Below are positions 1 to 64,000 of a stretch of DNA of 64,000 nucleotides, piece by piece (positions within the stretch are counted from its first letter, which is position 1; the number at the start of each line of letters is the position of its first letter). Position numbers and translations under genes: made by a program. This stretch comes from Promethearchaeota archaeon (GTDB lineage: Archaea; Asgardarchaeota; Lokiarchaeia; Sigyniarchaeales; SOKP01). The DNA lies in the NCBI GenBank assembly GCA_016839555.1, contig JAEOUA010000010.1, forward strand, positions 96,001-160,000, in the 5' to 3' direction. The notes beneath the pieces were generated by a model, which was given only the letters and a program-made list of their open reading frames with translations, made no database searches and had not been told where the DNA came from.

Positions 1-382
1 TGATATATTGAAGGATTATAAGTACTATTAATGCTATACTGACAATTAAAGCAACAATAATAATTTTAGAGTCTTCGTGTAATGCAAATTGCATAGCTCC
101 TAATGCTATTATCGCAACTGCTAGTCCTGTTATTATGAATCCTATAATTATGGGGATCAAGGCTTGACTAGATAAACCAGTAAGACCTCCTAATCTAGAA
201 AATCCCAAAAATTGCCCATACCAGTAATCCCCAGTCATTTGACCCGTACAAGTTATCCATATTTCCATGCTGGTAAAAGAAAAGCTACCACTAATAATTT
301 TAGTTACATTTAAGTATGTACCAACAAGAGCTAATATGCCTCCAATAATAGGGATAAGAGCTAATAATTTTTTAGTTTCCAT
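1..382 (-). CDS. Multi-pass membrane protein, 3' end outside window (METKKLLALIPIIGGILALVGTYL...)
   Basis: Read by hand: ATG at 382 preceded by GGTGA; open hydrophobic frame to the window edge; not in the ORF track; similar architecture to 656-1210 and 3304-3948. Confidence 0.75.
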   Translation of the reverse strand, partial: METKKLLALIPIIGGILALVGTYLNVTKIISGSFSFTSMEIWITCTGQMTGDYWYGQFLGFSRLGGLTGLSSQALIPIIIGFIITGLAVAIIALGAMQFALHEDSKIIIVALIVSIALIVLIILQYI

Positions 383-655
383 TTTATTTCACCATTTTGT
401 TTAAAAATATTGTGATTTATTATAATTTTTTGTTTATATATAAATATTGCTATTGTATGGAATGAAAAAGATACTCAATCTTATTGCCTTGATAATAATT
501 TTTAAAGAATTATATTTGGTTTTCAATATCCAATAGAATTTTATAATATAGGTCACCAAAGCCTTATTTTTATTCAATATAAGTAATTTTAAAGTAAGAA
601 AAACTGGTATGGAAATTAAAAGAAAAAATAGTGTTAGAATTAAAAATGATATTTT

Positions 656-1210
656 TTATTTTTTCAATATAAAAATAGCATAAATTGAACTTAATACTAA
701 AGCAATTCCAGGAAATAATAAGAAATAGAAGCCCACATGTGGTACAAATTTTATAGTTATAAAATAACTTGTAATTCCAAAAATATCAGTTGTATAAATA
801 TCTAAAACACTCTGGATTAATATATATTCAGCTATAGATAATATAATTAAAGCTCCACTTGAAATAATAGTTATCAATAAAAGGGAAAGTGATTTTGGAT
901 TTCTTCTTTGTTTGATTCCTAATATTATGATTATTAAAGCAATAACTGCAATTATGTATTCAATAATTACTGGAAAAATTAAAGACCTATATATATCGAT
1001 TTCTTCAAACAGATAAAATGAATTTTTTACATTAACTATGCCTAGTATTTGTAAGGAAATATATATCAATCCAAGCAAAAAATAATAGCCGATTGCCGAT
1101 ATTATTCCTATAAAAGAAGCTTTAGCCATATTCATAGGAATGAATATTGCTATAAGAGTAAATACTCCACCTATAAAGGTTACCATCCAACTTTTTTTAG
1201 AAAAATCCAT
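656..1210 (-). CDS. Hypothetical ~4-TM membrane protein
   Basis: 184 aa; hydrophobic helices; last TM begins GFYFLL. Confidence 0.7.
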   Translation of the reverse strand: MDFSKKSWMVTFIGGVFTLIAIFIPMNMAKASFIGIISAIGYYFLLGLIYISLQILGIVNVKNSFYLFEEIDIYRSLIFPVIIEYIIAVIALIIIILGIKQRRNPKSLSLLLITIISSGALIILSIAEYILIQSVLDIYTTDIFGITSYFITIKFVPHVGFYFLLFPGIALVLSSIYAIFILKK

Positions 1211-1405
1211 TTTAATTTTCCAATTAATTATAAAAGTGCATAATAAATCAAAATAATCTATTAAATATATTTAAATCTTATTTTAAAAAAAGAATAATTT
1301 AAAAATTTTAAACTTAGTACAAAAAGATTTTAAAAAGAGAGTTTTAATATAAAGTTTAATAAGTTATATAGCAAAATTAAGTTGATTTATTAAATATTCA
1401 ATCTT

Positions 1406-2419
1406 TTAGTGGATGTATCCTCTTAATTTCTGAATGTTTATTAAATCATTTAAAATTGCTGCTGCTGCTTCTTTTGCACCTGCACCTCGTCCCATAAGTA
1501 TTATTGGACCAGCATATTTCGTTTGAATCTCTATGACATTTAAAGTCCCATTAATATCTAAAGAAGAATTTTTTTCAATTAAGCGGGGTTCTACTAATAA
1601 AGAGTTATTCTTATAGATAGCTAAATGTTTTATCACATAACCATCTGATTTAGCAAGTTTTATGGCTTGAGGAGTGATATCAGAAATTCCTCTTATTTTT
1701 ACATCTTTAATTGTTAAAGATAAATCAAATAATTCATTTACCAAAATTACTAATTTTCCAGCTGCATCAAAACCTTCAATATCTAAAGTAGGATCGGCTT
1801 CAGCATAGCCCAATTCTTGGGCCTCTTTAAGAGCTAGTGAAAACTCAACTCCTTCAGAGGTCATTCTTGACAAAATATAATTAGAAGTGCCATTGAGAAT
1901 AGATTTAATCCCAATTATTTCATTTGCGATTAAATCATTTTTAATAGCTAGTGCTGGAACGCACGAAGCAACAGTGGCATCATACTTTATGTAGCACTTA
2001 TTTTTTTCTGCAAGTTCATGGAGCTCCCTATATTTAAGATAAAATGGACCTTTATTAGAGGATACAACGTCAAATCCATTATTAAGTGCCTCAATAATAT
2101 GGCTTAAAGCGGGCTCACCAGTATCAGGATTTGTGGGGGTTGTCTCGATACATGTTTCAATATCTAATTTTGATAAATAATTAAGAGCTTTTACATTTTT
2201 TTCCCAATCTTCAAGTTTTCTAAAATTTTCCCCAATATCAAATATTTTTGCAAGATCTAATCCATTATTATTAATTAATGCTCCATCATATTCAAATATT
2301 GCAATAATTCTAAAATTTAATCCAAATTTAGTTTTTAGTATTTCTTGCTTTTTTTGAAGTAATTTTAGAAATTGCGTCCCTACATTTCCTTTACCAATTA
2401 AGCATAAATTTCGTTCCAA
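1406..2419 (-). CDS. hom: Homoserine dehydrogenase
   Basis: GKGNVG Rossmann motif; VVSSNKGP, LNGTSNYIL, AQELGYAEADPTLDIEGFDAAGKL, GRGAG. Confidence 0.95.
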   Translation of the reverse strand: MERNLCLIGKGNVGTQFLKLLQKKQEILKTKFGLNFRIIAIFEYDGALINNNGLDLAKIFDIGENFRKLEDWEKNVKALNYLSKLDIETCIETTPTNPDTGEPALSHIIEALNNGFDVVSSNKGPFYLKYRELHELAEKNKCYIKYDATVASCVPALAIKNDLIANEIIGIKSILNGTSNYILSRMTSEGVEFSLALKEAQELGYAEADPTLDIEGFDAAGKLVILVNELFDLSLTIKDVKIRGISDITPQAIKLAKSDGYVIKHLAIYKNNSLLVEPRLIEKNSSLDINGTLNVIEIQTKYAGPIILMGRGAGAKEAAAAILNDLINIQKLRGYIH

Positions 2420-2515
2420 GGGTTATAACATCTAAAATTTAATTTATAATTTTTATCAATTTCTATAAAGTATAAAATAATGCTTATTTTATTGAACTAA
2501 TCAAAAATAGCTATT

Positions 2516-3046
2516 TCATGAGCGGAGCAATATTAAATTTTTTTCTTTACATATATCGTTTAATTCTTCAAACACTTTCTTTTTGGTTATAGTTTCTGAA
2601 ATATTCAATTTTAACCTAACATTAGAAATTTCATTCATCTCTGTGAAAATAGCGTGTAATTCTGAGACTTTTATTCCCTTTGATGCTAACCGATCAATAG
2701 TATCAACAACATCAGTATCGAATACATGCCCTGATAAAATAACCATTATCTGCTGTCTTTCCGCCCCAAGGATTATATTGTCAATTTGAATTCTTTTTTC
2801 TTGGAGTTCCTTTTTAATATTTCTTAAGCTAGCTTCATGTAATCCTTCAGGGAGTTCAAATGAAACACTCACAGGTATCATATCATCGGTTTTTTTATCA
2901 TGATGATGTAACACGGCGAATATATTCCCACCATTATTAGATATAGGCTTAATTAATTCTATCAAACTCCCGGGAGTATCAGGAATTCTCACCATAAGTG
3001 AGATCATTTCTTTTAGGAGTTTATTGTTCGGATATTGATTTTGCAT
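2516..3046 (-). CDS. ACT-domain amino-acid-binding protein (typical hom neighbour in archaea)
   Basis: PDTPGSLIELIKPISNNGGNIFAVLH and ILSGHVFDTDVVDTIDRL; directly upstream of hom. Confidence 0.85.
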   Translation of the reverse strand: MQNQYPNNKLLKEMISLMVRIPDTPGSLIELIKPISNNGGNIFAVLHHHDKKTDDMIPVSVSFELPEGLHEASLRNIKKELQEKRIQIDNIILGAERQQIMVILSGHVFDTDVVDTIDRLASKGIKVSELHAIFTEMNEISNVRLKLNISETITKKKVFEELNDICKEKNLILLRS

Positions 3047-3303
3047 GAAGATTATATAATTAATTTGTTAGACTAATTTTATTATGATTTATTAATATAA
3101 TATTTGCTAAAATTTAATTTATTTCTTAAAAGAACAAAAAAATCCAAGGTTCAATTCTCATTCGAAGAATGAATCAATATTTAAAGATATAATTCTGAGA
3201 AAAAAACCGATCTTTTACAATAATTATTGATTTTATAGATAAGAATAATAAAAAAAAGAATAATTTTATTAATTTTAGATAGTATTTCTCTTATTTCTAC
3301 TTA

Positions 3304-3948
3304 TCAGTCTTTTTTAATGAGAGATAATAGAGATATGATCGTTATTATACTTCCAGATATTAAAATTATATAGAACCCAAGGGTAACTTCAGCACTGATC
3401 TCCATAAATAGAATGATAATCGGAATAGAAGAGAATAAATCCCACGGAAATAGCCAATCTATAAAAAAACCTCCGATTAAATAAAAAAGTTTTACTGTTT
3501 CAAGGATTTCATTTTTGAATGTATAATATTCTATAATAGGTAAAAGTATTAGTGCAACTCCAAAAATTAATGTTAACACTACTATTATAACAGATATTCT
3601 GTCCGTTACTTCTAAAATTCCTATTAATACTACAGCTACTCCTAAAATGAGAATTAATATTGAAAATACTGAATGAGTTGATGATAAAGCAATATTAGTA
3701 AAGATGTTAGAAAATAGTTCATTGAGTATGAAATCATAGAGGAGATAATTTAATAATATATCAGGAGGATAGAAATCCCATAAAGTACACTTGAGTTCAC
3801 CAAATAACGGTATATATTCCACATTTATACCTGCGAGAAGAAAACTGATTGTTCCTTTTGAAATGGTTAGGAAAGAGCCTATTACCGCAACAGCACCTAA
3901 AATTATCATAAAAACTCCTATAAATCGAGCATATTTTTTTAATGTCAT
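3304..3948 (-). CDS. Hypothetical ~4-TM membrane protein
   Basis: 214 aa, hydrophobic; last TM begins GFYIIL. Confidence 0.7.
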   Translation of the reverse strand: MTLKKYARFIGVFMIILGAVAVIGSFLTISKGTISFLLAGINVEYIPLFGELKCTLWDFYPPDILLNYLLYDFILNELFSNIFTNIALSSTHSVFSILILILGVAVVLIGILEVTDRISVIIVVLTLIFGVALILLPIIEYYTFKNEILETVKLFYLIGGFFIDWLFPWDLFSSIPIIILFMEISAEVTLGFYIILISGSIITIISLLSLIKKD

Positions 3949-4135
3949 TTTTTTTAACGCTCCTATTATATCTTAAAGATGTATAAAATTTAACTAGTAT
4001 TTTATTTAAAGTTTATTCTTGAATAAATTAATAGTAATAATATCTTTTATTTCGAAAAATTTCTAAATACTCAATATTTTAGAATTAATACTAATACAAA
4101 TTATAGAAATAGTAAAATCTAATTTTTAATAAATT

Positions 4136-4480
4136 TTATTGAAATAAACCTTCAGGAGGTATACGCTCTCCGCACTCTGGGCAGAAAGTCAGATTTTTTG
4201 GGATTTTCTTATGACATTTTGGACATTGTATTTTATCGGAGGGTAATCCCTCAACTTCTTCATAAGATACAGCTTCAGCAGAATCAGAAGTTCCCGTTCC
4301 TGATATTTTTTGTGGTTTATATTTAATTATTAAGAGTGCCAAAATCGAAAGAAGAACAATGGGAATTGAAATCAAAATTGCAATATAAGGAATACCTAAT
4401 AACGTTAATAGAATTAGTAGAAGTATAATTATCATTAATGAGAATCCAATAATCAAACCTGAAACTTTTTTTTTATTCAC
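4136..4480 (-). CDS. Membrane-anchored zinc-ribbon protein
   Basis: Two N-terminal TM helices; C-terminal CPKC...FCPECG. Confidence 0.8.
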   Translation of the reverse strand: MNKKKVSGLIIGFSLMIIILLLILLTLLGIPYIAILISIPIVLLSILALLIIKYKPQKISGTGTSDSAEAVSYEEVEGLPSDKIQCPKCHKKIPKNLTFCPECGERIPPEGLFQ

Positions 4481-4501
4481 TATGTTAATTCACGCATTTA
4501 T

Positions 4502-5461
4502 TTAAAATTTCATGACATCAACAGAATCTATACCATCATTTAATCTCAAAAGATTTTTTTCATTTATAATTTTTCCTATAACATTTGCTGTCAATCCATG
4601 GTCTTTGAAAATGTTAATAATAGGTTCACAATTATGATCTGGAGCAGTTACTATAAAGGAGGTAGTTAAATACATCTTGGAATATGTTATTAAATCATAA
4701 TCGGCTTCATTTAAGATGGGTGGGATATGTATTTTATTAATATTAATAGTTGCTCCCACCTTAGAATATTTAATTAATTGAAAGATAGAACCAAAGATTC
4801 CACCATTAGAAATATCCTTGGAGGACGTAGCAATCTTTTTCTCTGCAATGACATTCATAGCTTTTCTTCTTCTCAGTACTTCTTCTGAACTTTTAAAAGT
4901 TGTGGTATCAAAAAAATATTTGCTTGCTTTACCTATTCTTCCATTAAAATCTACAGCTAAAATAATATTATCATTAATTTGAGCTCCTCCTGCCGAAATA
5001 TAATGATTTTTACTAATCTCACCGATCATCGTAGAACTTAACTCGTAACATGTACCATTAGTATTCGTATGCCCTCTTATTATCGGTACCTTAAATTTAT
5101 TTGATCCATAACAAATACCTTTTAATATCTGATTTCCTATCTTCTTTTTCTTGAAAGAAAGTATAATACTCGCTCCAAGAGGTTTACCTCCACAAGCATA
5201 GATATCATCAACACTAACAAGAATACTACTGAATCCCGCACCGAAAGGATAATTTTCCACAAAAAAAGTAATTATTCTATCTGTTGTTATTAAAATATAT
5301 TTATCTCCATCCCGAACAGCAGCAGAATCTTCTCCCATGTCGGAAAAAATTCTTTCTGTTTTAAAACTATTTTCTTTTATAAATTGAATTATAGGACTTA
5401 TTTCCTTTTTTTGAATTACATTCTCATTATTTCGAATAGATTCTGCTAACCTTTTCAACAT
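4502..5461 (-). CDS. AIR synthase/PurM-superfamily protein (ThiL/methanogenesis marker 2-like)
   Basis: GEDSAAV, VDDIYACGGKP, IIRGHT, KDISNGG motifs. Confidence 0.8.
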   Translation of the reverse strand: MLKRLAESIRNNENVIQKKEISPIIQFIKENSFKTERIFSDMGEDSAAVRDGDKYILITTDRIITFFVENYPFGAGFSSILVSVDDIYACGGKPLGASIILSFKKKKIGNQILKGICYGSNKFKVPIIRGHTNTNGTCYELSSTMIGEISKNHYISAGGAQINDNIILAVDFNGRIGKASKYFFDTTTFKSSEEVLRRRKAMNVIAEKKIATSSKDISNGGIFGSIFQLIKYSKVGATININKIHIPPILNEADYDLITYSKMYLTTSFIVTAPDHNCEPIINIFKDHGLTANVIGKIINEKNLLRLNDGIDSVDVMKF

Positions 5462-5621
5462 ATAATATTATAAGAAAGTTTTATTATTATAAGAATGTTT
5501 TATTTTCATAATAACCTTCTTACAAAATTTTAATCTGAAATAAATATTTAATAGACTCAATAAATAATCATCCTAATAATATATTCATTAAAATTAAGAT
5601 TAATAAAAATTTCTCAAAGCT

Positions 5622-7091
5622 ATGGAAAAATTATTTGAAACTTCAATTATTAAGGGGTTTGTTTTGTCCTACTCGCATACAGAAAAAGGACCAGAATTAA
5701 TATACACGTTTCCTTATTACAAAAAACAAGAAGCTAAGAGTAATGAAGATAGTAATATAAATGAAAGAAATGAAATAATCCTTACTCAGCAAGAGTTTAT
5801 GAAGATCACGATTAAAAATTTATCACTAGTCCTCACTGATGAAATTATTTCCTCTGAAGGTGAAGAAAAACCACAATATTTTTGCATTATTCCGTTTCCA
5901 GATTTCTTTCTTACGGCAATAACTTATTATCATTATATTAATGGAAATGTAATCGCTTTTTCCGTGCTTGTTCATGAGAATGATAGAAATTTTTTGTATA
6001 AAAATCATAATGGGATTAAGAAAATTATAATTGAGTTTTTTAAGAAATTTGATAAAATTCTGGCACAGAATTTTATATCACAAGAAGAAGCACACCCCTA
6101 TTTTGAAAACCTTTTGATACAATTAAAAGAATTAGAAAATCAGAAATTAGATCCAGCAATAGCCGATAGAAAAATGAAAATAATATTAGCTGGATTAGAC
6201 GATTCCGGAAAAACTAGCTTTCTTTTAACCGTTGATCGCAAATTTTCAAAATTAATGAATATAAAACCTACAGCTGGGGCTAAAGTACAATCTATCCAAG
6301 CTTTAGGGGCGACACTCTTTATCTGGGATCTTGGAGGTCAGAGAAAATACCTAGCTAAATATTTAACTAAATCAAGTATTTATTTATATGAATCTGATTT
6401 AATCTTTTATTTTATTGATATTAAAAATAGAGAAAGGTTTGATGAAAGCCTTGATTATTTAAGGAGAATTCATAAAATACTGTATAAAGAGTTAAACCAA
6501 GACACTCCTATAGTCTATATTTTTTCTAAAGGAGATATTGATATAATAGACACAAGGGAAATAAAACAAAATATTAAATATCTCAAATTCAAGATCAAAG
6601 ATATTATAAATAAAAAAAAATTTAGAACTCATGTCACCAGTATCTTCGAAATTACAACTGTTCTACGAGCTTTTTCTGAAGGAATAAAGAAATTAAGTTT
6701 TAACCGAAAATTGATAAATTATAACTTAAAAAAATTCTCGAGAAAAATAAATGCCTATATTACTTTACTTTTGAGTAATGATGGATTAATTCTATCAAAT
6801 TATTATTCTACGCAAATAAAACCAAAAGAAATAATACAAGATGTACTAGAAATTACGGCTCCTCAATTCACTATTATATATAAAATATTTTATAAATTTA
6901 AAGCCCTTAATAAAGAACAGGCGATATTTGAAGTAGCAAATTCAATATTTCTTATCAAAAGAACTAAGATTTTAGGACAAGATATTTTTATATTATTCGT
7001 CCTTAACAATTTAAACAAACAAAATAAAATAAATATATTATTACCTGAGTTTTTAGATCGGATTAAAAGTTTACTTACCACATATATATAA
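5622..7091 (+). CDS. Arf/Rag-like small GTPase with N-terminal longin/uDENN-like and C-terminal roadblock-like domains
   Basis: G1 GLDDSGKTS, G2 KPT, G3 WDLGGQ, G4 SKGD, G5 TSI; C-terminal LLLSNDGLIL; N-terminal FVLSYSHTEKGPELIYTFP. Flanking domains are inferred. Confidence 0.8.
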   Translation: MEKLFETSIIKGFVLSYSHTEKGPELIYTFPYYKKQEAKSNEDSNINERNEIILTQQEFMKITIKNLSLVLTDEIISSEGEEKPQYFCIIPFPDFFLTAITYYHYINGNVIAFSVLVHENDRNFLYKNHNGIKKIIIEFFKKFDKILAQNFISQEEAHPYFENLLIQLKELENQKLDPAIADRKMKIILAGLDDSGKTSFLLTVDRKFSKLMNIKPTAGAKVQSIQALGATLFIWDLGGQRKYLAKYLTKSSIYLYESDLIFYFIDIKNRERFDESLDYLRRIHKILYKELNQDTPIVYIFSKGDIDIIDTREIKQNIKYLKFKIKDIINKKKFRTHVTSIFEITTVLRAFSEGIKKLSFNRKLINYNLKKFSRKINAYITLLLSNDGLILSNYYSTQIKPKEIIQDVLEITAPQFTIIYKIFYKFKALNKEQAIFEVANSIFLIKRTKILGQDIFILFVLNNLNKQNKINILLPEFLDRIKSLLTTYI

Positions 7092-7127
7092 TATTAAAAT
7101 AGTCTTTTCCTTAAAAAAATTCAAAAT

Positions 7128-8033
7128 TTAAAATATCTTCTTTAAAGGATTCCTATCCGATAATTTTTTTCTTAAAACTCTTTTTCTATAATACGACTTC
7201 ATTCCAGAGATTAATGCTAGCGAAGGAATGACGCATTGAGCAAATTTAATAGGACCAAAAAGAACAAAATCACCTCCAGCATCAATACAATTTACCATAA
7301 TTGATGAAATGGCGCCACAACGTACTTCATCTCCATATTTTTTGATATATTCCCAGCCATATATCGCATTCGAAGGAGCATAACCCGTAGGAAAACCCGT
7401 TTCTCTTTTAATCAATGATGTAGCCTCAGCATTAAAGCTTATCGAGGGAAGATCTAAAACTGCTGTATCTACAATTAAATTATCAATCCCAGCCTTCTTA
7501 GCCTTTGGTATTAATATATCTTTAAGAAATTTTAATTTTTGTTCAGGATATATTGCTTTCATTCCAAATGTTAATAACACTGAATTCTTAATTCCAATCT
7601 GCTTTAGTTTTTCGCAAGACTCTTCGGTAGTATTCTCATCAATACTATTTAAAATAGCTCGATTTAATAAACCAATTTCTTTTAGCCCTTTCAAGGCGGG
7701 AATTCTAATCTCATCATTTAATCCATCTACTAAAAATGGTATATCAACCAAATCCGCTATATATACACATTCTTTTATTAACGCTTCTGGATAAGCACCA
7801 ACAATATCAATTATTGCTTGTATATTATTATCATCTACAATACTCATAAAATCATTTACTTCTTGTTCAACAAGATCTTTGTCAAATTCTCCTGTTTTTT
7901 CATTTTTTAATGCAGGATGTTTTGAATAAAAGACAGAACCAATTGCAGCCGGAGGATACTCTCCGGGTTGTCCTCCAAGCTTAATATTCCCAATTTCTAT
8001 AATTTTTTGCTCTTTTTCAAAAAGAAAGACCAT
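7128..8033 (-). CDS. mtrH: Pterin-binding methyltransferase, MtrH family
   Basis: FEKEQKIIEIGNIKLGGQPGEYP...GSVFYSKH; GYAPSNA; GGDFVLFGPI. Confidence 0.88.
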   Translation of the reverse strand: MVFLFEKEQKIIEIGNIKLGGQPGEYPPAAIGSVFYSKHPALKNEKTGEFDKDLVEQEVNDFMSIVDDNNIQAIIDIVGAYPEALIKECVYIADLVDIPFLVDGLNDEIRIPALKGLKEIGLLNRAILNSIDENTTEESCEKLKQIGIKNSVLLTFGMKAIYPEQKLKFLKDILIPKAKKAGIDNLIVDTAVLDLPSISFNAEATSLIKRETGFPTGYAPSNAIYGWEYIKKYGDEVRCGAISSIMVNCIDAGGDFVLFGPIKFAQCVIPSLALISGMKSYYRKRVLRKKLSDRNPLKKIF

Positions 8034-8178
8034 ATGATAACCATTTTTTAAAAATTTGAGTTATATTATCATTGGAATTATTAAATTTAATCTTAATTAA
8101 TTTACAGATAATAATTAAAGGAATTTTAAACTAAAGATATATTCATTATAATTTAATTTCAAAAAAAAGATAATGTTC

Positions 8179-8856
8179 TTATGATTCTGTTAAGGAGATA
8201 GGCACCTTATCTTTAGGAGGTGCTTTTCCATCTCCATAAATCTGATACATAACGGCCCTTCTAGAGCATTCATAAAAACTCTCATAAATATTCATCTGCT
8301 TATCATAAAGAGCACAAGTATGAAATATCTTAGGATTCCATATAGAAAGATCATGATTGGAATTGTACCATAATTTTTCTTCCTTAAGGACTTTTTTGAA
8401 ATCCTCTGCTTTTATTGTCAAACTTAAATCTTGTTTATTCAACATAACAACTAGGGGAATCTCTTTAATCAGCTTATCATATGCTATTGTTTTTAATTCT
8501 TTTAGAAATTCAATGTTATCTTCAATACATTTTTGCTGAGAATCAACTACAAAAAGAATTCCATCTGTTTGCTCATAAACCCGCTTACGTAATTTTGAAT
8601 AGCTTTTTTGACCAGCAACGGTATATATCAAATAATAAACCTTATTTTGTTTTTTAGATTGAAAAAGTCCTTTATCATACAATAAGGTTGCGCCACTACT
8701 GCTTTCTATTTTTGTTAAATTTTCCGTAGGGACGATATTTTTATTCTCTTCTTTTGTTAATTTATATAAGGTGTCTAATATAGTAGTTTTTCCCGATGCG
8801 TACATTCCAAAATAGAGGATCTTTATGTAGATCTTATCCCCATCGATTTTTACCAT
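8179..8856 (-). CDS. MglA-like small GTPase
   Basis: KILYFGMYASGKTT, TLLYD, YTVAGQ, DGILFVVDS, NKQDL, TCA. Confidence 0.85.
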   Translation of the reverse strand: MVKIDGDKIYIKILYFGMYASGKTTILDTLYKLTKEENKNIVPTENLTKIESSSGATLLYDKGLFQSKKQNKVYYLIYTVAGQKSYSKLRKRVYEQTDGILFVVDSQQKCIEDNIEFLKELKTIAYDKLIKEIPLVVMLNKQDLSLTIKAEDFKKVLKEEKLWYNSNHDLSIWNPKIFHTCALYDKQMNIYESFYECSRRAVMYQIYGDGKAPPKDKVPISLTES

Positions 8857-9129
8857 GAGTGGTTAACCTAATTCATTTTTTATATTATTCGATAAATCTA
8901 TTCTTTTTACATCGGTTTTGTTATATTAATTAAATAAAGGGTCCCTTTTATAAAAATGATTGAAATTTTTTTTTTATTTTGTTAGGTGAATCTTTTAATT
9001 AATATATATTTACCACCATACTTAAAAAATTGTTTATATTATTATAAAAATCTTTTTTGTTTGATTTATAAGAAAATTATTTTAATTATTTAGGTTCTCT
9101 GTTTTTTTTAAAAAAAGTTTATTAAGGGA

Positions 9130-10020
9130 TTATTTATGCAGTTTTAATAAAAATTCGGCAAGCTTCCATTGTTTTCGAATATTATCATAGACATTTTGCT
9201 GGCTTTCTTGTAAATAATTTTTGAAAGTATCCCAATCTTTTTTATTTTCTTCAGATGTCTCTTTTATAATATCATATAGTTGTTCAAATTCATTGACAAA
9301 AATTAGCTCGTCGCTCGTCCTATTTGCATGCTCAGAAAGGAGAAAAATATAATATTTACTAAGTTCTTCGGGATCCATTATACCTGGACCAGCATTTCCA
9401 TCTCCTGCCTTATCTCCTCTTAATAACTGAGTATCAACCATTGTCGGAAGAACTGTATTAAAATTAATATTTTCACGTCGATATTCTAATGCTACAGCTC
9501 TTTGAAATCCAACTACAGCATATTTTGAAGCAGTATACGCTGTGAATCTTGGCATAGCATTAGGATAAGCAGCACTCCCAGTAATAATAAATCTCGCTTT
9601 ATCGTTTTTATCATCTTTTTTCAATAAATCATATGCTGCCTTAAATGTATAAAACACTCCATCCACATTGACATCCATTATGAAAGCAAATTTTTCTGGG
9701 GTAAATTTATGGGTATCATATCTCCCTGATGCGCCAGCGTTAGCAATTACACCATTTAATTCTCCTAGCTCATTATGAAAATAATTAAATAATTCTTCTA
9801 CTTCAGAATAATTTGTGATATCAGCAGTCTTGAGGGAAACTTTAACATCTGGATTAATATTTTTTATTCGTTCTTTTGTTTCCTTTAATTCTTCAAAGGT
9901 TCGTGAAGTTATACCTATATTTGCACCTTCTTTTGCGCAAGCTTTCGCAATTTCTCTCCCAATACCCCTTCCAGAGCCCGTGATCACAATATTTTTATCT
10001 TTTAATAACATTACACTCAC
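9130..10020 (-). CDS. Short-chain dehydrogenase/reductase
   Basis: TGSGRGIG, NAG, YTASK. Confidence 0.92.
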   Translation of the reverse strand: MSVMLLKDKNIVITGSGRGIGREIAKACAKEGANIGITSRTFEELKETKERIKNINPDVKVSLKTADITNYSEVEELFNYFHNELGELNGVIANAGASGRYDTHKFTPEKFAFIMDVNVDGVFYTFKAAYDLLKKDDKNDKARFIITGSAAYPNAMPRFTAYTASKYAVVGFQRAVALEYRRENINFNTVLPTMVDTQLLRGDKAGDGNAGPGIMDPEELSKYYIFLLSEHANRTSDELIFVNEFEQLYDIIKETSEENKKDWDTFKNYLQESQQNVYDNIRKQWKLAEFLLKLHK

Positions 10021-10223
10021 TCTTTCTTTAAATTATAGAAATAGCTCTTATCTTATTTCGTATTAATGTACTTAATTTTTTTATAGTAAATAATATTTAG
10101 ATTTATTTTATAAAACTTTTATAGAAATATATTTTCTTTTTCAAAATCTAATATTTTTTTTGCAATATACTATATTCTCTATTAGAAGAGATTAAATAAA
10201 AAGATTAAGTTAAGAAGAAAATT

Positions 10224-10787
10224 ATGGATAAACCAATTGCTAAAGAAATTGATAAGGACGAGGAATGGAGTTATGACTTTTTAGAAGAATTAACAGAGGA
10301 TGTGAAAGAAAATAGAAATATTATACAATGTATATCTTGCGGGAAATGCGTTGGTGAGTGTCCAGCGTCTAAAATTTCTAATTTTAATATAAGGAAAGTT
10401 ATCCAAAAGGTTTTAAAAGGAAATAGAAGCGTATTAAAAGATTCTGATATTTGGTATTGTTTTTTATGTGAGCAATGTAAACGCGTCTGTCCTAAAGAAG
10501 GAATAAATATTCCATTACTTATAATTAATTTAAGAAATGAGTCCTTTAAAAGAGGTTATGGCCCAAAATATAATGATTTAACTAAATATGTGGAAATGTC
10601 TGAAAGATTCTTAACGAGTGGGGTAGTGGTTGATGAGCCATTAGATGGAGTTCTTTCAGAGGATAGAGTCAGGGAATTAGATAAAATATGCGATTTTGCG
10701 AGGATTAAATACGTCTTTAAAGCAAGTGGTAAGAAATTACCCGAAACAAAAGCTAAACATAAAAAATCTTCAAATAAAAAAAAATAG
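10224..10787 (+). CDS. hdrC: Heterodisulfide reductase subunit C-like 2x[4Fe-4S] protein
   Basis: CISCGKCVGECP and WYCFLCEQCKRVCP; adjacent to hdrB. Confidence 0.85.
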   Translation: MDKPIAKEIDKDEEWSYDFLEELTEDVKENRNIIQCISCGKCVGECPASKISNFNIRKVIQKVLKGNRSVLKDSDIWYCFLCEQCKRVCPKEGINIPLLIINLRNESFKRGYGPKYNDLTKYVEMSERFLTSGVVVDEPLDGVLSEDRVRELDKICDFARIKYVFKASGKKLPETKAKHKKSSNKKK

Positions 10788-10831
10788 AGAGATCAATACA
10801 AATTTAAATATCATAGTATAAAAAATAGAAA

Positions 10832-11842
10832 ATGGAAATAGATAATTTAGCATTAAATCTTGATAAAATCAGAAAGGAATATCCGGATAATCCCCTAGAT
10901 TTTTTTAAAGGAAAGCGATTGTGTCTCTTTAAGGCTTGTCTTGAGAAATATTTTCCTGGAGTCCGTTTTGGGATTGAAAATTTATTAGAAACATTGGGAC
11001 TTAAAGTATCGGTGTGCGAAAATCAATCGTGCTGTGCCGGAACTTTTTTTCAGAGGAATTTAATTACGCGAGCTCAATTTGCCGCAATTAATGAGCGAAA
11101 TCTTAATGAAATTAATAAACAGGCAGATATTTTATTAGTAAGTTGTAATGGTTGTTACAATTCTTTATTAAGAGGTAGAGACTTCCTAAAAACTCCAGAA
11201 ATTAGACGAAAAACCCAACAAATATTAGATGGAATAAAAAAAGAGATGGGAGGGGAAAGTTATCCTGGTCAATATAAGATACTTGAAAATCCCAATTTAA
11301 GAATCGTTCATGACTTAGATTTTATTTATTTAATTCGAAAAGAAGTTTTAAATACTTTAAAATATGATTTAAAAGGATTAAAAATTGCGATCCATTATGG
11401 ATGTCATTATTTAAATCTTGAGAGAGATAAAGATATGGAGGCGTATTTAAGAGATTCTTTTAAATTGGAAGAACTCGTAAAACTTTTTGGAGGAGTACCA
11501 GTGGATTATTCTGAGAGAGAAGCATGTTGCGGCTGGGGTGCTTCACAAATTGTTATTCATCCTGAGGAGGCATTACAAGTTACATATAAAAAACTGAAAA
11601 GTGCTGAAAATGTAAATGCTTGCTTTTTATTAATGCCTTGTCCCACTTGCTTGTATACTCTCAGCAAGCCTGAATTTCGAGAAATGATGGGGGAAATGTA
11701 CAATGAAAAGCTGGAAATAGCAACTATACATTTAAATGAATTAATTGCTATTTTAAGGGGTTGTGAAGAAGATCAATGTATTAGTTTAAAAAGAACATCT
11801 CCTCGAATTCATTTAATATATGAAACCCTCACAAAAGAATAA
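10832..11842 (+). CDS. hdrB: Heterodisulfide reductase subunit B (two CCG domains)
   Basis: SCCAG, CNGCY, HYGCH, CCGWG, PCPTC. Confidence 0.85.
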   Translation: MEIDNLALNLDKIRKEYPDNPLDFFKGKRLCLFKACLEKYFPGVRFGIENLLETLGLKVSVCENQSCCAGTFFQRNLITRAQFAAINERNLNEINKQADILLVSCNGCYNSLLRGRDFLKTPEIRRKTQQILDGIKKEMGGESYPGQYKILENPNLRIVHDLDFIYLIRKEVLNTLKYDLKGLKIAIHYGCHYLNLERDKDMEAYLRDSFKLEELVKLFGGVPVDYSEREACCGWGASQIVIHPEEALQVTYKKLKSAENVNACFLLMPCPTCLYTLSKPEFREMMGEMYNEKLEIATIHLNELIAILRGCEEDQCISLKRTSPRIHLIYETLTKE

Positions 11843-11849
11843 GATACTT

Positions 11850-12100
11850 AATGTATATATTATAAGGCTATTATCATTTATTGCTGATATTAGAGTTTCC
11901 TTTTTATTAAGATCAAGTTTAATAAATTCTAAATCTTCCTCCATTGATTCTTCTATCTTTATTCCTTTTATAGTATTTTTTCCCTCTAGAATAAATTAAG
12001 AGCTGAGTTAAGATTCAATAAAATTTTTTGCAATGAATTCAAAAATGGTGCGGCAAATTGAATTTCCAATTCTAAAAGTACTTCCAATGGAAAAAATTTT
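11850..12100 (-). pseudogene. Possible degraded NAD(P)-binding Rossmann gene remnant (boundaries approximate)
   Basis: One frame reads FSIGSTFRIGNSICRTIFEFIAKNFIES*LSS*FILEGKNT...FIKLDLNKKETLISAINDNSLIIY, with two stops. Confidence 0.3.
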
Positions 12101-12434
12101 TTCATTTCAATCGAATTAATTATTAGACTATTAAATTTTATCCAATTAAGCATTTTGATAATATTCCATAAATCTCAACATAGAAAAATAATTGAAAAAT
12201 GATATTTTTTTCTAAATACTGAAAAATTATCATATTAAACGCGCCTAATAAATTTTAATTATATAGAGAAAAAAAATTAGATTTAGTTTAATTAATTAAA
12301 ACTTTATTCCATTATGAATTTATAAGAGTAAAAATTTTTTTTTTGAACAAAATTTATAAACTTATAAATTATTATTAAAACAAAATTTACAAAAAAAATA
12401 TAAAATATCTTTATCTTACGAAGGAGGTAAAAAT

Positions 12435-12626
12435 ATGTCAGAAAGAATAAATAATATGACAAAAATTGTCCAATTAATTCTCTTAATAACACTTGTGGTA
12501 GTGGGTGTAATTATAGCAATAGGTTTTATTATACTAAATTTAATTAGGCTACCAGCACTTCTAGAACAAATTGAACAAATGACAACTTATATTATGTTAA
12601 TTTTATTGCTATTCATAACTCCTTAA
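12435..12626 (+). CDS. Small membrane protein
   Basis: 63 aa, hydrophobic; AGGAGGT SD-like motif upstream; poly-T tract downstream. Confidence 0.65.
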   Translation: MSERINNMTKIVQLILLITLVVVGVIIAIGFIILNLIRLPALLEQIEQMTTYIMLILLLFITP

Positions 12627-12662
12627 TATATAATCTTGAAAGATCTGGAAATGATCAATCAA

Positions 12663-12677
12663 GTTTTTTTTTTTTTT
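12663..12677 (+). terminator. Oligo-T tract, putative archaeal terminator
   Basis: Long T run ~35 nt after the stop of 12435-12626. Confidence 0.4.
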
Positions 12678-12820
12678 AATATATTATACATATCCAAGGA
12701 GTTCTTTTATGAAGTTATGGATTTTCAACTATTTAAATAAGATACTCGGGATTGAAATTAATGAAATACTAATTTTCATTTTTTAGGATTACTAAATAAT
12801 GGAGAAATATTAGAAATCTT

Positions 12821-13219
12821 TCATTTACTCTCTTTTATGGCCCCCCTTGGACAGGAATCGATACAAATTAAACAGCCTATGCATTTATCCTCAGAAAATT
12901 CAATTTCATCATCCTCATTATAATGTAACGCCTCCACTACACAGAGACTCAAGCATGCTCCACAGTGAATGCATAAATCCTTATCTAAAACAACTCTTCC
13001 TTTCTTATTTACTTGGATTTCGTTGCGCATTAAAGATTCTGAAATCTGCTTTGTTTTTTCTTCTGGGATATCTAATAAGAGATTTATGCCTTCTGAGGTA
13101 GTAGAAAATTTTAAAATATTAAAAGAAACCCTATTTTTTAAGATTTCATTAATAATTTTTGAATAGTCATCAATTTTCTTAATTAAATGGAATGGAACAG
13201 TCACGTTTATTATTGTCAT
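12821..13219 (-). CDS. NIL-like domain plus 2x[4Fe-4S] ferredoxin (MA1822/MJ0099-like)
   Basis: CIHCGACLSLC and CIGCLICIDSCP; immediately downstream of the DUF39-CBS gene. Confidence 0.85.
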   Translation of the reverse strand: MTIINVTVPFHLIKKIDDYSKIINEILKNRVSFNILKFSTTSEGINLLLDIPEEKTKQISESLMRNEIQVNKKGRVVLDKDLCIHCGACLSLCVVEALHYNEDDEIEFSEDKCIGCLICIDSCPRGAIKESK

Positions 13220-13224
13220 TTATA

Positions 13225-14703
13225 TCATCGCCCCAATAGCTCCTCAGAACTAATTATCCCCACAACATAATTTTTATCATCAATCACAGGTAATGCCGAA
13301 ATATCATGTTTTTTCATTTTTCGGGCGGCAACCTCTACGGGTTCATTATCAGATGTTGTGACTACTTTCTTAGTGATAATATCCTCCAATGAATCTTTAT
13401 TTTTAGCGACAGCTTTAGTAATATCAAAACTGGTCACAATTCCTTTTAACTTGTTTTCTCGATCGGTTATGACGATATGATTTATATTTTGATTAATAAT
13501 TTTCTCTGCAACAATTTTAATGTCGCAATCATCATAGCAAATAACAGCTTTCTTTTTTAAGTCTTTGACAAACTTAATTTTATCTGTTTGTCTCATTGGC
13601 TTATATTCTGTATCTATTGGTAAGGTTTTTGCTGGGGGATTTAGGAAAAATTTTCCATTTTCAATCCACTCTTTCAAGTCATTTGCGATTTTTCTCGCAT
13701 TATAGAGTGAAGACATGGATGAACATTTAACTTTTTGCCCGTTTATTTCTATATAACCACTTTTTAATTCTTTATAATTTGTTTTTCCTATTGTTGGTCT
13801 ATCTCGTCGAGGGACACCATAATCAACAATTTCTGTTATAATATTTTCATCTTTAATAGCGGTCTTTTTTGCTAATCCTTCGTTTAGAATTGGTATTGGG
13901 ACACCGACCCCAACAAACATTGATGTTCCATACTTTTCATAATTAACACCCCTTAGATACTCTTTATTCATTTGTTTTAAATCTCCCTTTACAAATAATG
14001 TACCAAAACGTTCTTTAGGATTATGTTGCGTGCCATGTCCCATAATATAACCAACCCCACCTCCCAAAAAGATTCTTGTACCTATTCCAATTGTTTCATA
14101 ATCAGGATCATTCGATAATGGATTTAAACATCCCGCACCACAATAATGTGCATTACCAAAATTTGGAAGTAACTTGCCCATATAGGTGTAGAGGGTTCTA
14201 TCGGTACTATTTACCGCACATACATACCTCTGATAAGCATTTCGAGGATTACATAATATTGCTTGATTTAAATCATCAATTGTAAAATAAGTGTCTATTT
14301 CTCCTAGAGGATAGCAATCTGTTGTGTTTGAAATCCCTCTCAGCCTTATTTGTTTTCCGGATACTAATTCTTCGATAACATTTCCCCCACCGTATTCGAA
14401 TGGTCTTTTATCTGCCATACGTGTCACGCCAATATAACAATCTACGGCGGCATTTCCATGATATGCATGAACTTCATTGAGCCAAAGATGATCAAATTTA
14501 ATTGGAGGATCCGAATGGCCAAAATTAAGGAATGCTCCGGAACTACACATTGGACCAAATGTTCCGGTTGTCACTATATCTATTTCCTCAGCAGCAACCT
14601 TAGGACCACTTTCCTCAACGATTTTGATCATTTCTTCCGCTGTGACTACAACAGCCTCACCGTTTTTTATTTTTTGGTTTATTTCTTTATATGTTTTCGT
14701 CAC
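13225..14703 (-). CDS. L-aspartate semialdehyde sulfurtransferase (DUF39 + CBS pair; MA1821/MJ0100-like homocysteine synthesis)
   Basis: EINQKIKNGEAVVVTAEEM, DIVTTGTFGPMCSSGAFLNFGHSDPP, NPRNAYQRY, C-terminal CBS pair. Confidence 0.92.
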   Translation of the reverse strand: MTKTYKEINQKIKNGEAVVVTAEEMIKIVEESGPKVAAEEIDIVTTGTFGPMCSSGAFLNFGHSDPPIKFDHLWLNEVHAYHGNAAVDCYIGVTRMADKRPFEYGGGNVIEELVSGKQIRLRGISNTTDCYPLGEIDTYFTIDDLNQAILCNPRNAYQRYVCAVNSTDRTLYTYMGKLLPNFGNAHYCGAGCLNPLSNDPDYETIGIGTRIFLGGGVGYIMGHGTQHNPKERFGTLFVKGDLKQMNKEYLRGVNYEKYGTSMFVGVGVPIPILNEGLAKKTAIKDENIITEIVDYGVPRRDRPTIGKTNYKELKSGYIEINGQKVKCSSMSSLYNARKIANDLKEWIENGKFFLNPPAKTLPIDTEYKPMRQTDKIKFVKDLKKKAVICYDDCDIKIVAEKIINQNINHIVITDRENKLKGIVTSFDITKAVAKNKDSLEDIITKKVVTTSDNEPVEVAARKMKKHDISALPVIDDKNYVVGIISSEELLGR

Positions 14704-14799
14704 AACATCACCAATTTAATAGTATATTATAATCTATTTTAAGTTAAATAATTATTACCTTAGGAAAAACTAATTCACTTAAAAAGATTTAAATTTTCT

Positions 14800-14838
14800 T
14801 TATGCTTTTGATGCATAATATATTCTTAAAATGCATAA
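14800..14838. promoter_or_regulatory. Candidate tandem palindromic operator between divergent genes
   Basis: TTATGC-N7-GCATAA (14800-14818) and a degenerate copy ATATTC-N7-GCATAA (14820-14838), 20-bp period. Confidence 0.55.
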
Positions 14839-14855
14839 TGATATTTGAAGCTTAA

Positions 14856-15416
14856 ATGTTGCCTGAATTAGATGAAATTGCACAAAAGAGAAAAAATTTA
14901 AATTTAAGTCAAGAGGAATTAGCCAGAATATGCAATATGACCCAATCTACAATATCAAGAATCGAAAATGGGCTTATAGATCCACCTTATTCGAAAGTCA
15001 AAAAAGTCTTCGAAAAATTAGAAAGTGAAAAAAAAAAGAAAAGTAGTAGTATCTTAAACAATAAGATTGAGGATATTATGACTAAAGAAATTATTTCTAT
15101 ATCTCCTGAAAATAAATTAAAAGACGCAATAGCCCTAATGAGTAAATATAATATTTCTCAATTACCGATTTTCGATAATAATCGTAATTTTGGCAGTATT
15201 ACATCTAAAAAAGCCCAAAAACTTATAATCGGAAATCCTGACCTTTTAAACGTAAAGCTTGCGGACTTGAAAGAGCTATCATTTCCAGAAATTGACAGGG
15301 ATTGGAATTTGAAGCATGTTTCTGATTTGCTAACAAAATACTCGGCAATATTAGTAAAAGAATTTGATAAATATGTCGGAATTATAACAGACGCAGATTT
15401 TTTAAAACTTACATAA
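14856..15416 (+). CDS. XRE-HTH + CBS-domain transcriptional regulator
   Basis: RKNLNLSQEELARICNMTQSTISRIENGLIDPPYS, followed by a CBS pair. Confidence 0.92.
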   Translation: MLPELDEIAQKRKNLNLSQEELARICNMTQSTISRIENGLIDPPYSKVKKVFEKLESEKKKKSSSILNNKIEDIMTKEIISISPENKLKDAIALMSKYNISQLPIFDNNRNFGSITSKKAQKLIIGNPDLLNVKLADLKELSFPEIDRDWNLKHVSDLLTKYSAILVKEFDKYVGIITDADFLKLT

Positions 15417-15492
15417 ATTTGAAAAAATCTACTATTTGAATGTTTTTATATAATTAATAATTAGTTTAATAATATAAAAGGAGGTAAAAAAT

Positions 15493-16011
15493 ATGGAATT
15501 TTATGAAGTTATCCAAAAAAGAAGGAGTTATCGATTTTATGATGAATCACAAATGCCTGAAAAAGAGGCAATTGAGAAAATAATAAATGCCGCTCGATTA
15601 GCACCAACTTGGGCGAATATGCAAGGAGTTCAATATATTATAGTTCAAGAAAAAGATATTGTAAAAAAAATCTGGAAAGCAATTGGTCAAGGGAAAAAAT
15701 TTAATAATGCACCAATGTTTATAATAGGATTTATAGCCGAAAGAGATTCTGGCAAAAATAAAAATGGTGAATTATATTACCCTGTGGATTTTGGCATCTG
15801 CTTTGAACAATTAATTTTAGCTGCTACCGCGGAAGGGCTGGGAACGTGTTGGATAGGGTTTTTTAATGAAGAAAAAATCAAAGAGATTTTACAAATTCCT
15901 GAAAAATATCGTGTTTTAGGTTTAACCCCCTTGGGTTATCCATTAAAACCGAAAGAGGATGAATCTCCTCGAAAGAATATAGAAGAAATGATTCATTGGG
16001 AGAGATTTTAA
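15493..16011 (+). CDS. Nitroreductase family protein
   Basis: IQKRRSYR, ARLAPTWANMQ, LAATAEGLGTCWIG, LGYP. Confidence 0.92.
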   Translation: MEFYEVIQKRRSYRFYDESQMPEKEAIEKIINAARLAPTWANMQGVQYIIVQEKDIVKKIWKAIGQGKKFNNAPMFIIGFIAERDSGKNKNGELYYPVDFGICFEQLILAATAEGLGTCWIGFFNEEKIKEILQIPEKYRVLGLTPLGYPLKPKEDESPRKNIEEMIHWERF

Positions 16012-16064
16012 TAAAATTAGTTGAAGCTTTTTATTAAGTTATTATTTTATTAATAGCTATGGCT

Positions 16065-16334
16065 TTAGCCCCATTCACTTTTATAGCCTGTCCCTCCAGG
16101 AGGCCAAGAAAATTGAATAGCATCTTCCGGACAAATATACCAGCAAGAGGCGCATTCCATACACTCCTCTAGCGTTTTGATGTTGGCTTTCTTATCCACA
16201 ATTTCAAAACAGCCCGCTAAACACACATTTACACAGTTCGCGCATCCAGTACATTTATCCTCATCAATCTTTATAAATTCGCCAGTTCCTTCAATCCATT
16301 CCACACCTGGAAATTTTTCCGAAGTTTTGACCAT
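16065..16334 (-). CDS. Ferredoxin (FixX-like)
   Basis: CTGCANCVNVC, CMECASCWYICP, C-terminal WPPGGTGY. Confidence 0.88.
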   Translation of the reverse strand: MVKTSEKFPGVEWIEGTGEFIKIDEDKCTGCANCVNVCLAGCFEIVDKKANIKTLEECMECASCWYICPEDAIQFSWPPGGTGYKSEWG

Positions 16335-16347
16335 ACTTTTTTACACC

Positions 16348-18015
16348 TCAGGTATAAACCTCAAATATTGATGGATTAGCTTTATCTACAAAATCTATTA
16401 ATTTATTACTCATTTTATCTGTTATAGGCTTAGTTAATTTTAAAAGTGCAAAATAAATAGGTTCAAAAATCCGTAAGAAGCCTTTTAAAAAAGTATTTAT
16501 GGAGTTCGAAAGGGGTATCATAATCGGTTTAAGAATTTTTTTCAATTTTCGAAGCGCCCTCATTCCTACATCAATCACGCGCATCCAGCGAAGAAATTTT
16601 CTTTCCTTTTTCCTTATTACTTTTGAAAATGAAACTTTATTTAGCCTTTTTCGGGAAAATCCATAGCTCTCATGAAGCCAGTTTTGATAATAGCGAAAAA
16701 ACATTTTAAACCATTTGCTAATAATGGTTGGGTCTTTATTGAGATAAGGGAGGAGTAGTTGCAAGAACGGAGAAATAAAAGAACTTAATGCACCTAATCC
16801 CCAACCATTATGAATATATTTCTTAAGTTTCTTTAAATTATGATCTTCTTGCGCGAAGCGTAAATTATATCGGTTTCTACCAGAAATAGACCATTCTATT
16901 ATGGGATGGCTTCGTATTATAGTCTCATATTTTTTTAGAAATTTTTTTGAAACATCATTCGCCTCTATAGCCTGTATGGCGACCTCAGCTGCAATTTCAG
17001 ATGAAAACCAAGCTGCTGGCACACCATCACATAATTCAGTACTTTCTAATCCCGCAACATCTCCTATTAAAATCATCCCATTAGTCACCATTGGGTTTTT
17101 GCGGAGTTCTTCATTCAATCCCACATAAATTTCGAAGCCCTCCCACATTCTTGCCCGCAAATTAGCCCGTGGGGCAATCAAATCCCTCCACCATGGCAAT
17201 TTTGAAGTAATATTATGATGATATAAATCAAATACCTTTTGTAGATTTGGTATTTTTGCTTGATTGAGCCTTAAGCATTGATCTTGCATAAAATGAAGAC
17301 TATTTCGGTAAGGCCATACCATAAGACCATTTCCATATCCAAGGGGGGGTGCTGCCTTTTGCTCATCCCATCCCCAGCACATCTTAACGGAGTATCCAAA
17401 GATTTTATCAATATCTTTTTTCAGCATGATATAATCGTAAGCATCTGCCAGTGATATAGTTTCTGGAGGATATTTCTCACGCATACCTGCCTTTATGGCC
17501 AACAATCCCTGAGATCCTTCTGCATTTATTATAAGTTTTGCTCTAAATTTTTCACCCTTATCAGTGATTATTCCTTGAATAAAACCATTTTCTTTAATAA
17601 AATTAGTTATAGTTGTCGAAGTATGTAATTCCGCTCCCGCTTCAATCGCTTTTTGCGCTTGCCATTGACAGAATGGTTTACAATAGGTATTATAACCAAA
17701 AGCAATAATCGGGGACAACGGTTTAGGTACTTTGAGGGAATCATCAAGTATAATATCACCTTTCTCTAAATCATTAATAATATAATTATCAATCCCATCA
17801 GAAGGTCTTTCAAATGGAGGATTACCATCTCTGATGAAAGATGGTCCGAATAAAAAGCCATAAAAAGGGATTGTTAAACCAGATATCACTTTATCGCCCA
17901 CATTTTTCGAGCGTTCAAATATGATGGTCTTTAGGCCCGCATCTGCGCAGAGTTTCGCAGCTACAGATCCACCGAATCCCGCTCCTATGACGATAATATC
18001 GTATTCTTCTTCCAT
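16348..18015 (-). CDS. FAD-dependent oxidoreductase, FixC/geranylgeranyl reductase family, with C-terminal extension
   Basis: YDIIVIGAGFGG, INAEG, LIGDVAG; paired with the FixX-like ferredoxin. Confidence 0.8.
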   Translation of the reverse strand: MEEEYDIIVIGAGFGGSVAAKLCADAGLKTIIFERSKNVGDKVISGLTIPFYGFLFGPSFIRDGNPPFERPSDGIDNYIINDLEKGDIILDDSLKVPKPLSPIIAFGYNTYCKPFCQWQAQKAIEAGAELHTSTTITNFIKENGFIQGIITDKGEKFRAKLIINAEGSQGLLAIKAGMREKYPPETISLADAYDYIMLKKDIDKIFGYSVKMCWGWDEQKAAPPLGYGNGLMVWPYRNSLHFMQDQCLRLNQAKIPNLQKVFDLYHHNITSKLPWWRDLIAPRANLRARMWEGFEIYVGLNEELRKNPMVTNGMILIGDVAGLESTELCDGVPAAWFSSEIAAEVAIQAIEANDVSKKFLKKYETIIRSHPIIEWSISGRNRYNLRFAQEDHNLKKLKKYIHNGWGLGALSSFISPFLQLLLPYLNKDPTIISKWFKMFFRYYQNWLHESYGFSRKRLNKVSFSKVIRKKERKFLRWMRVIDVGMRALRKLKKILKPIMIPLSNSINTFLKGFLRIFEPIYFALLKLTKPITDKMSNKLIDFVDKANPSIFEVYT

Positions 18016-18289
18016 TATTAAAATATCAGAATAAAAAACCTATTTAATGTTACTAATTGTTTTTTTAGAAATAAATAGTTATAATTCCGAAGATATAAAG
18101 ACATTAAAAATCGATAAGAGCTAAAATTTTATCAAAATAATTTCAAAAAATCCCGACAATAAATACTAATCCTTTTTTCTAGATATCTTCTATAAAAAAA
18201 ATTTTAATCAAAAAAATTTAATCTATTATTTAATCTATGAAATAATCTAATAATAGCTTTAACAATAAAAAAAATAGGAAAAAGATTAG

Positions 18290-18679
18290 TTAAATCAAAA
18301 TGAAATAGAAAAATATTACAAATATTACGTTAACTATAAAGGAAATAATGCCTACAATAATTCCAGCTTTCGCATATCCATTTACTCCTTCCTCTCGAAG
18401 ACTTTTTCTCCCTAAATACACCCCAACCACGCTTAAGGGCCATAAGAAAAAAAAACTAAATATAGAGAGAACCATTGCTGCAATTCCTTTTCGAGGTTTT
18501 CCAGAGGGTCGTGTGGAAGAGAAAATACTGGGATCAAGTTGATATCTGTCTGATTCTGGTTCTTGAGAATTATTCCTTATATAATCTTTTCTTATAACAA
18601 TTTCTTGACATTCAACACAGAGAAAACCTTCTTTGATTTCCTTTCCGCAATGAGCACAATAAGGCATATCGTTAACCAA
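18290..18679 (-). CDS. Zinc-ribbon + DUF4190-like membrane protein
   Basis: YCAHCG...CVEC; two C-terminal TM helices with AKAGIIVGII. Confidence 0.7.
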   Translation of the reverse strand: MVNDMPYCAHCGKEIKEGFLCVECQEIVIRKDYIRNNSQEPESDRYQLDPSIFSSTRPSGKPRKGIAAMVLSIFSFFFLWPLSVVGVYLGRKSLREEGVNGYAKAGIIVGIISFIVNVIFVIFFYFILI

Positions 18680-18813
18680 AATTTTTATTAGAAATTATTC
18701 GCAATTAAAATTTTCAATAAATAATTAATTATTTTATTATTCTATAATAAAAAATTTTTATTACTAATTAGATTTTTTTATCTAACTTTAATCAAAAGAG
18801 TACAAAATGAATT

Positions 18814-20532
18814 ATGAACTTAGTACGAATTAATACAAAAACAAATCAAATAAACTACCAAGAGATTACGAAAGATTCGCCATATTTTCTATTTGGTGCT
18901 CGCGGATTAACATCAAAAATCGTATTTGAGGAGGTTCCTCCAGAGGCAGATCCTATAGGAAAATATAATAAATTAATTATCGCTAATGGGTTATTAACAG
19001 GAAGTCCTTTCCCGAATTCTGGTCGAACCTCAGTTGGTGGTAAAAGTCCTCTCACGGGTGGAATTAAGGAAGCAAATGTGGGCGGAAGAGGGGCTATGAT
19101 GCTTGCTCAGAATGGTATAAGAGCGCTTATTTTAGAAGATCAATCGGAGACATGGAAAATTATAGTAATTGATAATGATGGTATCCATATAGAAGACGGA
19201 CAAGGATATAGTGGATTAGGAAATTATGAGTTACACGAGAAATTATATAAGAAATACGGAGATCGAGTCGCCATCTATTCCATTGGGCTTGCGGGAGAAC
19301 ACAAAATGAAAAATTCAACGGTTGCAGCTAATGATTTGGAGGGATATCCTTCACGCCATGCGGCAAGAGGGGGCTTAGGTGCGGTTATGGGCTCAAAAAA
19401 AATTAAAGCAATAATTATAGCACCACCTAAGAAATCCAAAGTTAATATAAATAATATTAAACGATTTCGCGAGGTTTCAAAACCCTTTGCTAAACAGCTA
19501 GCAACGACTAAGGAAACTTTTTCAACATTTGGTACAGCATTAATGATAAATTCGATGAGTGTATATGGAGGTTTGCCAACTAAGAGTTTCAGAAAAGGGT
19601 CATATGAGAAAGCAAACGAAATTTCTGGCGAAAAATTACACGATATAATTGTTGAAAGAAATGGAAAAAATAGATTAGGGTGTAGTCCTACTTGTGTAAT
19701 ACGGTGTTCACATTTAGTAAATGATGAAAAAGGAGAGCATATCACCTCAAGTCTAGAATATGAGACAATGGCAATGAATGGTTCCAACTTATTAATAGAT
19801 GATATAGATGTTTTGGCACAAATTGATCATAATTGCGATAATTTAGGACTCGACACTATTGAATTTGGATGTACATTGGGAGTTGCTATGGATGCGGGTA
19901 AAATTGAATGGGGAGATGCGGATAAGGTTTTCAAAATTTTTGAAGAAATTAAAAAAGGATCTGAAATTGGACATCTATATGGAAACGGAGTATGTAATTT
20001 AGCAAATGAGATCAATTATGACCGTGTTCCTCATGTTAAAGGACAAGGTTTGTCAGCATATGATCCTCGTGTCTTTAAAGGAATGAGCGTGACATTTGCC
20101 ACATCTCCTATGGGAGCTGATCATACAGCAGGTGCAGCTATTGCTGGAAGATCTGCAAGTGGTGGCAAAGATTATGGAGAATTAACGGAGAATAAGGGAA
20201 AATTGGAATTATCCTATGAATTACAAGTATACACGGCAGTGCTTGATTCTATGGGATGCTGCTATTTTATTGGGCCAAATTATGAGACCATGGATATTGT
20301 CGCTAAGGCATTAAATGCGATGTATGATATAAATTTAAAACAAAAAGATGTTATAAATATCGGAAAGCAAATACTGAAAAATGAAATTGAATTTAATAAG
20401 AAAGCTGGAATTTCTCAAGAGATGAATGATCTTCCAGAATTTTTTAGAAAGGAACCTTCAGATCCAGTTAATTTAGTTGTAGATATACCAAAAGAAGAGT
20501 TAAAAAATTTTTGGAAAAGATTGGAAGATTAA
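18814..20532 (+). CDS. aor: Aldehyde:ferredoxin oxidoreductase (tungstopterin AOR family)
   Basis: KSPLTGGIKEANVGG, AARGGLGAVMGSKKIKAI, EYET, CDNLGLDTI, GADHT. Confidence 0.93.
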   Translation: MNLVRINTKTNQINYQEITKDSPYFLFGARGLTSKIVFEEVPPEADPIGKYNKLIIANGLLTGSPFPNSGRTSVGGKSPLTGGIKEANVGGRGAMMLAQNGIRALILEDQSETWKIIVIDNDGIHIEDGQGYSGLGNYELHEKLYKKYGDRVAIYSIGLAGEHKMKNSTVAANDLEGYPSRHAARGGLGAVMGSKKIKAIIIAPPKKSKVNINNIKRFREVSKPFAKQLATTKETFSTFGTALMINSMSVYGGLPTKSFRKGSYEKANEISGEKLHDIIVERNGKNRLGCSPTCVIRCSHLVNDEKGEHITSSLEYETMAMNGSNLLIDDIDVLAQIDHNCDNLGLDTIEFGCTLGVAMDAGKIEWGDADKVFKIFEEIKKGSEIGHLYGNGVCNLANEINYDRVPHVKGQGLSAYDPRVFKGMSVTFATSPMGADHTAGAAIAGRSASGGKDYGELTENKGKLELSYELQVYTAVLDSMGCCYFIGPNYETMDIVAKALNAMYDINLKQKDVINIGKQILKNEIEFNKKAGISQEMNDLPEFFRKEPSDPVNLVVDIPKEELKNFWKRLED

Positions 20533-20819
20533 AAAATTTTGTTTATTTTTTTAACGGCAATATTTAATTATTAGTATTCGAATTCTGAACCTAAATTCTC
20601 TAAAGGTATTTTAATAATCCTTTTTTCATCATTATATATTTTCCTATAATGATAAAAATTTTACCTATTGTTCTAATGAGATATTCGAATTTTGCTTTGA
20701 TTGCCATCTCTTTTATTATGTAAGAAAATTTTTTATATGAAATTTGATCTTACTAATTTTAATAATTAATTTTTATAATTAATAGATATTCATTTAATCT
20801 ATCATTTAGGAGATGTATT

Positions 20820-22190
20820 ATGAATAACGAAAAAATTCTTTCTGAATTGCAAAATATTGTCGGTAAAGCCTACGTTTCAAACGATCCCGCGGAATTATTT
20901 ATGTATTCCAGAGATCCGGGCGCGAGCAAGCCTAGAGATGTAGATTTTGTCGCAATGCCTCGAACTACTAAAGAAGTTCAAGCTATCGTGAAATTAGCAA
21001 ATAAATTTAAAATCCCCGTCACACCAATGGGAGGGGGTCTTACATTAAGCGGTCTTGTTATACCAGTGAAGGGAGGTATTGTAATTGACATGAAACGAAT
21101 GGATACTATAGTAGAAATTAATAAATTAAGCCGATATGCTCTAATTGAGCCAGGAGTGTCTACAGGTCAATTACAGGCGTTCTTGGAGGAAAATTATCCC
21201 GAGCTACAAGTTTCCGTCCCAGATGCACCTCCATCAGTTACAGTAGCTGGAAATGCTTTAATTAATGGATCTGGGTTTTTGTCTCATCAATATGGTGATC
21301 ATGGGAGTATGCTTAATGGATTAGAAGTAGTTCTTCCTAATGGAGAAATATGCAAGGTTGGATCTTGCGCGCTTTCTGATTATTGGTTTACACGAGGGCC
21401 AATTCCTGATTTTATCGGATTGTTTACGAGTTCATTCGGAATGATGGGTATCATAACGAAATTATCAATTAAATTGTATCCAAAGCCAAAAATGAGAGAT
21501 TTAGTATTTGGATTATTCAAAAAATCAGAAATAATTCCTGAATTATTATATAACATTACATTTACCGAACTTGCAGAAGATATTTTATTAGGAGCTCAAG
21601 GAAAGCCAGACTGGATGGCGGGTTATATTTTTATAATTGTATATATTACTGGAGGATCTCAAGAAGAATTAGATAAGAAAGAAAAAAGATTAAAAAAGAT
21701 ATATAGAAAGAACGGGGCACGATATATGAAACCTCCCCCAAGAATTAGGGATATTTTTCTCGAAAAGCCCCAATTTGCAGCTAAAGCAGCAGATTTCCGA
21801 AAAGGAGGGGGATTTGAGTATGTTGGGAGCTTTTTTCCCTTAGAAAAAGTTCCTGAGGCAATGGATAGAGGAATGGAGATCTCAAACAAATATGGTATTA
21901 TACCAACTTTAGGCGCGAGAATTTTTGGACCTACCCACACTGTGATGGTATTTTTTTCTTATTCGTTTAATAGGGCAGATCCCGATGATATTCAAAATGC
22001 AAAAAATGCCTTAAGAGATACCAATATAATGACTTTAGAATTAGGGGGTATTCCTTGGAAAGGAGAGTTAAGAGCTCAACAAATGATCTTAGAAAAGATG
22101 AATCCAAATTATAAATACTTATTAAAAACTATTAAAGAACAATTAGATCCTAATAATATCATGAATCCTGGAAATTGGGAGGTGAAGTAA
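20820..22190 (+). CDS. FAD-linked oxidoreductase, GlcD/D-lactate dehydrogenase family
   Basis: VTPMGGGLTLSG, GLEVVLPNGEI, GIITK, LDPNNIMNPG. Confidence 0.9.
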   Translation: MNNEKILSELQNIVGKAYVSNDPAELFMYSRDPGASKPRDVDFVAMPRTTKEVQAIVKLANKFKIPVTPMGGGLTLSGLVIPVKGGIVIDMKRMDTIVEINKLSRYALIEPGVSTGQLQAFLEENYPELQVSVPDAPPSVTVAGNALINGSGFLSHQYGDHGSMLNGLEVVLPNGEICKVGSCALSDYWFTRGPIPDFIGLFTSSFGMMGIITKLSIKLYPKPKMRDLVFGLFKKSEIIPELLYNITFTELAEDILLGAQGKPDWMAGYIFIIVYITGGSQEELDKKEKRLKKIYRKNGARYMKPPPRIRDIFLEKPQFAAKAADFRKGGGFEYVGSFFPLEKVPEAMDRGMEISNKYGIIPTLGARIFGPTHTVMVFFSYSFNRADPDDIQNAKNALRDTNIMTLELGGIPWKGELRAQQMILEKMNPNYKYLLKTIKEQLDPNNIMNPGNWEVK

Positions 22191-23357
22191 ATGAATTTAG
22201 AAGAATATGATGGTATTGTCCATCGTTGTTTTAGGTGCGGATATTGTAAATTAACGCATAATTATCTATTACTTAATTGTCCAAGCTACAAGAAATACCG
22301 GTTTGAGACCTACTCAACGGGGGGCCGTATGTGGCTCATATACGCTCTTATGACTAACGAAATTGAATGGAGTGAAAAGGTAGCTGACATTTTATACGCA
22401 TGCCCTACATGTGGCAATTGTAATATTAATTGTAGATTCGATAAATTTAATGATTTCTTAGTAGATATCATTGAAGCCGCACGAGCGGAAGCCGTAAAGA
22501 ATGGTTTTTGTCCTGAAAATCAGACCCAATTGATAGAACGAACCACGAATCCGGAATTTTTTAATCCCTATGCCGAGCCAAATTCCGATAACGAAGACTT
22601 GAAAAAGAAATATAATCTTCCAGATAAAGCAGAGTGGGTATACTTTATAGGATGTACCTCTAATTATAGACAACAAGATTTAAGAGATGCCACGTTAAGA
22701 TTTCTAAAAAAGGCAGGAATTGATTTTACCTTAATTGATGAACATTGTTGCACGAGTCCACTTATAAGAACTGGTCAACTTGATCCAGTAAAAAAATTTA
22801 TGAATTATAATGTAGAAAAGATTAAAGAGACTGGGGCCTCAAAAATTGTAACCTCTTGTGCGGGATGCTGTAGAACTTTAAAAGTTGATTTTGAAAAGCA
22901 AGGTGTTAATATAAATTTTGAGGTATTACATACTTCTGAATTGATTAATCAACTCTTAAAAGAAGGAAAAATCAAATTTAACTCTGAGTTTAATAAAATA
23001 GTAACATACCATGATCCATGTCATATAGGACGCCATATGGGACTTTATGATGATCCTAGAGAGGTGTATAAAGCAATTCCTGGAATTGAATTCAAAGAAA
23101 TGCAAAGGATAAGGGAAAATTCGTGGTGCTGCGGTGCAGGAGGCGGTGTCAAAATAGGATATCCGGATTGGGCCTTAGAGATTTCAAAAGAAAGATTGGA
23201 AGAAGCAAAAGAAACTGGAGCAGAAGTACTCTCATCAACATGTCCATTTTGCCGGACTAACTTGACTGATGCGAATAGAGAATACAATATGGGCTTAGAA
23301 ATTTTAGATTTAGTCGAAATTTTGGATAATATAGAAATCGAAACCCAAAATACTTAG
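22191..23357 (+). CDS. Fe-S oxidoreductase, GlcF/HdrD-like (4Fe-4S + CCG domains)
   Basis: CFRCGYC, CPTCGNC, TYHDPCHIGR, CCGAGGG, CPFC; abuts the previous stop codon (TAAATG). Confidence 0.9.
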   Translation: MNLEEYDGIVHRCFRCGYCKLTHNYLLLNCPSYKKYRFETYSTGGRMWLIYALMTNEIEWSEKVADILYACPTCGNCNINCRFDKFNDFLVDIIEAARAEAVKNGFCPENQTQLIERTTNPEFFNPYAEPNSDNEDLKKKYNLPDKAEWVYFIGCTSNYRQQDLRDATLRFLKKAGIDFTLIDEHCCTSPLIRTGQLDPVKKFMNYNVEKIKETGASKIVTSCAGCCRTLKVDFEKQGVNINFEVLHTSELINQLLKEGKIKFNSEFNKIVTYHDPCHIGRHMGLYDDPREVYKAIPGIEFKEMQRIRENSWCCGAGGGVKIGYPDWALEISKERLEEAKETGAEVLSSTCPFCRTNLTDANREYNMGLEILDLVEILDNIEIETQNT

Positions 23358-23449
23358 TATTTTATTTTCTTTTTTTTTTATATTGAAAGAGAATATTTTC
23401 TTTTAATTTATTATATATATTAAAAGAATTATAATAAGGTGAAATAAAA

Positions 23450-24295
23450 ATGAGATTGGGAGCACATATGAGTATTTCGGGTGGTAAATATAAAGCACTT
23501 GAAAGAGGAAACAGTATTGGATGCGAAGCAATTCAAATTTTTACAGGAAATGTCAGAAGTTGGGCTTCAAAACCTTTAGATGAAGAAGAAATTAAATTAT
23601 TTCATGAGAAGAAAAAAGAATATGATATTTATCCAGTTATATCGCATAATAGTTATTTAATTAATTTAGCAACAACAGATGAGGAGAAACTGAAAAAATC
23701 CTATGATGCGATGCTTGACGAATTAACTAGAGCTGATCAACTGGGTATTGAATATGTCAATATGCATCCAGGAAATAAAAATGAAGGAGAGAAAGAAATA
23801 GATGCTCTATTAAGAATTGCCGAACAAATTAATCTTTTATTAAAGCAAACTAATAAATCTAATGTGATCATTCTTTTGGAAACAACTGCCGGTCAGGGAA
23901 ATGATGTTGGTTATAAATTCGAACATATGATCGCTATTATGGATGAAATTGAAAATAAAAAACGTATTGGAGTAACATTTGATACTCAGCATTCATTTGC
24001 TGCTGGCTACGATTTCAGAACTAAAAATACTTACGAAAAATTATGGAATGAATTTGATGATATAATTGGCTTACAATATCTGGATGCATTTCATTTTAAC
24101 GATTCTAAAAGCGATTTAGGAGATAAAGTTGATCGACATGATCATATTGGAAATGGAAAAATAGGGAAAGAGCCGTTTGGCTTTTTTATTAATGATGAGA
24201 GATTTAAAGAGTTGCCTGGAATCTTAGAAACTCCTAATAGCGAAAAGACATTTGAAGATAACTTAAATGTTCTAAAAAGTTTAAGAAAAAGTTAG
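23450..24295 (+). CDS. nfo: Endonuclease IV
   Basis: LGAHMSISGG, SHNSYLINL, HPG, LLETTAGQG, FDTQHSFAAGYD, HFNDSK, DRHDHIG, LETP. Confidence 0.95.
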   Translation: MRLGAHMSISGGKYKALERGNSIGCEAIQIFTGNVRSWASKPLDEEEIKLFHEKKKEYDIYPVISHNSYLINLATTDEEKLKKSYDAMLDELTRADQLGIEYVNMHPGNKNEGEKEIDALLRIAEQINLLLKQTNKSNVIILLETTAGQGNDVGYKFEHMIAIMDEIENKKRIGVTFDTQHSFAAGYDFRTKNTYEKLWNEFDDIIGLQYLDAFHFNDSKSDLGDKVDRHDHIGNGKIGKEPFGFFINDERFKELPGILETPNSEKTFEDNLNVLKSLRKS

Positions 24296-24422
24296 ATTAA
24301 TTATCAAATTTTTAATTTATAATTATTTTACCATTAAATAATTAAGGATTTATGAAGATCTAAAGTTTAAAAAAGAAGGAAAAATAAAATATATAATATT
24401 TTAAAATCTCTTAAAATAAAAT

Positions 24423-24617
24423 TCATGCTCGTTTCCTAATATCAGCATTCTTTCTTATTCTTTTGTCCTTAAATTCTTGAGTCTTTTGTCTTAGTATAGT
24501 TCTACGTTCGACAATGCTTACCCTATTATGCTTTAAGAGATCATCTAATTTTTCCATATATTCATCTGTACTCAAACTTAAGTCAAAAATTGAGTTATAA
24601 TCAATTTTTTCTAGCAT
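24423..24617 (-). CDS. Small hypothetical protein
   Basis: 64 aa, charged and helical; GAGGT upstream. Confidence 0.6.
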   Translation of the reverse strand: MLEKIDYNSIFDLSLSTDEYMEKLDDLLKHNRVSIVERRTILRQKTQEFKDKRIRKNADIRKRA

Positions 24618-24774
24618 TCTAATACCTCAACACTTCTTATTTCTTACTAGCCATAAAATAATATGGTGGATACATAATATTTAAAAATTCTATTATTTAA
24701 TTTTATCTTTTCAGATAATTATAATTCCGAAATAATAAACTATTTTCAATTTTTTCCAAAAAAAAGATTTTTAA

Positions 24775-25356
24775 TTATTCAATTGATGCGTGTTTGTTAT
24801 CGATATCATCTTCCGATACATTCAGAAGATCCATTAGAACACCACCGATCGAATCTAAAACGGATAAAGTGCATATATCAAATAAACTCGTATATGGTGC
24901 TAGTGTTTTTTGAGATCTTGCTTTATCTTTACTCTTTCCCTGAATTCTAATTATCAAATCAGAAAGACTACCAATAGCACTATTTGGATTACCTGTTAAA
25001 AGAGCCAATGCTCCCCCAATTTCATGAGCTTTGCGAGCAATTGCAACAGAGGAGGTAGTTTCTCCACTTCCACTTATTATAATTAATAAATCAAAGGGTG
25101 TATAACGATATGTTACAGCATCAGAAACAAAACAGGACTTAATTCCCAAATGCATTAATCTCTGCGCAAAAGCTCGCCCCATAAATCCTGATCTTCCTGC
25201 ACCATAGATAAACACTCTATTACCTTTATTATGAATTTCTATAATTTTTTCAATTAATTTGTTAATTTCTGATAAATTTAACTCCTCGGAATTCTTTATA
25301 ATGTGATCTGAAATCTCTTGAAGTGTCTCTATAAATCTTTTTTTTGAGTTTTTCAT
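24775..25356 (-). CDS. hxlB: 6-phospho-3-hexuloisomerase-like SIS protein
   Basis: IYGAGRSG, FAQRLMHLG, ISGSGET, C-terminal HASIE. Confidence 0.88.
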   Translation of the reverse strand: MKNSKKRFIETLQEISDHIIKNSEELNLSEINKLIEKIIEIHNKGNRVFIYGAGRSGFMGRAFAQRLMHLGIKSCFVSDAVTYRYTPFDLLIIISGSGETTSSVAIARKAHEIGGALALLTGNPNSAIGSLSDLIIRIQGKSKDKARSQKTLAPYTSLFDICTLSVLDSIGGVLMDLLNVSEDDIDNKHASIE

Positions 25357-25383
25357 AATAATCAGTTTAAATCCTAAGGGATT

Positions 25384-26631
25384 TTAATTTTCATCTTGGA
25401 ATTTTTCTGGATTAACATACTTTCGCCATTCTTCAACCGTTTCTTTAGGTCCTAACCCAATAATAAGATCTCCTTGTTCAAATATGAAATCTGGCTCAAA
25501 ACTATAAATCCATTTATTTCCTCTCTTTACAGCAATTATATGAAACCCACGCTTATATTTTTTATCTTGGAGTTCATTGTATTTTTTTCCTTTAAAATAT
25601 GAATCCTCAGATAAATTTTCTCTTACTACGATTTCCGCCGTTTCTGTAATAGCTTTTTGCAAAATTTTATGGGGTTTAAAACCCCTTATAATACTCTCAG
25701 CAATAGTTCCTGCTGCATCAGCGATTAATTCACAAGAAAATGCGATACGTAAAATACCAGTTAAATCTCTTATATTCTGAATATGACTTGCCAATTCTAG
25801 TATATCTTTTTCAAAATTAATATTGAGCCCATCCATTAGCTCCTCCATCTCTAACACATCTTCTGCAACTTCATAGTTATTAAAAAATAACGACGCTAAC
25901 GCCAATTCGATCATTGTCTCTGAAATATCGGTAATTTGAATATAGATTTTTTTAATATTTCGGAACATTTCTTCAATTTCAGGATCGGAAATATCAAACG
26001 CAGGTTCTTTGATCTCCTTCTCAATTTCAAATGACACAGGCTCTTTATCATTACATTCTGTTTTAAGTTGCATTAAAGGAGCCTTTTCTCCTTTTACAAT
26101 TAGGGTATCATTCAATAGAATTTTTTCCTCTTTAGAAAAAAGCCATTTATTTTTGCGTCTTATTGCAATCAAATTCACACCATATTTAGACCGAAAATGA
26201 ATATCTTTACGATATTTCCCCAGAAAATTGCAACCTTCATTTATTTTAATTTTTATAATTGGTTCCGGTACTTTTTCCCAGAATAATTGGGTAAAGTCGG
26301 TGATATCATTATTTATATAAATTACTCGAGCAATATCAGAAAGCGCATCCGATATTTTATCAATAGAATAACCCATAACGATAATAGGCTCTAATTTTTT
26401 CGCATTCTTAATACCCAATGGATGAGTTTGTATAATTTGAAAGCTCAATAAAAAAGTAAGTTCATGGATTCGTTGCTCTATATTATATACTTCATCCGCA
26501 ATTTCTTTGCTTCCAAATTTAATTGCGGAATATGCAAGGTCTATCATCAAATCTATATTTTGTTTCATCTGCGATAAAATATCTTTAAGCGAGATGGGAC
26601 GATATTTAAATTTCTTTTTGATGGCAGTCAT
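25384..26631 (-). CDS. Tandem PhoU + TrkA_C (RCK_C) domain protein
   Basis: LMIDLAYSA / MIELALASL PhoU repeats; IAIRRKNKW / IAVKRGNKW TrkA_C repeats. Confidence 0.85.
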   Translation of the reverse strand: MTAIKKKFKYRPISLKDILSQMKQNIDLMIDLAYSAIKFGSKEIADEVYNIEQRIHELTFLLSFQIIQTHPLGIKNAKKLEPIIVMGYSIDKISDALSDIARVIYINNDITDFTQLFWEKVPEPIIKIKINEGCNFLGKYRKDIHFRSKYGVNLIAIRRKNKWLFSKEEKILLNDTLIVKGEKAPLMQLKTECNDKEPVSFEIEKEIKEPAFDISDPEIEEMFRNIKKIYIQITDISETMIELALASLFFNNYEVAEDVLEMEELMDGLNINFEKDILELASHIQNIRDLTGILRIAFSCELIADAAGTIAESIIRGFKPHKILQKAITETAEIVVRENLSEDSYFKGKKYNELQDKKYKRGFHIIAVKRGNKWIYSFEPDFIFEQGDLIIGLGPKETVEEWRKYVNPEKFQDEN

Positions 26632-26670
26632 ATTGAATTTATTTCACTAATAAAAGTCTATTCTTTAATT

Positions 26671-27231
26671 CTATATAAAGATTATGATTAATATAATTAT
26701 CAATAGAGGTGTTAACAAGTCTATAATAGAGGTGGTAATAGGAATTAAAAGATTATTAGGATCCTTTCCTTTTCTGAATAAAAGAATTGAAAAAATAAAC
26801 AAGATGATAAACAAAAATATAAATAGTAATAAAACAGTTATCGATAATATCATTATAATTATGAAAGGATTTACTATTTTTTTTCCAGAAATAAATAAAA
26901 ACGTATAACCAATTGTCACTAACGCTCCAAAAGAGAGTATAATAGTAATTAAAAGTCCAATAAAGTCATCCTTCAATTTTTCTGATCTTTTTATTTCGGG
27001 GGCAATAGAACCTATATGTAAGTGAGTACTTAATCTTGCAACTAATACAACCGATATATCACCAATTAGAGAGTTTAGGGCGGGTAAAGTAATAAGAATA
27101 ATTGGGATACTATAAAGGATTTCTTCATTAATAGATAATACTGTTCCGGATATGAGTCCTAATAGAGATGAAACAATTAATAATATGAATGATTCCTTAA
27201 CGATTTTTTTAAAATAATCTATTTTTCCCAT
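26671..27231 (-). CDS. MgtE/SLC41-family transporter membrane half
   Basis: ARLSTHLHIG, GKDPNNLLIPITTSIIDL. Confidence 0.85.
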   Translation of the reverse strand: MGKIDYFKKIVKESFILLIVSSLLGLISGTVLSINEEILYSIPIILITLPALNSLIGDISVVLVARLSTHLHIGSIAPEIKRSEKLKDDFIGLLITIILSFGALVTIGYTFLFISGKKIVNPFIIIMILSITVLLLFIFLFIILFIFSILLFRKGKDPNNLLIPITTSIIDLLTPLLIIILIIIFI

Positions 27232-27233
27232 TT

Positions 27234-27794
27234 TTAAGGTACCCCCAATAATAGAAGAGTTATATAAAAGGTGAATACCGAGAAAAAATCATCTATGGCA
27301 GCCATAAGGGGATTAACTACATTATTTACATTCAGACCGAATTGGAATGCAATATAATTTAAAAACGTAGATGTAGGAATAGAAATCGATAAACTAAAAA
27401 AATTAGAAATTAAAAGAATAGCTATAAAGAGTGAAAAAGATAATTCCCCTACTTTTAAAAATAAGAGGTTTATAAAATAACTGATAATAGCAATTAAAAT
27501 TGAAGTGATTAATGATAAAAAGAAGGTTGCTAATACATTTTCTAGCCATGTATTAATATTAAAATCTCCAATAATGAGATCTTTTCCCGTTCTTGCGATA
27601 AATGGGCCGCTAATATTACCCCTTAAAGAAAGTATAGCTGGCACCATTAAAATGAGCACAGCAAAGGATTCAAAAGGGAGTATTAATATGGTAAGAATGA
27701 CACCTGCGAAAATAGAACCTATGATGGAAACAATTTCCGAGGGAAAAGTCTCTTTAATAATCCTAATCCGTGAATCATCTTCCAAATATTCCAT
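27234..27794 (-). CDS. MgtE/SLC41-family transporter membrane half (probable start ATG 27794)
   Basis: PAILSLRGNISGPFIAR, NNVVNPLMAAIDD; the ORF track extends to a TTG at 27854. Confidence 0.8.
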   Translation of the reverse strand: MEYLEDDSRIRIIKETFPSEIVSIIGSIFAGVILTILILPFESFAVLILMVPAILSLRGNISGPFIARTGKDLIIGDFNINTWLENVLATFFLSLITSILIAIISYFINLLFLKVGELSFSLFIAILLISNFFSLSISIPTSTFLNYIAFQFGLNVNNVVNPLMAAIDDFFSVFTFYITLLLLGVP

Positions 27795-28242
27795 ATCGCA
27801 GCGCCCATTATTCTGATATAAAATAAGATTATTATTTTGTATTAATACTTTCAATAGTCAAAATTATGAATTAAATATAAAAATTGTTAAAGTACCTATT
27901 TTTTTAAAACCCCGATATTTTTATTTAATTTAGCTAATTAAAAATATTCAAGAAAAAAGGTAAAAATTTATCCTTTACTTATTAAAAATTCGATAAAATT
28001 CACTTGTTTTTAGAAAAATCAATTCATCTTTCAATTCTAAAAACTAAAGTATTGATTTCATAGGAATTAAAATAAATTATTATATTATTCTTAGATGATT
28101 ATTTATATCTCCCAATTTATTTTAAACTGATATATATAGTTCAAATTTCACAATTTGAATATTCCCTTTAAAAAATTATTAATTAGTAAGCTATTATAAA
28201 TATTAGATTATAATTTTAATAATATCGCTTCTTTAAATAGTT

Positions 28243-28950
28243 ATGATTATGAATTTTGAAAGATACAATTCGCGATTCCAAGCTGGAAGGAAATTAATCA
28301 TATTTCTTAAGAATAATGATAATGAATTGTATAAATACCTCAAAAATAATACTAGTAAATTTTTTTGTTTTGCCATTCCTAATGGTGGAGTTCCTGTCGC
28401 AGAGGGATTTTGCACCGAGATGAAACTTAATTATGATTTATTAATAGTAAGAAAAATCAAAATTCCATATAATCCTGAAGCGGGGTTTGGATCAATCACA
28501 CCCGATGGAACCGTGTTACTTAATAAAGAACTTTTAAACTATTTGAATCTGAATAGAGAAGAAATTAATGAATCTATAGACATTACTAAAAATGAAATTC
28601 GAGATCGCTTACAATTTTATCACAAACAAGCAAATCTTGTAAGGGATTATGAGAACAAAATTAAAAATAAGATAATCTTTCTGATGGATGATGGATTGGC
28701 TTCTGGATTTACCATGTTGGCAGCTATTAAAATGGTAAAAAAGTATAACCCAGAGGAAGTCTATGTTCTTACTCCAACTGCACCGTATAGAACGGTAGTA
28801 AGAATTGAAAAAAAGGTTAAGAAGGTTTTTTGTCCTAATATTAGAAAGGTTATGCGATTTGCGGTTGCTGATGCCTATAAACAATGGTATGATGTGCCCG
28901 AATCCGAAGTACTGGATATTTTAAATCAATCAAATTATTATATGAAATAA
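28243..28950 (+). CDS. Phosphoribosyltransferase-like protein
   Basis: SRFQAGRKL, AIPNGGVPVA, VRKIKIPYNPEAGFG, LMDDGLASGFTM. Confidence 0.9.
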   Translation: MIMNFERYNSRFQAGRKLIIFLKNNDNELYKYLKNNTSKFFCFAIPNGGVPVAEGFCTEMKLNYDLLIVRKIKIPYNPEAGFGSITPDGTVLLNKELLNYLNLNREEINESIDITKNEIRDRLQFYHKQANLVRDYENKIKNKIIFLMDDGLASGFTMLAAIKMVKKYNPEEVYVLTPTAPYRTVVRIEKKVKKVFCPNIRKVMRFAVADAYKQWYDVPESEVLDILNQSNYYMK

Positions 28951-29035
28951 ATTATAACAAAATACACAATATGAACTAAGCAATAATTAAAAAATAATAA
29001 AAAAAAATAGATTTTTCCTTCTCTAAAAATAAAAA

Positions 29036-29302
29036 TTATGCGTTTTTTAACCGAAATAGGATACTAGAATGTGGGATGTAAAAATCATAATCATCCTTAA
29101 TTATTACGGTATTAAAATAGTCTGCAAGTCCTAAGAATCCTCTAATTACGGATTCATCCTCTTCAAATTCAAATGTAACTTCAGCAATCGCATTTTTCCC
29201 TCTAATTGAACAATCCTCGTATACTTGTTCATCAATTAAGGGAATTTGCATCTCGGTTATAATCTCTTTAACACGCTTGATAAAAAAATCTTTATCAGCC
29301 AT
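29036..29302 (-). CDS. Hypothetical protein (88 aa)
   Basis: ORF with GGTGAG upstream; no recognised motif. Confidence 0.7.
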   Translation of the reverse strand: MADKDFFIKRVKEIITEMQIPLIDEQVYEDCSIRGKNAIAEVTFEFEEDESVIRGFLGLADYFNTVIIKDDYDFYIPHSSILFRLKNA

Positions 29303-29549
29303 AATTTCTCACCAAAATAATTTTTTAAAAATTTATCAAATTAGATATCTTATGTTTTATTATTATTAATTAAGTATAAATTTTTTGTATAAATAAAAAA
29401 CTTTTAAAGAAGAAGACTATTTTAAAGCAAAATAATTTAGTGGAGAAAAAATAAGTAAAAATAAATTTATAAAATTAGATTATTTTTATTTTAATAATAT
29501 TGTTCTTAAAATATGGTAATTAAAAAATTAATATTAATGAGGATTAATT

Positions 29550-30182
29550 ATGGTTTCAGATAAAAAAAAGATTAATCGCGTTTTAGATTTCTTGAGAAAA
29601 GGGCTCACAAGTTTATCAGATGAATTAAGTGATGCCGTTAAGAATATTAACGATTTTATCGATTCCCTACAAAAAGCTGAGAAAGATCTGATAGGTATAT
29701 CTGTCTCAGAAGCAGTTCAAACAGTCAGTACTTCATCTAAACAAGTAGTCACCACTGCAAGCAATGCTAAGGTATCTGCTGCAAGTACTTTATTTAATTT
29801 GCTAAGTGGGGGGAGATCTTCTCCAGCTGCTCCGACAACCGCCAGTTTAGCGCCTGTCGCGGGACCACCGAAAGCACCCGCTGCTGGACCTCCAAAGGCA
29901 CCCGCTGCTGGACCTCCAAAACCACCTACCGCCGGACCTCCGAAAGCACCCGCTGCTGGACCTCCAAAACCACCTACCGCCGGACCACCGAGCGTGCCTG
30001 CCTCAGGTCCACCAAAAGCCCCTGTGACTCCTCCTAAGCCTCCTGTTGCTGGACCACCGAGTGCACCAACTACATCTGCCACACCTTCTACAACCCAAGT
30101 TGAAGGAGGAGGACTTTCTTCTCTCCGAGATGAAATGTTGGGTGAATTGGAAAGACTTAAGAAGATAATGCGTGGGGAATAA
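29550..30182 (+). CDS. Proline-rich protein with N-terminal coiled coil and C-terminal WH2-like helix-LKKI motif
   Basis: ~9 xAGPPKxP repeats; ends SLRDEMLGELERLKKIMRGE. Confidence 0.8.
   Translation: MVSDKKKINRVLDFLRKGLTSLSDELSDAVKNINDFIDSLQKAEKDLIGISVSEAVQTVSTSSKQVVTTASNAKVSAASTLFNLLSGGRSSPAAPTTASLAPVAGPPKAPAAGPPKAPAAGPPKPPTAGPPKAPAAGPPKPPTAGPPSVPASGPPKAPVTPPKPPVAGPPSAPTTSATPSTTQVEGGGLSSLRDEMLGELERLKKIMRGE
29856..30068 (+). repeat. Intragenic 24-nt tandem repeat, including a near-exact 48-nt duplication, encoding AAGPPKAP-type units
   Basis: GCACCCGCTGCTGGACCTCCAAA occurs three times; GC-rich island in an AT-rich window. Confidence 0.85.
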
Positions 30183-30327
30183 CTAAATATCTTTTTATAA
30201 ATTTTATAAATAATGTTTAAATGTTTTATAGCTCTTTTTAAATGGAAATAATATAAAGATCAAGAAAATTCTCATTTTTATTGAAATAATTAATTTCATA
30301 GGGTATTAAAATCCGTGGGGTTAGGAT

Positions 30328-33300
30328 TTGTCAGATAATGGAAATAATATGATACGGAGTCTATGGTATTTAAATATTAATTCCACTAATGGTGTAGCCA
30401 TAGGCAAGTGTGGGAATAAAGGAAGTAATCTTACAGATCTGGATATAACTGCTGGATTGATAACCGCCAGTCAACAGTTAAATAATGAGATGGTTAATAA
30501 TGAGGAAACCAGTAAATATCATATTGAAGAAATAAAAGGAGGTTCAAAAAGGATAACACTTTATTCTACTTGGGCTAATGAAATAAGTAAACACGATAAA
30601 ACACTTGAAATTCCTATAGTTACCTCAATGCTACAAATATCTAGTCCAGAAATGCAAGAAACAGATTATAGTAAATTACTTTTATTTTTAAGAGATTTAA
30701 ATGATCAAATAATTTACCGGTTTATACTAAGAGAATTAGTCCAAGAAAGAACAATCGACCCTATTATTCATATAGATATCTTAAATCACCTTGTTAAAAA
30801 GTATAATGTAGATCAGAAAGGAATTTTAGGAAGCACTAGCAAAAATTTAGAGCAATTAATCGAACATGTTTTAACCAATATTTTTGAAAAAAATAAAAAT
30901 ATATTAAAGATATTGCTCTCTAGAGTCCCATTACAAAGCACTTTTTTTCAACAAGAATATATTAAAAGCATACAGGGGCTTAAAAAATTCCTAAAAAACC
31001 AAATAACTGAATTTTTGATAATTGAAACGTTTTTAACTTATATAAGGGAAGAAAAAATCTATGCAGAGAAAAATTCATTTAAAAATATAAGAAACCATTA
31101 TAATGAATATCTTGATAAACAAGAAACTTATTTCCAAAATAAAACAGCATTAAACAATGCTTTAGAGCGCAGTATATTAATTTTAGAGAATTTAACACCA
31201 CAATTTGATAAATTAGCATACAAGGATAATGTAAAAGATTTTTATGAAATAAAGAAAGCTCTTCTTGAAATACCAAACATAGAGCAGTTTTTAAAAGAGA
31301 TTTATTTAGATTTTAAAAAAAATACAAGCGCACAAAAGTTTAACATAATCAAAGAGAAATCGAATTATAAAGAACTTGATGTTAATAAGGATTTAGTTAA
31401 AGAAAATATAGTATCAAAAGAGGATTCAAAAGAATCTTATAAAAAATTAAAAATATTAAAAGAAAACCTCCAAGCAATTGTTTTTCTTACTGAAAAATTA
31501 TTTAAAGCTGATACAACATCATTATTAGACAAATTAAAGAATAAATTTGAAAAGGTAATAAATCAAAATCCTAAGTTCGAAAATAAGTCAAATCAAGTTG
31601 AATCTTATTACAAAATAAAAAATACTTTAGTCCGATATAACGAATATAACCAAAGTTTGAGAAAAATTTTAACTGGAAATAACTATAGAGAAAAAGTTAG
31701 TCAAATGATGAAAAAGAGTAGAAGTAACCTTCTTACCAAACTGTTAGATGCACTTTTTTCTGAAATATTTCATTCATATAGTCATTTTAAATATGTTATT
31801 GCGTATCCTGGTGATTTTAAAAAATTTATAATTGAAAAATTAATACAACACTTAAACCAATTTCTAAAAAATATTCAAAATTTTGGCTTTGCAAATATAT
31901 TAAATGAAATCTTACGAATAATTAATCCTAATAATTTGATAAAATATTATTCAACCTGTTTGTTGAGATCTTTTTTAGCAAATTTTTTATTAGAAAATTT
32001 TAGGGATCATCCTTTTGCTATCACTGATATTAATCCCGTTTTGGCTTTTGATACCTATTCACTTAAGTTTTGTGCTGAAATTATTAAGAATTCCGGATTA
32101 AATGAAGATATTTATAATGTTATTGATCAAATAAAATTACCCGAAGATTATAAAGAATCTTTCGTTCAAATAATGGATAGTACGGGCTTGACAACTGAGG
32201 ATATAATAAATGAACTAAACAATTCTCGCAAAATATTTAATTCTTGGGTTAATCACATTGATGATTTAATGAATAGTTTGAAAAAAGTAAAGAAAAATAT
32301 CACACCTAATATGTTGATTGATTATTGTTATGAGTTTATAGAAGAGAATAAAAATAAAGCAGATGAGTACATAGAAAAGGGGATCTATTTCATTAAGGAT
32401 AATATTTTAAAAAATACGAAGAAAGGGAGTATAGAACAAAGGAATGAATTAATAGAAATTTATAATAATGAAATCGAAATTCAAGAGCTAAAAAATAAAC
32501 TTCAAAAGATAGAAAATGATACGACTAAAATTTTCGGTGGAAAGCATCCTTATAATAAATTAATTTCTAAGGTGAATTCACTTCTTGCCAATCAATTAAA
32601 TCAAGATAAAGAAATAATATCAGACATCATAAATAGTCTTGATTATTTGGTAGACACACAGAAAGTTGAAAATGTAAAATTTGTTTTAAATAAAATTGAT
32701 AATTTTAGAAAATTATTCGAAAATAGTAATGAAGTAAAAAAATTAGAAGAGAATTTAAGTAATGTATTCGAATATGAGAGATTTAAAGAACTTTATATCA
32801 AGTTAGACGCTCTTAACAATAAATTTTTAAAGTTAGAGCAATATTCTCATATAAAGGGTTTACTAAAAACTGCTTCCAGCCAAGAACCAATATTTGGAAA
32901 ATCTAAGATTGAATGCAAATATAAAGCATATAATCTACTATTAGAGGCTTTAGTGGAAACATATTCAGTTATATACGAAGATTTTTTTGGTAAATTCTCT
33001 TTTGAAGATACTAAAGGTCTATTTTTTTCTGATGTAAAGGTAACTATTAATCTCGGAAAAATTTTTAATTATCAGTATAATATTGTAAAAAAAGCATTCC
33101 AGTTTAAAACGGGATTAGATAGATTAAAAGATGTTTTCGAAAATATTGAAAAATACTCAAATAAATTTGATTATATTGATTTAAACTACGCTATGAATTA
33201 TTTGAGAAAATTTAAAAAACATAATGAGTACATTGGCTCTGAATTGATAGAATATCTTTATAAGAAAGAAAATTTAAAGAAATTTTTTGATTATATTATT

Positions 33301-34287
33301 AACTATTTCAGTAAAAAATCGAAAATAAAAGATTTACAAGAGTCAATTAAAATATTATATACCAACACTCTAAAATATATTAAAGGATCTGGAAAAGTGC
33401 CTTTTTTTCCTAAAGATTTAAGAGTTTTGAAAGATGAACAACTCCTCATTTTACACGGTATACTAGAAAATGTTCAAAAATCTGACAAATCTTTTTATAT
33501 TAAAGGAAATCATCCTGATAAAAATCATCCATCAAATAAATACAATTTAAATAATCTCTCAGAAAAAAAAATTGAAAAATTAATAGAAAACATTAATGAG
33601 ATTGAAAGTTTTTTCAGAAAGGATATAAGTTTTCTATTTAAAAAACTTTCTTATGAGGCTGAAAATTTGAGACCACTTGAGGAAATTATTGATGAAGTTC
33701 ATGATGAGTTAAAAGAAAGCATTAAACAAGAAGTAGAAAAATATTCTTTAAGTGAATATGATTTTAAGGATATAAACAAGATCAGGATTATGGCATTATT
33801 AAATCGAACTGAATATGAATTACCTCTTGATATTAAATTATATTTAATCAATCAAGGGCGCTATAACAGAGCAACAATAGAAAACTTAATAAAAGCATCT
33901 ACAAAAATAAGCGAATTATTTAAATTAATAATAAATAGAGCCGTTTTAAAAGATCCAGTATTAAAGGCCCTTTTAAATATACAATTAAAGTTTGAAGAAA
34001 ATGGAACTGCCATTCTTCCCTACAAATTAACAATTACTTCTGAAATTACAACACAGAATAAATTTGCGATATTTGGAAAAAATTCTCTATGGGAAAATCA
34101 ACATTATCTTAAAGGATTTAAATTATCTGAGGAAGAGAGTCATAAAAAGACATATGAACAAGTTTTAAAAACTAAAGTTAATCTAAAAATATCAGAAGAA
34201 TTAAAACCCTTAATGAATATTCTTAATAAATATTCGAGAGAGATTCATACGGGATTTAACAAGGTTTATAAAAAACTATTTGAATAG
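30328..34287 (+). CDS. Large (1319 aa) helical protein with putative N-terminal longin-like domain (start may be ATG 30349)
   Basis: MIRSLWYLNINSTNGVAI...DLDITAGLITASQQLNNEM...IEEIK pattern; the rest is K/E/L/N-rich and helical. Confidence 0.7.
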   Translation: MSDNGNNMIRSLWYLNINSTNGVAIGKCGNKGSNLTDLDITAGLITASQQLNNEMVNNEETSKYHIEEIKGGSKRITLYSTWANEISKHDKTLEIPIVTSMLQISSPEMQETDYSKLLLFLRDLNDQIIYRFILRELVQERTIDPIIHIDILNHLVKKYNVDQKGILGSTSKNLEQLIEHVLTNIFEKNKNILKILLSRVPLQSTFFQQEYIKSIQGLKKFLKNQITEFLIIETFLTYIREEKIYAEKNSFKNIRNHYNEYLDKQETYFQNKTALNNALERSILILENLTPQFDKLAYKDNVKDFYEIKKALLEIPNIEQFLKEIYLDFKKNTSAQKFNIIKEKSNYKELDVNKDLVKENIVSKEDSKESYKKLKILKENLQAIVFLTEKLFKADTTSLLDKLKNKFEKVINQNPKFENKSNQVESYYKIKNTLVRYNEYNQSLRKILTGNNYREKVSQMMKKSRSNLLTKLLDALFSEIFHSYSHFKYVIAYPGDFKKFIIEKLIQHLNQFLKNIQNFGFANILNEILRIINPNNLIKYYSTCLLRSFLANFLLENFRDHPFAITDINPVLAFDTYSLKFCAEIIKNSGLNEDIYNVIDQIKLPEDYKESFVQIMDSTGLTTEDIINELNNSRKIFNSWVNHIDDLMNSLKKVKKNITPNMLIDYCYEFIEENKNKADEYIEKGIYFIKDNILKNTKKGSIEQRNELIEIYNNEIEIQELKNKLQKIENDTTKIFGGKHPYNKLISKVNSLLANQLNQDKEIISDIINSLDYLVDTQKVENVKFVLNKIDNFRKLFENSNEVKKLEENLSNVFEYERFKELYIKLDALNNKFLKLEQYSHIKGLLKTASSQEPIFGKSKIECKYKAYNLLLEALVETYSVIYEDFFGKFSFEDTKGLFFSDVKVTINLGKIFNYQYNIVKKAFQFKTGLDRLKDVFENIEKYSNKFDYIDLNYAMNYLRKFKKHNEYIGSELIEYLYKKENLKKFFDYIINYFSKKSKIKDLQESIKILYTNTLKYIKGSGKVPFFPKDLRVLKDEQLLILHGILENVQKSDKSFYIKGNHPDKNHPSNKYNLNNLSEKKIEKLIENINEIESFFRKDISFLFKKLSYEAENLRPLEEIIDEVHDELKESIKQEVEKYSLSEYDFKDINKIRIMALLNRTEYELPLDIKLYLINQGRYNRATIENLIKASTKISELFKLIINRAVLKDPVLKALLNIQLKFEENGTAILPYKLTITSEITTQNKFAIFGKNSLWENQHYLKGFKLSEEESHKKTYEQVLKTKVNLKISEELKPLMNILNKYSREIHTGFNKVYKKLFE

Positions 34288-34547
34288 AAAAACTATAATT
34301 TCACTAAAAGATATTTTGATTGTTTATTTAATTCATTTTTTAATATTATACTAATAGATAAGTGGAGAGTGAAATCGCTTTCTAATTATGGATTTGGATT
34401 ATTTTATTAAAAATATTTATATAGATCTTCATAAAACTAAAAATTTAATATAAAATTCTTCTATTATTATGCAAAAAAGGATTAAATTTTTTATTATATT
34501 ATTTTAATTTCTATTAGTTATAAAAAGATTGCTTATAGTTTAAAAAG

Positions 34548-35663
34548 ATGGCAAACCGAACAATTGTAATGGATATAGGTGCATATAGCTCAAAAGTCGG
34601 ATTTGCGGGAGAAGATACCCCAACACTTGAATTTTTTACAAGAGTAGGAAAACCGAAATATCAAGAATTAGATAAAAAATTTATGAAATTAGACCAAGAA
34701 TTATATGTGGGAGACGAAATACAATCAGTGGGTTTATACAAAATTTTTAATCCCATCCAAAAAGGTAAAATCGTGGATTGGAATTATTTTAGGAAGATAA
34801 TCGATTATTGTTTTTATAATTTAAGGGTTGATCCTACTCTTGTAAATGTTCTTTTTGCCATTCACCCTCTCTTTCCTTCTAAAGATAAAAAACGATTGTT
34901 CGAATTATTTTTAGAAGAAATTCAATGCCGAGCATTTTATCCGATTTTGGAAACGATGCTTATTTTATATTCAGGGGGGTTTCAAACGGGACTAATAGTT
35001 GAAATTGGTGAAAGTAGCACAAGAATAGTTCCTATATATAAGGGCTATATAATTGATCATGCTATAGAGGTTTTAGAGATAGGTGGTAAAGTTTTAACAA
35101 AATATATGGGAGAGGTAATTGAGAACAGTACTGGGTTTAGCCCTGATACTTCTATAAGAAGGGAAATCATGCGAGCACTTAAAGAGAAGGCTTGCTTTAT
35201 ATCATTAGACTATAAAGAAGATTTACGAAGAAGTAATCAATATAAAAAGGAATATTATTTACCTGACGGTTCAACTATCACTCTAAGTAAAGAAAGGTTT
35301 ATGGTTCCCGAATTATTATTTAATCCCAAATCAGGTTTTGAGTTTAAACCATTACATGAAGCAGTATTGGATGTATTAGAGAAATGTGATGTCAACATAC
35401 GACCGAAATTGTTAAAAAAAATCTTTTTATCAGGAGGTTCCTCAATGTTTCCCAATCTGAAATCCCGCTTATATCAAGAATTAGAATTAGAATTAGCAAG
35501 AAGAAAGAAAGAAAACCTTGGCATCAAAATTATTGCCCCTCGCGAAAGAAGAAATTCTGTATGGATCGGAGGTTCTATATTAGCCATTCTTCCTGAATTT
35601 TCTGAGAAATGGATCACAAGGGCTTCTTATTTTAGAAATGGAATACCCCAAGAATTATTATAA
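34548..35663 (+). CDS. Actin-family protein (divergent Asgard actin/Arp)
   Basis: IVMDIGAYSSKVGFAGEDTP, TGLIVEIG, VPIYKGY, KEKACFISLDY, YYLPDGSTI, ERFMVPELLFNP, LSGGSSMFP, SVWIGGSILA. Confidence 0.95.
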   Translation: MANRTIVMDIGAYSSKVGFAGEDTPTLEFFTRVGKPKYQELDKKFMKLDQELYVGDEIQSVGLYKIFNPIQKGKIVDWNYFRKIIDYCFYNLRVDPTLVNVLFAIHPLFPSKDKKRLFELFLEEIQCRAFYPILETMLILYSGGFQTGLIVEIGESSTRIVPIYKGYIIDHAIEVLEIGGKVLTKYMGEVIENSTGFSPDTSIRREIMRALKEKACFISLDYKEDLRRSNQYKKEYYLPDGSTITLSKERFMVPELLFNPKSGFEFKPLHEAVLDVLEKCDVNIRPKLLKKIFLSGGSSMFPNLKSRLYQELELELARRKKENLGIKIIAPRERRNSVWIGGSILAILPEFSEKWITRASYFRNGIPQELL

Positions 35664-35818
35664 AACTTGACTTCTATTAATTTTGATTTAATAAAACCTA
35701 AGTTTTTATTATGCTACTAAATCATATTAAAGCCTAAGATCAAAGATAATATCGTGGTATTATATTTAATTTAATAAAACTGATTATTTAATTTTTATAA
35801 TATAAGGTTAGAATTTAT

Positions 35819-36211
35819 GTGAAAAAAATAATGGAAAATTTAGATAATATTGATTTGAATCCCAGGCAAATAATGAAAAAATATTATAAGCCTGATTATG
35901 GTCCTCTTTTTAATAAAATTAAAAATATTCGAGCTCCCGTAAAAAATAAAATTTTAGAAACACTTTTAGATGGCAAATGGCATTCAGAATTAGAGATTAT
36001 TAGAATTGCAAAAAGAGAACAACAATATATTGGATCCGTAACCATATCTACTATGATTCATTCATTAAATAAGGTTTTAAAAAACGATTATATTGAAAAG
36101 CAAGTCATTGAGGGGAAAATGTATTACAAATTATCTGACAATTATGTTGGATTAACAAGAGCCGCCTATTCAAGATATAAACATAAAACCCTTGATATTA
36201 ATGATATTTAA
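35819..36211 (+). CDS. Putative winged-helix protein
   Basis: KILETLLDGKWHSELEI...YIEKQVIEGKMYYKL; stop overlaps the topA stop (TTAA). Confidence 0.65.
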   Translation: MKKIMENLDNIDLNPRQIMKKYYKPDYGPLFNKIKNIRAPVKNKILETLLDGKWHSELEIIRIAKREQQYIGSVTISTMIHSLNKVLKNDYIEKQVIEGKMYYKLSDNYVGLTRAAYSRYKHKTLDINDI

Positions 36212-38388
36212 CTTTTTTTAACGCATTTATTATTTTTTATGGTATAGTCTTTACAGGATGAACAAAAACCTTTTCCTGAAATTTTTTGATCTAGGCCTTT
36301 ATTCCAGCAATAAGGACACATGTAATATTGAAAAGACTTATTACTTTTATATGTGTAAATTTTAAATACATTGAATCCGCATTCTGAACAAAATGCATTC
36401 TTTAATATATATATTCTACCTTTATTAGGAAGATTCAGATATTTTTTTGGACATTGTTCATTTAAACACACTAAAAATCTTTTTTTATTTCTAGTAATTA
36501 TTAATTTCATTTTTGCTTGATGGCAGTGAGGACAATTTGCTGAGGTAATATCTTTATTTCTAGCATAATCAAATTGGAATTTTTTCGTATCTAAAGATGT
36601 GATTTTTGATTCAAGAATTTTTTTATTGGCTAGAAAATTATCGAATAATTTTAGAAAAATGGTTCTCATTGCTTTTATAACAGAATCTTTACTCTTTACA
36701 CCCTCTTTAATATCATTTAATAATGTTTCAATCATTTGAGTGAATTTAGGGTTAAGAAATGGCAACCACACTTTAATTAAATTTTCTATTAAAAATATCC
36801 CTAACTCAGTAATTTCATATCTTCTTTTATTCTTTATTATTAACCCCCGGTTTTCTAATGTTTGTATAATTACTGGACGAGTTGATTTCGTTCCTAAATT
36901 ATTTTTTTCCATCAGTTGTAATAAAGAAGTATCACTGTAAAATGGAAGTGGTTTTGTCTCCTTTTTATTTAAATCGATACTTTTAATTGGCAATGTATTT
37001 TTCTTTATTTCTATTAGAGGACTATATTTTTTTTTCAAAAAAGGTGCGATACTCAAAAAACCCTCAGAGATCAGAGAAACTAAGGAGGAATTAAAAATTT
37101 CATCTTTTATAGATAATTTTAGATTGACTTTAGATTCCATTGCTTTTTCCCCAAATAAAGCCAAATAATTTCGTGATAAAAGATCATATACTTTTACTTG
37201 GAGATCATTCTTTAATTGTGGATTATCTAATTCAAGACTTTCAAGAGGGGTTATTGGTGGATGATCGCCTGCATCTTTTTTACCTTTTGTGGGTTGGAAT
37301 CGATTATTTTTTAATAATTGTAAAGAATAATTACCATAACTTGAATGATTACCAAATTTCTGAATAATTTCCTGATGATTAAAGCTATTTTTATAGATAT
37401 CACTATCTGTTCTAGGGTATGTTATGATTTGATTAAGATATAAATCACTCATAATCTTTAGCGCAAGGTTAGCACTAATATGAAGCTCTCTAGTTAATAA
37501 TATGAGGGCTTTAGAGGTATTTAATGGCGTGGGCGGATTTAAAACCTTCGTCTTTTTTGCTTTATTGATAATATAAGCAATCGATTCATTTTTTATTTTA
37601 TCATAAATATCTTTTGCATGCTGATATTGATTTTGGTCGAATGGGTTTGATTGATGATATCCTTTAAATTCATACTGATCATAAGTAAATATTCCATCGA
37701 TAGTAAAATAGGGTACGGGAGAAAAGTCTTTAATTTCTTTATCTCTTAAATAGATTAAATAAAGCAAGGATGTTTGGACTCTTCCAATGGATACAAATTT
37801 TCGATTGATTTGGGTGAGTAAGGGTCTTAAGGTATTTGTAACTTCTCTCGTGGCTGAGAATCCTATTATAGCATCAATCAAGGCTCTGGCTTCTCCAGAT
37901 TCTGCCCAATTCCATTTTGGCTGTATTTGATTGTTAAATTTTTTTAAAATTTCATTTTTTTGTAAAGAGCTGAGCCACATTTGAGATATATTGATATTTT
38001 CATTTTCATTTTTTATAAATGGTAACGCATCGAATAATCCAATATTGCATCCCTCAATATCCGCATCAGTTCCAATAACACATTTATTAGATTTTTTTGC
38101 ATATTTTTTAAGGGCCTGAATATATGGATAAGCATATGATTTCGGTTTCTTTCTGATTGCTGAAGGATTAGTAATAATTTCCCTTGGATTTGATCCCGTC
38201 CAACTTTTATATTCTTTTGAATTTCTATGCTCTAAAATATGACCTCTTAAGGGAATAACATAGAGATTTTTGTTTATAACTTCGTATATTTCGATAAATT
38301 TATTTTCTTTTATTGTTCTTGTTGAACCTAATGATTCTGCAATTGCTTTTGCTGCTTTTTTTTTCTCAGCTACTATTAAGGTTGCCAT
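36208..38388 (-). CDS. topA: Type IA DNA topoisomerase with C-terminal zinc ribbons
   Basis: LIVAEK, GH, TDADIEG, SIGRVQT, catalytic ITYPRTDS, HPPITP, LGTKSTR. Confidence 0.95.
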   Translation of the reverse strand: MATLIVAEKKKAAKAIAESLGSTRTIKENKFIEIYEVINKNLYVIPLRGHILEHRNSKEYKSWTGSNPREIITNPSAIRKKPKSYAYPYIQALKKYAKKSNKCVIGTDADIEGCNIGLFDALPFIKNENENINISQMWLSSLQKNEILKKFNNQIQPKWNWAESGEARALIDAIIGFSATREVTNTLRPLLTQINRKFVSIGRVQTSLLYLIYLRDKEIKDFSPVPYFTIDGIFTYDQYEFKGYHQSNPFDQNQYQHAKDIYDKIKNESIAYIINKAKKTKVLNPPTPLNTSKALILLTRELHISANLALKIMSDLYLNQIITYPRTDSDIYKNSFNHQEIIQKFGNHSSYGNYSLQLLKNNRFQPTKGKKDAGDHPPITPLESLELDNPQLKNDLQVKVYDLLSRNYLALFGEKAMESKVNLKLSIKDEIFNSSLVSLISEGFLSIAPFLKKKYSPLIEIKKNTLPIKSIDLNKKETKPLPFYSDTSLLQLMEKNNLGTKSTRPVIIQTLENRGLIIKNKRRYEITELGIFLIENLIKVWLPFLNPKFTQMIETLLNDIKEGVKSKDSVIKAMRTIFLKLFDNFLANKKILESKITSLDTKKFQFDYARNKDITSANCPHCHQAKMKLIITRNKKRFLVCLNEQCPKKYLNLPNKGRIYILKNAFCSECGFNVFKIYTYKSNKSFQYYMCPYCWNKGLDQKISGKGFCSSCKDYTIKNNKCVKKS

Positions 38389-38536
38389 AAAGGTAAGGAT
38401 TTGGTTTTGAATTCAAAATTTGAGATTTTCAATATAATAAATTTATTATTTATATAAAAATAATACACCTATCATAATTTCTAATTATATTAAAATAAAA
38501 AATGGGTTTGAAAAATTCCTCTATTAATTCTAATTT

Positions 38537-39598
38537 TTATTTCCAAGTTTCTTTAAAAATTCTTAACCAATTTTTATAAGCAATTTTTTCTAATGATGTT
38601 TTTGAATATCCTCTATCTTTAAGTACATCAATTAAATTTGGATAATAGGATACATCTTTAATCAACTTGGGCATTTCTGTGCCATCAAAATCGGAACCAA
38701 ATGCTATATGGTTAATGTTTATCCTTTGAACAATATAATCTATATGATCCACGATAAACGATAAACTCATATTTTTATCAGGCATAGAGGAGGGCAATAA
38801 ATTAATGGGATCAAAATATATTCCAATTAATCCATCTGAATCCCCAATTATATCAATCTCTTTATCTGTAATATTTCTCGTAGACTTACATATATTAAAA
38901 ACCCCTGTATGTGATACAATGAGAGGAGCTGTAGAAAGTTTAGCAACATCCATAAACCCTTTTTCATTTATGTGTGCCAAGTCAATCATAATTCCTAATT
39001 CATTGCATTTTTTTATAAGATTTTTACCATAATTTGTTAGTCCTGAACCAATATTTGGTGTGTGGGGAAATTTAAAAGGAACCCCATAGCCAAACTCGTT
39101 TGGTCTACTCCATACGAGTCCTAGAGCCCTCAATCCCTTATCATAATAATTTTCCAAATTTTTAAGATCTTTTCTAATTGCTTCCGCTCCTTCAAAATGT
39201 AAAACTATACTAAATTTATTTTGAGTAATACAATTTGTTATTTCATCGTAATTCCTAATTATTTTAATGATTCCATTAGCTTGCTTTTCTAAATTATAAA
39301 GATTTTGTATTATTGAATTTGTAAAATCTTTAGCATATTTATGGTCAATTGGAGGATTCATTTTTACTTCGTAACCATTATTTGTAAACTGCAAACGAGG
39401 GTTCGAAGCACTTTCTAAATTTATGTTTTGATTAGGAACATTGATTGAAAAAATACCTCCTATTAACCCTCCTTCTTGGGCCCGGATAAGATCAATATGA
39501 CCATAAGTGCTTTTATTTAAAAAATTTTGCTTTTTACTCTTTCCCTGTTTATATAGTTTGACTAGAGTATCATTGTGCCCATCAAAAATAGGAATCAT
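38537..39598 (-). CDS. Membrane dipeptidase family (M19)
   Basis: FDGHND, HFEGAE, IDLAH, SHTG, RNITD, GSDFDG. Confidence 0.93.
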   Translation of the reverse strand: MIPIFDGHNDTLVKLYKQGKSKKQNFLNKSTYGHIDLIRAQEGGLIGGIFSINVPNQNINLESASNPRLQFTNNGYEVKMNPPIDHKYAKDFTNSIIQNLYNLEKQANGIIKIIRNYDEITNCITQNKFSIVLHFEGAEAIRKDLKNLENYYDKGLRALGLVWSRPNEFGYGVPFKFPHTPNIGSGLTNYGKNLIKKCNELGIMIDLAHINEKGFMDVAKLSTAPLIVSHTGVFNICKSTRNITDKEIDIIGDSDGLIGIYFDPINLLPSSMPDKNMSLSFIVDHIDYIVQRININHIAFGSDFDGTEMPKLIKDVSYYPNLIDVLKDRGYSKTSLEKIAYKNWLRIFKETWK

Positions 39599-39870
39599 TT
39601 GTTTAATACCTTTAAATTATTAACTTTTTTATATTTTTGAAAGTAAATTTTTATCATATTAATTATAAGCGTTTCTGCTTTACAAATTTTTTAGTGTTAA
39701 GTTAAATGATTTATGCAATAATTTATTAAACAAAAATAGTATCATCTAATCATTTAGGAGTAAAATTTTAGTAAATATAAATAGAATGAAAAAAGCCCGT
39801 ATGAAAATATTAGTAGAATTTTTTCAATTTTACTTTTAATACGGTTTTTAAATTGCAATAACTTCTACAC

Positions 39871-41424
39871 TTAAAGATCAATTTCTTTAATTTCTCTTTT
39901 TAGGATGGTAAATATAAATGTAGTACCTACACCTAAAATACTTTCAAATTTTATTTCCCCCCCAAATAGCTCCACTAATCTTTTTGTTAAAGGCAATCCT
40001 AATCCCGTTCCATTGGTAGAACGTACGTAAGTGGAATCAATTCTTTTAAATTCTTTAAAAACTAAGTCAAAATCTTCTCTTGCGATTCCTATTCCCGTAT
40101 CTTTTACTTTAAAAATCCATTGATCATGTTTTTCCTTTATTATTAATATAATTGTCCCTTCCATAGTAAATTTAATAGCATTATTTAAGAGGTTATAGAG
40201 AATTTGTTTTAATCTAATAGGATCAACGAAAATAAGTTTTTCATTTTCTACCCCTTTGAATTTAATTTTTAAATTTTTTTTTCTATATAATGGTTTAAGA
40301 GATGAGAGAATTTGAGTTATTATTGTGTTTAATGAACATTTTTGATAATTTAATATAGTCTTCCCTGCTTCAATTTTAGAAATATCAAGAATTTGTTTTA
40401 TCATATCAAATTGATGGTGAGCTGAGGATTTAATATCTTTAATAAATTCCAATTGTTTTTCATTTAATTTTCCGTACGCTCCCTCTAAGAGTAAATCTGT
40501 AAAACCTATTATTGCATTTAATGGGGTTCTCAATTCATGCGACATAGTTGCCATAAATTCTGTTTTAAACTGAGAAGATTTTAAGATTTGATCTAAATAA
40601 AGCTTTTGCTCATTGAGAAGTTTATTCAATCTTTTTGTTCTATTTTCAACTTCTTGTTCTAATTTTTCCTTAAATCGTTTCTCTAGGATTTCTACTTTCT
40701 TTTTTTCAGTTATATCTTGAAAAATAAATTGAATTAAGATATTTTCTCCCGCTTTTACCAAAGATGCTTGAATATTTACCCATATATTATCTTTATTTTT
40801 AGTTCTAATTTTAAGTTCAACAGGTTTGGGAAATTTTCCCTTAAATGAAGCTTTAAAAATATTTTTATAGAAAGGTTTAATTTCTATTGGAAATAACTCT
40901 TTTAATTTAAAAATAGATCTGTTAATTATATCCTTTTTATTAAAACCTAATAATCTTTGTGTTGTTATATTAGCATCAATTACAATTCCTTTAAAATTAA
41001 GAATTAAAATTGCATTCGGAGAATTTTCAAACAAAGTTTTATATCTTTCTTCAGCAATTCTTCTTTTAGTAATATCCTGTAAAACTAAAAAATATCTCAT
41101 TTTACCCATATTATCATAGTAAGATTTGCCTGTATATTCAAATGAAATCCATTTATTATTAATATCTTTGATTTTAATAGTTTTTCTTTTATTTTCAGGT
41201 TTAAATCTATTTTTCAATTGATTAATAACTTGTTCCTTATTTTCTTCATCAATATAATTAATCAAGGAATTTCCTAATAATTGATTCTTATTATAACCTA
41301 ATTTTTCATATAAAACATTCTTATTTATATATTCAATTTTGAATTGATCATTGAGATTAAATACTAAATCATTAATATTATTCAAAATAGTTTTATATTG
41401 TTTTAAATTGTTAGATGATGACAT
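39871..41424 (-). CDS. PAS-PAS sensor histidine kinase
   Basis: Two PAS/PAC domains; MSHELRTPLNAIIGF, NLLNNAIKFT, DTGIGI, GTGLGL. Confidence 0.95.
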   Translation of the reverse strand: MSSSNNLKQYKTILNNINDLVFNLNDQFKIEYINKNVLYEKLGYNKNQLLGNSLINYIDEENKEQVINQLKNRFKPENKRKTIKIKDINNKWISFEYTGKSYYDNMGKMRYFLVLQDITKRRIAEERYKTLFENSPNAILILNFKGIVIDANITTQRLLGFNKKDIINRSIFKLKELFPIEIKPFYKNIFKASFKGKFPKPVELKIRTKNKDNIWVNIQASLVKAGENILIQFIFQDITEKKKVEILEKRFKEKLEQEVENRTKRLNKLLNEQKLYLDQILKSSQFKTEFMATMSHELRTPLNAIIGFTDLLLEGAYGKLNEKQLEFIKDIKSSAHHQFDMIKQILDISKIEAGKTILNYQKCSLNTIITQILSSLKPLYRKKNLKIKFKGVENEKLIFVDPIRLKQILYNLLNNAIKFTMEGTIILIIKEKHDQWIFKVKDTGIGIAREDFDLVFKEFKRIDSTYVRSTNGTGLGLPLTKRLVELFGGEIKFESILGVGTTFIFTILKREIKEIDL

Positions 41425-41741
41425 GGAGTTTATTTTTTTATTCTAATATTATTATTTAAATTTCACTTTGATAATACTTGATATTATTTGTTTATTTGAT
41501 AATCTATTTAATAGTAAAATTTTTCTTTATAAAGTTTAGTTATTCAAAATTCGGATATAAATGGAATATCTTCTAAATTAGAAAGAAAGAGAAAATAATA
41601 AGTTCAAATTTATTTCTAATTTGTAAGAATGCAATATATTCTAGATTTCAGAAATTGACTTAGTAGTATTAGACTTAAATTATAATAAACACAGTATTAA
41701 GAGAAAGGTAAAAATTATTCCTAATTTTTTTTTTCCAATTA

Positions 41742-42986
41742 TTAATAGTTAAATTGCTTTAATCGATCAACTGTAGTATACAATCGTTTGCCTCCTCTGC
41801 GGAGATAATCCATTGCCTCTTCTATTCCCTCAATAGTCAAATTATACATAGGGATAAGGCTGGAAATTATCCTTCTGGTCCAAGGTTGCCATTCGAATCT
41901 AATAAGTTCTGGATTAAGCCAGACGGTATTATTCTTAAAATGATCTTTAATTTCTCTTAAATAATAGATGCCCGGCATTTCATTTCGATGATAATAGTAT
42001 ATTGATCCATATCGTTCGGTAAGTTCCCATGAGGCCATGGCAGCATCGCCAACTATTACAATTTTGTAATTCTTATCGTATTTTTTAAGAAATTCATCAA
42101 AATCGATGGCTTCTTCGGGATTTCTCTGAGCATTTTCATAAAGAGTTTCATAAATACAATTATGAAAATAGTAATATTTAAATTTCTTCCAATGGGACAT
42201 GTTATTGGCTGCAGAAAAGAGCTTATTTACTAAATGAGCATATGGCGTCATCGAGCCACCCACATCCATTAATAAAAGCAGCTTTACATTATTTTTTCTT
42301 CGCTTTTCAAATACAATTTCAATATCTCCCCCGTTTTTTGCAGTTTTATCAATGGTTTTATCAATATTAAGCTCATCTAACTTACCGATTTCTTCCAATT
42401 TTCGTAGCCGCTTAAGAGCTACTTTAATTTGTCTCGTATCTAATACAATATCCTTGCGATAATCTCGAAATATCCTTTTTTGGGCAATTTGTACTGCCAT
42501 GCGCATTCCTGAGCCCCCACCTAGTCTCATTCCCATCGGATTGCGTCCTGAATGCCCGAATTGGGCTTCACCTCCAGTACCTATCCATTGATTCCCAAAA
42601 TTATGCTCTTCATCTTGTTTTTGCATTAGCTCCTCAAAATGTTGTTGAAGTTCTTCTATGTTAAAATTCATTTGCAAAAATTCTTGTAGTTCTTTTCGAT
42701 ATTGTGGATCAATTTCATCTAAATCTAATGGCTTTTCTAACCAATCCCAGATTTGTTGCTTAATATCATCCGGAAATTTTAATTGGGCATCCTTAAAAAA
42801 ATTCGCAAATGCTATATCATATACATCAAATTGATGCTCATTTTTGCAGAAAATCGAACGAGAAATATAATAAAATTGTATCATATTGCTAATTAAACCT
42901 TTATCGAGCGCTTCCATTAGGGTCATGTATTCTATAAGGCTTACAGGTAAGCGCTCTTTAAGGTAGTAAAAGAATTCAACAAACAA
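41742..42986 (-). CDS. VWA-domain CoxE-like partner of MoxR AAA+ ATPase
   Basis: WIGTGG, LLMDVGGSMTPY (MIDAS-like), YFHNC, VGDAAM, WLNP; directly downstream of the AAA gene. Confidence 0.9.
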   Translation of the reverse strand: MFVEFFYYLKERLPVSLIEYMTLMEALDKGLISNMIQFYYISRSIFCKNEHQFDVYDIAFANFFKDAQLKFPDDIKQQIWDWLEKPLDLDEIDPQYRKELQEFLQMNFNIEELQQHFEELMQKQDEEHNFGNQWIGTGGEAQFGHSGRNPMGMRLGGGSGMRMAVQIAQKRIFRDYRKDIVLDTRQIKVALKRLRKLEEIGKLDELNIDKTIDKTAKNGGDIEIVFEKRRKNNVKLLLLMDVGGSMTPYAHLVNKLFSAANNMSHWKKFKYYYFHNCIYETLYENAQRNPEEAIDFDEFLKKYDKNYKIVIVGDAAMASWELTERYGSIYYYHRNEMPGIYYLREIKDHFKNNTVWLNPELIRFEWQPWTRRIISSLIPMYNLTIEGIEEAMDYLRRGGKRLYTTVDRLKQFNY

Positions 42987-43064
42987 CTTTTTATTTTCAC
43001 ATCCCCATTTTCGCTTTATTTCTAATTATAGAAATAGGTTTTTAATTATTACATCAATAATAAA

Positions 43065-44008
43065 TTATGTTGGAAATTTGAGCTTATCCAAGGCAACCTC
43101 TAAGTCTTTTTCCTTTTTTATTAGGGTGCCTAAAAATGGAAAGCTATTCTTAAATTTCTCTATTGAGATGCCGCTTTTGAGCAATACTCCAATCCAATCT
43201 AATAATTCTGAAGTGGAGGGCATTTTACGTAGATTTGTAATTGCTCTTAGTTGGTAAAATTTCTTAATACATTCATTTAAAAGGTTATCTTTCAAATTAG
43301 GATAATGGATCTTACAGATCTCCCTCATGAACTCTTTATCTGGAAATTCAATGTAATGAAAAACACATCTTCTTAAAAACGCATCGGGTAATTCCTTCTC
43401 ATTATTGGATGTAATTATAACAATAGGTCGATGTTTAGCTTTGAAAAATTCATCTGTTTCCTTTATATAAAATTCCATTACGTCTAATTCCTGAAGCAAA
43501 TCGTTCGGAAATTCTATTTTCCGTAGAATATAGTCAGTTATATTCTATATCGGCTTTATCGATTTCATCGATAAGAAGAACGACTTGCTCCTCAGATACA
43601 AATGCTTGTCCTAACGGTCCGAGCTCGATATAATCATGGATGTTATTTACATCCCTCTCCTCGCTACCAAACCTACTATCGTTTGATCTCCAAGTTATAA
43701 TTTAACTTTGAATTAATCTCTTAATAGTATCATATTGGTAGCAGCCAAAAATTGCTTCACTGGTCGATTTAATGTTCCATATTATCAATCTTTTACCTAT
43801 GGCTTCTGCTATTGCATGTGCAAGGAGAGTTTTTCCCGTTCTGGTAGAAATTAACATATTAAAATCTATTTCCAGGCTCTCCTTTTACGAGCAATGGTCG
43901 AGCTAAGGCTATTGACACATTTACTATGTTTTGTAGCTGCGGATCTGCGATATATTTTATGTTTGCGGTATTTACATTTCCTTCGAATTGATTAAAGGTT
44001 TGACTCAT
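43065..44008 (-). CDS. MoxR/CoxD-type AAA+ ATPase, 4 exons (44008-43870, 43838-43713, 43682-43549, 43517-43065), 283 aa after splicing
   Basis: Exon lengths 139+126+134+453 = 852 nt = 283 aa + stop: MSQTFNQFEG...RPLLVKGEPG^TGKTLLAHAIAEA...YQYDTIKRL^NDSRFG...VVLLIDEIDKAD^IEFPNDLLQELD...IITSNNEKELPDAFLRRC... The ORF track calls only most of exon 4. Confidence 0.9.
43518..43548 (-). other. Putative BHB intron 3 (31 nt) just after Walker B
   Basis: ATAGAATATAACTGACTATATTCTACGGAAA; helix GCCG/CGGA (one G.A), bulges AU^A and AA^A, perfect 9-bp stem UAGAAUAUA/UAUAUUCUA. Confidence 0.85.
43683..43712 (-). other. Putative BHB/BHL intron 2 (30 nt, in-frame TAA)
   Basis: TTCAAAGTTAAATTATAACTTGGAGATCAA; helix GAUU/GAUC, bulges AA^U and AA^A, intron stem UCAAAGUUA/UAACUUGGA, exon stem UACUAUU/GAUAGUA. 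Confidence 0.85.
43839..43869 (-). other. Putative BHB intron 1 (31 nt) inside Walker A
   Basis: ATAGATTTTAATATGTTAATTTCTACCAGAA; helix CUGG/CCAG, bulges AA^A and AA^C, intron stem UAGA/UCUA, exon stem AAGGAGAG/CUCUCCUU. Confidence 0.88.
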
Positions 44009-44368
44009 ATTTTTTAAAATTATAGAAAAATTAAATATTTTTTTACTTTCTCTTAAAGAATCATTAATAATTTAATTAAATATGAAAATCGATTATAGCT
44101 AATCGATAGAAATTAAAACAGCTTTCAAAAAAATAAAGAAAAACAATTAAATGGATTTCTTAAAAAAAGATTTAGAGCCATTCCACAATTGGTGAGCAAT
44201 CTAATCTTTCCAAGTGTTTAAGGTTGACTTATATTACCACTATTTTTGGGTTCTTTTATGAATATAAATACTTGGTGAATCCAATCTATTTGCTAAAACA
44301 ATAAAAAGAAAAAAAAAGAGATTAAGATTTATATGTATTTGATAAATCTTCAAATTTTTATCAAAACT

Positions 44369-45472
44369 TTAAGTTGATAGTCCACCATCGTTTATAGTCC
44401 ACTTTTTAGTAGTCTCAAGGTAATTATGGGCATGTTGAGCATCGCTGCTATATTGTACACTGCCTACCCCAAGAGTGACACTTTCTTGCAATGTTGTTAA
44501 ATTTGACCATCCAATGAGCAAGCTATCATAATTCTCAGGTGTTAATGCACTATAGTTGAACATTGCGGTCATATCTGTGACGCTTGACACATTCCAGCTA
44601 CTAATATCCTGGTTAAAAACACCAGCACCAAAGAACATATAGCTCATATCCTCAACTTTTGACACGTTCCAGCTACTAATATCCTGGTTAAAATCATAAG
44701 CACTACCAAACATGCTACTCATGGTTGTCACACTCGATACGTCCCAATTCCCAATATCTTGATTGAACGTATTAGCACCTGTAAACATGCTACTCATGGT
44801 TGTCACACTCGATACGTCCCAATTCCCAATATCTTGATTGAACTTATTAGCATAAAAGAACATAAAGTTCATATCTTCGACATTCGAGACATCCCAGCTA
44901 TTCATGCTTGGTACGGTATCAAGAGTAGAGCAATGCCGAAACGCAAAAGATAAATCAGTTGTTCCTGTTAAATCCAAAATGTCCGTTGCTGTAATATTAA
45001 GATTAGAGCACCCATAAAAGTAGCCACCTGAATTTCCTAATCGTAAAGAACCCCATTGCTTAATTTCAAGCAGTTTATCTTTATCTCCTCCGTAATGAAA
45101 TCTCCAGCCAATAATTTTTCCAGTGATACTAATGGTATATACACCTTCTGAAGCATATGTGTGATTTACTTCAGATTGGTTCCACTTCATGATCGTGGCA
45201 TTAGTCCCATCACCCCAGTAAACAGTAAAATTATATTCTCCAAATTCTTCCAAAGGTAATTGCACTTCATCGGGATTAGTTGTCCCAGATTTTGAAGTAT
45301 TCCATACTGAGATAAATGCGTTTTCTGGTACTTGATCCCCTCCGGGAGGTAATAAGAATAAATTGCCTTCCTCTGCTTCTCGCGGCCAGAAAGCGATTGA
45401 TAACCCAATAGCTACTCCACCCACTATTAACACAGCGATAATTACCACTGCAAGTGTTTTTTTACTAATCAT
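44369..45472 (-). CDS. Membrane-anchored BspA/DUF285 repeat surface protein with PKD-like domain
   Basis: N-terminal TM; YNFTVYWGDG...HTYASEGVYTISITG; 25-aa repeats FNQDIGNWDVSSVTTMSSMF. Confidence 0.9.
   Translation of the reverse strand: MISKKTLAVVIIAVLIVGGVAIGLSIAFWPREAEEGNLFLLPPGGDQVPENAFISVWNTSKSGTTNPDEVQLPLEEFGEYNFTVYWGDGTNATIMKWNQSEVNHTYASEGVYTISITGKIIGWRFHYGGDKDKLLEIKQWGSLRLGNSGGYFYGCSNLNITATDILDLTGTTDLSFAFRHCSTLDTVPSMNSWDVSNVEDMNFMFFYANKFNQDIGNWDVSSVTTMSSMFTGANTFNQDIGNWDVSSVTTMSSMFGSAYDFNQDISSWNVSKVEDMSYMFFGAGVFNQDISSWNVSSVTDMTAMFNYSALTPENYDSLLIGWSNLTTLQESVTLGVGSVQYSSDAQHAHNYLETTKKWTINDGGLST
44560..44930 (-). repeat. 75-nt-period intragenic repeats (DUF285 units; boundaries approximate)
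   Basis: 61-nt identical blocks at 44708-44768 and 44783-44843; 27-nt identical blocks starting at 44592 and 44667. Confidence 0.85.
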
Positions 45473-45832
45473 CTCGGATCACCTATTAAATAATACTAAC
45501 TTAATTATAAACCTAGCTAAAAATATTTTTGATTATAGTGTACTTATCTTGTAATTTTTTATGGAAAAAGTATAATTTTTCGAATTTTATAAGCTGGTAG
45601 ATTTATCTTTTTATACAAAAAAATTTAAATTTTTAAGAATATAAAACAAAATCACTACTAAAAAAATTGGGATATAAAAAGAGGTTAAAACATATATATT
45701 ATTTTAGTTAAATCTAAAGATTCATTATTAGCTCAATTTTAGATGAAAGAAGATTTTTTATAATTAATAGAATTTTAAAAGAAAGTGTAAAATAATAAAG
45801 AAAAAGAATTTAATAGGTTTTATAAAAAATAC

Positions 45833-46186
45833 TTAGAGCCATTCTACTGTAGATGAGCAGCCTAATCCTTCTTGATCTTTAATTCTTCCATAAACAAGGA
45901 ACGAGGCACCCTCATAACCACATTCGGGGCATTTATTTTTTGCTACTAATTCTACTAAGTCATCAATCACAACAGCATGGTTAACTGAGGCAGATACACC
46001 AAAAGGAGTAAGTACTTCTAGAAAGCCTTTCTCACCGACATCTTCTATGGGATCCAGAGATTCTAAATCTCTAATAATAATTCGAGCTTGAGGCGGTGTG
46101 TGAAAAATAAAATCTTGATATTTATCCGACCAATGGCTGCCAAAAAATCTTTTCCTTCCAATTCCCTTATTAAATTCCAGAACCAT
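45833..46186 (-). pseudogene. C-terminal fragment of a LuxE/acyl-protein synthetase-like gene
   Basis: FHTPPQARIIIRDLESL...GEKGFLEVLTP...VVIDDLV...CPECG...GRI...GCS; only ~110 bp upstream before the thioredoxin gene. Confidence 0.6.
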
Positions 46187-46298
46187 TTTCAGTTAAGAAA
46201 AAAACTAAAACTGGCACCATAATTTGATGGTAATTTTAAACAAATTTCATTTTAAATGGTTAAATCTATACCATCAATCCAACATAAAATAGGCAGAT

Positions 46299-46643
46299 TT
46301 ACATTTGTTTAATAATCTCTTTTAAAATTAATTCACCTGTTGCTCCAATCATAACTCCATTTTTGACCATAATATACCCCTCGATTTTTATCTCTTTTTC
46401 TAAAAGCTTTCCATCTTTAAAAAATAATAAGGTAGGAACACTTGTTATGCCTAATGATGTTACTAAATCAGGTTGCTGATAAAGGTCAATTTGAATTAAA
46501 TTAATTAATCCTTTATCCCGAAATTTTTCAAGTAGCGGAGATAGAATTTTACATGGTTCGCACCATTCAGAAGAAATATCAACAATTAGTTTTCCTTTTT
46601 TAGCTCCCTCTATCCCAAATTTTTTAAGATCTTCGAGTTCCAT
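46299..46643 (-). CDS. Thioredoxin family protein
   Basis: WCEPC; ITSVPTLLFFKDG. Confidence 0.88.
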   Translation of the reverse strand: MELEDLKKFGIEGAKKGKLIVDISSEWCEPCKILSPLLEKFRDKGLINLIQIDLYQQPDLVTSLGITSVPTLLFFKDGKLLEKEIKIEGYIMVKNGVMIGATGELILKEIIKQM

Positions 46644-46666
46644 AAATAATTCAATTCTTTATGTAA

Positions 46667-47476
46667 TTAAAGTTTATTTCCGCAATAATGACAATATATT
46701 GCTTCTTTAAGATTTTCCGCGCCACATTTTTCGCAAATCATAAATTCTTTATCTGGTTTTTCTTTCGACATTTCTTCATATTTATCATATAGAGTATTAA
46801 GCTTTTTTCTTTTAAGATTAAGTTTATATTTATTGATATTTTTTCCAATCAATTCTATTATGCTATTCCATTTATCCCATTTAACGGAAGGTAATTTAAG
46901 AATAGATTCATTGCTCTTTGGATTAAATATAGATTTTCGATCTTCTATTAATACATTTTCATTCCCTTTTTCAAGATTAAATTTAAGGTCATTTAATTGT
47001 TTTTTAAGCTTTCTTTTTTTGATAAAATTACTCTTTGCTTTCTCTACTAAATAATTTATGAAATCCTCTTTTAATATAATCAAATTATTTTCATTAGATC
47101 TAAAGCACTTTTCATCCATTAAAATATTAGCCGCTACAAATTCCTTTCTTTCTTTAATTTTTTCCTCGATTTTTCGTTTTAATTCCTCTATTTTTAAATT
47201 AATTTCATTAGCATTTATATTTTGAGAAAAATTGTTTTTTATTTTCCTCTTTTCATTATTTATATTACTCCATCTTGGTCTCCTATAATTGCTAGGAGGA
47301 TGTTGAATATTTGGCTGGCGAATTATATTATTATAAAGAGCATATCGAAGAACTGTTCTATTATTTAAGCAATAAGAATTACGGTTATGTCCCCTTCTTC
47401 TCATCTTAATTATACACCTCTTTTTAATTTTATTTTTAAAATTAAATTTAGATTTTTTCAAATAATGAATAATCAT
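46667..47476 (-). CDS. Hypothetical basic/coiled-coil protein with C-terminal zinc ribbon (start may be ATG 47404)
   Basis: C-terminal CEKCGAEN...YCHYCGNKL. Confidence 0.7.
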   Translation of the reverse strand: MIIHYLKKSKFNFKNKIKKRCIIKMRRRGHNRNSYCLNNRTVLRYALYNNIIRQPNIQHPPSNYRRPRWSNINNEKRKIKNNFSQNINANEINLKIEELKRKIEEKIKERKEFVAANILMDEKCFRSNENNLIILKEDFINYLVEKAKSNFIKKRKLKKQLNDLKFNLEKGNENVLIEDRKSIFNPKSNESILKLPSVKWDKWNSIIELIGKNINKYKLNLKRKKLNTLYDKYEEMSKEKPDKEFMICEKCGAENLKEAIYCHYCGNKL

Positions 47477-47552
47477 TCAATATTATTAAATCTTATTGTA
47501 TCAAAAAAAACGTTCTAAAACAAATAGCTCATGAGAAAAAAGGTGTTATATT

Positions 47553-48077
47553 TTAGGAATTAATAATTTGATTAGTAAGTCTCGATAAGTCTTTCATTGC
47601 CTCTGTGTCTTCTTTAACATCTCCTTTATGAAGTCCATAACCAATTACTCCAGGAATTTTTTTAACCTTTAAACGAGATAAATATTCTTCCATCTCGTGG
47701 ATTCCTGCCCCAATATCCCTTCTTCCTACAATAATATAAGAACCGATTTTTCCCATAAGCTGCCCTTTTCTGAGATGCCAAGTTCTTTCCATAAAGGCTC
47801 TTAAGCGTGATGCGATACCTCCCATAAAAATAGGCGAAGATAAAATAATTACATCAGTTTCTTTGAGCTTTTTATACATCTCTTGCATATCATCTTTAAT
47901 AGAACACTCATCATTTTCCACGCAATAATAACATTCTTTACAAGGACTAATTTCGTAATCTTTTAAAAAAATAATTTCTACCTCATTACCCTTATTTAAT
48001 TTTTTAGCTAAATCTTCTAAAAGGTATGCTGTATTTCCATCTCTTCGAGGTGAACCTAGGATTCCTAATATTTTCAT
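47553..48077 (-). CDS. Flavodoxin-fold iron-sulfur flavoprotein / NADPH-dependent FMN reductase
   Basis: GSPRRDGNT, CKECYYC...CSIKDDM, SPIF. Confidence 0.9.
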   Translation of the reverse strand: MKILGILGSPRRDGNTAYLLEDLAKKLNKGNEVEIIFLKDYEISPCKECYYCVENDECSIKDDMQEMYKKLKETDVIILSSPIFMGGIASRLRAFMERTWHLRKGQLMGKIGSYIIVGRRDIGAGIHEMEEYLSRLKVKKIPGVIGYGLHKGDVKEDTEAMKDLSRLTNQIINS

Positions 48078-48216
48078 ATCTTTTATCTAAACTTTATTTT
48101 TCTCCTTTTTATCTAAATAAGTAAGGGGTATATATATATTTTATGAATGATTATTCAATATGAAATAACAAATAATATTTTTAATTCTACCTTATGACAA
48201 TATAGGAAAATCAAAC

Positions 48217-49008
48217 ATGCCGCCTATACCAAAAAGAAAAATTGTCTGTTTTGCTGGTAAAGGAGGAGTTGGAAAATCTACTTCAGCCATTTTATTCTTA
48301 AAATATCTTAATTCAAAATATCCTGATCTCAGAAAAATAATAATCGATGCGGATCCTGACGCAAATATTTTAGATCTTCTTAATAAATCGCTAAGTTTTT
48401 ATGATACAATAGGAGGAAAAATAGCTACTTTGCATAAACAGCTTGCAAGAAAAGCATTACCCCCGAATACTTCAGAAAAAACTTTAATTGAGAATCTAAT
48501 ATTTCAGAGTATAATAAAATTTGACAATTATGACCTAATTGTGATGGGGCGAAGGGAGGGGGAAGGATGTTATTGTTCCGTCAATAATATTCTAAAAAAT
48601 ATAATTAACATATTTGAAGATATTTATGATATAGTAATTATCGATTCTCCTGCAGGACTAGAGTTTTTTGCGCGCAAAACTTCTACCAATGTAGATGATT
48701 TGATTTTAGTTGTTGATACCAGTAAGATGAGTTTTCATACTATTCAGAGATTAATGACTATAAAAACAGAATTAAGTCTAAAATTTAAAAAAGTGTGGGT
48801 TTTAGTCAATAAATTCTCTCTGGAAAATAAAGAAACTTTCCTTGAAAGAATTAAAGAATTTTCCAATGGTGAAGCAAAATTACTCGGTTTTTTAGCTAAA
48901 GACACAACGATTCAAGAGTTCAATTTATTGCAGAAATCTTTACTTGATTTGCCAGATAATAATCCTCTATATCAAGATTTTAAATCTTTTGCTGCTAAAA
49001 TAATATAA
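48217..49008 (+). CDS. cooC: CooC/AcsF-like nickel-insertion ATPase
   Basis: GKGGVGKST, IDADPD, GEGCYC, IDSPAGLEFFAR. Confidence 0.85.
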   Translation: MPPIPKRKIVCFAGKGGVGKSTSAILFLKYLNSKYPDLRKIIIDADPDANILDLLNKSLSFYDTIGGKIATLHKQLARKALPPNTSEKTLIENLIFQSIIKFDNYDLIVMGRREGEGCYCSVNNILKNIINIFEDIYDIVIIDSPAGLEFFARKTSTNVDDLILVVDTSKMSFHTIQRLMTIKTELSLKFKKVWVLVNKFSLENKETFLERIKEFSNGEAKLLGFLAKDTTIQEFNLLQKSLLDLPDNNPLYQDFKSFAAKII

Positions 49009-49133
49009 ATCATTAAGAAAAACCCTTTACATTAAAGTATTAAAAATCCATGAGTTATATATCTTTTATTTGAAAAACTTATATTATTTCATTATCTAAA
49101 AATAAATATAATGTCAAATTCAAAAGGAAAATT

Positions 49134-49472
49134 ATGAAATTTAATTTAAAGGATAATTGTATCAATTGCGGTAAAAAGGAATTTTATTACGGCCCAAAAC
49201 TCAATAAAAATATTAAGGGTGTATATCTTGGTATGGGATTTTTGGGGCCAAAAGAAGAAAATAGAAAAGTAGGTCCTGGAAGAAAACATAAAGAAATCAT
49301 ATTGGTGGTAAACGGGAAGATTAAGATTATTTCCAAAAATGCGGAAATAGTCTTAGAGGAAGGAGAAGTTTATTTTATACCCGATGGGCAGAAAATTAGG
49401 TTAAGTAATTTGGTGAAACAAAGATCTTACTTTATCATCGCAGGAGGGCATACGAAACATCATAGCCATTAA
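49134..49472 (+). CDS. Cupin-fold protein
   Basis: HKEIILVVNGKI...LEEGEVYFIPDG; C-terminal HTKHHSH. Confidence 0.65.
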   Translation: MKFNLKDNCINCGKKEFYYGPKLNKNIKGVYLGMGFLGPKEENRKVGPGRKHKEIILVVNGKIKIISKNAEIVLEEGEVYFIPDGQKIRLSNLVKQRSYFIIAGGHTKHHSH

Positions 49473-49496
49473 AAAAGGTTTAAAATTGAAAGTGTT

Positions 49497-50948
49497 TTAG
49501 TTTTCTTTCTCCTTAAATTGTTTCATATAATACCAATCTTTTAAATCTTCAAGTGTGGTATGCTCAACATGAGTTAAAAGATCATTTTTCGCATCTTTTT
49601 CGATTTTTTTGAATAATGCATTATATATATCCTCATTTTTATCTATAATATTATTATTCCAACTCGGATCTTTCTTTAAATCGAATAATTTTCGATTTTT
49701 TTTATCATTTGATGTAATCAACGCAAAATTATCATCTTTATACAATGTACACACACTAAATCCGCATGTTATATAATCACGGGATTCTATAAGGTGATCT
49801 TCTTCCTCAGTAAAAATAGAAAGATCTCTCCCTTCAAAGATTTTCGGACTTTCTTTTCCTAAAAATCCAAAAATAGTAGGTAAAATATCATGATCATATA
49901 CGTAAGTTCTTTTAATTCTCTTTGGACCATTTAAATTTCCAGGTGGTTTTATCATAAATGGAATATCCACAAGTTCAGGATACATTGCTAGCGGTATCTT
50001 TCCTATAGCATTATGTTCTCCTATACTATGCCCATGGTCGCTAATAAAGAAAATTAATGAATCCTCATACAAATCTAGTTCTTTTAACTCATTAATGAAT
50101 TTGCCAAACCAATGATCACATAAAGTAACTTCACCAGCATAATGCGCTCGCATGCATTTGATTTCATCATCTGTAATATTTTTTAGTCGCTCAATATAAA
50201 CTGGTTGTATCAATTTGGGACCGCAATATTCGGAATCTAAATATTTTTCCAAATATTCTTCAGGAGGATCCCAAGGTTCATGGGGGTCAAATTCATCTAT
50301 AATACAAAAGGTATTTTCAAATCGTTTTGTATCATTGATAAATTCTATTGCTTTTTCAAATGTTTGAGCAGGGAAATAATTTTCCTCTTTGTCTCTATCT
50401 TGAACATTAGCAAAATATCTTTCAAGAAGATATTTTTGGTATTTTGCTAAAGCCCGTCGTCTCCTTCCGTCCAAAGTATGACTGTTCATCAATTCTTTAA
50501 TTTCCTCATCATTCATACGTATTTTTGCGCGCGTTTTATCCATTTCGTGTCCCCTTATCCAATTCCATTGATCAAATCCAATATGGAAATTCATATTTGG
50601 TTTAAATTGATGGTATGTGCTTGTGATAAAGGCTGTTATATAGTCAAAATCCTTCATGTATTCCCCGATTTGTTTGTGATGCGGAGGAATCGGGTCCCAT
50701 CCAGGATCAAAAACTCCATCATCGGTTCGGAGTTTTGGTTTCTCATGATTAAACGGAAAAGTTCGAATGCCTGTATGAATTGCTCTCCGCACTGGGATTG
50801 TTGGTAAAGATTCAGGATATGCTTTATTAAAAACTAAACAATCATTCGCAAATTTATCAAAATGAGGCGTTTGTATCCAATCATTCCCATATGTCTTTCC
50901 GGTATGATCCTTTCTCAGAGTATCAAAAATTATAAGAAAAATCCTCAT
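49497..50948 (-). CDS. Sulfatase-like hydrolase (alkaline phosphatase superfamily)
   Basis: DTLRKDH, TPHFD, PTIPVRRAIHTG, DPHEPWDPP, YAGEV, SDHGH. Confidence 0.88.
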   Translation of the reverse strand: MRIFLIIFDTLRKDHTGKTYGNDWIQTPHFDKFANDCLVFNKAYPESLPTIPVRRAIHTGIRTFPFNHEKPKLRTDDGVFDPGWDPIPPHHKQIGEYMKDFDYITAFITSTYHQFKPNMNFHIGFDQWNWIRGHEMDKTRAKIRMNDEEIKELMNSHTLDGRRRRALAKYQKYLLERYFANVQDRDKEENYFPAQTFEKAIEFINDTKRFENTFCIIDEFDPHEPWDPPEEYLEKYLDSEYCGPKLIQPVYIERLKNITDDEIKCMRAHYAGEVTLCDHWFGKFINELKELDLYEDSLIFFISDHGHSIGEHNAIGKIPLAMYPELVDIPFMIKPPGNLNGPKRIKRTYVYDHDILPTIFGFLGKESPKIFEGRDLSIFTEEEDHLIESRDYITCGFSVCTLYKDDNFALITSNDKKNRKLFDLKKDPSWNNNIIDKNEDIYNALFKKIEKDAKNDLLTHVEHTTLEDLKDWYYMKQFKEKEN

Positions 50949-51055
50949 AATTAAAGATTAGATTATAAAAATATAAATTTAAATTCTATTTTATACCTTG
51001 ATTTTATCTAATTTTATTTATAATCATAAATATGATATTTAAATTGAAAACTTTT

Positions 51056-52192
51056 CTAACTTAAGGAACTATTAGTTTTTTTATTCGATATTAGTTTTTT
51101 CGACAAATATCCTCTAATCTTATAATATTTGAATTCTGTAATATAAGCAACTCCTAATGAAGCAATATTCACAAGAACATATGAAAAAATAAGAGCAACG
51201 ATATCATTCAAATAATTCATAAATATCGGTAAAATTAGATTCAGAAATGAAAAATGTAATAAATAAAAGGTAAAAGAATAGTTTGCCATGAATATTATAC
51301 TTTTTTTTACTTTTTCGGGATATTTAAGTTCAGTATATTGAGAAAATACAAATATACATAAAATTGTTCCAGTAAAAAACAAAAAATATACAATACCAAA
51401 TGGATCCTGATGGGTTATAAGCCTAATCATGGCCAATATAAAAAATAAAATTGCTAAAACTACGCTAATATATCTAATCCTTTTTTTAATGGTGTCCTTA
51501 TTTGAACTTTTTACAATTGCTGCATCTAATTTGTTCATTAACAATATAAAAGCAACTCCAAAACACCAAATGACTACACATATGATTTTATGCCATATAC
51601 GTAAACCAAAAATTACAACTACTAATAGAAATCCAAATAGAGCAAGGATAATGAAATAGAGATATTTTTTTTTAGTAGTTCTGGTCCCTAATAGAAGCCA
51701 GCCAAAGACCATATAGAGGAACCAAATAGGCGGTAATGCCCATAATTGATGAGCAGTTCCAAATGTATAAATACCAAGCGCAGAATCGTTTAAAAAAAGT
51801 AAGGTAATGATAAATGAGACAATATTATAAGAATTTGATATATCTTTTCCACCAAAGAAATTTAACCATACAGCATCAAGAAAAATTATGATAATCAATA
51901 CTAATAAAAGGCTCGGATAAACTCTTGAAAATCTATTAATAATAAATTCTTTAAAATCATAAGTTTCTCTTTTCATTTTCTTGAAAACGTTATGAGAGAT
52001 TAATAATCCGCTCATTAAAAAAAGAAATATTAAGCCAGGAGTACCGATAAATTCTCCTGTTCTAAAGAAGCCCAATCCTTGAATTCCGTGGGCAAATCCT
52101 ATTAATTGTGCCGAAAGGATTCTAATTATGTAAAGATTTATAGAAGCAGTTTCCGAAAACTCAAATTTATAATTATCATCCATAAATAGCAT
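51056..52192 (-). CDS. Acyltransferase-3 (OafA-like) membrane protein, copy 1
   Basis: R...HG, FLMSGLLI, NRFSRVYP, HQLWALP, SFTFYLLH. Confidence 0.85.
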   Translation of the reverse strand: MLFMDDNYKFEFSETASINLYIIRILSAQLIGFAHGIQGLGFFRTGEFIGTPGLIFLFLMSGLLISHNVFKKMKRETYDFKEFIINRFSRVYPSLLLVLIIIIFLDAVWLNFFGGKDISNSYNIVSFIITLLFLNDSALGIYTFGTAHQLWALPPIWFLYMVFGWLLLGTRTTKKKYLYFIILALFGFLLVVVIFGLRIWHKIICVVIWCFGVAFILLMNKLDAAIVKSSNKDTIKKRIRYISVVLAILFFILAMIRLITHQDPFGIVYFLFFTGTILCIFVFSQYTELKYPEKVKKSIIFMANYSFTFYLLHFSFLNLILPIFMNYLNDIVALIFSYVLVNIASLGVAYITEFKYYKIRGYLSKKLISNKKTNSSLS

Positions 52193-52331
52193 TTGATAAT
52201 TTTTTATTTCATTAAAATTTTACAATTTTTATTGATATTTATTTACTTTAAAATTTTTGATAAAATATAATATTTTTAATATGAAAATTATTATTTTCGT
52301 CCCTTAAAGATTGGAATTTTGTTTTCTTAAT

Positions 52332-53462
52332 TTAACTCTCTAATTTGAATTTTTTTAGTAAGTAATAATAAATGCGATCTGCCTTCATTTCTGTGAAATA
52401 AGCGACAATTAGAGAGATTAGATTAACTAATATAAATAAAATAAAGAAAACTAAAATATAATTAAGATATTTCCTTAGAAATTCCATTAAAAGATTGTAT
52501 ATTGAAAAATGTAATAGATATAATGTAAGTGAATAATTTGACATAAAAATTATACCCTTTTTTAGCTTTTCAGGATAACTAATTCTAGTATACTGTGAAA
52601 AAACTATAATACAAAAAATTACACCAATTAATAATAAATAATATAAGGTATCAAAAGGATCATTGTGAAAGTATAATCTTATATAGGCTAAAATAAATAA
52701 AATTAAAGCATTAGCAACGCAAAACACTTTTATTTTTTTTTTTATATTATTTTCTTTTTTATCTTGATTTTCCATAATAAATTCTGATTTCTTATCAATA
52801 TATAAATCCATTTTATTTATAAAATATGAAAAGAACACCCCTAAAAACCAAATCAATGAATAATGTATTTTAATCCATATGTGATATCCCATAATTACAA
52901 GGATTAACGGAAAAATAAACAATATTAAAAGAATATAATAAATGTATTTTTTTTTTACAGTCCTTTTTCCTAATAAAAGCCATCCAAAAAATAAATAGCT
53001 CCACCAAAATAATGGAAAAGGCCATAATTGACGAGCTGAGCAAAAGGCGGTATATCCAATTGCAGAATCATTTAAGAAAAGTGCTGTAAAAATAAAAGTC
53101 AGAATATTACATGCGTTATATAAATCCTTTCCCCCCAGAAATACAATCCAAAAAGTATCAATAAAAATGATTAAAATAAGTACTAGCATGAGGTTAGGAT
53201 ATATTCTTGAGAATCTTCTTAAAAAATACTTCTTAAAATCATAATTTTTTTTCTTTATTTTTCCAAATGTTGAATAGGACACAAGTAATCCGCTTATTAA
53301 GAAAAAGAACATTAATGCTTGAGAACCAATATAATCTCCTAATTGGAATAACCCAATACCTTCGACTCCATGAGCAATTGTTATTAATTGAGCAGATATA
53401 AATCGAATAAGATATAGATTAATAGAGGCAGTTTCAGAAAATCTAAAATTATAATCTTCCAT
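52332..53462 (-). CDS. Acyltransferase-3 membrane protein, copy 2
   Basis: FFLISGLLV, RRFSRIYP, SLTLYLLH. Confidence 0.85.
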   Translation of the reverse strand: MEDYNFRFSETASINLYLIRFISAQLITIAHGVEGIGLFQLGDYIGSQALMFFFLISGLLVSYSTFGKIKKKNYDFKKYFLRRFSRIYPNLMLVLILIIFIDTFWIVFLGGKDLYNACNILTFIFTALFLNDSAIGYTAFCSARQLWPFPLFWWSYLFFGWLLLGKRTVKKKYIYYILLILFIFPLILVIMGYHIWIKIHYSLIWFLGVFFSYFINKMDLYIDKKSEFIMENQDKKENNIKKKIKVFCVANALILFILAYIRLYFHNDPFDTLYYLLLIGVIFCIIVFSQYTRISYPEKLKKGIIFMSNYSLTLYLLHFSIYNLLMEFLRKYLNYILVFFILFILVNLISLIVAYFTEMKADRIYYYLLKKFKLES

Positions 53463-53501
53463 GAATAAAAATTAATAATTGTTTAAGGTTTTAAAATTAT
53501 A

Positions 53502-53552
53502 TCATTCATTTTTTAAATATCTAAATTTATTTTTATTATCCATGAATAGCAT
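53502..53552 (-). pseudogene. 5' stub of another acyltransferase paralog (MLFMDNKNKFRYLKNE*)
   Basis: Start and upstream sequence (ATCAAATGCTATTyATGGAT) duplicate those of copy 1 (MLFMDDNYKFEF). Confidence 0.55.
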
Positions 53553-53644
53553 TTGATAAATTATTTCATCTTAAAATTTTTTTATCATTTAATTATATTT
53601 TTAAATTAAAACAAAAAATTCTCCAAAGATCTTTATTTTTTAAA

Positions 53645-53968
53645 TTATTTCTCCATATTGAATTTTTTGAGAAAAAATTTAGAGATATTAAACGTCTGTA
53701 CCTCTGAAAAAGAAGCTATAAGTATACTTAAAAAATTTACAGCAATGTAAACAATAATTAACAAACTTAGATTATTCATAGTATCTTTAAATGGAGCATA
53801 TAACCAAATTACTGGATAATTTAATAAATAAATAGTGAAGGAATAGGATGCTATTAAATTTATAATTTTTTTAATTTTTTTGGGATATTCAAAGGAACTA
53901 TATTGGGTGAATATAAAAAAGAAGCAAAATGAACCCGATATTAATAGATTATAGAGTATTCCAAACAT
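53645..53968 (-). pseudogene. C-terminal fragment of an acyltransferase-3 paralog
   Basis: QYSSFEYPKKIKK...SYSFTIYLL...ASFSE; lacks the N-terminal ~260 aa. Confidence 0.75.
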
Positions 53969-54318
53969 CCCAAAAAACTATTCACAGAAATTTATTTTAT
54001 ATTTCAGTCAAGGAATAAATAATCACAGAATTGACAGAATTGAACGATGTAAGGAAACGGAAACATTAGAAAAAGAGGTTTTTAGCCTTGGGTTGTTCGA
54101 TCCTAATAGAATTTTCATAATTTTAACATATGGAGTCTATAACTTAGATTGAATTTTTATATTTTTTTATTTCTAACAATATTATTTTATATTTTCATTT
54201 TTTTTCATTAATATTTTCTAAGCTTAAAATAAAATTACAAGGAATTATCTTAAAAAGATCAGAAAATTCTAATCTAAAATATAATTTATTAAGAACTAAA
54301 GATTAAACGATATATAAA

Positions 54319-55425
54319 ATGGAATATAAACATTTCAATTTTTCTGATTGCCTCTCTAATAATATTAATATAATTCGAATACTTACCATTCAAATTATAG
54401 TCATATCTCATGGGTTAGAAAATATTCATGCAATAGGAATAGCAAATCCCATAGGAGTTGCTTGTTTTAATTTATTAATGTTAATAAGTGGCTTATTAAT
54501 ATCTTATTCCACTTTAACAAAAAAGAAGGAAGAAAGCTATGATTTTAGGAAATTCTATATAAGAAGATTTTCGAGAATATACCCAGTTTTTATAACAGTA
54601 TTAATTATAATTGTCTTTCTTGATGGGTTGAATAAATATAATTTTTTCCATCATTTTGATACATTTGTTGCTACTATACTCCTTTTGAATAATTCTGCAC
54701 TTGGAATTAGTTATTATGGTGCTAACCGTCATTTATGGATTCTCCCATTGCTATGGTGGCTAACGCTTTTGTTCGGATGGCTACTTATTGGATTCAGAAA
54801 TACAAAAAAGAAATATATTTATTTTATTGTTTTGGGATTTTTTTCCATTATAGTTATAATTAATTTATATACTTGTTTTAGAACTTTTTCTCTTGCGAGA
54901 TTATATTATCTGATTGTCTGGTTTATAGGTGCCAGTTTCCCATTACTTATTAGTTATGTAAATAATTATATTGAGCGTAAATCAATTAAAGATGGAGGAA
55001 ATGAGAAAGTCAATAATAACTTAGAAAAAAAATTTAAATATGGCTTTTTATGTCTTTCAATTATCTTTTTCATTTTGTCTTCATTTTATTTAAATAATCC
55101 TTATGGGTTAATATTTAATTTATTATTTGCTAATTTCATTATCTTTTTACTGGCCTTTTCCCAATTCATTCACTTTACTTATCCCAAAAAGGTAAAAAAA
55201 GTAATAAATTCTCTAGCTAGTTATTCTTTTACGTTTTTTTTATTTCATTTGACATTATTTAATCTCTTTTTAAGCTCAAGTCAAGGATATTCAGATTTCA
55301 TATTTTTTTATATCATTGCTAATGTGCTCTCTTTTAGTATTGCACTTCTAACGGAAATGAGGGCTCCACAAATAAATAAATATCTGTTGAAAAAATTCAA
55401 TTTGGATACAAAAGTAAAAAAATAG
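54319..55425 (+). CDS. Acyltransferase-3 membrane protein, copy 3 (inverted orientation)
   Basis: ISHG, LISGLLI, RRFSRIYP, RHLWILP; closest to 61674-62837 by eye. Confidence 0.85.
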   Translation: MEYKHFNFSDCLSNNINIIRILTIQIIVISHGLENIHAIGIANPIGVACFNLLMLISGLLISYSTLTKKKEESYDFRKFYIRRFSRIYPVFITVLIIIVFLDGLNKYNFFHHFDTFVATILLLNNSALGISYYGANRHLWILPLLWWLTLLFGWLLIGFRNTKKKYIYFIVLGFFSIIVIINLYTCFRTFSLARLYYLIVWFIGASFPLLISYVNNYIERKSIKDGGNEKVNNNLEKKFKYGFLCLSIIFFILSSFYLNNPYGLIFNLLFANFIIFLLAFSQFIHFTYPKKVKKVINSLASYSFTFFLFHLTLFNLFLSSSQGYSDFIFFYIIANVLSFSIALLTEMRAPQINKYLLKKFNLDTKVKK

Positions 55426-55560
55426 ATTTTGAGATATTAAATAAAAAATGTTTTTTTTATAATACATGAATTATAATTATAATAAGGGAAATGAACATAT
55501 TATAAAACCATAAAAAAAAATTATTGAATAATATAAATAATATAAAATTTGGGGGGAATA

Positions 55561-55812
55561 ATGAAACGCTTTAGATTTTCTGAAACAACATCTATAAACA
55601 TAGATATACTTAGAGTTTATGCCTTTCAGACAGTTACAATTATGCTCCAAAAAATTGTTGTAGCCGATGAAGCACCAGCAATGACACGTATGGCAATTTC
55701 GTTCTTCGCAGGGCATGGAGTGATGGAAGATTTCCTCAGTCTTCCGCGATTTGTGCGTGATGCGTTTATCATGGAGTTATGGGAGGGACCTTGTGTTTAT
55801 GAATTACCTTAA
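55561..55812 (+). pseudogene. Chimeric remnant: acyltransferase N-terminus joined to an acyl-CoA dehydrogenase C-terminal fragment
   Basis: MKRFRFSETTSINIDILRV (55561-55641), then GC-richer AGHGVMEDFLSLPRFVRDAFIMELWEGP (55642-55790). Confidence 0.7.
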
Positions 55813-56009
55813 ATTTAAATACTACAAGAATCGTAATAGCAAAATAGCAAAAACAACATGGAAAAGCTCTCTATTAGCCGAATTCAGATAGCAATATGAA
55901 AAATAATAAGGTATAACTGAATTACTAAACTCTTAAAGGAAATAAACCAAATAAGCTCCATATCATACCTTTATCATTTCATATTTTCTATAAAAAATAA
56001 CTCATTGAA

Positions 56010-56525
56010 TTATGTTATCTTAATAGTTCTTTTACCAAGAATAAGCCATCCAAAAAACATATACAGCCACCAAAATACAGGTAGTGCCCATAAAGGGCGC
56101 AATGAGCCGAATCCACTTATTCCTATAGCGGAATCATTCAAAAGGAGTAGAGAAAACACAAATGATTTAAAACTATAAGCTTTAGTTGGTTTTACATCAT
56201 ACACAATAAAGATTAGATACCCATCTATCAATATGGTTAAAAAAAGCACTATTATTAATGGCGGATAAATTCGTGAAAACCTATTGACGAAGAATCTCTT
56301 AAATTCAAATTTTTTTTTATTCAATTTTGCGAATGTGCTATAAGAAATTAAAATTCCACTAATAAAAAAAAGCAATCCTAACGATGTAGCACCAAGCGTT
56401 GGTTTCTTATCAAAAGTAATAAATGCTTCTCTAGCATGAGTAAGTACAATTATTTGTATTGCAATACCACGAATTAAATTAAAATGGGTGGAGTTTGCTC
56501 GATTATATTTAAAATTATAGTCCAT
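56010..56525 (-). pseudogene. Truncated acyltransferase-3 paralog (N-terminal half)
   Basis: FFISGILI, NRFSRIYP, LWALP; stops after GKRTIKIT at 171 aa; downstream sequence is degenerate. Confidence 0.75.
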
Positions 56526-56743
56526 TTTTGAACATTAAAGACTTTTAATTTATTTGAATTGACTTAACAAGAATTTATCTTATATTTAGCTATATTTTTA
56601 TTAATAAATTGTTATTTTCTTATACTTAAATATCTAAAATTGTATAATTATGCTTATTTTAAAAAATTGGTAACATTTGTTTTGTTTTTAGGTAATTATT
56701 GACAATATATAATTTTGCATTAAGATTTATTTTTTTTTTAATG

Positions 56744-57862
56744 TTATGAAAATTTCTTTAGAAACAACTTTTTAATTTTTGAGGCTTGCATTTCACTAAA
56801 AGAGGCAACTAAAATAGACAAAATATTGATAATGATAAATATTAACAAAAATAGGAGTACATTATTCATTTCATTTATGAATAATTTATAGAAGAAAAAT
56901 ATTGATACATGTAGCAGATATAAAGTAAAAGAATAACTGGCCATAAATCTAATGATTTTTTTTATCATTTTAGGATATTTTATTTGTGTATATTGAGAAA
57001 AAATAAGAAAAAAACAAAAGGAAGCACCTAATAATAGACTGAAATCTATTGCAAACGCATTATGATGAGAAGATAAAATAAATAAAGAAGAAATAAACAA
57101 AACTATTGAAATAAAAAGGCTAATGAAATTAAGTAATCTTCTTCTAATCTTCGATTTATTATTTTTATCGGTATTAGGGGTTTTTTTTTGAATATATTTG
57201 TTCAATTTATTCAATGAATATGAAAAAAATACACCTAAAATCCATATGATAATACTTGTTATTTTTTTTTGAAATTGATATCCAAAAATTACTGATATTA
57301 AGATTAAACAAAAAAGTGCCAATATAAAAAAATATAAATATTTCTTACTTGTGCTCCTTTTCCCTAAAATAAGCCACCCGAAAACTAAGTAAGTCCACCA
57401 AAAAATAGGCAAAGTCCAAAGTTGTCCTGAGGATCCAAAAAAAGAGTATCCAAGAGCGGAATCATTTAAAAGAAGTAAATTAAAGAAAAATGTAGGAAGA
57501 TTATAATTAAATGGTGGATTTTTTAGAACAATTACAAATTGATAAGTGTCTATAAGAGTAACAATTCCTAGAATTAATAAGAATAAGGAATATATTCTTG
57601 AAAATCTGCTTATAAAGAATTGCTTAAAGCTATAAAGTTCATTATTCATTTTTGTGAATGTTGAATAAGCTATTAAAATTCCGCTAATCAAAAACAGAAA
57701 AGTTAATCCAGAGGCTCCAGCACTATGTAACTTCTGTATGTTAAGATAACCTTCTAATCCATGAGAAATTACTATTAATTGAGCACTAATCGCTCTTATT
57801 AAATCAAGATGTATAGAAAAGGTTTCTGAAAATTGAATATTATAATCTTTATGGAGATCCAT
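56744..57862 (-). CDS. Acyltransferase-3 membrane protein, copy 4
   Basis: LDLIR...SHG, FLISG, SRFSRIY, QLWTLP. Confidence 0.85.
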   Translation of the reverse strand: MDLHKDYNIQFSETFSIHLDLIRAISAQLIVISHGLEGYLNIQKLHSAGASGLTFLFLISGILIAYSTFTKMNNELYSFKQFFISRFSRIYSLFLLILGIVTLIDTYQFVIVLKNPPFNYNLPTFFFNLLLLNDSALGYSFFGSSGQLWTLPIFWWTYLVFGWLILGKRSTSKKYLYFFILALFCLILISVIFGYQFQKKITSIIIWILGVFFSYSLNKLNKYIQKKTPNTDKNNKSKIRRRLLNFISLFISIVLFISSLFILSSHHNAFAIDFSLLLGASFCFFLIFSQYTQIKYPKMIKKIIRFMASYSFTLYLLHVSIFFFYKLFINEMNNVLLFLLIFIIINILSILVASFSEMQASKIKKLFLKKFS

Positions 57863-57961
57863 ATCAAAAGATTCAAGACTTTGACAAAGTAATTAATTTT
57901 TTATTTTAAAATATTAATAACTTGAATAAATTTATCAATTAAGATATCAAGAATGATATTA

Positions 57962-59095
57962 TTAATCTAAATGAAATGTTTTTAATAAATAGTTTTCAAT
58001 TTTGGAAGCTCTCATTTCTGTAAAATAAGCGATGCCTATAGCCATAATATTGCTTAAAAAATAGATTAAAATAATAAAAAAAATTGGATTAAATCGGATT
58101 TTAAATATTGCAGTAACATATCCAGCTGAATATTGTATGAGAAATAAAGAATAAGTATAGCTTGAGACAAAATTTACGGGCTTTTTAATCTTTTCTGGAA
58201 TATTAATGTTTATATATTGTGAAAAGACAATGAAGAAAAAAAGGGAAGAATTTAATAATAATAGCATTACTAGCCCATAGGGATCAAGATGAGTTAATAT
58301 TCTAATTGCCGATAAAATATATAAGATTATGGAAATTGTTAAGGCTATAAAGCTCACTTTTTTTTTCAAGATTTTGGCTCTTTTTTCTGGATTTTCCGTA
58401 TATTTTGCAGACCTTTTCTTTATATAAAGATCAAATTTATTTATCAAAAAAGAAAATAGCGCACCTAAAAACCATAAAGATAAATATTCTACTTTATTTG
58501 AAGTCCATTCTCCTAGGCAAATGAAAATTAATATAAACGTAAAGAACCCTAAAACGAAGATATATATGTACTTCTTTTTTGTATTTCTAAACCCGAGTAG
58601 GAGCCATCCAAAAAACAAATAGGTCCACCAAAATAAAGGAAAAGGCCAAAGTTGGCGTGAAGTTCCGAAACAAAAAGGACCCCACATAGATTCTTGTAAA
58701 ATTAACAAATTCCATAAAAATGTTTGAATATTATAAGAGTTAATTATGTCAGGATTCCCCAAATAACCATAAAAATACCAATCTACAGTTGCCATAATAA
58801 TAAGAGCTAAAAATAAAGCAGGGTAGATTCTAGAAAACCGCTTTACCACAAATCTTTTAAATTCATATCTCTCATCATTCATCCTTCTTAAGGTAGAATA
58901 TGAGATTAATATCCCACTCATAGCAAAAAAGACTCCTAATCCAGGCGCACCTAGCATACCCCCTTTTAATTGAGAAATTCTTCCCATTACTCCATGACCT
59001 ATGACCACTAAATGAGCGGCGATTATTCTTATAATATTTAGATGAAAGGAGGCTGCCTCTGAAAACTTAAAGTTGTAATCCAAATCAAAAAGCAC
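57962..59095 (-). CDS. Acyltransferase-3 membrane protein, copy 5
   Basis: GHG, FFAMSG, KRFSRIYP; very similar to copy 6. Confidence 0.85.
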   Translation of the reverse strand: MLFDLDYNFKFSEAASFHLNIIRIIAAHLVVIGHGVMGRISQLKGGMLGAPGLGVFFAMSGILISYSTLRRMNDERYEFKRFVVKRFSRIYPALFLALIIMATVDWYFYGYLGNPDIINSYNIQTFLWNLLILQESMWGPFCFGTSRQLWPFPLFWWTYLFFGWLLLGFRNTKKKYIYIFVLGFFTFILIFICLGEWTSNKVEYLSLWFLGALFSFLINKFDLYIKKRSAKYTENPEKRAKILKKKVSFIALTISIILYILSAIRILTHLDPYGLVMLLLLNSSLFFFIVFSQYININIPEKIKKPVNFVSSYTYSLFLIQYSAGYVTAIFKIRFNPIFFIILIYFLSNIMAIGIAYFTEMRASKIENYLLKTFHLD

Positions 59096-59253
59096 CTAAT
59101 TTTAATTTTTAATAATGCTAACCATTTACTTTTTTAAATAAGATTTAATTTTTATATTTGAAATTCTTATAGGGTCATTATTCAATATAAAACATTTGCG
59201 ACTATAAATACTCCATTTATATTATTTTCCCTTAAAATTGAAATTTAATAGTA

Positions 59254-60378
59254 TTAAGAAGATAAATTAAATCTTTTTAATAAATAATTCTCGATTTTTG
59301 AAGCTCTAAGCTCAGTAAAATAAGCAATCCCGATTGCTAAAATATTACTTAGTATATATATCGAAATAATAAATAAGATAGCTGGAAGTTCTATTATAAA
59401 GGAAATAATATATCCTGCAGTATATTGTATTAAAAATAAAGAATATGTATAGCTAGAGACAAAATTTACGGGCTTTTTAATCTTTTCTGGAATATTTATG
59501 TTTACGTATTGTGAAAAAATTATAAAAAAGAAAAAAGAGCCATTTAACAATAATAAACATATTGTACCATAGGGATCAAGATGAGTTAATAATCTAATTG
59601 CAGATAATATATATAAGATTATGGAAATCGTCAAAGAAGTATATTTTATTTTATTTTTCAGATTATTTTTATCTTTTTCTTTGTTATTTTCTTTTTTTGC
59701 TGATTTTTCCTGAATATAAAGATCTAATTTGTTTAATATATAACCAAAAATTGCTCCTAAGAACCATAAAATTAAATAATCTAATTTGTTTGAAGTCCAA
59801 GGTCCGAGACATATAAAAATTAATATAAAAGTAAAGACTCCTAAAACAAAAATGTAAATATATTTCTTGTTTGTATTTCTAAACCCGAGTAAAAGCCATC
59901 CCAAAAACAAATACGTCCACCAAAAAAGAGGGAACGGCCATAATTGACGTGAGGTTCCGAAACATGTAGGACCAATCAGGGAGTCTTGCAAAATTAATAA
60001 ATTCCATAAAAAAGTGGGAATATTATAAGAGTTTAATATGTCAGGATTCCCAAAATAAATATAAAAAAACCAGTCTACAAATACCATAACAATAAGACTT
60101 AAAAATAAGGCAGGGTAGATTCTAGAAAACCGCTTTACCACAAATCTTTTAAATTCATATTCTTCATCATTCATCCTTCTTAAGGTGGAATATGAGATTA
60201 ATAGCCCGCTCATGCAAAAAAACACACCAAGTCCTGGCGCACCAAGTATTGCTCCACCTATTTGTGAGACTCTTCCCATTATTCCGTGTCCTATAACTAT
60301 TAAATGAGCGGAAATTATTCTTATTATGTTTAGGTGGAAGGATGCTGTCTCAGAAAAACGAAATTTATATTGAGTCAT
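59254..60378 (-). CDS. Acyltransferase-3 membrane protein, copy 6
   Basis: GHG, FFCMSG, KRFSRIYP; very similar to copy 5. Confidence 0.85.
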   Translation of the reverse strand: MTQYKFRFSETASFHLNIIRIISAHLIVIGHGIMGRVSQIGGAILGAPGLGVFFCMSGLLISYSTLRRMNDEEYEFKRFVVKRFSRIYPALFLSLIVMVFVDWFFYIYFGNPDILNSYNIPTFLWNLLILQDSLIGPTCFGTSRQLWPFPLFWWTYLFLGWLLLGFRNTNKKYIYIFVLGVFTFILIFICLGPWTSNKLDYLILWFLGAIFGYILNKLDLYIQEKSAKKENNKEKDKNNLKNKIKYTSLTISIILYILSAIRLLTHLDPYGTICLLLLNGSFFFFIIFSQYVNINIPEKIKKPVNFVSSYTYSLFLIQYTAGYIISFIIELPAILFIISIYILSNILAIGIAYFTELRASKIENYLLKRFNLSS

Positions 60379-60529
60379 TTGTATTAATTGTTTTTTATTA
60401 CTGTTAGAAGCTATGAATAAAAAAGAAAATCTATAAAACTTTTAAAATTTAATTATAATGTTTTTTTATAAACTAATTAATATTATTTTGCCATTCATTT
60501 GGATTTAATTATCTTTTTTTTGAATCTAA

Positions 60530-61648
60530 TTATTCTATATTAAATTTTCTTAATAGAAAATTATTAATTTTTTGGGATCTCATTTCTGTTGCGTAGGCTA
60601 TCAAGATCGACAAAAAGTTGCTGGAGAAATACCCAATAAAAAAGAGAAGCCCATTATTAATATCCCCTATAAATATTGTTAAGTAATTAAATAAAGAAAA
60701 ATGGACAATATAAAGCGTAAAGGTATAACTGGCCATAAATCTTATGATTTTTTTGAATCTTTCCTTATATTTAACTTGAGTATATTGAGAATAAATAAGG
60801 AGAAAAAAAACAAAACCAACTAAAATAACAAGATATTCAATATCATATGGCGTCAAATCTAATAGGAATAGAGATCCAATAGAACCAATTATAAATATTA
60901 TCAATGATAAGTATAAAAATATTTTATTAATTTTTTTTTGTCCGATCCAATTTTTATCTAATTGTTTCTTTTTTTGTATTATATGATTATATCTATTTAA
61001 TACGATCGTAATAAATATACCACAAACCCAGATAAAAAATAAGCCTGTATCGCCTATTCTATTTACTTTATACCATGGACCTAAATACACAGCTATGACC
61101 ATAAAAGCAAGGGTTCCCAAAATACCATAATATCTATTTTTATTCTTTAGATTCTTTTTCTCAAGCATTAACCAACCCAAGAATAAATAACTCCAAAAAA
61201 AATTTGGTAAGGTCCAGAGGTTATAAGAGGAGCCAAAATTAGGAATATTAAAAACAGAATCGTTAAGAAAAAATAAATTAAGGATGAAAATGAAAATATC
61301 ATAAGTTGCTAGCGTTTCTCCTGAAAGAATAAAAAAAAAGTCGATAATGACTAAAAAAACCATACTTAATAAAAAACTTGGATATATTCTGGAAATTCTA
61401 TTGAAAAAATATTTAGTAAACCCATAATCTTCTTGTTTTTCTTTAATTAAAAGTGAATAAGAAGTAAATATCCCACTTAAAAGAAAGATTAGAGGAAATG
61501 AGATAGAACCAAACACTCCAGGAGTTATAGGAGGTATTATTCCCATTATAGCCATTCCATGAGCGAAAGCTACATTCTGAATGGCAATAACTCTAATTAT
61601 ATCAAGATTTATTGAGGCTGTTTCCGAGAATCTAAAATCAAACTCCAT
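60530..61648 (-). CDS. Acyltransferase-3 membrane protein, copy 7
   Basis: LDIIR...AHG, FLLSG, NRISRIYP, NLWTLP. Confidence 0.85.
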   Translation of the reverse strand: MEFDFRFSETASINLDIIRVIAIQNVAFAHGMAIMGIIPPITPGVFGSISFPLIFLLSGIFTSYSLLIKEKQEDYGFTKYFFNRISRIYPSFLLSMVFLVIIDFFFILSGETLATYDIFIFILNLFFLNDSVFNIPNFGSSYNLWTLPNFFWSYLFLGWLMLEKKNLKNKNRYYGILGTLAFMVIAVYLGPWYKVNRIGDTGLFFIWVCGIFITIVLNRYNHIIQKKKQLDKNWIGQKKINKIFLYLSLIIFIIGSIGSLFLLDLTPYDIEYLVILVGFVFFLLIYSQYTQVKYKERFKKIIRFMASYTFTLYIVHFSLFNYLTIFIGDINNGLLFFIGYFSSNFLSILIAYATEMRSQKINNFLLRKFNIE

Positions 61649-61673
61649 GATATTAAAAATTAATTTTTACTTT

Positions 61674-62837
61674 TTAATAAATTCTAACTTTTTCTCTACC
61701 ATTTTTTGATAATTTTTGGGTTTTTGTCTCTAACCCAAACAATTTTAAAAGATAATGATAAATTTTCTCTGATTTCATCTCAGTAAAATATGCAATTATG
61801 AACGATAAAATATTGACATTAATATAGATAATTATAAAATAAATAACATTATCAAATGGTTTTAATAAGAAATTAAATACAGCTACATGGATCAAGAATA
61901 AGGTAAAGGAGTAACTCGCTATAAAATTTAAAGCTTTTTTAACTTTTTTTGGATATATAAAATCAGTATATTGAGAGATTATTAGAAGAAAAAAAACTGC
62001 TCCAGTTAAAAATAAATTATATACTAATTCATACGGGTTGTCAAATTTAAAGTAAATACCCCTCAATAGGGCCATAATAAATAAGAATGTGGAAATTGCT
62101 AGCGAAACGTATTTTACTTTTTTTTTTAATTGATTTTTTCTTTTCACTTCATCAAAATTATTTTTTAGAGATTTTTTTTCAATATACGTATTTAATCTAA
62201 TCATTAAAAATAAGAATACAGCACTTAATATCCATATAATTATATAATTTATTTTTTTAGTTGTTTGAGTCCCTAAACAAATTATAATGATTATTAAACT
62301 AAATAATGCCAGTATAATGATATACAAGAAATAATTTCTTTTAGTTGTCCTTAATCCAAGTAAAAGCCATCCGAAAAGCAAGTACATATACCAGAAAAGA
62401 GGCAAAAACCATAAATGACGATTAAACCCATAATAAGGAAATCCAAGTACCGAATTATTCAAAAGAATGATATTGATTAAAAATATATCAATATTTTCAA
62501 GAAACTTATATTTATTTAACCAATCAAAAAAAATGATAACTATAAATCCGATTAATAATACCGGATAAATTCTAGAGAATCTCCTCAAAAAATATCGTTT
62601 AAAATCATAGTTCTTATCCCTCTTTCCTTTAATAATTGAATAAGCAATAAGGAATCCGCTTATAAGCATCAAGAAAGTAAACCCAGAAACGCCAATAGGA
62701 TTGTCTAGAGGTATTGCTGCAATGTTTTCCAATCCATGACAAAATGCAATTGTTTGAATTGAAAAAACTCGTAAAATATTAATATGTATGGAAGCAGTAT
62801 CGGAGAGGGTGAAATTATTATTTTTCATATTAGACAA
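61674..62837 (-). CDS. Acyltransferase-3 membrane protein, copy 8
   Basis: CHG, LISGFLI, RRFSRIYP, RHLWFLP. Confidence 0.85.
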   Translation of the reverse strand: MSNMKNNNFTLSDTASIHINILRVFSIQTIAFCHGLENIAAIPLDNPIGVSGFTFLMLISGFLIAYSIIKGKRDKNYDFKRYFLRRFSRIYPVLLIGFIVIIFFDWLNKYKFLENIDIFLINIILLNNSVLGFPYYGFNRHLWFLPLFWYMYLLFGWLLLGLRTTKRNYFLYIIILALFSLIIIIICLGTQTTKKINYIIIWILSAVFLFLMIRLNTYIEKKSLKNNFDEVKRKNQLKKKVKYVSLAISTFLFIMALLRGIYFKFDNPYELVYNLFLTGAVFFLLIISQYTDFIYPKKVKKALNFIASYSFTLFLIHVAVFNFLLKPFDNVIYFIIIYINVNILSFIIAYFTEMKSEKIYHYLLKLFGLETKTQKLSKNGREKVRIY

Positions 62838-62918
62838 AATTAATAATTAATATCATCTAATAATTATTCAAATATTTAAAATCTTTAGAATTATAGTTAT
62901 GGATATTAATATTTGAGA

Positions 62919-64000
62919 TTAATCCTCCAAATTTAGCTTCTTCAATAAATATTTTTCAATATTTCTTGCTTTCCTTTCGGTAAAGGAGGCAATTAATATA
63001 GATAAAAGATTAGAAATTACATATCCTAATAAAAATAATAAGAAAGGATGAACAGTATCCCTAAACGGTAGTAAAAAATGATATGTCGGAAAATGTAGAA
63101 TATATAATGTAAAGGAATAGCTAGATAAGAATTTTGCAATTTTTTTTACTCTTGGATTAAATTTAAAGGTTGTATATTGTGAAAAAATATATAAGAACAA
63201 AATCGATAAAATTACTAACACGATATGATTTATATTGTATGTATCTAGAGTAAGAATTTGATTAAAGAGTGCTATTATATATAAAACTGCAGAAATCCCC
63301 CCATAGAATATAGGACTAGAAAAAATTCTTTTGACTAAATTTAACTCTTTATTTTCTATATGAGTTGAGATTCCTTTTTGTGGATTATTATCATTAATTT
63401 TGTATTTATCTCTCCCTTTATAATATTTATTCAATATTAAGAAAACAAAAACACCTGAAACCCATATATATAACATTTTAATATTATTGATCAAATTTTC
63501 TTTATAGAGAGGGCCACAAAATGTAAATAACATCATAAATGTAAAAAATATTAGAAAAAGATAATAATAAGCTTTTTTCTTCGTTGTTTTTTTCCCAAGA
63601 ATAATCCAACCCAAAAATAAATAAGACCACCAAAATATAGGCAAGGTCCAAAGAGGGTTTGCAGAACCAAAACTGGGCAATCCTAGTATGGATTCATTGA
63701 TTAATAATAAACAAGCTATAAAAGAGACAATATTATATGAATATATTGAGCGATCTAATTCATTAAAAGTTGCCCAATATCCATCAATAAAAATAATAAG
63801 GATTAGTGAAACTACCAAAGGGGGGTAAATTCTTGCGAAGCGATTAACAAAATATTTTTTAAAATCATAATCTTCTCTATCTAATTTATTAAAAAGTGAA
63901 AAAGTTGTTAAGAGTCCGCTTAACAGAAAGAATGTAATGATTGAGGTTTTACCTATTTCTATAGCTAGCTGCAAATCCAAAACTAAACCTAAACCATGAC
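62919..64000 (-). CDS. Acyltransferase-3 membrane protein, copy 9 (5' end beyond window)
   Basis: Frame open to the window edge (...HGLGLVLDLQL); FFLLSG, NRFARIYP, PLWTLP. Confidence 0.85.
   Translation of the reverse strand, partial: HGLGLVLDLQLAIEIGKTSIITFFLLSGLLTTFSLFNKLDREDYDFKKYFVNRFARIYPPLVVSLILIIFIDGYWATFNELDRSIYSYNIVSFIACLLLINESILGLPSFGSANPLWTLPIFWWSYLFLGWIILGKKTTKKKAYYYLFLIFFTFMMLFTFCGPLYKENLINNIKMLYIWVSGVFVFLILNKYYKGRDKYKINDNNPQKGISTHIENKELNLVKRIFSSPIFYGGISAVLYIIALFNQILTLDTYNINHIVLVILSILFLYIFSQYTTFKFNPRVKKIAKFLSSYSFTLYILHFPTYHFLLPFRDTVHPFLLFLLGYVISNLLSILIASFTERKARNIEKYLLKKLNLED

What the first reader, a model, noticed from the sequence alone, without database searches (positions are those of the whole stretch)
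43065..44008. Protein-coding gene with three tiny BHB-type introns: a spliced MoxR/CoxD AAA+ ATPase mRNA in a probable Asgard archaeon
Seen: the minus strand from ATG 44008 encodes a well-conserved MoxR/CoxD ATPase broken by insertions at 43869-43839 (31 nt), 43712-43683 (30 nt) and 43548-43518 (31 nt). At each, the last exon bases pair with the insertion's 3' end to form a 4-bp helix (one G.A mismatch in the third) flanked by two 3-nt bulges, plus an internal hairpin. Cutting after the 2nd nt of each bulge gives, in all three cases, exactly the conserved sequence (GEPG-TGKT; KRL-NDS; DEIDKAD-IEFPNDLL) and one 852-nt ORF with no other lesion. The VWA partner gene downstream is intact. Established: archaeal tRNA-splicing endonuclease (EndA) cuts BHB motifs at that position, an RtcB-type ligase joins the exons, and the crenarchaeal cbf5 pre-mRNA intron is the classic mRNA precedent. 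Inference: this is a functional multi-intron mRNA. Gene callers would miss it or call it a pseudogene, so a hidden class of micro-introns may exist in Asgard protein genes. I cannot confirm from here whether this has already been described.
Basis: partly seen in the sequence, partly recalled or inferred. Interest (0 to 1): 0.97.

Follow-up and report, generated by a model that had tools for sequence, protein, structure and literature searches.

The report
Three tRNA-type introns in Asgard gene
A conserved AAA+ ATPase gene of an uncultured Lokiarchaeia-type (Asgard) archaeon is broken by three 30-31-base inserts shaped like tRNA introns; relatives show the gene is still under selection, so its mRNA is very probably cut and re-joined by the tRNA-splicing enzymes, which the papers I could search confirm for only one archaeal protein gene (cbf5).

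Summary
Removing 43869-43839, 43712-43683 and 43548-43518 from the minus strand gives one 852-nt ORF, a 283-aa AAA+ ATPase with its Walker A loop restored. Each insert has bulge-helix-bulge (BHB) geometry, reached by at most 1 in 10,000 shuffles.

Of 115 orthologues found in the order, nearly all are uninterrupted. Eight genomes besides this one or including it carry inserts at these sites:
- Site 1: this genome and one other genus.
- Site 2: this genome and one congener.
- Site 3: this genome, one congener and three genomes of another genus.

Stems keep pairing through compensatory changes, including one between a synonymous exon base and the intron's 3' end. Exons are under strong purifying selection (pN about 0.1, pS 0.74-0.94). 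Contigs from other studies carry the inserts. The genome encodes a two-subunit EndA and one RtcB. At least six other conserved genes in it carry similar inserts.

I found no RNA data, so splicing is inferred, not shown. The 3' sites are relaxed, not canonical, BHB.

This scan has already flagged such mRNA introns on other DNA (DPANN and Asgard genomes). In the papers I could search, only cbf5 is a confirmed coding-sequence case. Verdict: real, very probably spliced, and a new member of a known kind. What is unusual is three introns in one gene, with presence/absence polymorphism.

The parts
43870..44008 (-). Exon 1 (139 nt): start codon to the first two bases after the GEPG codons of the Walker A loop
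   Evidence: Aligns without gaps to uninterrupted orthologues.
43839..43869 (-). Intron 1, 31 nt, phase 1. It splits the P-loop GEPG|TGKT and carries an in-frame stop four codons in.
   Evidence: Central helix 4/4 pairs, bulges AA|A and AA|C, interior hairpin. Shuffle test 0/20,000. The same site is occupied by a 31-nt intron in G046 of another genus, with compensatory stem changes. Present in contigs of runs X2, X4 and X5.
43713..43838 (-). Exon 2 (126 nt)
43683..43712 (-). Intron 2, 30 nt, phase 1. Its length is a multiple of three, but it contains an in-frame stop.
   Evidence: Central helix 4/4 pairs (one G-U), bulges AA|U and AA|A, 9-position hairpin with one A.G mismatch. Shuffle test 2/20,000. 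Same site and length in congener G002, with compensatory changes in the hairpin and in the 7-bp exon-exon outer helix. Present in a contig of run X5.
43549..43682 (-). Exon 3 (134 nt), ending at the Walker B region DEIDKAD
43518..43548 (-). Intron 3, 31 nt, phase 0. Perfect 9-bp hairpin with an in-frame stop in the loop. Its first 7 nt repeat the first 7 nt of exon 4.
   Evidence: Central helix 3/4 plus G.A, bulges AU|A and AA|A. Shuffle test 0/20,000. Same site in congener G004 (31 nt; differences only in the loop and the last nt) and in G111, G112 and G077 of another genus (32 nt, different 9-bp hairpin, central helix 4/4 through a correlated exon/intron change).
43065..43517 (-). Exon 4 (453 nt including the stop): rest of the AAA+ module and the C-terminal lid
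   Evidence: 59-87% identical to orthologues in 115 of 154 genomes of the order.
41742..42986 (-). Downstream partner gene, a CoxE-type VWA protein (414 aa), intact, 78 nt after the ATPase stop
   Evidence: Pfam VWA_CoxE, E 1.6e-08

Best explanation
The gene at 44008-43065 (minus strand) is a working AAA+ ATPase gene (MoxR-like, AAA_5 type, paired with a CoxE-type VWA gene) interrupted by three bulge-helix-bulge micro-introns.

Inferred mechanism. After transcription, each insert folds locally. Four exon bases pair with the intron's 3' end, the intron interior forms a hairpin, and both splice points lie in 3-nt unpaired stretches. The organism's two-subunit tRNA-splicing endonuclease (EndA, alpha-beta type with the crenarchaeal-type loop region) cuts after the second base of each bulge. 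RtcB then joins the exons and probably circularises the 30-31-nt introns. Only the spliced mRNA encodes the 283-aa protein. Unspliced copies stop inside each intron.

What is shown: the anatomy, the conservation, the covariation, and the presence of the enzymes.
What is inferred: cutting and ligation in vivo.

The introns are evolutionarily mobile in the sense of presence or absence. Within one genus, all four combinations of introns 2 and 3 occur. This requires precise losses, repeated gains, or exchange by recombination.
For: 1. Exact restoration of an 852-nt ORF and of the invariant Walker A loop.
2. BHB geometry at all three inserts. Jointly it was reached in 0, 2 and 0 of 20,000 shuffles.
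3. 115 of 154 genomes of the order have the orthologue, and nearly all are uninterrupted. The same three sites are occupied in a few: site 1 in G046; site 2 in G002; site 3 in G004, G111, G112 and G077.
4. Pairing is kept through changes on both sides. At site 3, 6 of 9 hairpin pairs differ between the two genera, and the central helix changes from GCCG/CGGA to GCAG/CUGU or CUGC. That is a synonymous exon base covarying with the intron. At site 2, three hairpin pairs and one pair of the exon-exon helix change on both sides, and another exon-exon pair goes from U.G to C-G. At site 1, two hairpin pairs change on both sides.
5. Strain variants in other metagenomes fall in the loop and in a bulge of intron 1 (X5).
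6. Exons show pN 0.09-0.13 against pS 0.74-0.94 (saturated). Values are the same for interrupted and intact alleles, and there is no other lesion in any of the eight intron-bearing alleles read.
7. The genome has two EndA genes. One aligns end to end with the catalytic subunit of the Aeropyrum pernix heterotetramer (3p1z_B, E 5e-40), including the N-terminal loop region. The other is more divergent. There is one RtcB. PMC5829648 reports the alpha-beta type with the L1 loop for Asgard, the type that cuts relaxed BHB motifs.
8. tRNA introns of the same genome have the same size range and geometry. ARAGORN finds 17 of 28 tRNAs with an intron.
9. Other conserved genes of the genome carry 28-32-nt inserts with the same geometry, and their removal restores invariant motifs: rnhB, dnaG, AMP phosphorylase, top6B and porB. 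A CoA-transferase insert was found by homology alone, without using the motif.
Against: - There is no RNA evidence of any kind, so no junction read or circular intron has been seen.
- The 3' splice points are not canonical bulges. The adjacent exon-exon helix is weak or offset, and at site 1 the unconstrained minimum-energy fold prefers a competing exon-exon pairing over the central helix.
- Intron 3 of this genome has a G.A mismatch in the central helix.
- Intron 3 begins with the same 7 nt as exon 4, so its splice point cannot be fixed from the product alone.
- My structure-plus-ORF census of the genome showed no excess over shifted controls, so I cannot give a genome-wide count.
Confidence: 0.85

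Rival explanations
1. Young pseudogene: the ATPase gene was inactivated by three small insertions and is decaying. The BHB-like folds are incidental.
For: Unspliced, the gene yields only fragments of 49, 51 and 144 aa. There is no RNA evidence of splicing. The gene is not found in 39 of 154 genomes of the order, so it may be dispensable.
Against: - No lesion other than the three inserts in this genome, and none in the seven other intron-bearing alleles read.
- Synonymous sites are saturated while pN stays near 0.1, exactly as in intact alleles.
- Inserts sit at identical sites in different genera with compensatory stem changes.
- The joint geometry is reached in at most 1 in 10,000 shuffles per insert.
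- Genes expected to be essential (dnaG, top6B, rnhB, porB) in the same genome carry the same kind of insert.
Confidence: 0.03
2. Recoding at the ribosome: the inserts are skipped during translation (a gene-60-type hop) instead of being removed from the RNA.
For: - Each insert carries a stop within a few codons of its start, followed by a hairpin.
- At insert 3 the first 7 nt are repeated at the start of exon 4, which would give matched take-off and landing codons.
Against: - Inserts 1 and 2 have no matched take-off and landing codons that would give the conserved product. The conserved product needs a cut inside a codon (phase 1) at both.
- In G004 the repeat at site 3 is imperfect, and in G111 and G112 the intron start (ATAATG) and the exon 4 start (ATTGA) share only two bases.
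- The feature conserved across all nine intron copies read is the pairing of exon bases with the intron's 3' end, which bypassing does not need.
Confidence: 0.03
3. The inserts are removed, but not by EndA and RtcB. Candidates are another RNA-processing activity, or excision at the DNA level in part of the population.
For: - The 3' sites are relaxed rather than canonical BHB, and at site 1 a competing fold has the lower energy.
- Intron-less and intron-bearing alleles coexist among close relatives.
Against: - The geometry matches the rule for EndA cutting (after the 2nd base of each 3-nt bulge, 4 bp apart; PMC2738675) at all nine intron copies read.
- tRNA introns of the same genome share it.
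- No contig laid on the stretch skips an insert (tables 4 and 5).
- The inserts belong to no repeated sequence family in the genome.
Confidence: 0.06
4. Assembly or sequencing artefact: the inserts do not exist in the organism's DNA.
For: The genome is a metagenome-assembled genome (12 contigs, 6.4% contamination).
Against: - Contigs from a second sample (X2) and from other studies and habitats carry inserts 1 and 2, and part of insert 3, without gaps: X4 marsh, X5 marsh, X3 soil.
- Independent genomes carry inserts at the same sites.
Confidence: 0.01

Closest known systems
BHB intron of the cbf5 (pseudouridine synthase) pre-mRNA in Crenarchaeota (Watanabe 2002; Yoshinari 2006; Yokobori 2009, PMC2738675)
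   Same: - A short intron inside a protein-coding sequence, with an unconventional (relaxed) BHB motif.
- Predicted cuts lie between the 2nd and 3rd bulge residues.
- The host has a hetero-oligomeric EndA.
- Patchy distribution, with gain and loss among relatives.
   Different: - cbf5 has one intron at one site, and it has been confirmed by cDNA and in vitro cleavage.
- Here there are three introns in one gene, in a different phylum (Asgard/Lokiarchaeia-type) and a different, non-informational gene.
- Splicing here is not yet shown.
Archaeal tRNA BHB introns, including the heavily interrupted tRNA genes of Asgard archaea (bioRxiv 10.64898/2026.10.13.758758; Marck and Grosjean 2003)
   Same: - Same motif, same size range and same presumed enzymes.
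- In this genome 17 of the 28 tRNAs that ARAGORN finds have introns, several with the same H-bulge-hairpin-H-bulge layout.
- Repeated gains and losses are reported for the tRNA introns too.
   Different: - The substrate is an mRNA.
[quoted passage not shown] At site 3 a synonymous position covaries with the intron.
BHB intron in the 5' UTR of Haloferax volcanii HVO_1309 (PMC7714728)
   Same: An mRNA cut by EndA at a BHB motif and released as a circle. That paper states that cbf5 was the only other mRNA case reported.
   Different: It lies in an untranslated region, so the reading frame does not depend on it. Here translation of the full protein depends on all three splicing events.
Translational bypassing of phage T4 gene 60
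   Same: A short non-coding gap inside a coding sequence, with a stop just after its start and a hairpin.
   Different: Matched take-off and landing codons are absent at two of the three inserts. The conserved feature here is exon-intron base pairing, not codon matching.

Membership tests
Archaeal BHB (EndA-spliced) introns | [quoted passage not shown] | tested here: met
   The central helix has 4/4 pairs at sites 1 and 2 and in all three genus-g11 copies of site 3. It has 3/4 plus G.A in the two genus-g1 copies of site 3. The 5' bulge is a true 3-nt bulge in all nine copies.
Archaeal BHB (EndA-spliced) introns | Cutting after the 2nd base of each bulge gives the functional product | tested here: met
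   the product is collinear, without gaps, with uninterrupted orthologues at all three junctions. The rule is stated in PMC2738675.
Archaeal BHB (EndA-spliced) introns | Flanking helices h (exon-exon) and h' (intron) of the strict hBHBh' form | tested here: inconclusive
   h' is present everywhere (hairpins spanning 9-10 positions, fully paired or with one or two mismatches or a single bulged base). h is weak or offset: 1 bp plus a distal 6-bp helix at site 1, a 7-bp helix behind a 4x4 loop at site 2, and about 2 bp at site 3. This is a relaxed HBh'-type motif, the kind cut only by broad-specificity EndA (PMC5829648).
Archaeal BHB (EndA-spliced) introns | Host encodes a splicing endonuclease able to cut relaxed motifs, and an RtcB ligase | tested here: met
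   There are two PF01974 genes. One aligns over residues 27-198 with the A. pernix catalytic subunit 3p1z_B, including the loop region; the other is divergent. There is one full-length RtcB (564 bits).
Archaeal BHB (EndA-spliced) introns | Structure maintained in evolution (covariation) | tested here: met
   compensatory changes in the hairpins at all three sites, in the central helix at site 3, and in the outer helix at site 2. The sample is small (2, 2 and 5 copies) and the sequences are related.
Archaeal BHB (EndA-spliced) introns | Spliced RNA and excised (circular) intron exist in the cell | not testable with these tools
   One search lists no RNA holder for this stretch.
MoxR-class AAA+ ATPase with VWA partner | AAA+ module with Walker A and Walker B, a family-level profile match, and an adjacent VWA gene | tested here: inconclusive
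   The uninterrupted orthologue L002 hits Pfam AAA (50.6 bits) and AAA_5 (45.4 bits), both above their cut-offs. No MoxR-specific (AAA_3) or CoxD model hit. NCBIfam MadB_ATPase matches only in part, far below its cut-off. Walker A GEPGTGKT and DEID are present. A VWA_CoxE neighbour is present. 'MoxR-like' is reasonable; 'CoxD' is not shown.
Translational bypass element (gene 60 type) | Matched take-off and landing codons flanking the gap | tested here: not met
   absent at inserts 1 and 2, which need a cut inside a codon. Present only at insert 3 of this genome and G077, imperfect in G004, and absent in G111 and G112.
Group I / group II introns and inteins | Ribozyme-sized intron, or an in-frame protein-splicing insert | tested here: not met
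   The inserts are 30-32 nt. Two of the three are not multiples of 3, and all contain in-frame stops.

The most novel reading that the evidence does not exclude
In this family of Lokiarchaeia-type Asgard archaea, cutting and re-joining of messenger RNAs by the tRNA-splicing enzymes is a routine, genome-wide step of gene expression. Dozens of protein genes would be mosaics of short exons and 28-32-nt introns, some with several introns. The introns would be gained, exchanged and precisely lost on short evolutionary time scales: all four combinations of two introns occur within one genus, and two nearly identical proteins differ by one intron. That would be an intron-exon gene architecture with population dynamics in the closest prokaryotic relatives of eukaryotes. 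It would be invisible to standard gene callers, and it could serve as a switch, because each intron stops translation unless it is removed.
Probability: 0.5. Interest if true: 0.85.

Novelty: new member of a known kind. Interest (0 to 1): 0.68.

Why it matters
In the papers I could search, splicing of an archaeal coding sequence by the tRNA endonuclease is confirmed for one gene only. That gene is cbf5 (PMC2738675; PMC7714728 says so as of 2020).

- A protein gene with three such introns shows the mechanism is not a curiosity of one gene. It sits in an Asgard lineage whose tRNA genes are already known to be heavily interrupted.
- Gene callers will report such genes as fragments or pseudogenes. 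Metabolic and phylogenomic inventories of Asgard genomes will therefore undercount intact genes. In this genome the affected genes include rnhB, dnaG, top6B, porB and AMP phosphorylase.
- The presence/absence polymorphism within one genus offers a tractable system for asking how BHB introns arrive and leave. The tRNA-intron literature leaves that question open.
- Exon codons form half of each splice motif, so these genes also show protein coding and RNA structure constraining each other.

Tried and rejected
1. Genome-wide census by BHB geometry plus ORF merging. I tried several stringencies, two hexamer coding models, an antisense-ORF filter and constrained hairpin energies. Counts never exceeded controls with the junction shifted by 1-2 nt. 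The background comes from antisense ORFs, short AT-rich ORFs and hairpins at same-strand gene boundaries. Registers offset by a base at true loci also contaminate the controls. No count can be given from this.

2. Homology-based, motif-free sample. ORFs from 381 kb of G072 were compared with the whole genome; 186 conserved ORFs were usable. Only one further insert with a stop was found (CoA-transferase). Short first exons are missed by this method.

3. Sequence-family search for the inserts: no repeated element. The resemblance between introns 1 and 3 (19 of 31 positions, by eye) stays unexplained.

4. RNA evidence: no RNA holder listed for the stretch.

5. Laid contigs cover the stretch only in pieces. 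No single record spans all three inserts.

6. Co-conversion of exon flanks around intron 3 between G000 and G004. Identity in the flanking windows is 0.90-0.93 against 0.85 for intron-less G002 in the same conserved region. This is too small a difference to claim.

7. Homing-endonuclease neighbour, a lead from earlier notes on other genomes. None is present beside this gene. The neighbours are a PAS histidine kinase, the VWA gene, a DUF285 protein, a thioredoxin and a zinc-ribbon protein.

8. Class-level search added six orthologues outside the order, all uninterrupted in the frame read.

9. The suspected split LuxE-like gene at 45833-47476 turned out to be separate genes.
Full report
**What is in the sequence**

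The minus strand from ATG 44008 to the stop at 43065 does not give one ORF. It gives fragments of 49, 51 and 144 aa. Removing exactly 43869-43839 (31 nt), 43712-43683 (30 nt) and 43548-43518 (31 nt) leaves 852 nt that translate without a stop into 283 aa. The junctions restore the P-loop GEPG|TGKT, then KRL|NDS, then DKAD|IEF. The first two junctions lie inside a codon (phase 1) and the third lies between codons. Each insert carries a stop for the incoming frame within six codons.

The window is G000:C10:96001-160000, part of a 3.74-Mb, 12-contig, 29% G+C genome.

**Geometry**

At each insert the same layout appears:
- The four exon bases that precede the last two exon bases pair with intron bases -6 to -3. 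This is 4/4, 4/4 and 3/4 plus a G.A mismatch.
- The last two exon bases and the first intron base are unpaired.
- The intron interior is a hairpin that starts at intron base 2 and ends at base -7.
- The last two intron bases and the first base of the next exon are unpaired.

This is the layout of an archaeal tRNA intron at position 37/38, with cuts after the second base of each bulge. The cbf5 paper states the same rule (PMC2738675). In 20,000 shuffles per insert, the central pairing and the hairpin energy were reached together 0, 2 and 0 times.

The weak point is the exon-exon helix beside the 3' cut. It is 1 bp plus a distal 6-bp helix at site 1, a 7-bp helix behind a 4x4 internal loop at site 2, and about 2 bp at site 3. 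At site 1 the unconstrained minimum-energy fold prefers a competing exon-exon pairing. The motifs are therefore relaxed (HBh'-like).

**Relatives**

The exon-4 protein finds an orthologue in 115 of 154 genomes of the order. It finds six more in the rest of the class, all uninterrupted in the frame read. The open frames show that nearly all orthologues are uninterrupted.

Intron states by site:

| Site | Genomes carrying an intron | Length |
|---|---|---|
| 1 | G000; G046 (another genus) | 31 nt |
| 2 | G000; G002 (congener) | 30 nt |
| 3 | G000; G004 (congener) | 31 nt |
| 3 | G111, G112, G077 (a third genus) | 32 nt |

Within the genus, G001 has none of the inserts, G002 has only insert 2 and G004 has only insert 3, each at the same site. 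No intron-bearing allele has any other lesion.

**Covariation**

- Site 3: the two genera have unrelated hairpin sequences but both keep nine pairs, and six of the nine differ on both sides. The central helix changes from GCCG/CGGA to GCAG/CUGU or CUGC. The third base of an alanine codon thus changes together with its partner in the intron. Between G000 and G004 the only differences are two loop bases and the last, bulged, base.
- Site 2: three hairpin pairs change on both sides and one mismatch becomes a pair. In the 7-bp exon-exon helix, A-U becomes G-C and U.G becomes C-G.
- Site 1: two hairpin pairs change on both sides, and a double U.U mismatch becomes two pairs.

The sample is small and the sequences are related, so these are counts, not probabilities.

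**Selection**

Between G000 and six orthologues, pN is 0.09-0.13 and pS is 0.74-0.94. Synonymous sites are therefore saturated and dN/dS is well below 0.1. Pairs of intact genes give the same figures. Intron 3 is 28/31 identical between G000 and G004, while their exons are 74.5% identical.

**Not an artefact**

Contigs of four runs were laid on the stretch:
- X2 (second sample of the source study) covers insert 1 with no differences.
- X4 (marsh, another study) covers insert 1 in a 340-nt piece with 13 differences, none of them in the insert.
- X5 (marsh, another study) covers inserts 2 and 1 in one 235-nt piece. Its two differences inside insert 1 fall on a loop base and on the last, bulged, base.
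- X3 (soil) reaches 16 nt into insert 3.

No contig skips an insert.

**Enzymes and tRNAs**

The genome has two genes with the endonuclease catalytic domain and one RtcB. One EndA aligns over residues 27-198 with the catalytic subunit of the Aeropyrum pernix heterotetramer (3p1z_B, E 5e-40), without gaps through the N-terminal loop region. The other is divergent, as expected of a structural subunit. PMC5829648 reports this alpha-beta type with the L1 loop for Asgard archaea and links the loop to cleavage of relaxed motifs.

ARAGORN finds only 28 tRNA genes, 17 of them with an intron of 8-43 nt. Several show the same helix-bulge-hairpin-helix-bulge layout. This fits the preprint on heavily interrupted Asgard tRNA genes.

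**Other genes of the genome**

Following first-stage notes, I read five more cases in the DNA: rnhB (28 nt), dnaG (29 nt), AMP phosphorylase (31 nt), top6B (32 nt) and porB (31 nt). By my own reading of that DNA, each has the same geometry. Removing each insert restores a conserved motif such as DEAGRGP or DKHSTGGVPGNK.

A motif-free comparison of 186 conserved ORFs of G072 with this genome found one more. It is a 30-nt insert with a stop in a CoA-transferase gene, and by my reading it has the same geometry. My attempts at a structure-based census failed (see Tried and rejected).

**History**

On a maximum-likelihood tree of 28 orthologues, intron presence needs at least three changes on well-supported branches.
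- G000 groups with G001 (no intron) and G002 (intron 2 only).
- G046 (intron 1) and G013 (none) are near-identical proteins.
- G111 and G077 (intron 3) form a tight pair apart from an intron-less member of their genus.
- Within the genus, introns 2 and 3 occur in all four combinations.

No tree can explain this with single gains alone. Precise loss, repeated gain at the same site, or exchange by recombination must have happened. I could not tell which. The exon flanks of intron 3 are only slightly more alike than expected, and no endonuclease gene lies beside the locus.

**What the protein is**

The uninterrupted orthologue hits Pfam AAA and AAA_5 above their cut-offs. It also shows weak, partial NCBIfam matches (MadB ATPase, GvpN). 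The neighbour is a CoxE-type VWA protein. 'MoxR-like AAA+ ATPase with a VWA partner' is fair; 'CoxD' is not shown.

Bacterial homologues reach 53-64% identity over exon 4. The nearest named archaeal record is a Promethearchaeum sp. genome at 68%.

**Rivals**

- Pseudogene: excluded for practical purposes by the selection and covariation data.
- Ribosomal bypassing: fails at inserts 1 and 2, which need a cut inside a codon and lack matched codons.
- Artefact: excluded.
- Removal by some other activity: cannot be excluded without RNA or enzyme data, but nothing points to it.

**Comparison with what is known**

The closest case is the cbf5 intron of Crenarchaeota, which has a relaxed BHB, a hetero-oligomeric EndA, and gain and loss among relatives (PMC2738675). 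PMC7714728 adds a 5' UTR intron in Haloferax and states that cbf5 was the only other mRNA case. My five literature searches found no report of BHB introns in Asgard protein genes.

This scan has already noted many such candidates on other DNA, including Asgard rnhB, a DRG GTPase and an AAA+ ATPase next to a thiolase. Those notes were leads for me, not evidence.

**Verdict**

This is a real feature. It is very probably a spliced, three-intron protein gene (confidence 0.85), and a new member of a known kind. What is unusual is the number of introns in one gene and the polymorphism among close relatives. RNA evidence is still missing.

Noticed in passing
G000 C12:69954-69981 (+), outside the window: rnhB: a 28-nt insert splits the catalytic DEAGR|GP motif. 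Central helix AGGG/CCCU, bulges AG|A and AA|A, hairpin with one mismatch.
   Followed up: partly
G000 C12:205678-205708 (+), outside the window: AMP phosphorylase: a 31-nt insert splits DKHST|GGVPGNK. Perfect 9-bp hairpin, central helix UAGU/GCUA, bulges AC|A and AA|A. It joins open frames of 179 and 336 codons.
   Followed up: partly
G000 C7:129737-129765 (+); C5:511956-511987 (-); C6:79408-79438 (+), outside the window: dnaG (29 nt), top6B (32 nt) and porB (31 nt) each carry an insert with the same layout. Removing it joins the conserved halves of the protein.
   Followed up: partly
G000 C6:53409-53438 (-), outside the window: A family III CoA-transferase gene carries a 30-nt insert with an in-frame stop, absent from the G072 orthologue. 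It was found by homology without using the motif. It has a 7-bp hairpin, a 3/4 central helix with a G.A mismatch, and 3-nt bulges.
   Followed up: partly
whole genome G000: ARAGORN finds only 28 tRNA genes in a 92%-complete genome, 17 of them with an intron. Many tRNA genes are probably hidden by non-canonical or multiple introns.
   Followed up: partly
window 43542-43548 and 43511-43517 (minus strand): The first 7 nt of intron 3 repeat the first 7 nt of exon 4. From the product alone, the splice point could lie at any of eight positions. This may be a trace of how the intron arose. The repeat is imperfect in G004 and shrinks to two bases in G111 and G112.
   Followed up: partly
window 43855-43857 (minus strand): An ATG in the loop of intron 1 is in frame with exon 2, and creates the 51-aa ORF 43702-43857. 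The G046 intron at the same site has no ATG, so this looks accidental.
   Followed up: yes
window 43839-43869 versus 43518-43548: Introns 1 and 3 share their ends (the first five bases, and a six-base block before the central-helix strand) and 19 of 31 positions overall. This could mean common descent or a preference of the enzyme. There is no further copy in the genome.
   Followed up: partly
L036 (G046) versus L015 (G013): Two nearly identical orthologues of one genus (tree branches 0.015 and 0.036) differ by the presence of intron 1. That points to a recent gain or a precise loss.
   Followed up: partly
L033 (G058:C8, contig end at 17564): The contig of G058 ends exactly at the exon 4 boundary, so the state of site 3 there is unknown. 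The assembly may have broken at an intron hairpin.
   Followed up: no
window 45833-46186 (-): A 117-aa ORF matches only the C-terminal fifth of the LuxE acyl-protein synthetase profile (positions 307-385 of 391). The ORFs upstream are unrelated (a thioredoxin and a zinc-ribbon protein). It may be a gene remnant or a stand-alone domain.
   Followed up: partly

What the first reader, a model, noticed from the sequence alone, without database searches (positions are those of the whole stretch)
43839..43869. Intron 1 splits the Walker A loop and has a near-textbook BHB
Seen: AAGGAGAG-C-[CUGG]-AA^A-UAGA...UCUA-[CCAG]-AA^C-G-GGAAAAA-CUCUCCUU. It has a perfect 4-bp Watson-Crick helix, two 3-nt bulges, closing pairs on both sides and an 8-bp exon-exon stem. 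Ligation yields CCT GGA A|CG GGA AAA ACT = PGTGKT. Unspliced, the frame stops after PGNRF*. The flanking exon codons also appear to serve as RNA structure.
Basis: seen in the sequence. Interest (0 to 1): 0.85.

Follow-up and report, generated by a model that had tools for sequence, protein, structure and literature searches.

The report
Spliced mini-intron in archaeal ATPase gene
A 31-base insert that breaks the ATP-binding-loop codons of a Lokiarchaeal (Asgard) ATPase gene has the exact RNA shape cut by the archaeal tRNA-splicing enzyme, so this messenger RNA is very probably spliced, something reported so far for only two archaeal genes.

Summary
On the minus strand, 43869..43839 is a 31-nt insert between the second and third letters of ...GEPG|TGKT... 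of a MoxR-like AAA+ ATPase gene. About 110 orthologues in the same order lack it. Removing it and two similar inserts (43712..43683 and 43548..43518) gives a complete 283-codon gene under purifying selection.

At the boundaries fixed by the orthologues, the RNA forms a 4-bp helix CUGG/CCAG, two 3-nt bulges, an inner hairpin and a closing C-G pair. Only 11 of 200,000 shuffled inserts do the same. Two other organisms carry a 31-nt insert at this site, with compensatory changes in the hairpin. All three carriers fix the synonymous codons that build the motif.

The genome encodes a catalytic and a structural EndA subunit and RtcB.

A 31-nt insert of the same design in the AMP phosphorylase gene occurs in 10 relatives with strong covariation.

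Verdict: a bulge-helix-bulge pre-mRNA intron, confidence about 0.88.

Caveats:
- The outer helix is interrupted.
- A competing exon-exon helix exists.

Earlier notes of this scan flagged similar inserts in other genes of this same genome. No publication on Asgard mRNA introns of this type was found.

The parts
43065..44008 (-). MoxR-like AAA+ ATPase gene (pre-mRNA coding span; four exons, three mini-introns)
   Evidence: Joining 44008-43870, 43838-43713, 43682-43549 and 43517-43065 gives 852 nt, that is 283 codons plus a stop, colinear with orthologues. The intact orthologue P0001 hits PF00004 and PF07728. Homologues are named MoxR family ATPase of Lokiarchaeota/Promethearchaeota.
43870..44008 (-). 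Exon 1 (M1 to first letter of the Thr47 codon)
   Evidence: ORF 43859..44008 ends ...KGEPGNRF* if read through. Alignment to orthologues.
43839..43869 (-). Intron 1, 31 nt: the finding
   Evidence: Exact 31-nt gap against intron-less orthologues. BHB geometry tabulated. Shuffle test 11/200,000.
43872..43875 (-). Central BHB helix, exon strand CUGG (Pro codon letters 2-3 plus Gly codon letters 1-2)
   Evidence: Pairs 4/4 Watson-Crick with 43844..43841 in all three carriers.
43841..43844 (-). Central BHB helix, intron strand CCAG
43869..43871 (-). 5' bulge A-A-A; predicted cut between 43870 and 43869
   Evidence: 3 nt between the central and inner helices. Cleavage rule from PMC12397907.
43838..43840 (-). 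3' bulge A-A-C; predicted cut between 43839 and 43838
   Evidence: It is AGC in the two other carriers.
43845..43868 (-). Inner hairpin h' (10 positions per arm, loop UAUG)
   Evidence: 8/10 pairs in this genome and 10/10 in the two other carriers. There are 2 compensatory pairs, and the two U.U mismatches become U-A or U-G.
43876..43884 (-). Closing C (43876) and 5' arm of the exon-exon stem AAGGAGAG (43884..43877)
   Evidence: C 43876 pairs with G 43837. The stem pairs 8/8 with 43829..43822.
43822..43837 (-). Closing G (43837), 7-nt bulge GGAAAAA, and 3' arm CUCUCCUU (43829..43822)
43683..43712 (-). Intron 2, 30 nt, in frame but carrying TAA
   Evidence: Absent from most orthologues and shared with G002 and Ga0209918. 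Helix GAUU/GAUC, bulges AA^U and AA^A, inner helix 7-8 of 8 with several compensatory changes.
43518..43548 (-). Intron 3, 31 nt, just after Walker B
   Evidence: Shared with G004 and Ga0209918. A different 32-nt intron sits at the same site in G074, G108 and G109, where the exon GCC->GCA change is matched by CGG->CUG in the intron.
41742..42986 (-). Downstream partner gene, VWA_CoxE protein, uninterrupted
   Evidence: 414-aa ORF. PF05762, E 1.6e-8. Same order in the syntenic contig L172.

Best explanation

Proposed mechanism:
1. The gene is transcribed with the 31-nt insert.
2. The last exon letters CUGG pair with CCAG near the insert's 3' end.
3. Two 3-nt bulges flank this 4-bp helix. The insert's own hairpin supplies the inner helix. 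A C-G pair plus an 8-bp exon-exon stem supply an interrupted outer helix.
4. The heterotetrameric splicing endonuclease (EndA alpha2beta2) cuts after the second nucleotide of each bulge, at 43870|43869 and 43839|43838.
5. RtcB joins the exons, restoring the Thr codon A|CG and the Walker A loop GEPGTGKT. The intron is released, probably as a circle.

Unspliced RNA can yield only a 49-residue peptide, so ATPase production depends on this splice and the two others in the gene.

Shown here: the anatomy; its absence from orthologues at exactly these bounds; conservation with compensatory change; selection on the exons; the presence of the enzymes.

Inferred: cleavage, ligation and their positions.
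For: (1) Exact 31-nt insert against intron-less orthologues. The gene was found in 117 of 154 genomes of the order, and this site is occupied only in G000 and G043.

(2) BHB geometry at those bounds. Chance is 11/200,000.

(3) Three carriers (G000; G043 in another genus; metagenome contig Ga0209918) all have 31 nt, the same central helix and the same 5' bulge. 92.8% of cells pair, against 36-52% when partners are slid. There are 2 compensatory pairs, and mismatches are repaired.

(4) The spliced CDS is 283 codons. pN is 0.09 and pS 0.76-0.86 against congeners, including one that shares intron 2.

(5) All carriers have the codons CCU-GGA-ACG, against 4 of 50 intron-less orthologues.

(6) EndA catalytic subunit (E 5e-40 to A. 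pernix 3P1Z_B, with Tyr/His/Lys), plus a divergent second subunit that lacks the His. RtcB is present.

(7) At least 17 of the 28 tRNA genes found carry introns of 8-43 nt.

(8) Same design in another gene: a 31-nt AMP phosphorylase insert in 10 of 30 relatives. 96.9% of cells pair, 9 of 13 pairs show compensatory change, and 0 of 500 shuffles match. An exon His-codon third letter covaries with the intron.

(9) The sister genome lacks all three introns precisely.

(10) The cut positions fit PMC12397907.
Against:
- The central helix is invariant in the three carriers, so it has no covariation of its own at this site.
- RNAfold and RNAalifold prefer a competing exon-exon helix CCUG/CGGG.
- The 3' bulge is closed by a single C-G pair followed by a 7-nt bulge, so the motif is not strictly hBHBh'.
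- Crude genome-wide BHB-plus-ORF scans showed little excess over controls, so such introns are not numerous.
- Coupled transcription and translation would waste ribosomes on unspliced RNA.
Confidence: 0.88

Rival explanations
1. The gene is a pseudogene. The three ~30-nt inserts are unspliced insertions (small hairpin elements) that inactivated it.
For: Each insert carries an in-frame stop or shifts the frame. No RNA data exist. The closest relative has an intact, insert-free gene.
Against: - Apart from the three inserts the frame is perfect.
- pN/pS is about 0.11-0.12 against congeners, although synonymous sites are saturated. This includes G002, which shares intron 2.
- The same three inserts are kept in a genome whose gene is only 80% identical in DNA.
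- Compensatory changes preserve the hairpins.
- The bounds fit a BHB far beyond chance.
Confidence: 0.04
2. The insert is skipped by another route: translational bypassing (as in phage T4 gene 60) or an unknown RNA-processing activity, not EndA/RtcB.
For: The insert is short, folds into a hairpin and has a stop codon soon after the take-off region. No enzymology has been done.
Against: - Bypassing needs matching take-off and landing codons. Landing on the next GGA would delete Thr-Gly from the P-loop, which is invariant in all orthologues.
- The exact frame restoration needs cuts at the BHB positions.
- The exon-intron helix covaries in the sister case, AMP phosphorylase, which a ribosome hop does not require.
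- The insert is far too small for a group I or group II intron or an intein.
Confidence: 0.05
3. Assembly or binning artefact.
For: The genome is a metagenome-type assembly: 12 contigs, with 6.4% contamination estimated.
Against: Homologous inserts at the same sites occur in independently assembled genomes and metagenome contigs: G043, G002, G004, G074, G108, G109, Ga0209918 and Ga0102944.
Confidence: 0.01

Closest known systems
cbf5 pre-mRNA intron of Crenarchaeota (Watanabe 2002; Yoshinari 2006; Yokobori 2009, PMC2738675)
   Same: - A short intron in a protein-coding transcript.
- Exon-intron junctions form a BHB-type motif, often relaxed.
- The host has a heterotetrameric (alpha-beta)2 endonuclease.
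- Patchy gain and loss among relatives.
   Different: - Different gene (AAA+ ATPase) and different lineage (Lokiarchaeia/Asgard).
- Three introns in one mRNA rather than one.
- Splicing is shown experimentally for cbf5 but not here.
HVO_1309 mRNA of Haloferax volcanii (PMC7714728; reviewed in PMC10485636)
   Same: An mRNA with a BHB cut by the tRNA splicing endonuclease. Together with cbf5 it is the only documented case, according to the 2023 review.
   Different: - A euryarchaeon with an alpha2-type enzyme that requires a strict motif.
- A single site.
- Here the coding frame of a conserved catalytic motif is restored.
Multiple non-canonical tRNA introns of Asgard archaea (PMC11291895; bioRxiv 10.64898/2026.10.13.758758)
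   Same: - Same size class (tens of nt).
- Same presumed enzymes.
- Same lineage.
- High intron load and repeated gains. This genome has introns in at least 17 of the 28 tRNA genes detected.
   Different: Those papers treat tRNA genes only. Neither mentions mRNA introns.
HAC1/XBP1 unconventional mRNA splicing in eukaryotes (Ire1 plus tRNA ligase; own knowledge)
   Same: It works alike: a structure-specific endonuclease cuts two sites in an mRNA, a tRNA ligase (RtcB in animals) joins the exons, and production of the active protein depends on the splice.
   Different: - The nuclease is Ire1, not the tRNA splicing endonuclease.
- The sites are twin stem-loops, not a BHB.
- It is regulated by stress. 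No regulation is shown here.

Membership tests
Archaeal BHB (EndA-dependent) intron | Two 3-nt bulges on opposite strands, separated by a 4-bp helix | tested here: met
   CUGG/CCAG with bulges AAA and AAC, in the register that restores the frame. Identical helix in three carriers.
Archaeal BHB (EndA-dependent) intron | Flanking helices h (outer) and h' (inner), as in the strict hBHBh' form | tested here: inconclusive
   h' is present: 8-10 of 10 pairs with compensatory change. The outer side is one C-G pair, then a 7-nt bulge, then an 8-bp stem (6-8 of 8 pairs in carriers). This is a relaxed or interrupted h.
Archaeal BHB (EndA-dependent) intron | Cuts after the 2nd bulge nucleotide yield a functional product | tested here: met
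   The predicted junction gives GEPGTGKT and a 283-codon ORF colinear with orthologues. Rule from PMC12397907. This is met in silico only.
Archaeal BHB (EndA-dependent) intron | Host encodes the splicing endonuclease and RtcB ligase | tested here: met
   Two PF01974 genes: one catalytic-like, one lacking the catalytic His. RtcB at 564 bits.
Archaeal BHB (EndA-dependent) intron | Absent from orthologues at exactly the intron bounds | tested here: met
Archaeal BHB (EndA-dependent) intron | Spliced RNA, circular intron or in vitro cleavage observed | not testable with these tools
Group I / group II self-splicing intron | Ribozyme core of hundreds of nt | tested here: not met
   The insert is 31 nt and a single hairpin.
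Translational bypass element (T4 gene 60 type) | Matching take-off and landing codons that give the conserved protein | tested here: not met
   The only downstream GGA landing would delete Thr-Gly of the invariant P-loop.
MoxR/CoxD-like AAA+ ATPase paired with a VWA protein (host gene) | AAA/AAA_5 domain with Walker A and B, followed by a VWA_CoxE gene | tested here: met
   P0001 hits PF00004 (E 3.6e-13) and PF07728 (E 1.1e-11). Downstream ORF hits PF05762. Database names.

The most novel reading that the evidence does not exclude
The ~30-nt hairpin introns may be a dynamic, possibly mobile class that colonises conserved-motif codons of many protein genes in one Lokiarchaeal family. Examples are the three in this ATPase, AMP phosphorylase in 10 relatives, porB and rnhB.

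Their presence or absence differs even between sister genomes. Clean simultaneous loss of all three introns suggests recombination with copies of spliced mRNA.

If so, endonuclease-based mRNA splicing, and some separation of transcription from translation, is routine in a close prokaryotic relative of eukaryotes.
Probability: 0.35. Interest if true: 0.9.

Novelty: new member of a known kind. Interest (0 to 1): 0.76.

Why it matters
A 2023 review counts only two archaeal genes, cbf5 and HVO_1309, whose mRNAs are processed by the tRNA splicing endonuclease, and expects more (PMC10485636). None was found reported from Asgard archaea in seven full-text searches.

This case has several unusual features:
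- A housekeeping-type ATPase mRNA needs three such splices.
- One splice sits in the middle of the Walker A loop.
- Synonymous exon codons are recruited into the splice motif.
- Intron-bearing and intron-free alleles occur in sister genomes.

It offers a compact, testable substrate: an 81-nt RNA and two small enzyme subunits. With it one can ask how an (alpha-beta)2 endonuclease reads relaxed motifs outside tRNA. One can also ask how such introns are gained and lost, and whether Asgard cells delay translation until splicing is done.

Tried and rejected

(2) Genome-wide counts of BHB plus ORF-joining candidates.
- timed out.
- Searches gave no excess over shifted-register controls. The noise came from adjacent genes in operons.
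- A narrower scan (26-34 nt, intron ending AA) gave 60 hits against about 47 at score 11 or more, and 6 against about 2 at score 12 or more.
- This allows only a rough guess of ten to twenty such introns. The hit lists were too noisy to curate.

(3) blastn-short of the three introns against the genome found no further copies. They are not a high-copy repeat.

(4) RNAfold MFE and RNAalifold do not draw the central helix. They choose the competing CCUG/CGGG pairing. I did not take this as evidence against a protein-recognised motif that lies 1.3 kcal/mol above the MFE.

(5) My simple scorer did not recover convincing BHBs for the argG and top6B leads from earlier notes within the ranges I searched. 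These were left unverified.

(6) An AUG in the intron-1 loop is in frame with exon 2 (ORF 43857..43702). It is not conserved in the other carriers and was rejected as a restart signal.

(7) The scan of genome contigs returned mostly bacterial homologues and one Promethearchaeum hit. It was useful only for naming the lineage.

Full report
**What is at the site.** On the minus strand, an ORF starting at 44008 reads MSQTF...LVKGEPGNRF and stops. The text TGKTLLAHAIAEA... continues in the next frame. Further on there is an in-frame TAA, and then another frame change. The window has 28% G+C.

The gene lies 78 nt upstream of an uninterrupted 414-codon VWA_CoxE gene. An intact orthologue (P0001, 283 aa) hits the AAA and AAA_5 families. 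Its database relatives are named MoxR family ATPase from Lokiarchaeota, Promethearchaeota or Promethearchaeia. The one named archaeal hit in the species-genome collection is a Promethearchaeum sp., which belongs to the Asgard kingdom.

**The insert is defined independently of any fold.** I searched the relatives, then all 135 genomes of the family, then all 154 of the order. The gene was found in 117 genomes, nearly always as one open frame of about 285 codons.

DNA alignment shows three clean gaps against these orthologues:
- 31 nt at 43869..43839
- 30 nt at 43712..43683
- 31 nt at 43548..43518

Joining the four exons gives 852 nt, that is 283 codons plus a stop, colinear with the orthologues.

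Against two congeners, non-synonymous differences are 0.09 per site. Synonymous differences are 0.76-0.86 per site, which is saturated. One of those congeners shares intron 2. The interrupted gene has therefore stayed under purifying selection.

**The BHB.** At the bounds fixed by the orthologues, the RNA has these elements:
- central helix CUGG/CCAG
- 5' bulge AA^A
- inner helix beginning UAGA/UCUA, 8 of 10 pairs, loop UAUG
- 3' bulge AA^C
- closing C-G pair
- a 7-nt bulge, then the 8-bp exon-exon stem AAGGAGAG/CUCUCCUU

The bulges lie 3' of the central-helix strand on both sides. Published crystal work places the cut between the second and third bulge nucleotides (PMC12397907). That rule gives A|CG, a Thr codon, and so GEPGTGKT.

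Only 11 of 200,000 shuffled inserts reproduce the helix, a 4-bp or longer inner helix and the closing pair in any of the four registers the GAA repeat allows.

Thermodynamic folding alone does not select this fold. The MFE and the RNAalifold consensus use a competing exon-exon helix CCUG/CGGG. Forcing the central helix and open bulges costs 1.3 kcal/mol. The motif is best described as a BHB with a good inner helix and an interrupted outer helix, which is close to textbook but not strict.

**Comparative support at this site.** Two other organisms carry a 31-nt insert at exactly this position:
- G043, a genome of another genus
- a metagenome contig, Ga0209918 (identical to Ga0102944). Its gene is 80% identical in DNA and has all three introns.

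Across the three carriers, the central helix, the 5' bulge and the closing pair are identical. In the inner hairpin, 93% of cells pair, with two compensatory double changes. The two U.U mismatches of this genome are U-A or U-G in the others. Overall 92.8% of cells pair, against 36-52% when partners are slid.

All three carriers use CCU-GGA-ACG for Pro-Gly-Thr. These are the synonymous letters that form the helix, the first bulge nucleotide and the closing pair. Only 4 of 50 intron-less archaeal orthologues have that combination.

The 8-bp exon stem has 8, 7 and 6 pairs in the carriers. None of 49 intron-less sequences reaches 8, and 9 reach 6. This is suggestive only: there are three carriers, two are related, and a congener without the intron has 7.

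**The other two introns and a sister case.** Introns 2 and 3 show the same design, with a 4-bp helix (3 of 4 pairs in intron 3 of this genus), 3-nt bulges and an 8-9-bp hairpin.
- Intron 2 is shared with G002 and Ga0209918, with several compensatory changes.
- The intron-3 site is occupied in G004 and Ga0209918 by the same 31-nt intron.
- In three genomes of another genus that site holds a different 32-nt intron, and there a synonymous exon change is matched in the intron.

Following leads from earlier notes of this scan, I checked other genes of the same genome. A 31-nt insert restores DKHSTGGVPGNK in AMP phosphorylase. Another, in porB, has a 4-bp helix and a 9-bp hairpin. A 28-nt one in rnhB restores LDEAGRGPV.

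The AMP phosphorylase insert is present in 10 of 30 relatives from 8 genera. In those ten, 96.9% of cells pair, 9 of 13 pairs show compensatory change, and no shuffle out of 500 reaches this. The third letter of an exon His codon covaries with the intron's partner base. This is strong evidence that the exon-intron helix of this intron class is selected.

**Enzymes.** The genome has two PF01974 genes.
- One is 198 aa, matches the Aeropyrum pernix catalytic subunit at E 5e-40, and keeps Tyr, His and Lys.
- The other is divergent and lacks the His.

This fits the (alpha-beta)2 type reported for Asgard archaea, which accepts relaxed motifs (PMC5829648). RtcB is present. ARAGORN finds 28 tRNA genes, 17 of them with introns of 8-43 nt.

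**Dynamics.** In a tree of the exon-4 protein, this genome (three introns) is sister, with support 100/92, to a 430-kb metagenome contig. That contig has a syntenic gene with no introns and different synonymous codons at the site. The other three-intron carrier groups with G002, which has intron 2 only. G043 sits with intron-less members of its own genus. Presence is therefore patchy at every depth, which means repeated precise loss, repeated gain, or both. Introns 1 and 3 match at 19 of 31 positions (6 of 20,000 shuffles), but no further copies exist in the genome.

**Limits.** My genome-wide scans were too noisy to count such introns. The best filter suggests only some ten to twenty.

**Literature.** Seven full-text searches found mRNA BHB introns only for cbf5 and HVO_1309, and Asgard papers only on tRNA introns.

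**Verdict.** The reading as an endonuclease-spliced pre-mRNA intron is well supported (about 0.88). It is a new member of a known kind. Interest is raised by the lineage, the three introns in one mRNA, the position inside the P-loop and the evidence for a wider class.

Noticed in passing
G000:C12:205678-205708 (locus L152:679-709): A 31-nt BHB insert in the AMP phosphorylase gene, splitting DKHSTGGVPGNK. It is present in 10 of 30 relatives across 8 genera. 9 of 13 pairs show compensatory change, including covariation between an exon synonymous letter and the intron.
   Followed up: yes
G000:C6:79408-79438 (locus L153): A 31-nt insert in porB with helix UCCA/UGGA and a 9-bp hairpin. Joining gives ...NTGIQESGGTPPYASTTT. 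Relatives were not checked.
   Followed up: partly
G000:C12 about 69950-69980: A 28-nt insert in rnhB between ...GLDEAGR and GPVLGPM, with helix AGGG/CCCU and bulges AGA and AAA. It was read by eye only; my scorer missed it because the inner stem has a mismatch.
   Followed up: partly
G000:C10 about 447265-447294, minus strand (locus L154): New candidate: a 30-nt insert with helix CAGG/CUUG and a 9-bp hairpin. Removing it joins ...DFDLHTG to DGNINIL, a deacetylase-like metal-site motif.
   Followed up: no
L172 (JGI Ga0374083_0189113, 124044-127895): The closest relative has the same PIN_2 / MoxR / VWA_CoxE gene order but an intron-free ATPase gene (85% nt identity; the VWA gene is 90% identical).
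   Followed up: yes
window 43838-43876, minus strand: An exon-exon helix CCUG/CGGG competes with the BHB central helix. After splicing it would extend the 8-bp stem into a 12-bp hairpin over the Walker A codons of the mature mRNA.
   Followed up: partly
window 43855-43857: An AUG in the intron-1 loop opens a frame continuous with exon 2 (ORF 43857..43702). It is absent from the two other carriers, so it is probably chance.
   Followed up: yes
window 51056-63998, minus strand: A run of nine same-strand ORFs of 353-387 codons, which looks like a tandem gene array. Not examined here.
   Followed up: no
window 44369-45472, minus strand: A 367-codon protein with a signal-like N-terminus, DUF285 repeats (E 1.7e-65) and a weak PKD match, directly upstream of the ATPase gene.
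   Followed up: no
G126, G131, G139 (loci L147-L150): In three fragmented genomes, contigs end within or next to the Walker A region of this gene. This could reflect strain mixtures with and without intron 1, or plain fragmentation.
   Followed up: no

What the first reader, a model, noticed from the sequence alone, without database searches (positions are those of the whole stretch)
43518..43869. Introns 1 and 3 look related, and all three sit in conserved ATPase motifs
Seen: introns 1 and 3 are both 31 nt and match at 19/31 positions ungapped (shared ATAGA...TAA...TTCTAC...AA). The bases that pair with the exon differ to match each host site (CCAG vs CGGA). All three introns end in AA and carry an in-frame stop. 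Inference: a small intron family spreading between sites, possibly from tRNA introns by reverse splicing, and persisting in conserved motifs where imprecise loss is lethal, as inteins do. AT-richness inflates the identity.
Basis: partly seen in the sequence, partly recalled or inferred. Interest (0 to 1): 0.72.

Follow-up and report, generated by a model that had tools for sequence, protein, structure and literature searches.

The report
Three tRNA-type mini-introns in one gene
A single ATPase gene of an uncultured Asgard (Promethearchaeum-like) archaeon is broken by three 30-31-base hairpins shaped like tRNA introns. They very probably have to be cut out of the mRNA, but the likeness between two of them is no greater than between such introns in unlinked genes, so copying between sites is not shown.

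Summary
A MoxR-like AAA+ ATPase gene (minus strand, 44008-43065) carries inserts of 31, 30 and 31 nt. Each ends in AA and holds an in-frame stop. Inserts 1 and 3 match at 19/31 positions.

Removing them restores GEPG|TGKT (Walker A), QRL|NDSRFG and DEIDKAD|IEFPND (just after Walker B), exactly as in about 95 uninterrupted orthologues.

All three fold as a relaxed bulge-helix-bulge (HBh') motif. Cutting after the second base of each bulge gives the conserved protein. The genome has two EndA paralogues and RtcB.

Congeners carry none, only intron 2 (with four compensatory double changes) or only intron 3, while dN is about 0.1 and dS is saturated. These are therefore real, maintained introns. 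Splicing itself is inferred, because no RNA data exist.

The "related family" reading is weak:
- The I1-I3 score (0.61) is the top of 36 pairs among nine mRNA mini-introns I resolved in this genome.
- Unlinked pairs reach 0.57-0.58.
- A structure-aware shuffle gives P = 0.012.
- No further copies exist in 121 related genomes.
- tRNA introns are not similar.

New here: the intron 3 site also holds an unrelated 32-nt intron in another genus. The exon bases that pair with the intron are GC-rich, which offers another reason for the motif locations.

This scan had already found such introns in other genes of this genome.

The parts
43065..44008 (-). Host gene: MoxR-like AAA+ ATPase, 4 exons, spliced CDS 852 nt (283 aa)
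   Evidence: An intact orthologue hits Pfam AAA (50.5 bits) and AAA_5 (45.4 bits); NCBIfam MadB-like lies below its cut-off. 17 orthologues were aligned.
43870..44008 (-). Exon 1 (ends ...GEPG)
   Evidence: Frame and orthologue alignment.
43839..43869 (-). Intron 1, 31 nt, inside Walker A. Exon CTGG pairs with intron CCAG; bulges AAA and AAC; inner helix 4 bp + 2x2 loop + 4 bp; in-frame TAA
   Evidence: Absent from all 100 other family orthologues. The MFE fold gives helix-bulge-helix. A 340-nt contig of another study covers it with 13 differences and no gap.
43713..43838 (-). Exon 2 (TGKT...QRL); holds three G000-only substitutions at otherwise invariant residues
43683..43712 (-). Intron 2, 30 nt. 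Exon GATT pairs with intron GATC; bulges AAT and AAA; 8-bp inner helix with one mismatch; in-frame TAA
   Evidence: Present at the same site in congener G002. Five of 8 stem pairs are changed there, four of them on both sides, and the 7-nt loop is invariant.
43549..43682 (-). Exon 3 (NDSRFG...LLIDEIDKAD, Walker B)
43518..43548 (-). Intron 3, 31 nt. Exon GCCG pairs with intron CGGA (3 bp + G.A); bulges ATA and AAA; 9-bp inner helix; in-frame TGA; its first 7 nt repeat the first 7 nt of exon 4
   Evidence: Same site in congener G004, 28/31 identical, while the exons are 74% identical. Three genomes of another genus carry an unrelated 32-nt insert at the same bond. One metagenome contig skips exactly 31 nt here.
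43065..43517 (-). Exon 4 (IEFPND... to the stop codon)
41742..42986 (-). Downstream partner gene, VWA_CoxE-like (context only)
   Evidence: Pfam PF05762, 34.7 bits.

Best explanation
The gene is a functional MoxR-like AAA+ ATPase gene interrupted by three separate archaeal bulge-helix-bulge introns of the relaxed HBh' form.

Anatomy, the same in each:
- The last 4 exon bases before a 3-base bulge pair with 4 intron bases near the intron's 3' end.
- An intron hairpin stacks on this helix.
- A second A-rich 3-base stretch follows.

Inferred mechanism: the tRNA-splicing endonuclease cuts after the second base of each bulge. Here it is a two-paralogue, alpha/beta-type EndA. RtcB joins the exons and restores the Walker A, QRL-NDSRFG and post-Walker B sequences. 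Unspliced mRNA would end at the stop codon inside each intron.

Likeness of introns 1 and 3: it is best read as the common architecture and AT-rich make-up of this genome's mRNA mini-introns (28-32 nt, A first, AA last, hairpin of about 9 bp). It is not proof that one was copied from the other.

Why conserved motifs: the placement is real. It most likely reflects two things. The exon must supply a stable, GC-rich tetramer for the central helix. Selection then keeps only introns that can be removed exactly.

Shown: anatomy, exact restoration, presence/absence among relatives, covariation, the enzymes. Inferred: cleavage and ligation in vivo.
For: Exact restoration: removal of 31/30/31 nt restores the sequence of uninterrupted orthologues base for base.

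Presence and absence: congeners G001 (none), G002 (I2 only) and G004 (I3 only) together with G000 show all four I2/I3 combinations. That pattern needs a precise loss, a repeated gain or recombination.

Covariation: I2 in G000 versus G002 has four double compensatory changes and an unchanged loop.

Selection: I3 is 90% identical between G000 and G004, where the exons are 74% identical. dN is about 0.10-0.14 and dS is saturated.

Folding and geometry: MFE folds reproduce the helix, the 3-nt bulge and the hairpin for I1-I3 and their orthologues. The geometry is the same as in the canonical 37/38 intron of this genome's tRNA-Thr(GGU).

Enzymes: two EndA genes, one keeping and one lacking the catalytic His, and an intact RtcB. 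A preprint reports the alpha-beta EndA architecture in 44 of 60 Asgard genomes (10.64898/2026.10.13.758758).

Class features: taken from nine resolved introns in porB, dnaG, top6B, rnhB, argG, HDAC and this gene.

Similarity ranking. GC-rich exon tetramer.
Against: No RNA evidence: splicing has not been observed.

The 3' bulge is not closed by an outer helix (at most 1 bp), so the motif is the relaxed form only.

G000 has three unique substitutions at otherwise invariant residues, all in exon 2 (L>I, D>F, Q>K). This could hint at relaxed constraint.

I1-I3 is still the single highest-scoring pair, lies in one gene, and beats structure-aware shuffles at P = 0.012. Common descent is therefore not excluded.

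The nine-intron set is small. Part of it was found because motifs were broken, which may inflate both the motif bias and the GC bias.
Confidence: 0.72

Rival explanations
1. Intron 1 is a copy of intron 3, or both derive from one source element. The copy moved within the same gene, for example by reverse splicing into the pre-mRNA followed by reverse transcription and recombination, and its exon-pairing tetramer was then re-fitted to the new site.
For: 19/31 identity (19/27 outside the exon-pairing tetramer). It is the top of 36 intron pairs. P = 0.012 in structure-aware shuffles. Both lie in one gene. I1 is the youngest of the three, being found only in G000 and a strain about 96% identical.
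Against: Unlinked introns reach 0.57-0.58. There are no further copies in 121 family genomes. The exon contexts are unlike. At least 3 of 4 pairing bases would have to change through unspliceable intermediates. I3 changed only 3/31 since G000 and G004 split, whereas I1 differs from I3 at 12/31. The Asgard tRNA-intron census found almost no copied families.
Confidence: 0.17
2. The gene is a decaying pseudogene in this genome, and the inserts are small palindromic insertions that are never removed.
For: Three inserts in one gene. Three unique substitutions at invariant residues in exon 2.
Against: There are no other frameshifts or stops. dN is no higher than between intron-free congeners. Every insert has the exact geometry that restores the frame. 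I2 and I3 persist in other species with compensatory changes and otherwise intact genes.
Confidence: 0.04
3. The inserts stay in the mRNA and ribosomes hop over them, as in translational bypassing in T4 gene 60 or yeast mitochondrial byps.
For: Each has a hairpin and a stop soon after the take-off point. For I3, a 7-nt repeat gives identical take-off and landing codons.
Against: I1 and I2 lack matching take-off and landing codons (GGA/AGA, TTA/TCA). The BHB cut rule explains all nine introns in the genome, and the tRNA-splicing enzymes are present.
Confidence: 0.03

Closest known systems
BHB intron in the cbf5 pre-mRNA of Crenarchaeota (Watanabe 2002; Yokobori 2009, PMC2738675)
   Same: A short intron inside a protein-coding sequence. 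It has a relaxed cleavage motif and lives in a host with a hetero-oligomeric splicing endonuclease. It was gained and lost among related lineages.
   Different: Different gene and phylum (Asgard). There are three introns in one gene instead of one. The size is a uniform 30-31 nt, with presence/absence among congeners. Splicing of cbf5 was shown experimentally; here it is inferred.
Transposed tRNA-intron families of Thermoproteales (Fujishima 2010, as cited in 10.64898/2026.10.13.758758)
   Same: The idea that BHB introns recur at new sites with the exon-pairing part adapted to each site.
   Different: Those families share at least 70-80% identity across many genes. Here there is one pair at 61% and no other copies. 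[quoted passage not shown]
[quoted passage not shown]
   Same: Same lineages, same enzyme architecture, repeated gains at sites that can form the splicing motif, and an unknown route of arrival.
   Different: That work concerns tRNA genes only and does not mention mRNA.
Inteins in conserved motifs of ATPases
   Same: An intervening element placed in the most conserved motif of the host protein.
   Different: Inteins are removed at the protein level and encode their own chemistry. These inserts are 30-nt RNA hairpins that depend on host enzymes.

Membership tests
Archaeal bulge-helix-bulge (BHB) introns | Central 4-bp helix flanked by 3-nt bulges that carry the splice sites | tested here: met
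   CTGG/CCAG (4 bp), GATT/GATC (4 bp including G.U), GCCG/CGGA (3 bp). A 3-nt 5' bulge appears in the MFE folds, followed by an A-rich 3-nt 3' stretch.
Archaeal bulge-helix-bulge (BHB) introns | Outer helix h closing the 3' bulge (strict hBHBh' form) | tested here: not met
   At most 1 bp is possible outside the motif for all three. The form is therefore the relaxed HBh', as in many crenarchaeal non-canonical introns.
Archaeal bulge-helix-bulge (BHB) introns | Cutting after the 2nd base of each bulge yields the functional product | tested here: met
   It gives exactly the sequence of uninterrupted orthologues at all three sites. The same rule fits the canonical tRNA-Thr intron of this genome. 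The rule itself is taken from established knowledge.
Archaeal bulge-helix-bulge (BHB) introns | Structure maintained by compensatory change | tested here: met
   I2 in G000 versus G002 shows four double changes that keep the pairs. I3 is too conserved to tell.
Archaeal bulge-helix-bulge (BHB) introns | Host has a broad-specificity endonuclease and an RtcB ligase | tested here: met
   Two PF01974 genes (104 and 73 bits), one of them without the catalytic His, and RtcB at 564 bits.
Archaeal bulge-helix-bulge (BHB) introns | Excision and exon ligation seen in RNA | not testable with these tools
   No RNA run is listed that holds this DNA.
Mobile or transposed BHB-intron family | Related copies (about 70-80% identity or more) at several unrelated sites | tested here: not met
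   One pair at 61%. No other copies in the genome or in 121 relatives.
Translational bypass elements | Identical take-off and landing codons flanking the gap | tested here: not met
   Met only for I3 (GAA/GAA). I1 is GGA/AGA and I2 is TTA/TCA.
MoxR-like AAA+ ATPases (host protein) | AAA/AAA_5 domain with Walker A and B, and a VWA partner gene | tested here: met
   Pfam AAA and AAA_5 above their cut-offs in an intact orthologue, with a VWA_CoxE neighbour. The MadB equivalog cut-off is not reached.

The most novel reading that the evidence does not exclude
This one gene records ongoing gain of tRNA-type introns in the mRNAs of eukaryotes' closest prokaryotic relatives. Two events would be involved. 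First, an intragenic copy event (intron 3 giving rise to intron 1). Second, independent arrival of unrelated introns at the very same bond in two genera. Together these would imply a site-directed insertion process, such as reverse splicing at exon sites that can complete a BHB motif.
Probability: 0.17. Interest if true: 0.85.

Novelty: new member of a known kind. Interest (0 to 1): 0.66.

Why it matters
In the papers I could search, introns cut by the tRNA-splicing enzymes inside archaeal coding sequences are documented for one gene only, cbf5. No paper in the searched library mentions them in Asgard mRNAs.

This gene has three such introns. Their presence varies among species of one genus, and one site is occupied by unrelated sequences in two genera. 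That makes it a compact natural experiment on how such introns are gained, kept and lost in the lineage closest to eukaryotes.

It also gives a testable rule for where they can live: an exon tetramer strong enough to build the central helix.

Tried and rejected
Genome-wide structure scan: a de novo scan for BHB structure plus ORF fusion was dominated by noise. The correct cut register showed no excess over registers shifted by 1-2 nt, so it gave no census.

Screen for introns shared with G026: fused-peptide blast. It found no credible shared intron and recovered only porB. Strict structure criteria miss I1, dnaG and top6B.

Coverage limit: only 2.8 of 4.36 Mb of G026 could be fetched, so the census is partial.

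RNA evidence: no RNA holder is listed for this stretch.

Spliced forms in DNA collections: exact searches for the spliced I1 and I3 junctions in metagenome contigs found nothing.

Gene tree: the single-gene tree of the genus is unresolved, and a first tree that included flanks was distorted by non-homologous flanks. Gains and losses therefore could not be polarised.

I1-core matches in relatives: 22 hits at up to 3 mismatches, which equals the reversed-pattern control, and none has exon pairing or an ORF context.

G066: its short open frame is a contig end, not an intron.

Full report
**What is there**

The finding lies in a gene on the minus strand, 44008-43065. Its pieces read MSQTF...GEPG, TGKT...QRL, NDSRFG...DEIDKAD and IEFPND...FPT. 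An intact orthologue hits Pfam AAA and AAA_5, and the next gene is VWA_CoxE-like. The host is therefore a MoxR-like AAA+ ATPase with a VWA partner.

The genome is 3.74 Mb with 30% GC. The best named relative of the gene is a Promethearchaeum MAG, followed by bacterial homologues. aragorn finds only 28 tRNA genes, most of them with introns. This fits the heavy tRNA interruption reported for Asgard archaea (10.64898/2026.10.13.758758).

**The observation**

I1 (43869-43839) and I3 (43548-43518) are both 31 nt, and I2 (43712-43683) is 30 nt. I1 and I3 match at 19/31 positions. All three end in AA and contain an in-frame stop. The intron tetramers CCAG and CGGA pair with the exon ends CTGG and GCCG.

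**Are they introns?**

I searched 31, and later 135, related genomes with exon 4. Of the 101 genomes that have the gene, nearly all read straight through GEPGTGKT, QRLNDSRFG and DEIDKADIEFPND. A DNA alignment shows gaps of exactly 31, 30 and 31 nt at these points.

Within the genus:
- G001 has no insert.
- G002 has I2 only.
- G004 has I3 only.
- G000 has all three.

All four combinations of I2 and I3 therefore exist. Without needing any tree, this requires a precise loss, a repeated gain or recombination.

Further evidence that the inserts are maintained:
- I2 differs between G000 and G002 at 9 of 30 positions. All nine lie in the stem, and four pairs changed on both sides and still pair. The 7-nt loop is unchanged.
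- I3 is 28/31 identical between G000 and G004, although the exons are only 74% identical. dS is saturated and dN is about 0.10-0.14.
- A metagenome contig of a relative skips exactly the 31 nt of I3. A contig from another study carries I1 in a strain about 96% identical.

A pseudogene does not fit these facts.

**Anatomy and likely mechanism**

Each insert has the same layout. Four exon bases are followed by a 3-base bulge and then an intron hairpin. Next come four intron bases that pair with the exon tetramer, and finally an A-rich 3-base stretch.

Cutting after the second base of each bulge gives the conserved product in every case. The same geometry fits the canonical 37/38 intron of tRNA-Thr(GGU) in this genome, which is 30 nt with a 9-bp hairpin. 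MFE folding finds the helix-bulge-helix unaided.

No outer helix closes the 3' bulge, so this is the relaxed HBh' form. That form is handled by hetero-oligomeric endonucleases (PMC2738675; PMC5829648 abstract).

The genome has two EndA paralogues. One keeps the Tyr/His/Lys positions and the other lacks the His; the roles of these residues are from my own knowledge. It also has an intact RtcB. Cleavage and ligation in vivo are inferred, because no RNA data could be found.

**Are I1 and I3 related?**

I built a comparison set for this question. A tblastn census used ORFs from 2.8 Mb of a complete genome of the same order. It found three G000 genes split by about 30 nt: porB, dnaG and top6B. Pfam searches of the genome located split rnhB, argG and a deacetylase (HDAC) gene. 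Earlier notes of this scan named these genes, and I resolved each junction myself.

All nine introns share these features:
- They are 28-32 nt long.
- They obey the same cut rule.
- They carry an in-frame stop.
- They begin with A in 7 of 9 cases.
- They end with AA in 8 of 9 cases.

The shared A...AA of I1 and I3 is therefore a property of the class.

Similarity results:

| Comparison | NW score |
|---|---|
| I1-I3 (top of 36 pairs) | 0.613 |
| I3-HDAC | 0.581 |
| argG-HDAC | 0.567 |
| porB-HDAC | 0.548 |
| Best mRNA-tRNA intron pair | 0.50 |

Shuffles give P = 4e-4 for composition alone. When the pairs, the termini and the exon-pairing bases are kept, P = 0.012.

Searches for further copies:
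- The I3 hairpin occurs only at the same site in G004 among 121 family genomes.
- I1-like matches equal the control count, and none has a BHB context.

A move between the two sites would also need at least 3 of the 4 pairing bases to change. I therefore rate common descent of I1 and I3 at about one in six. It is not excluded, but it is not shown.

**The motif positions**

The three sites rank at the 98.5th, 94.9th and 85.7th percentile of local conservation. The other six introns also sit in well-known motifs, for example DEAGR|G, SGGL|DTS and H.G|DG. Some of them, however, were noticed precisely because a motif was broken.

A second explanation emerges from the anatomy. The exon tetramers that build the central helix are GC-rich, 22 of 36 bases against 32% in coding DNA (P = 5e-4). 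In an AT-rich genome such tetramers are mostly Gly, Pro and Ala codons, which are typical of conserved loops. Both ideas can be tested by a motif-blind census.

**New points**

- In three genomes of another genus (G054, G124, G128) the very bond occupied by I3 holds a 32-nt intron. It has the same architecture, but its hairpin is no more similar to I3 than background (0.44-0.53). This means either an old intron whose stem has turned over completely, with many precise losses, or recurrent gain at one site.
- The first 7 nt of I3 repeat the first 7 nt of exon 4. None of the other eight introns shows such a repeat.
- G000 has three unique substitutions at invariant residues, all in the 42-codon exon 2 between I1 and I2.

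**Comparison with what is known**

The closest published case is the cbf5 intron of Crenarchaeota (PMC2738675). Searches for Asgard, BHB and mRNA found no paper on such introns in Asgard coding genes. The recent Asgard tRNA-intron preprint does not mention mRNA. It reports almost no copied intron families, which agrees with the result here.

This scan had already reported single mini-introns in other genes of this genome. This report adds a gene with three introns, variation within the genus, covariation, a site occupied in two genera, and a negative test of the "family" idea.

**Verdict**

The introns are real and very probably spliced by the tRNA machinery. The specific kinship of I1 and I3, and an origin from tRNA introns, are not supported beyond class resemblance.

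Noticed in passing
L276, L278, L279 (genomes G054, G124, G128), at the DKAD|IEFPND codons: A 32-nt BHB-type insert sits at exactly the bond occupied by intron 3, but its 9-bp hairpin has an unrelated sequence. 41 other genomes of that genus that have the gene lack it.
   Followed up: partly
window 43542-43548 and 43511-43517 (minus strand): The first 7 nt of intron 3 (ATAGAAT) are repeated as the first 7 nt of exon 4. This could mark a local duplication origin or allow an alternative pairing. None of the eight other introns shows such a repeat.
   Followed up: partly
window 43713-43838 (exon 2): Three substitutions unique to this genome at residues invariant in 17 orthologues (L>I, D>F, Q>K) all fall in the short exon between introns 1 and 2.
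   Followed up: no
genome contigs C6:79407, C7:129736, C5 (top6B, minus strand), C12:69953, C12 (argG, minus strand), C10 (HDAC, minus strand): Six further mRNA mini-introns of 28-32 nt (porB, dnaG, top6B, rnhB, argG, a deacetylase) share the same cut geometry, A-rich bulges and an in-frame stop.
   Followed up: partly
window 44369-45472 (minus strand): The neighbouring ORF of 367 aa has an N-terminal hydrophobic segment and about five repeats of a ...FNQDI..W(D/N)VS.V..M..MF unit (BspA/DUF285-like by eye).
   Followed up: no
one search hit list: Outside Asgard, the closest relatives of this ATPase are bacterial (Chloroflexia, Myxococcota, Planctomycetia; 56-63% identity). This suggests the ATPase-VWA pair may have been exchanged between domains.
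   Followed up: no
whole genome: aragorn finds only 28 tRNA genes, 17 of them with introns. Many tRNA genes are probably hidden by multiple or non-canonical introns.
   Followed up: no
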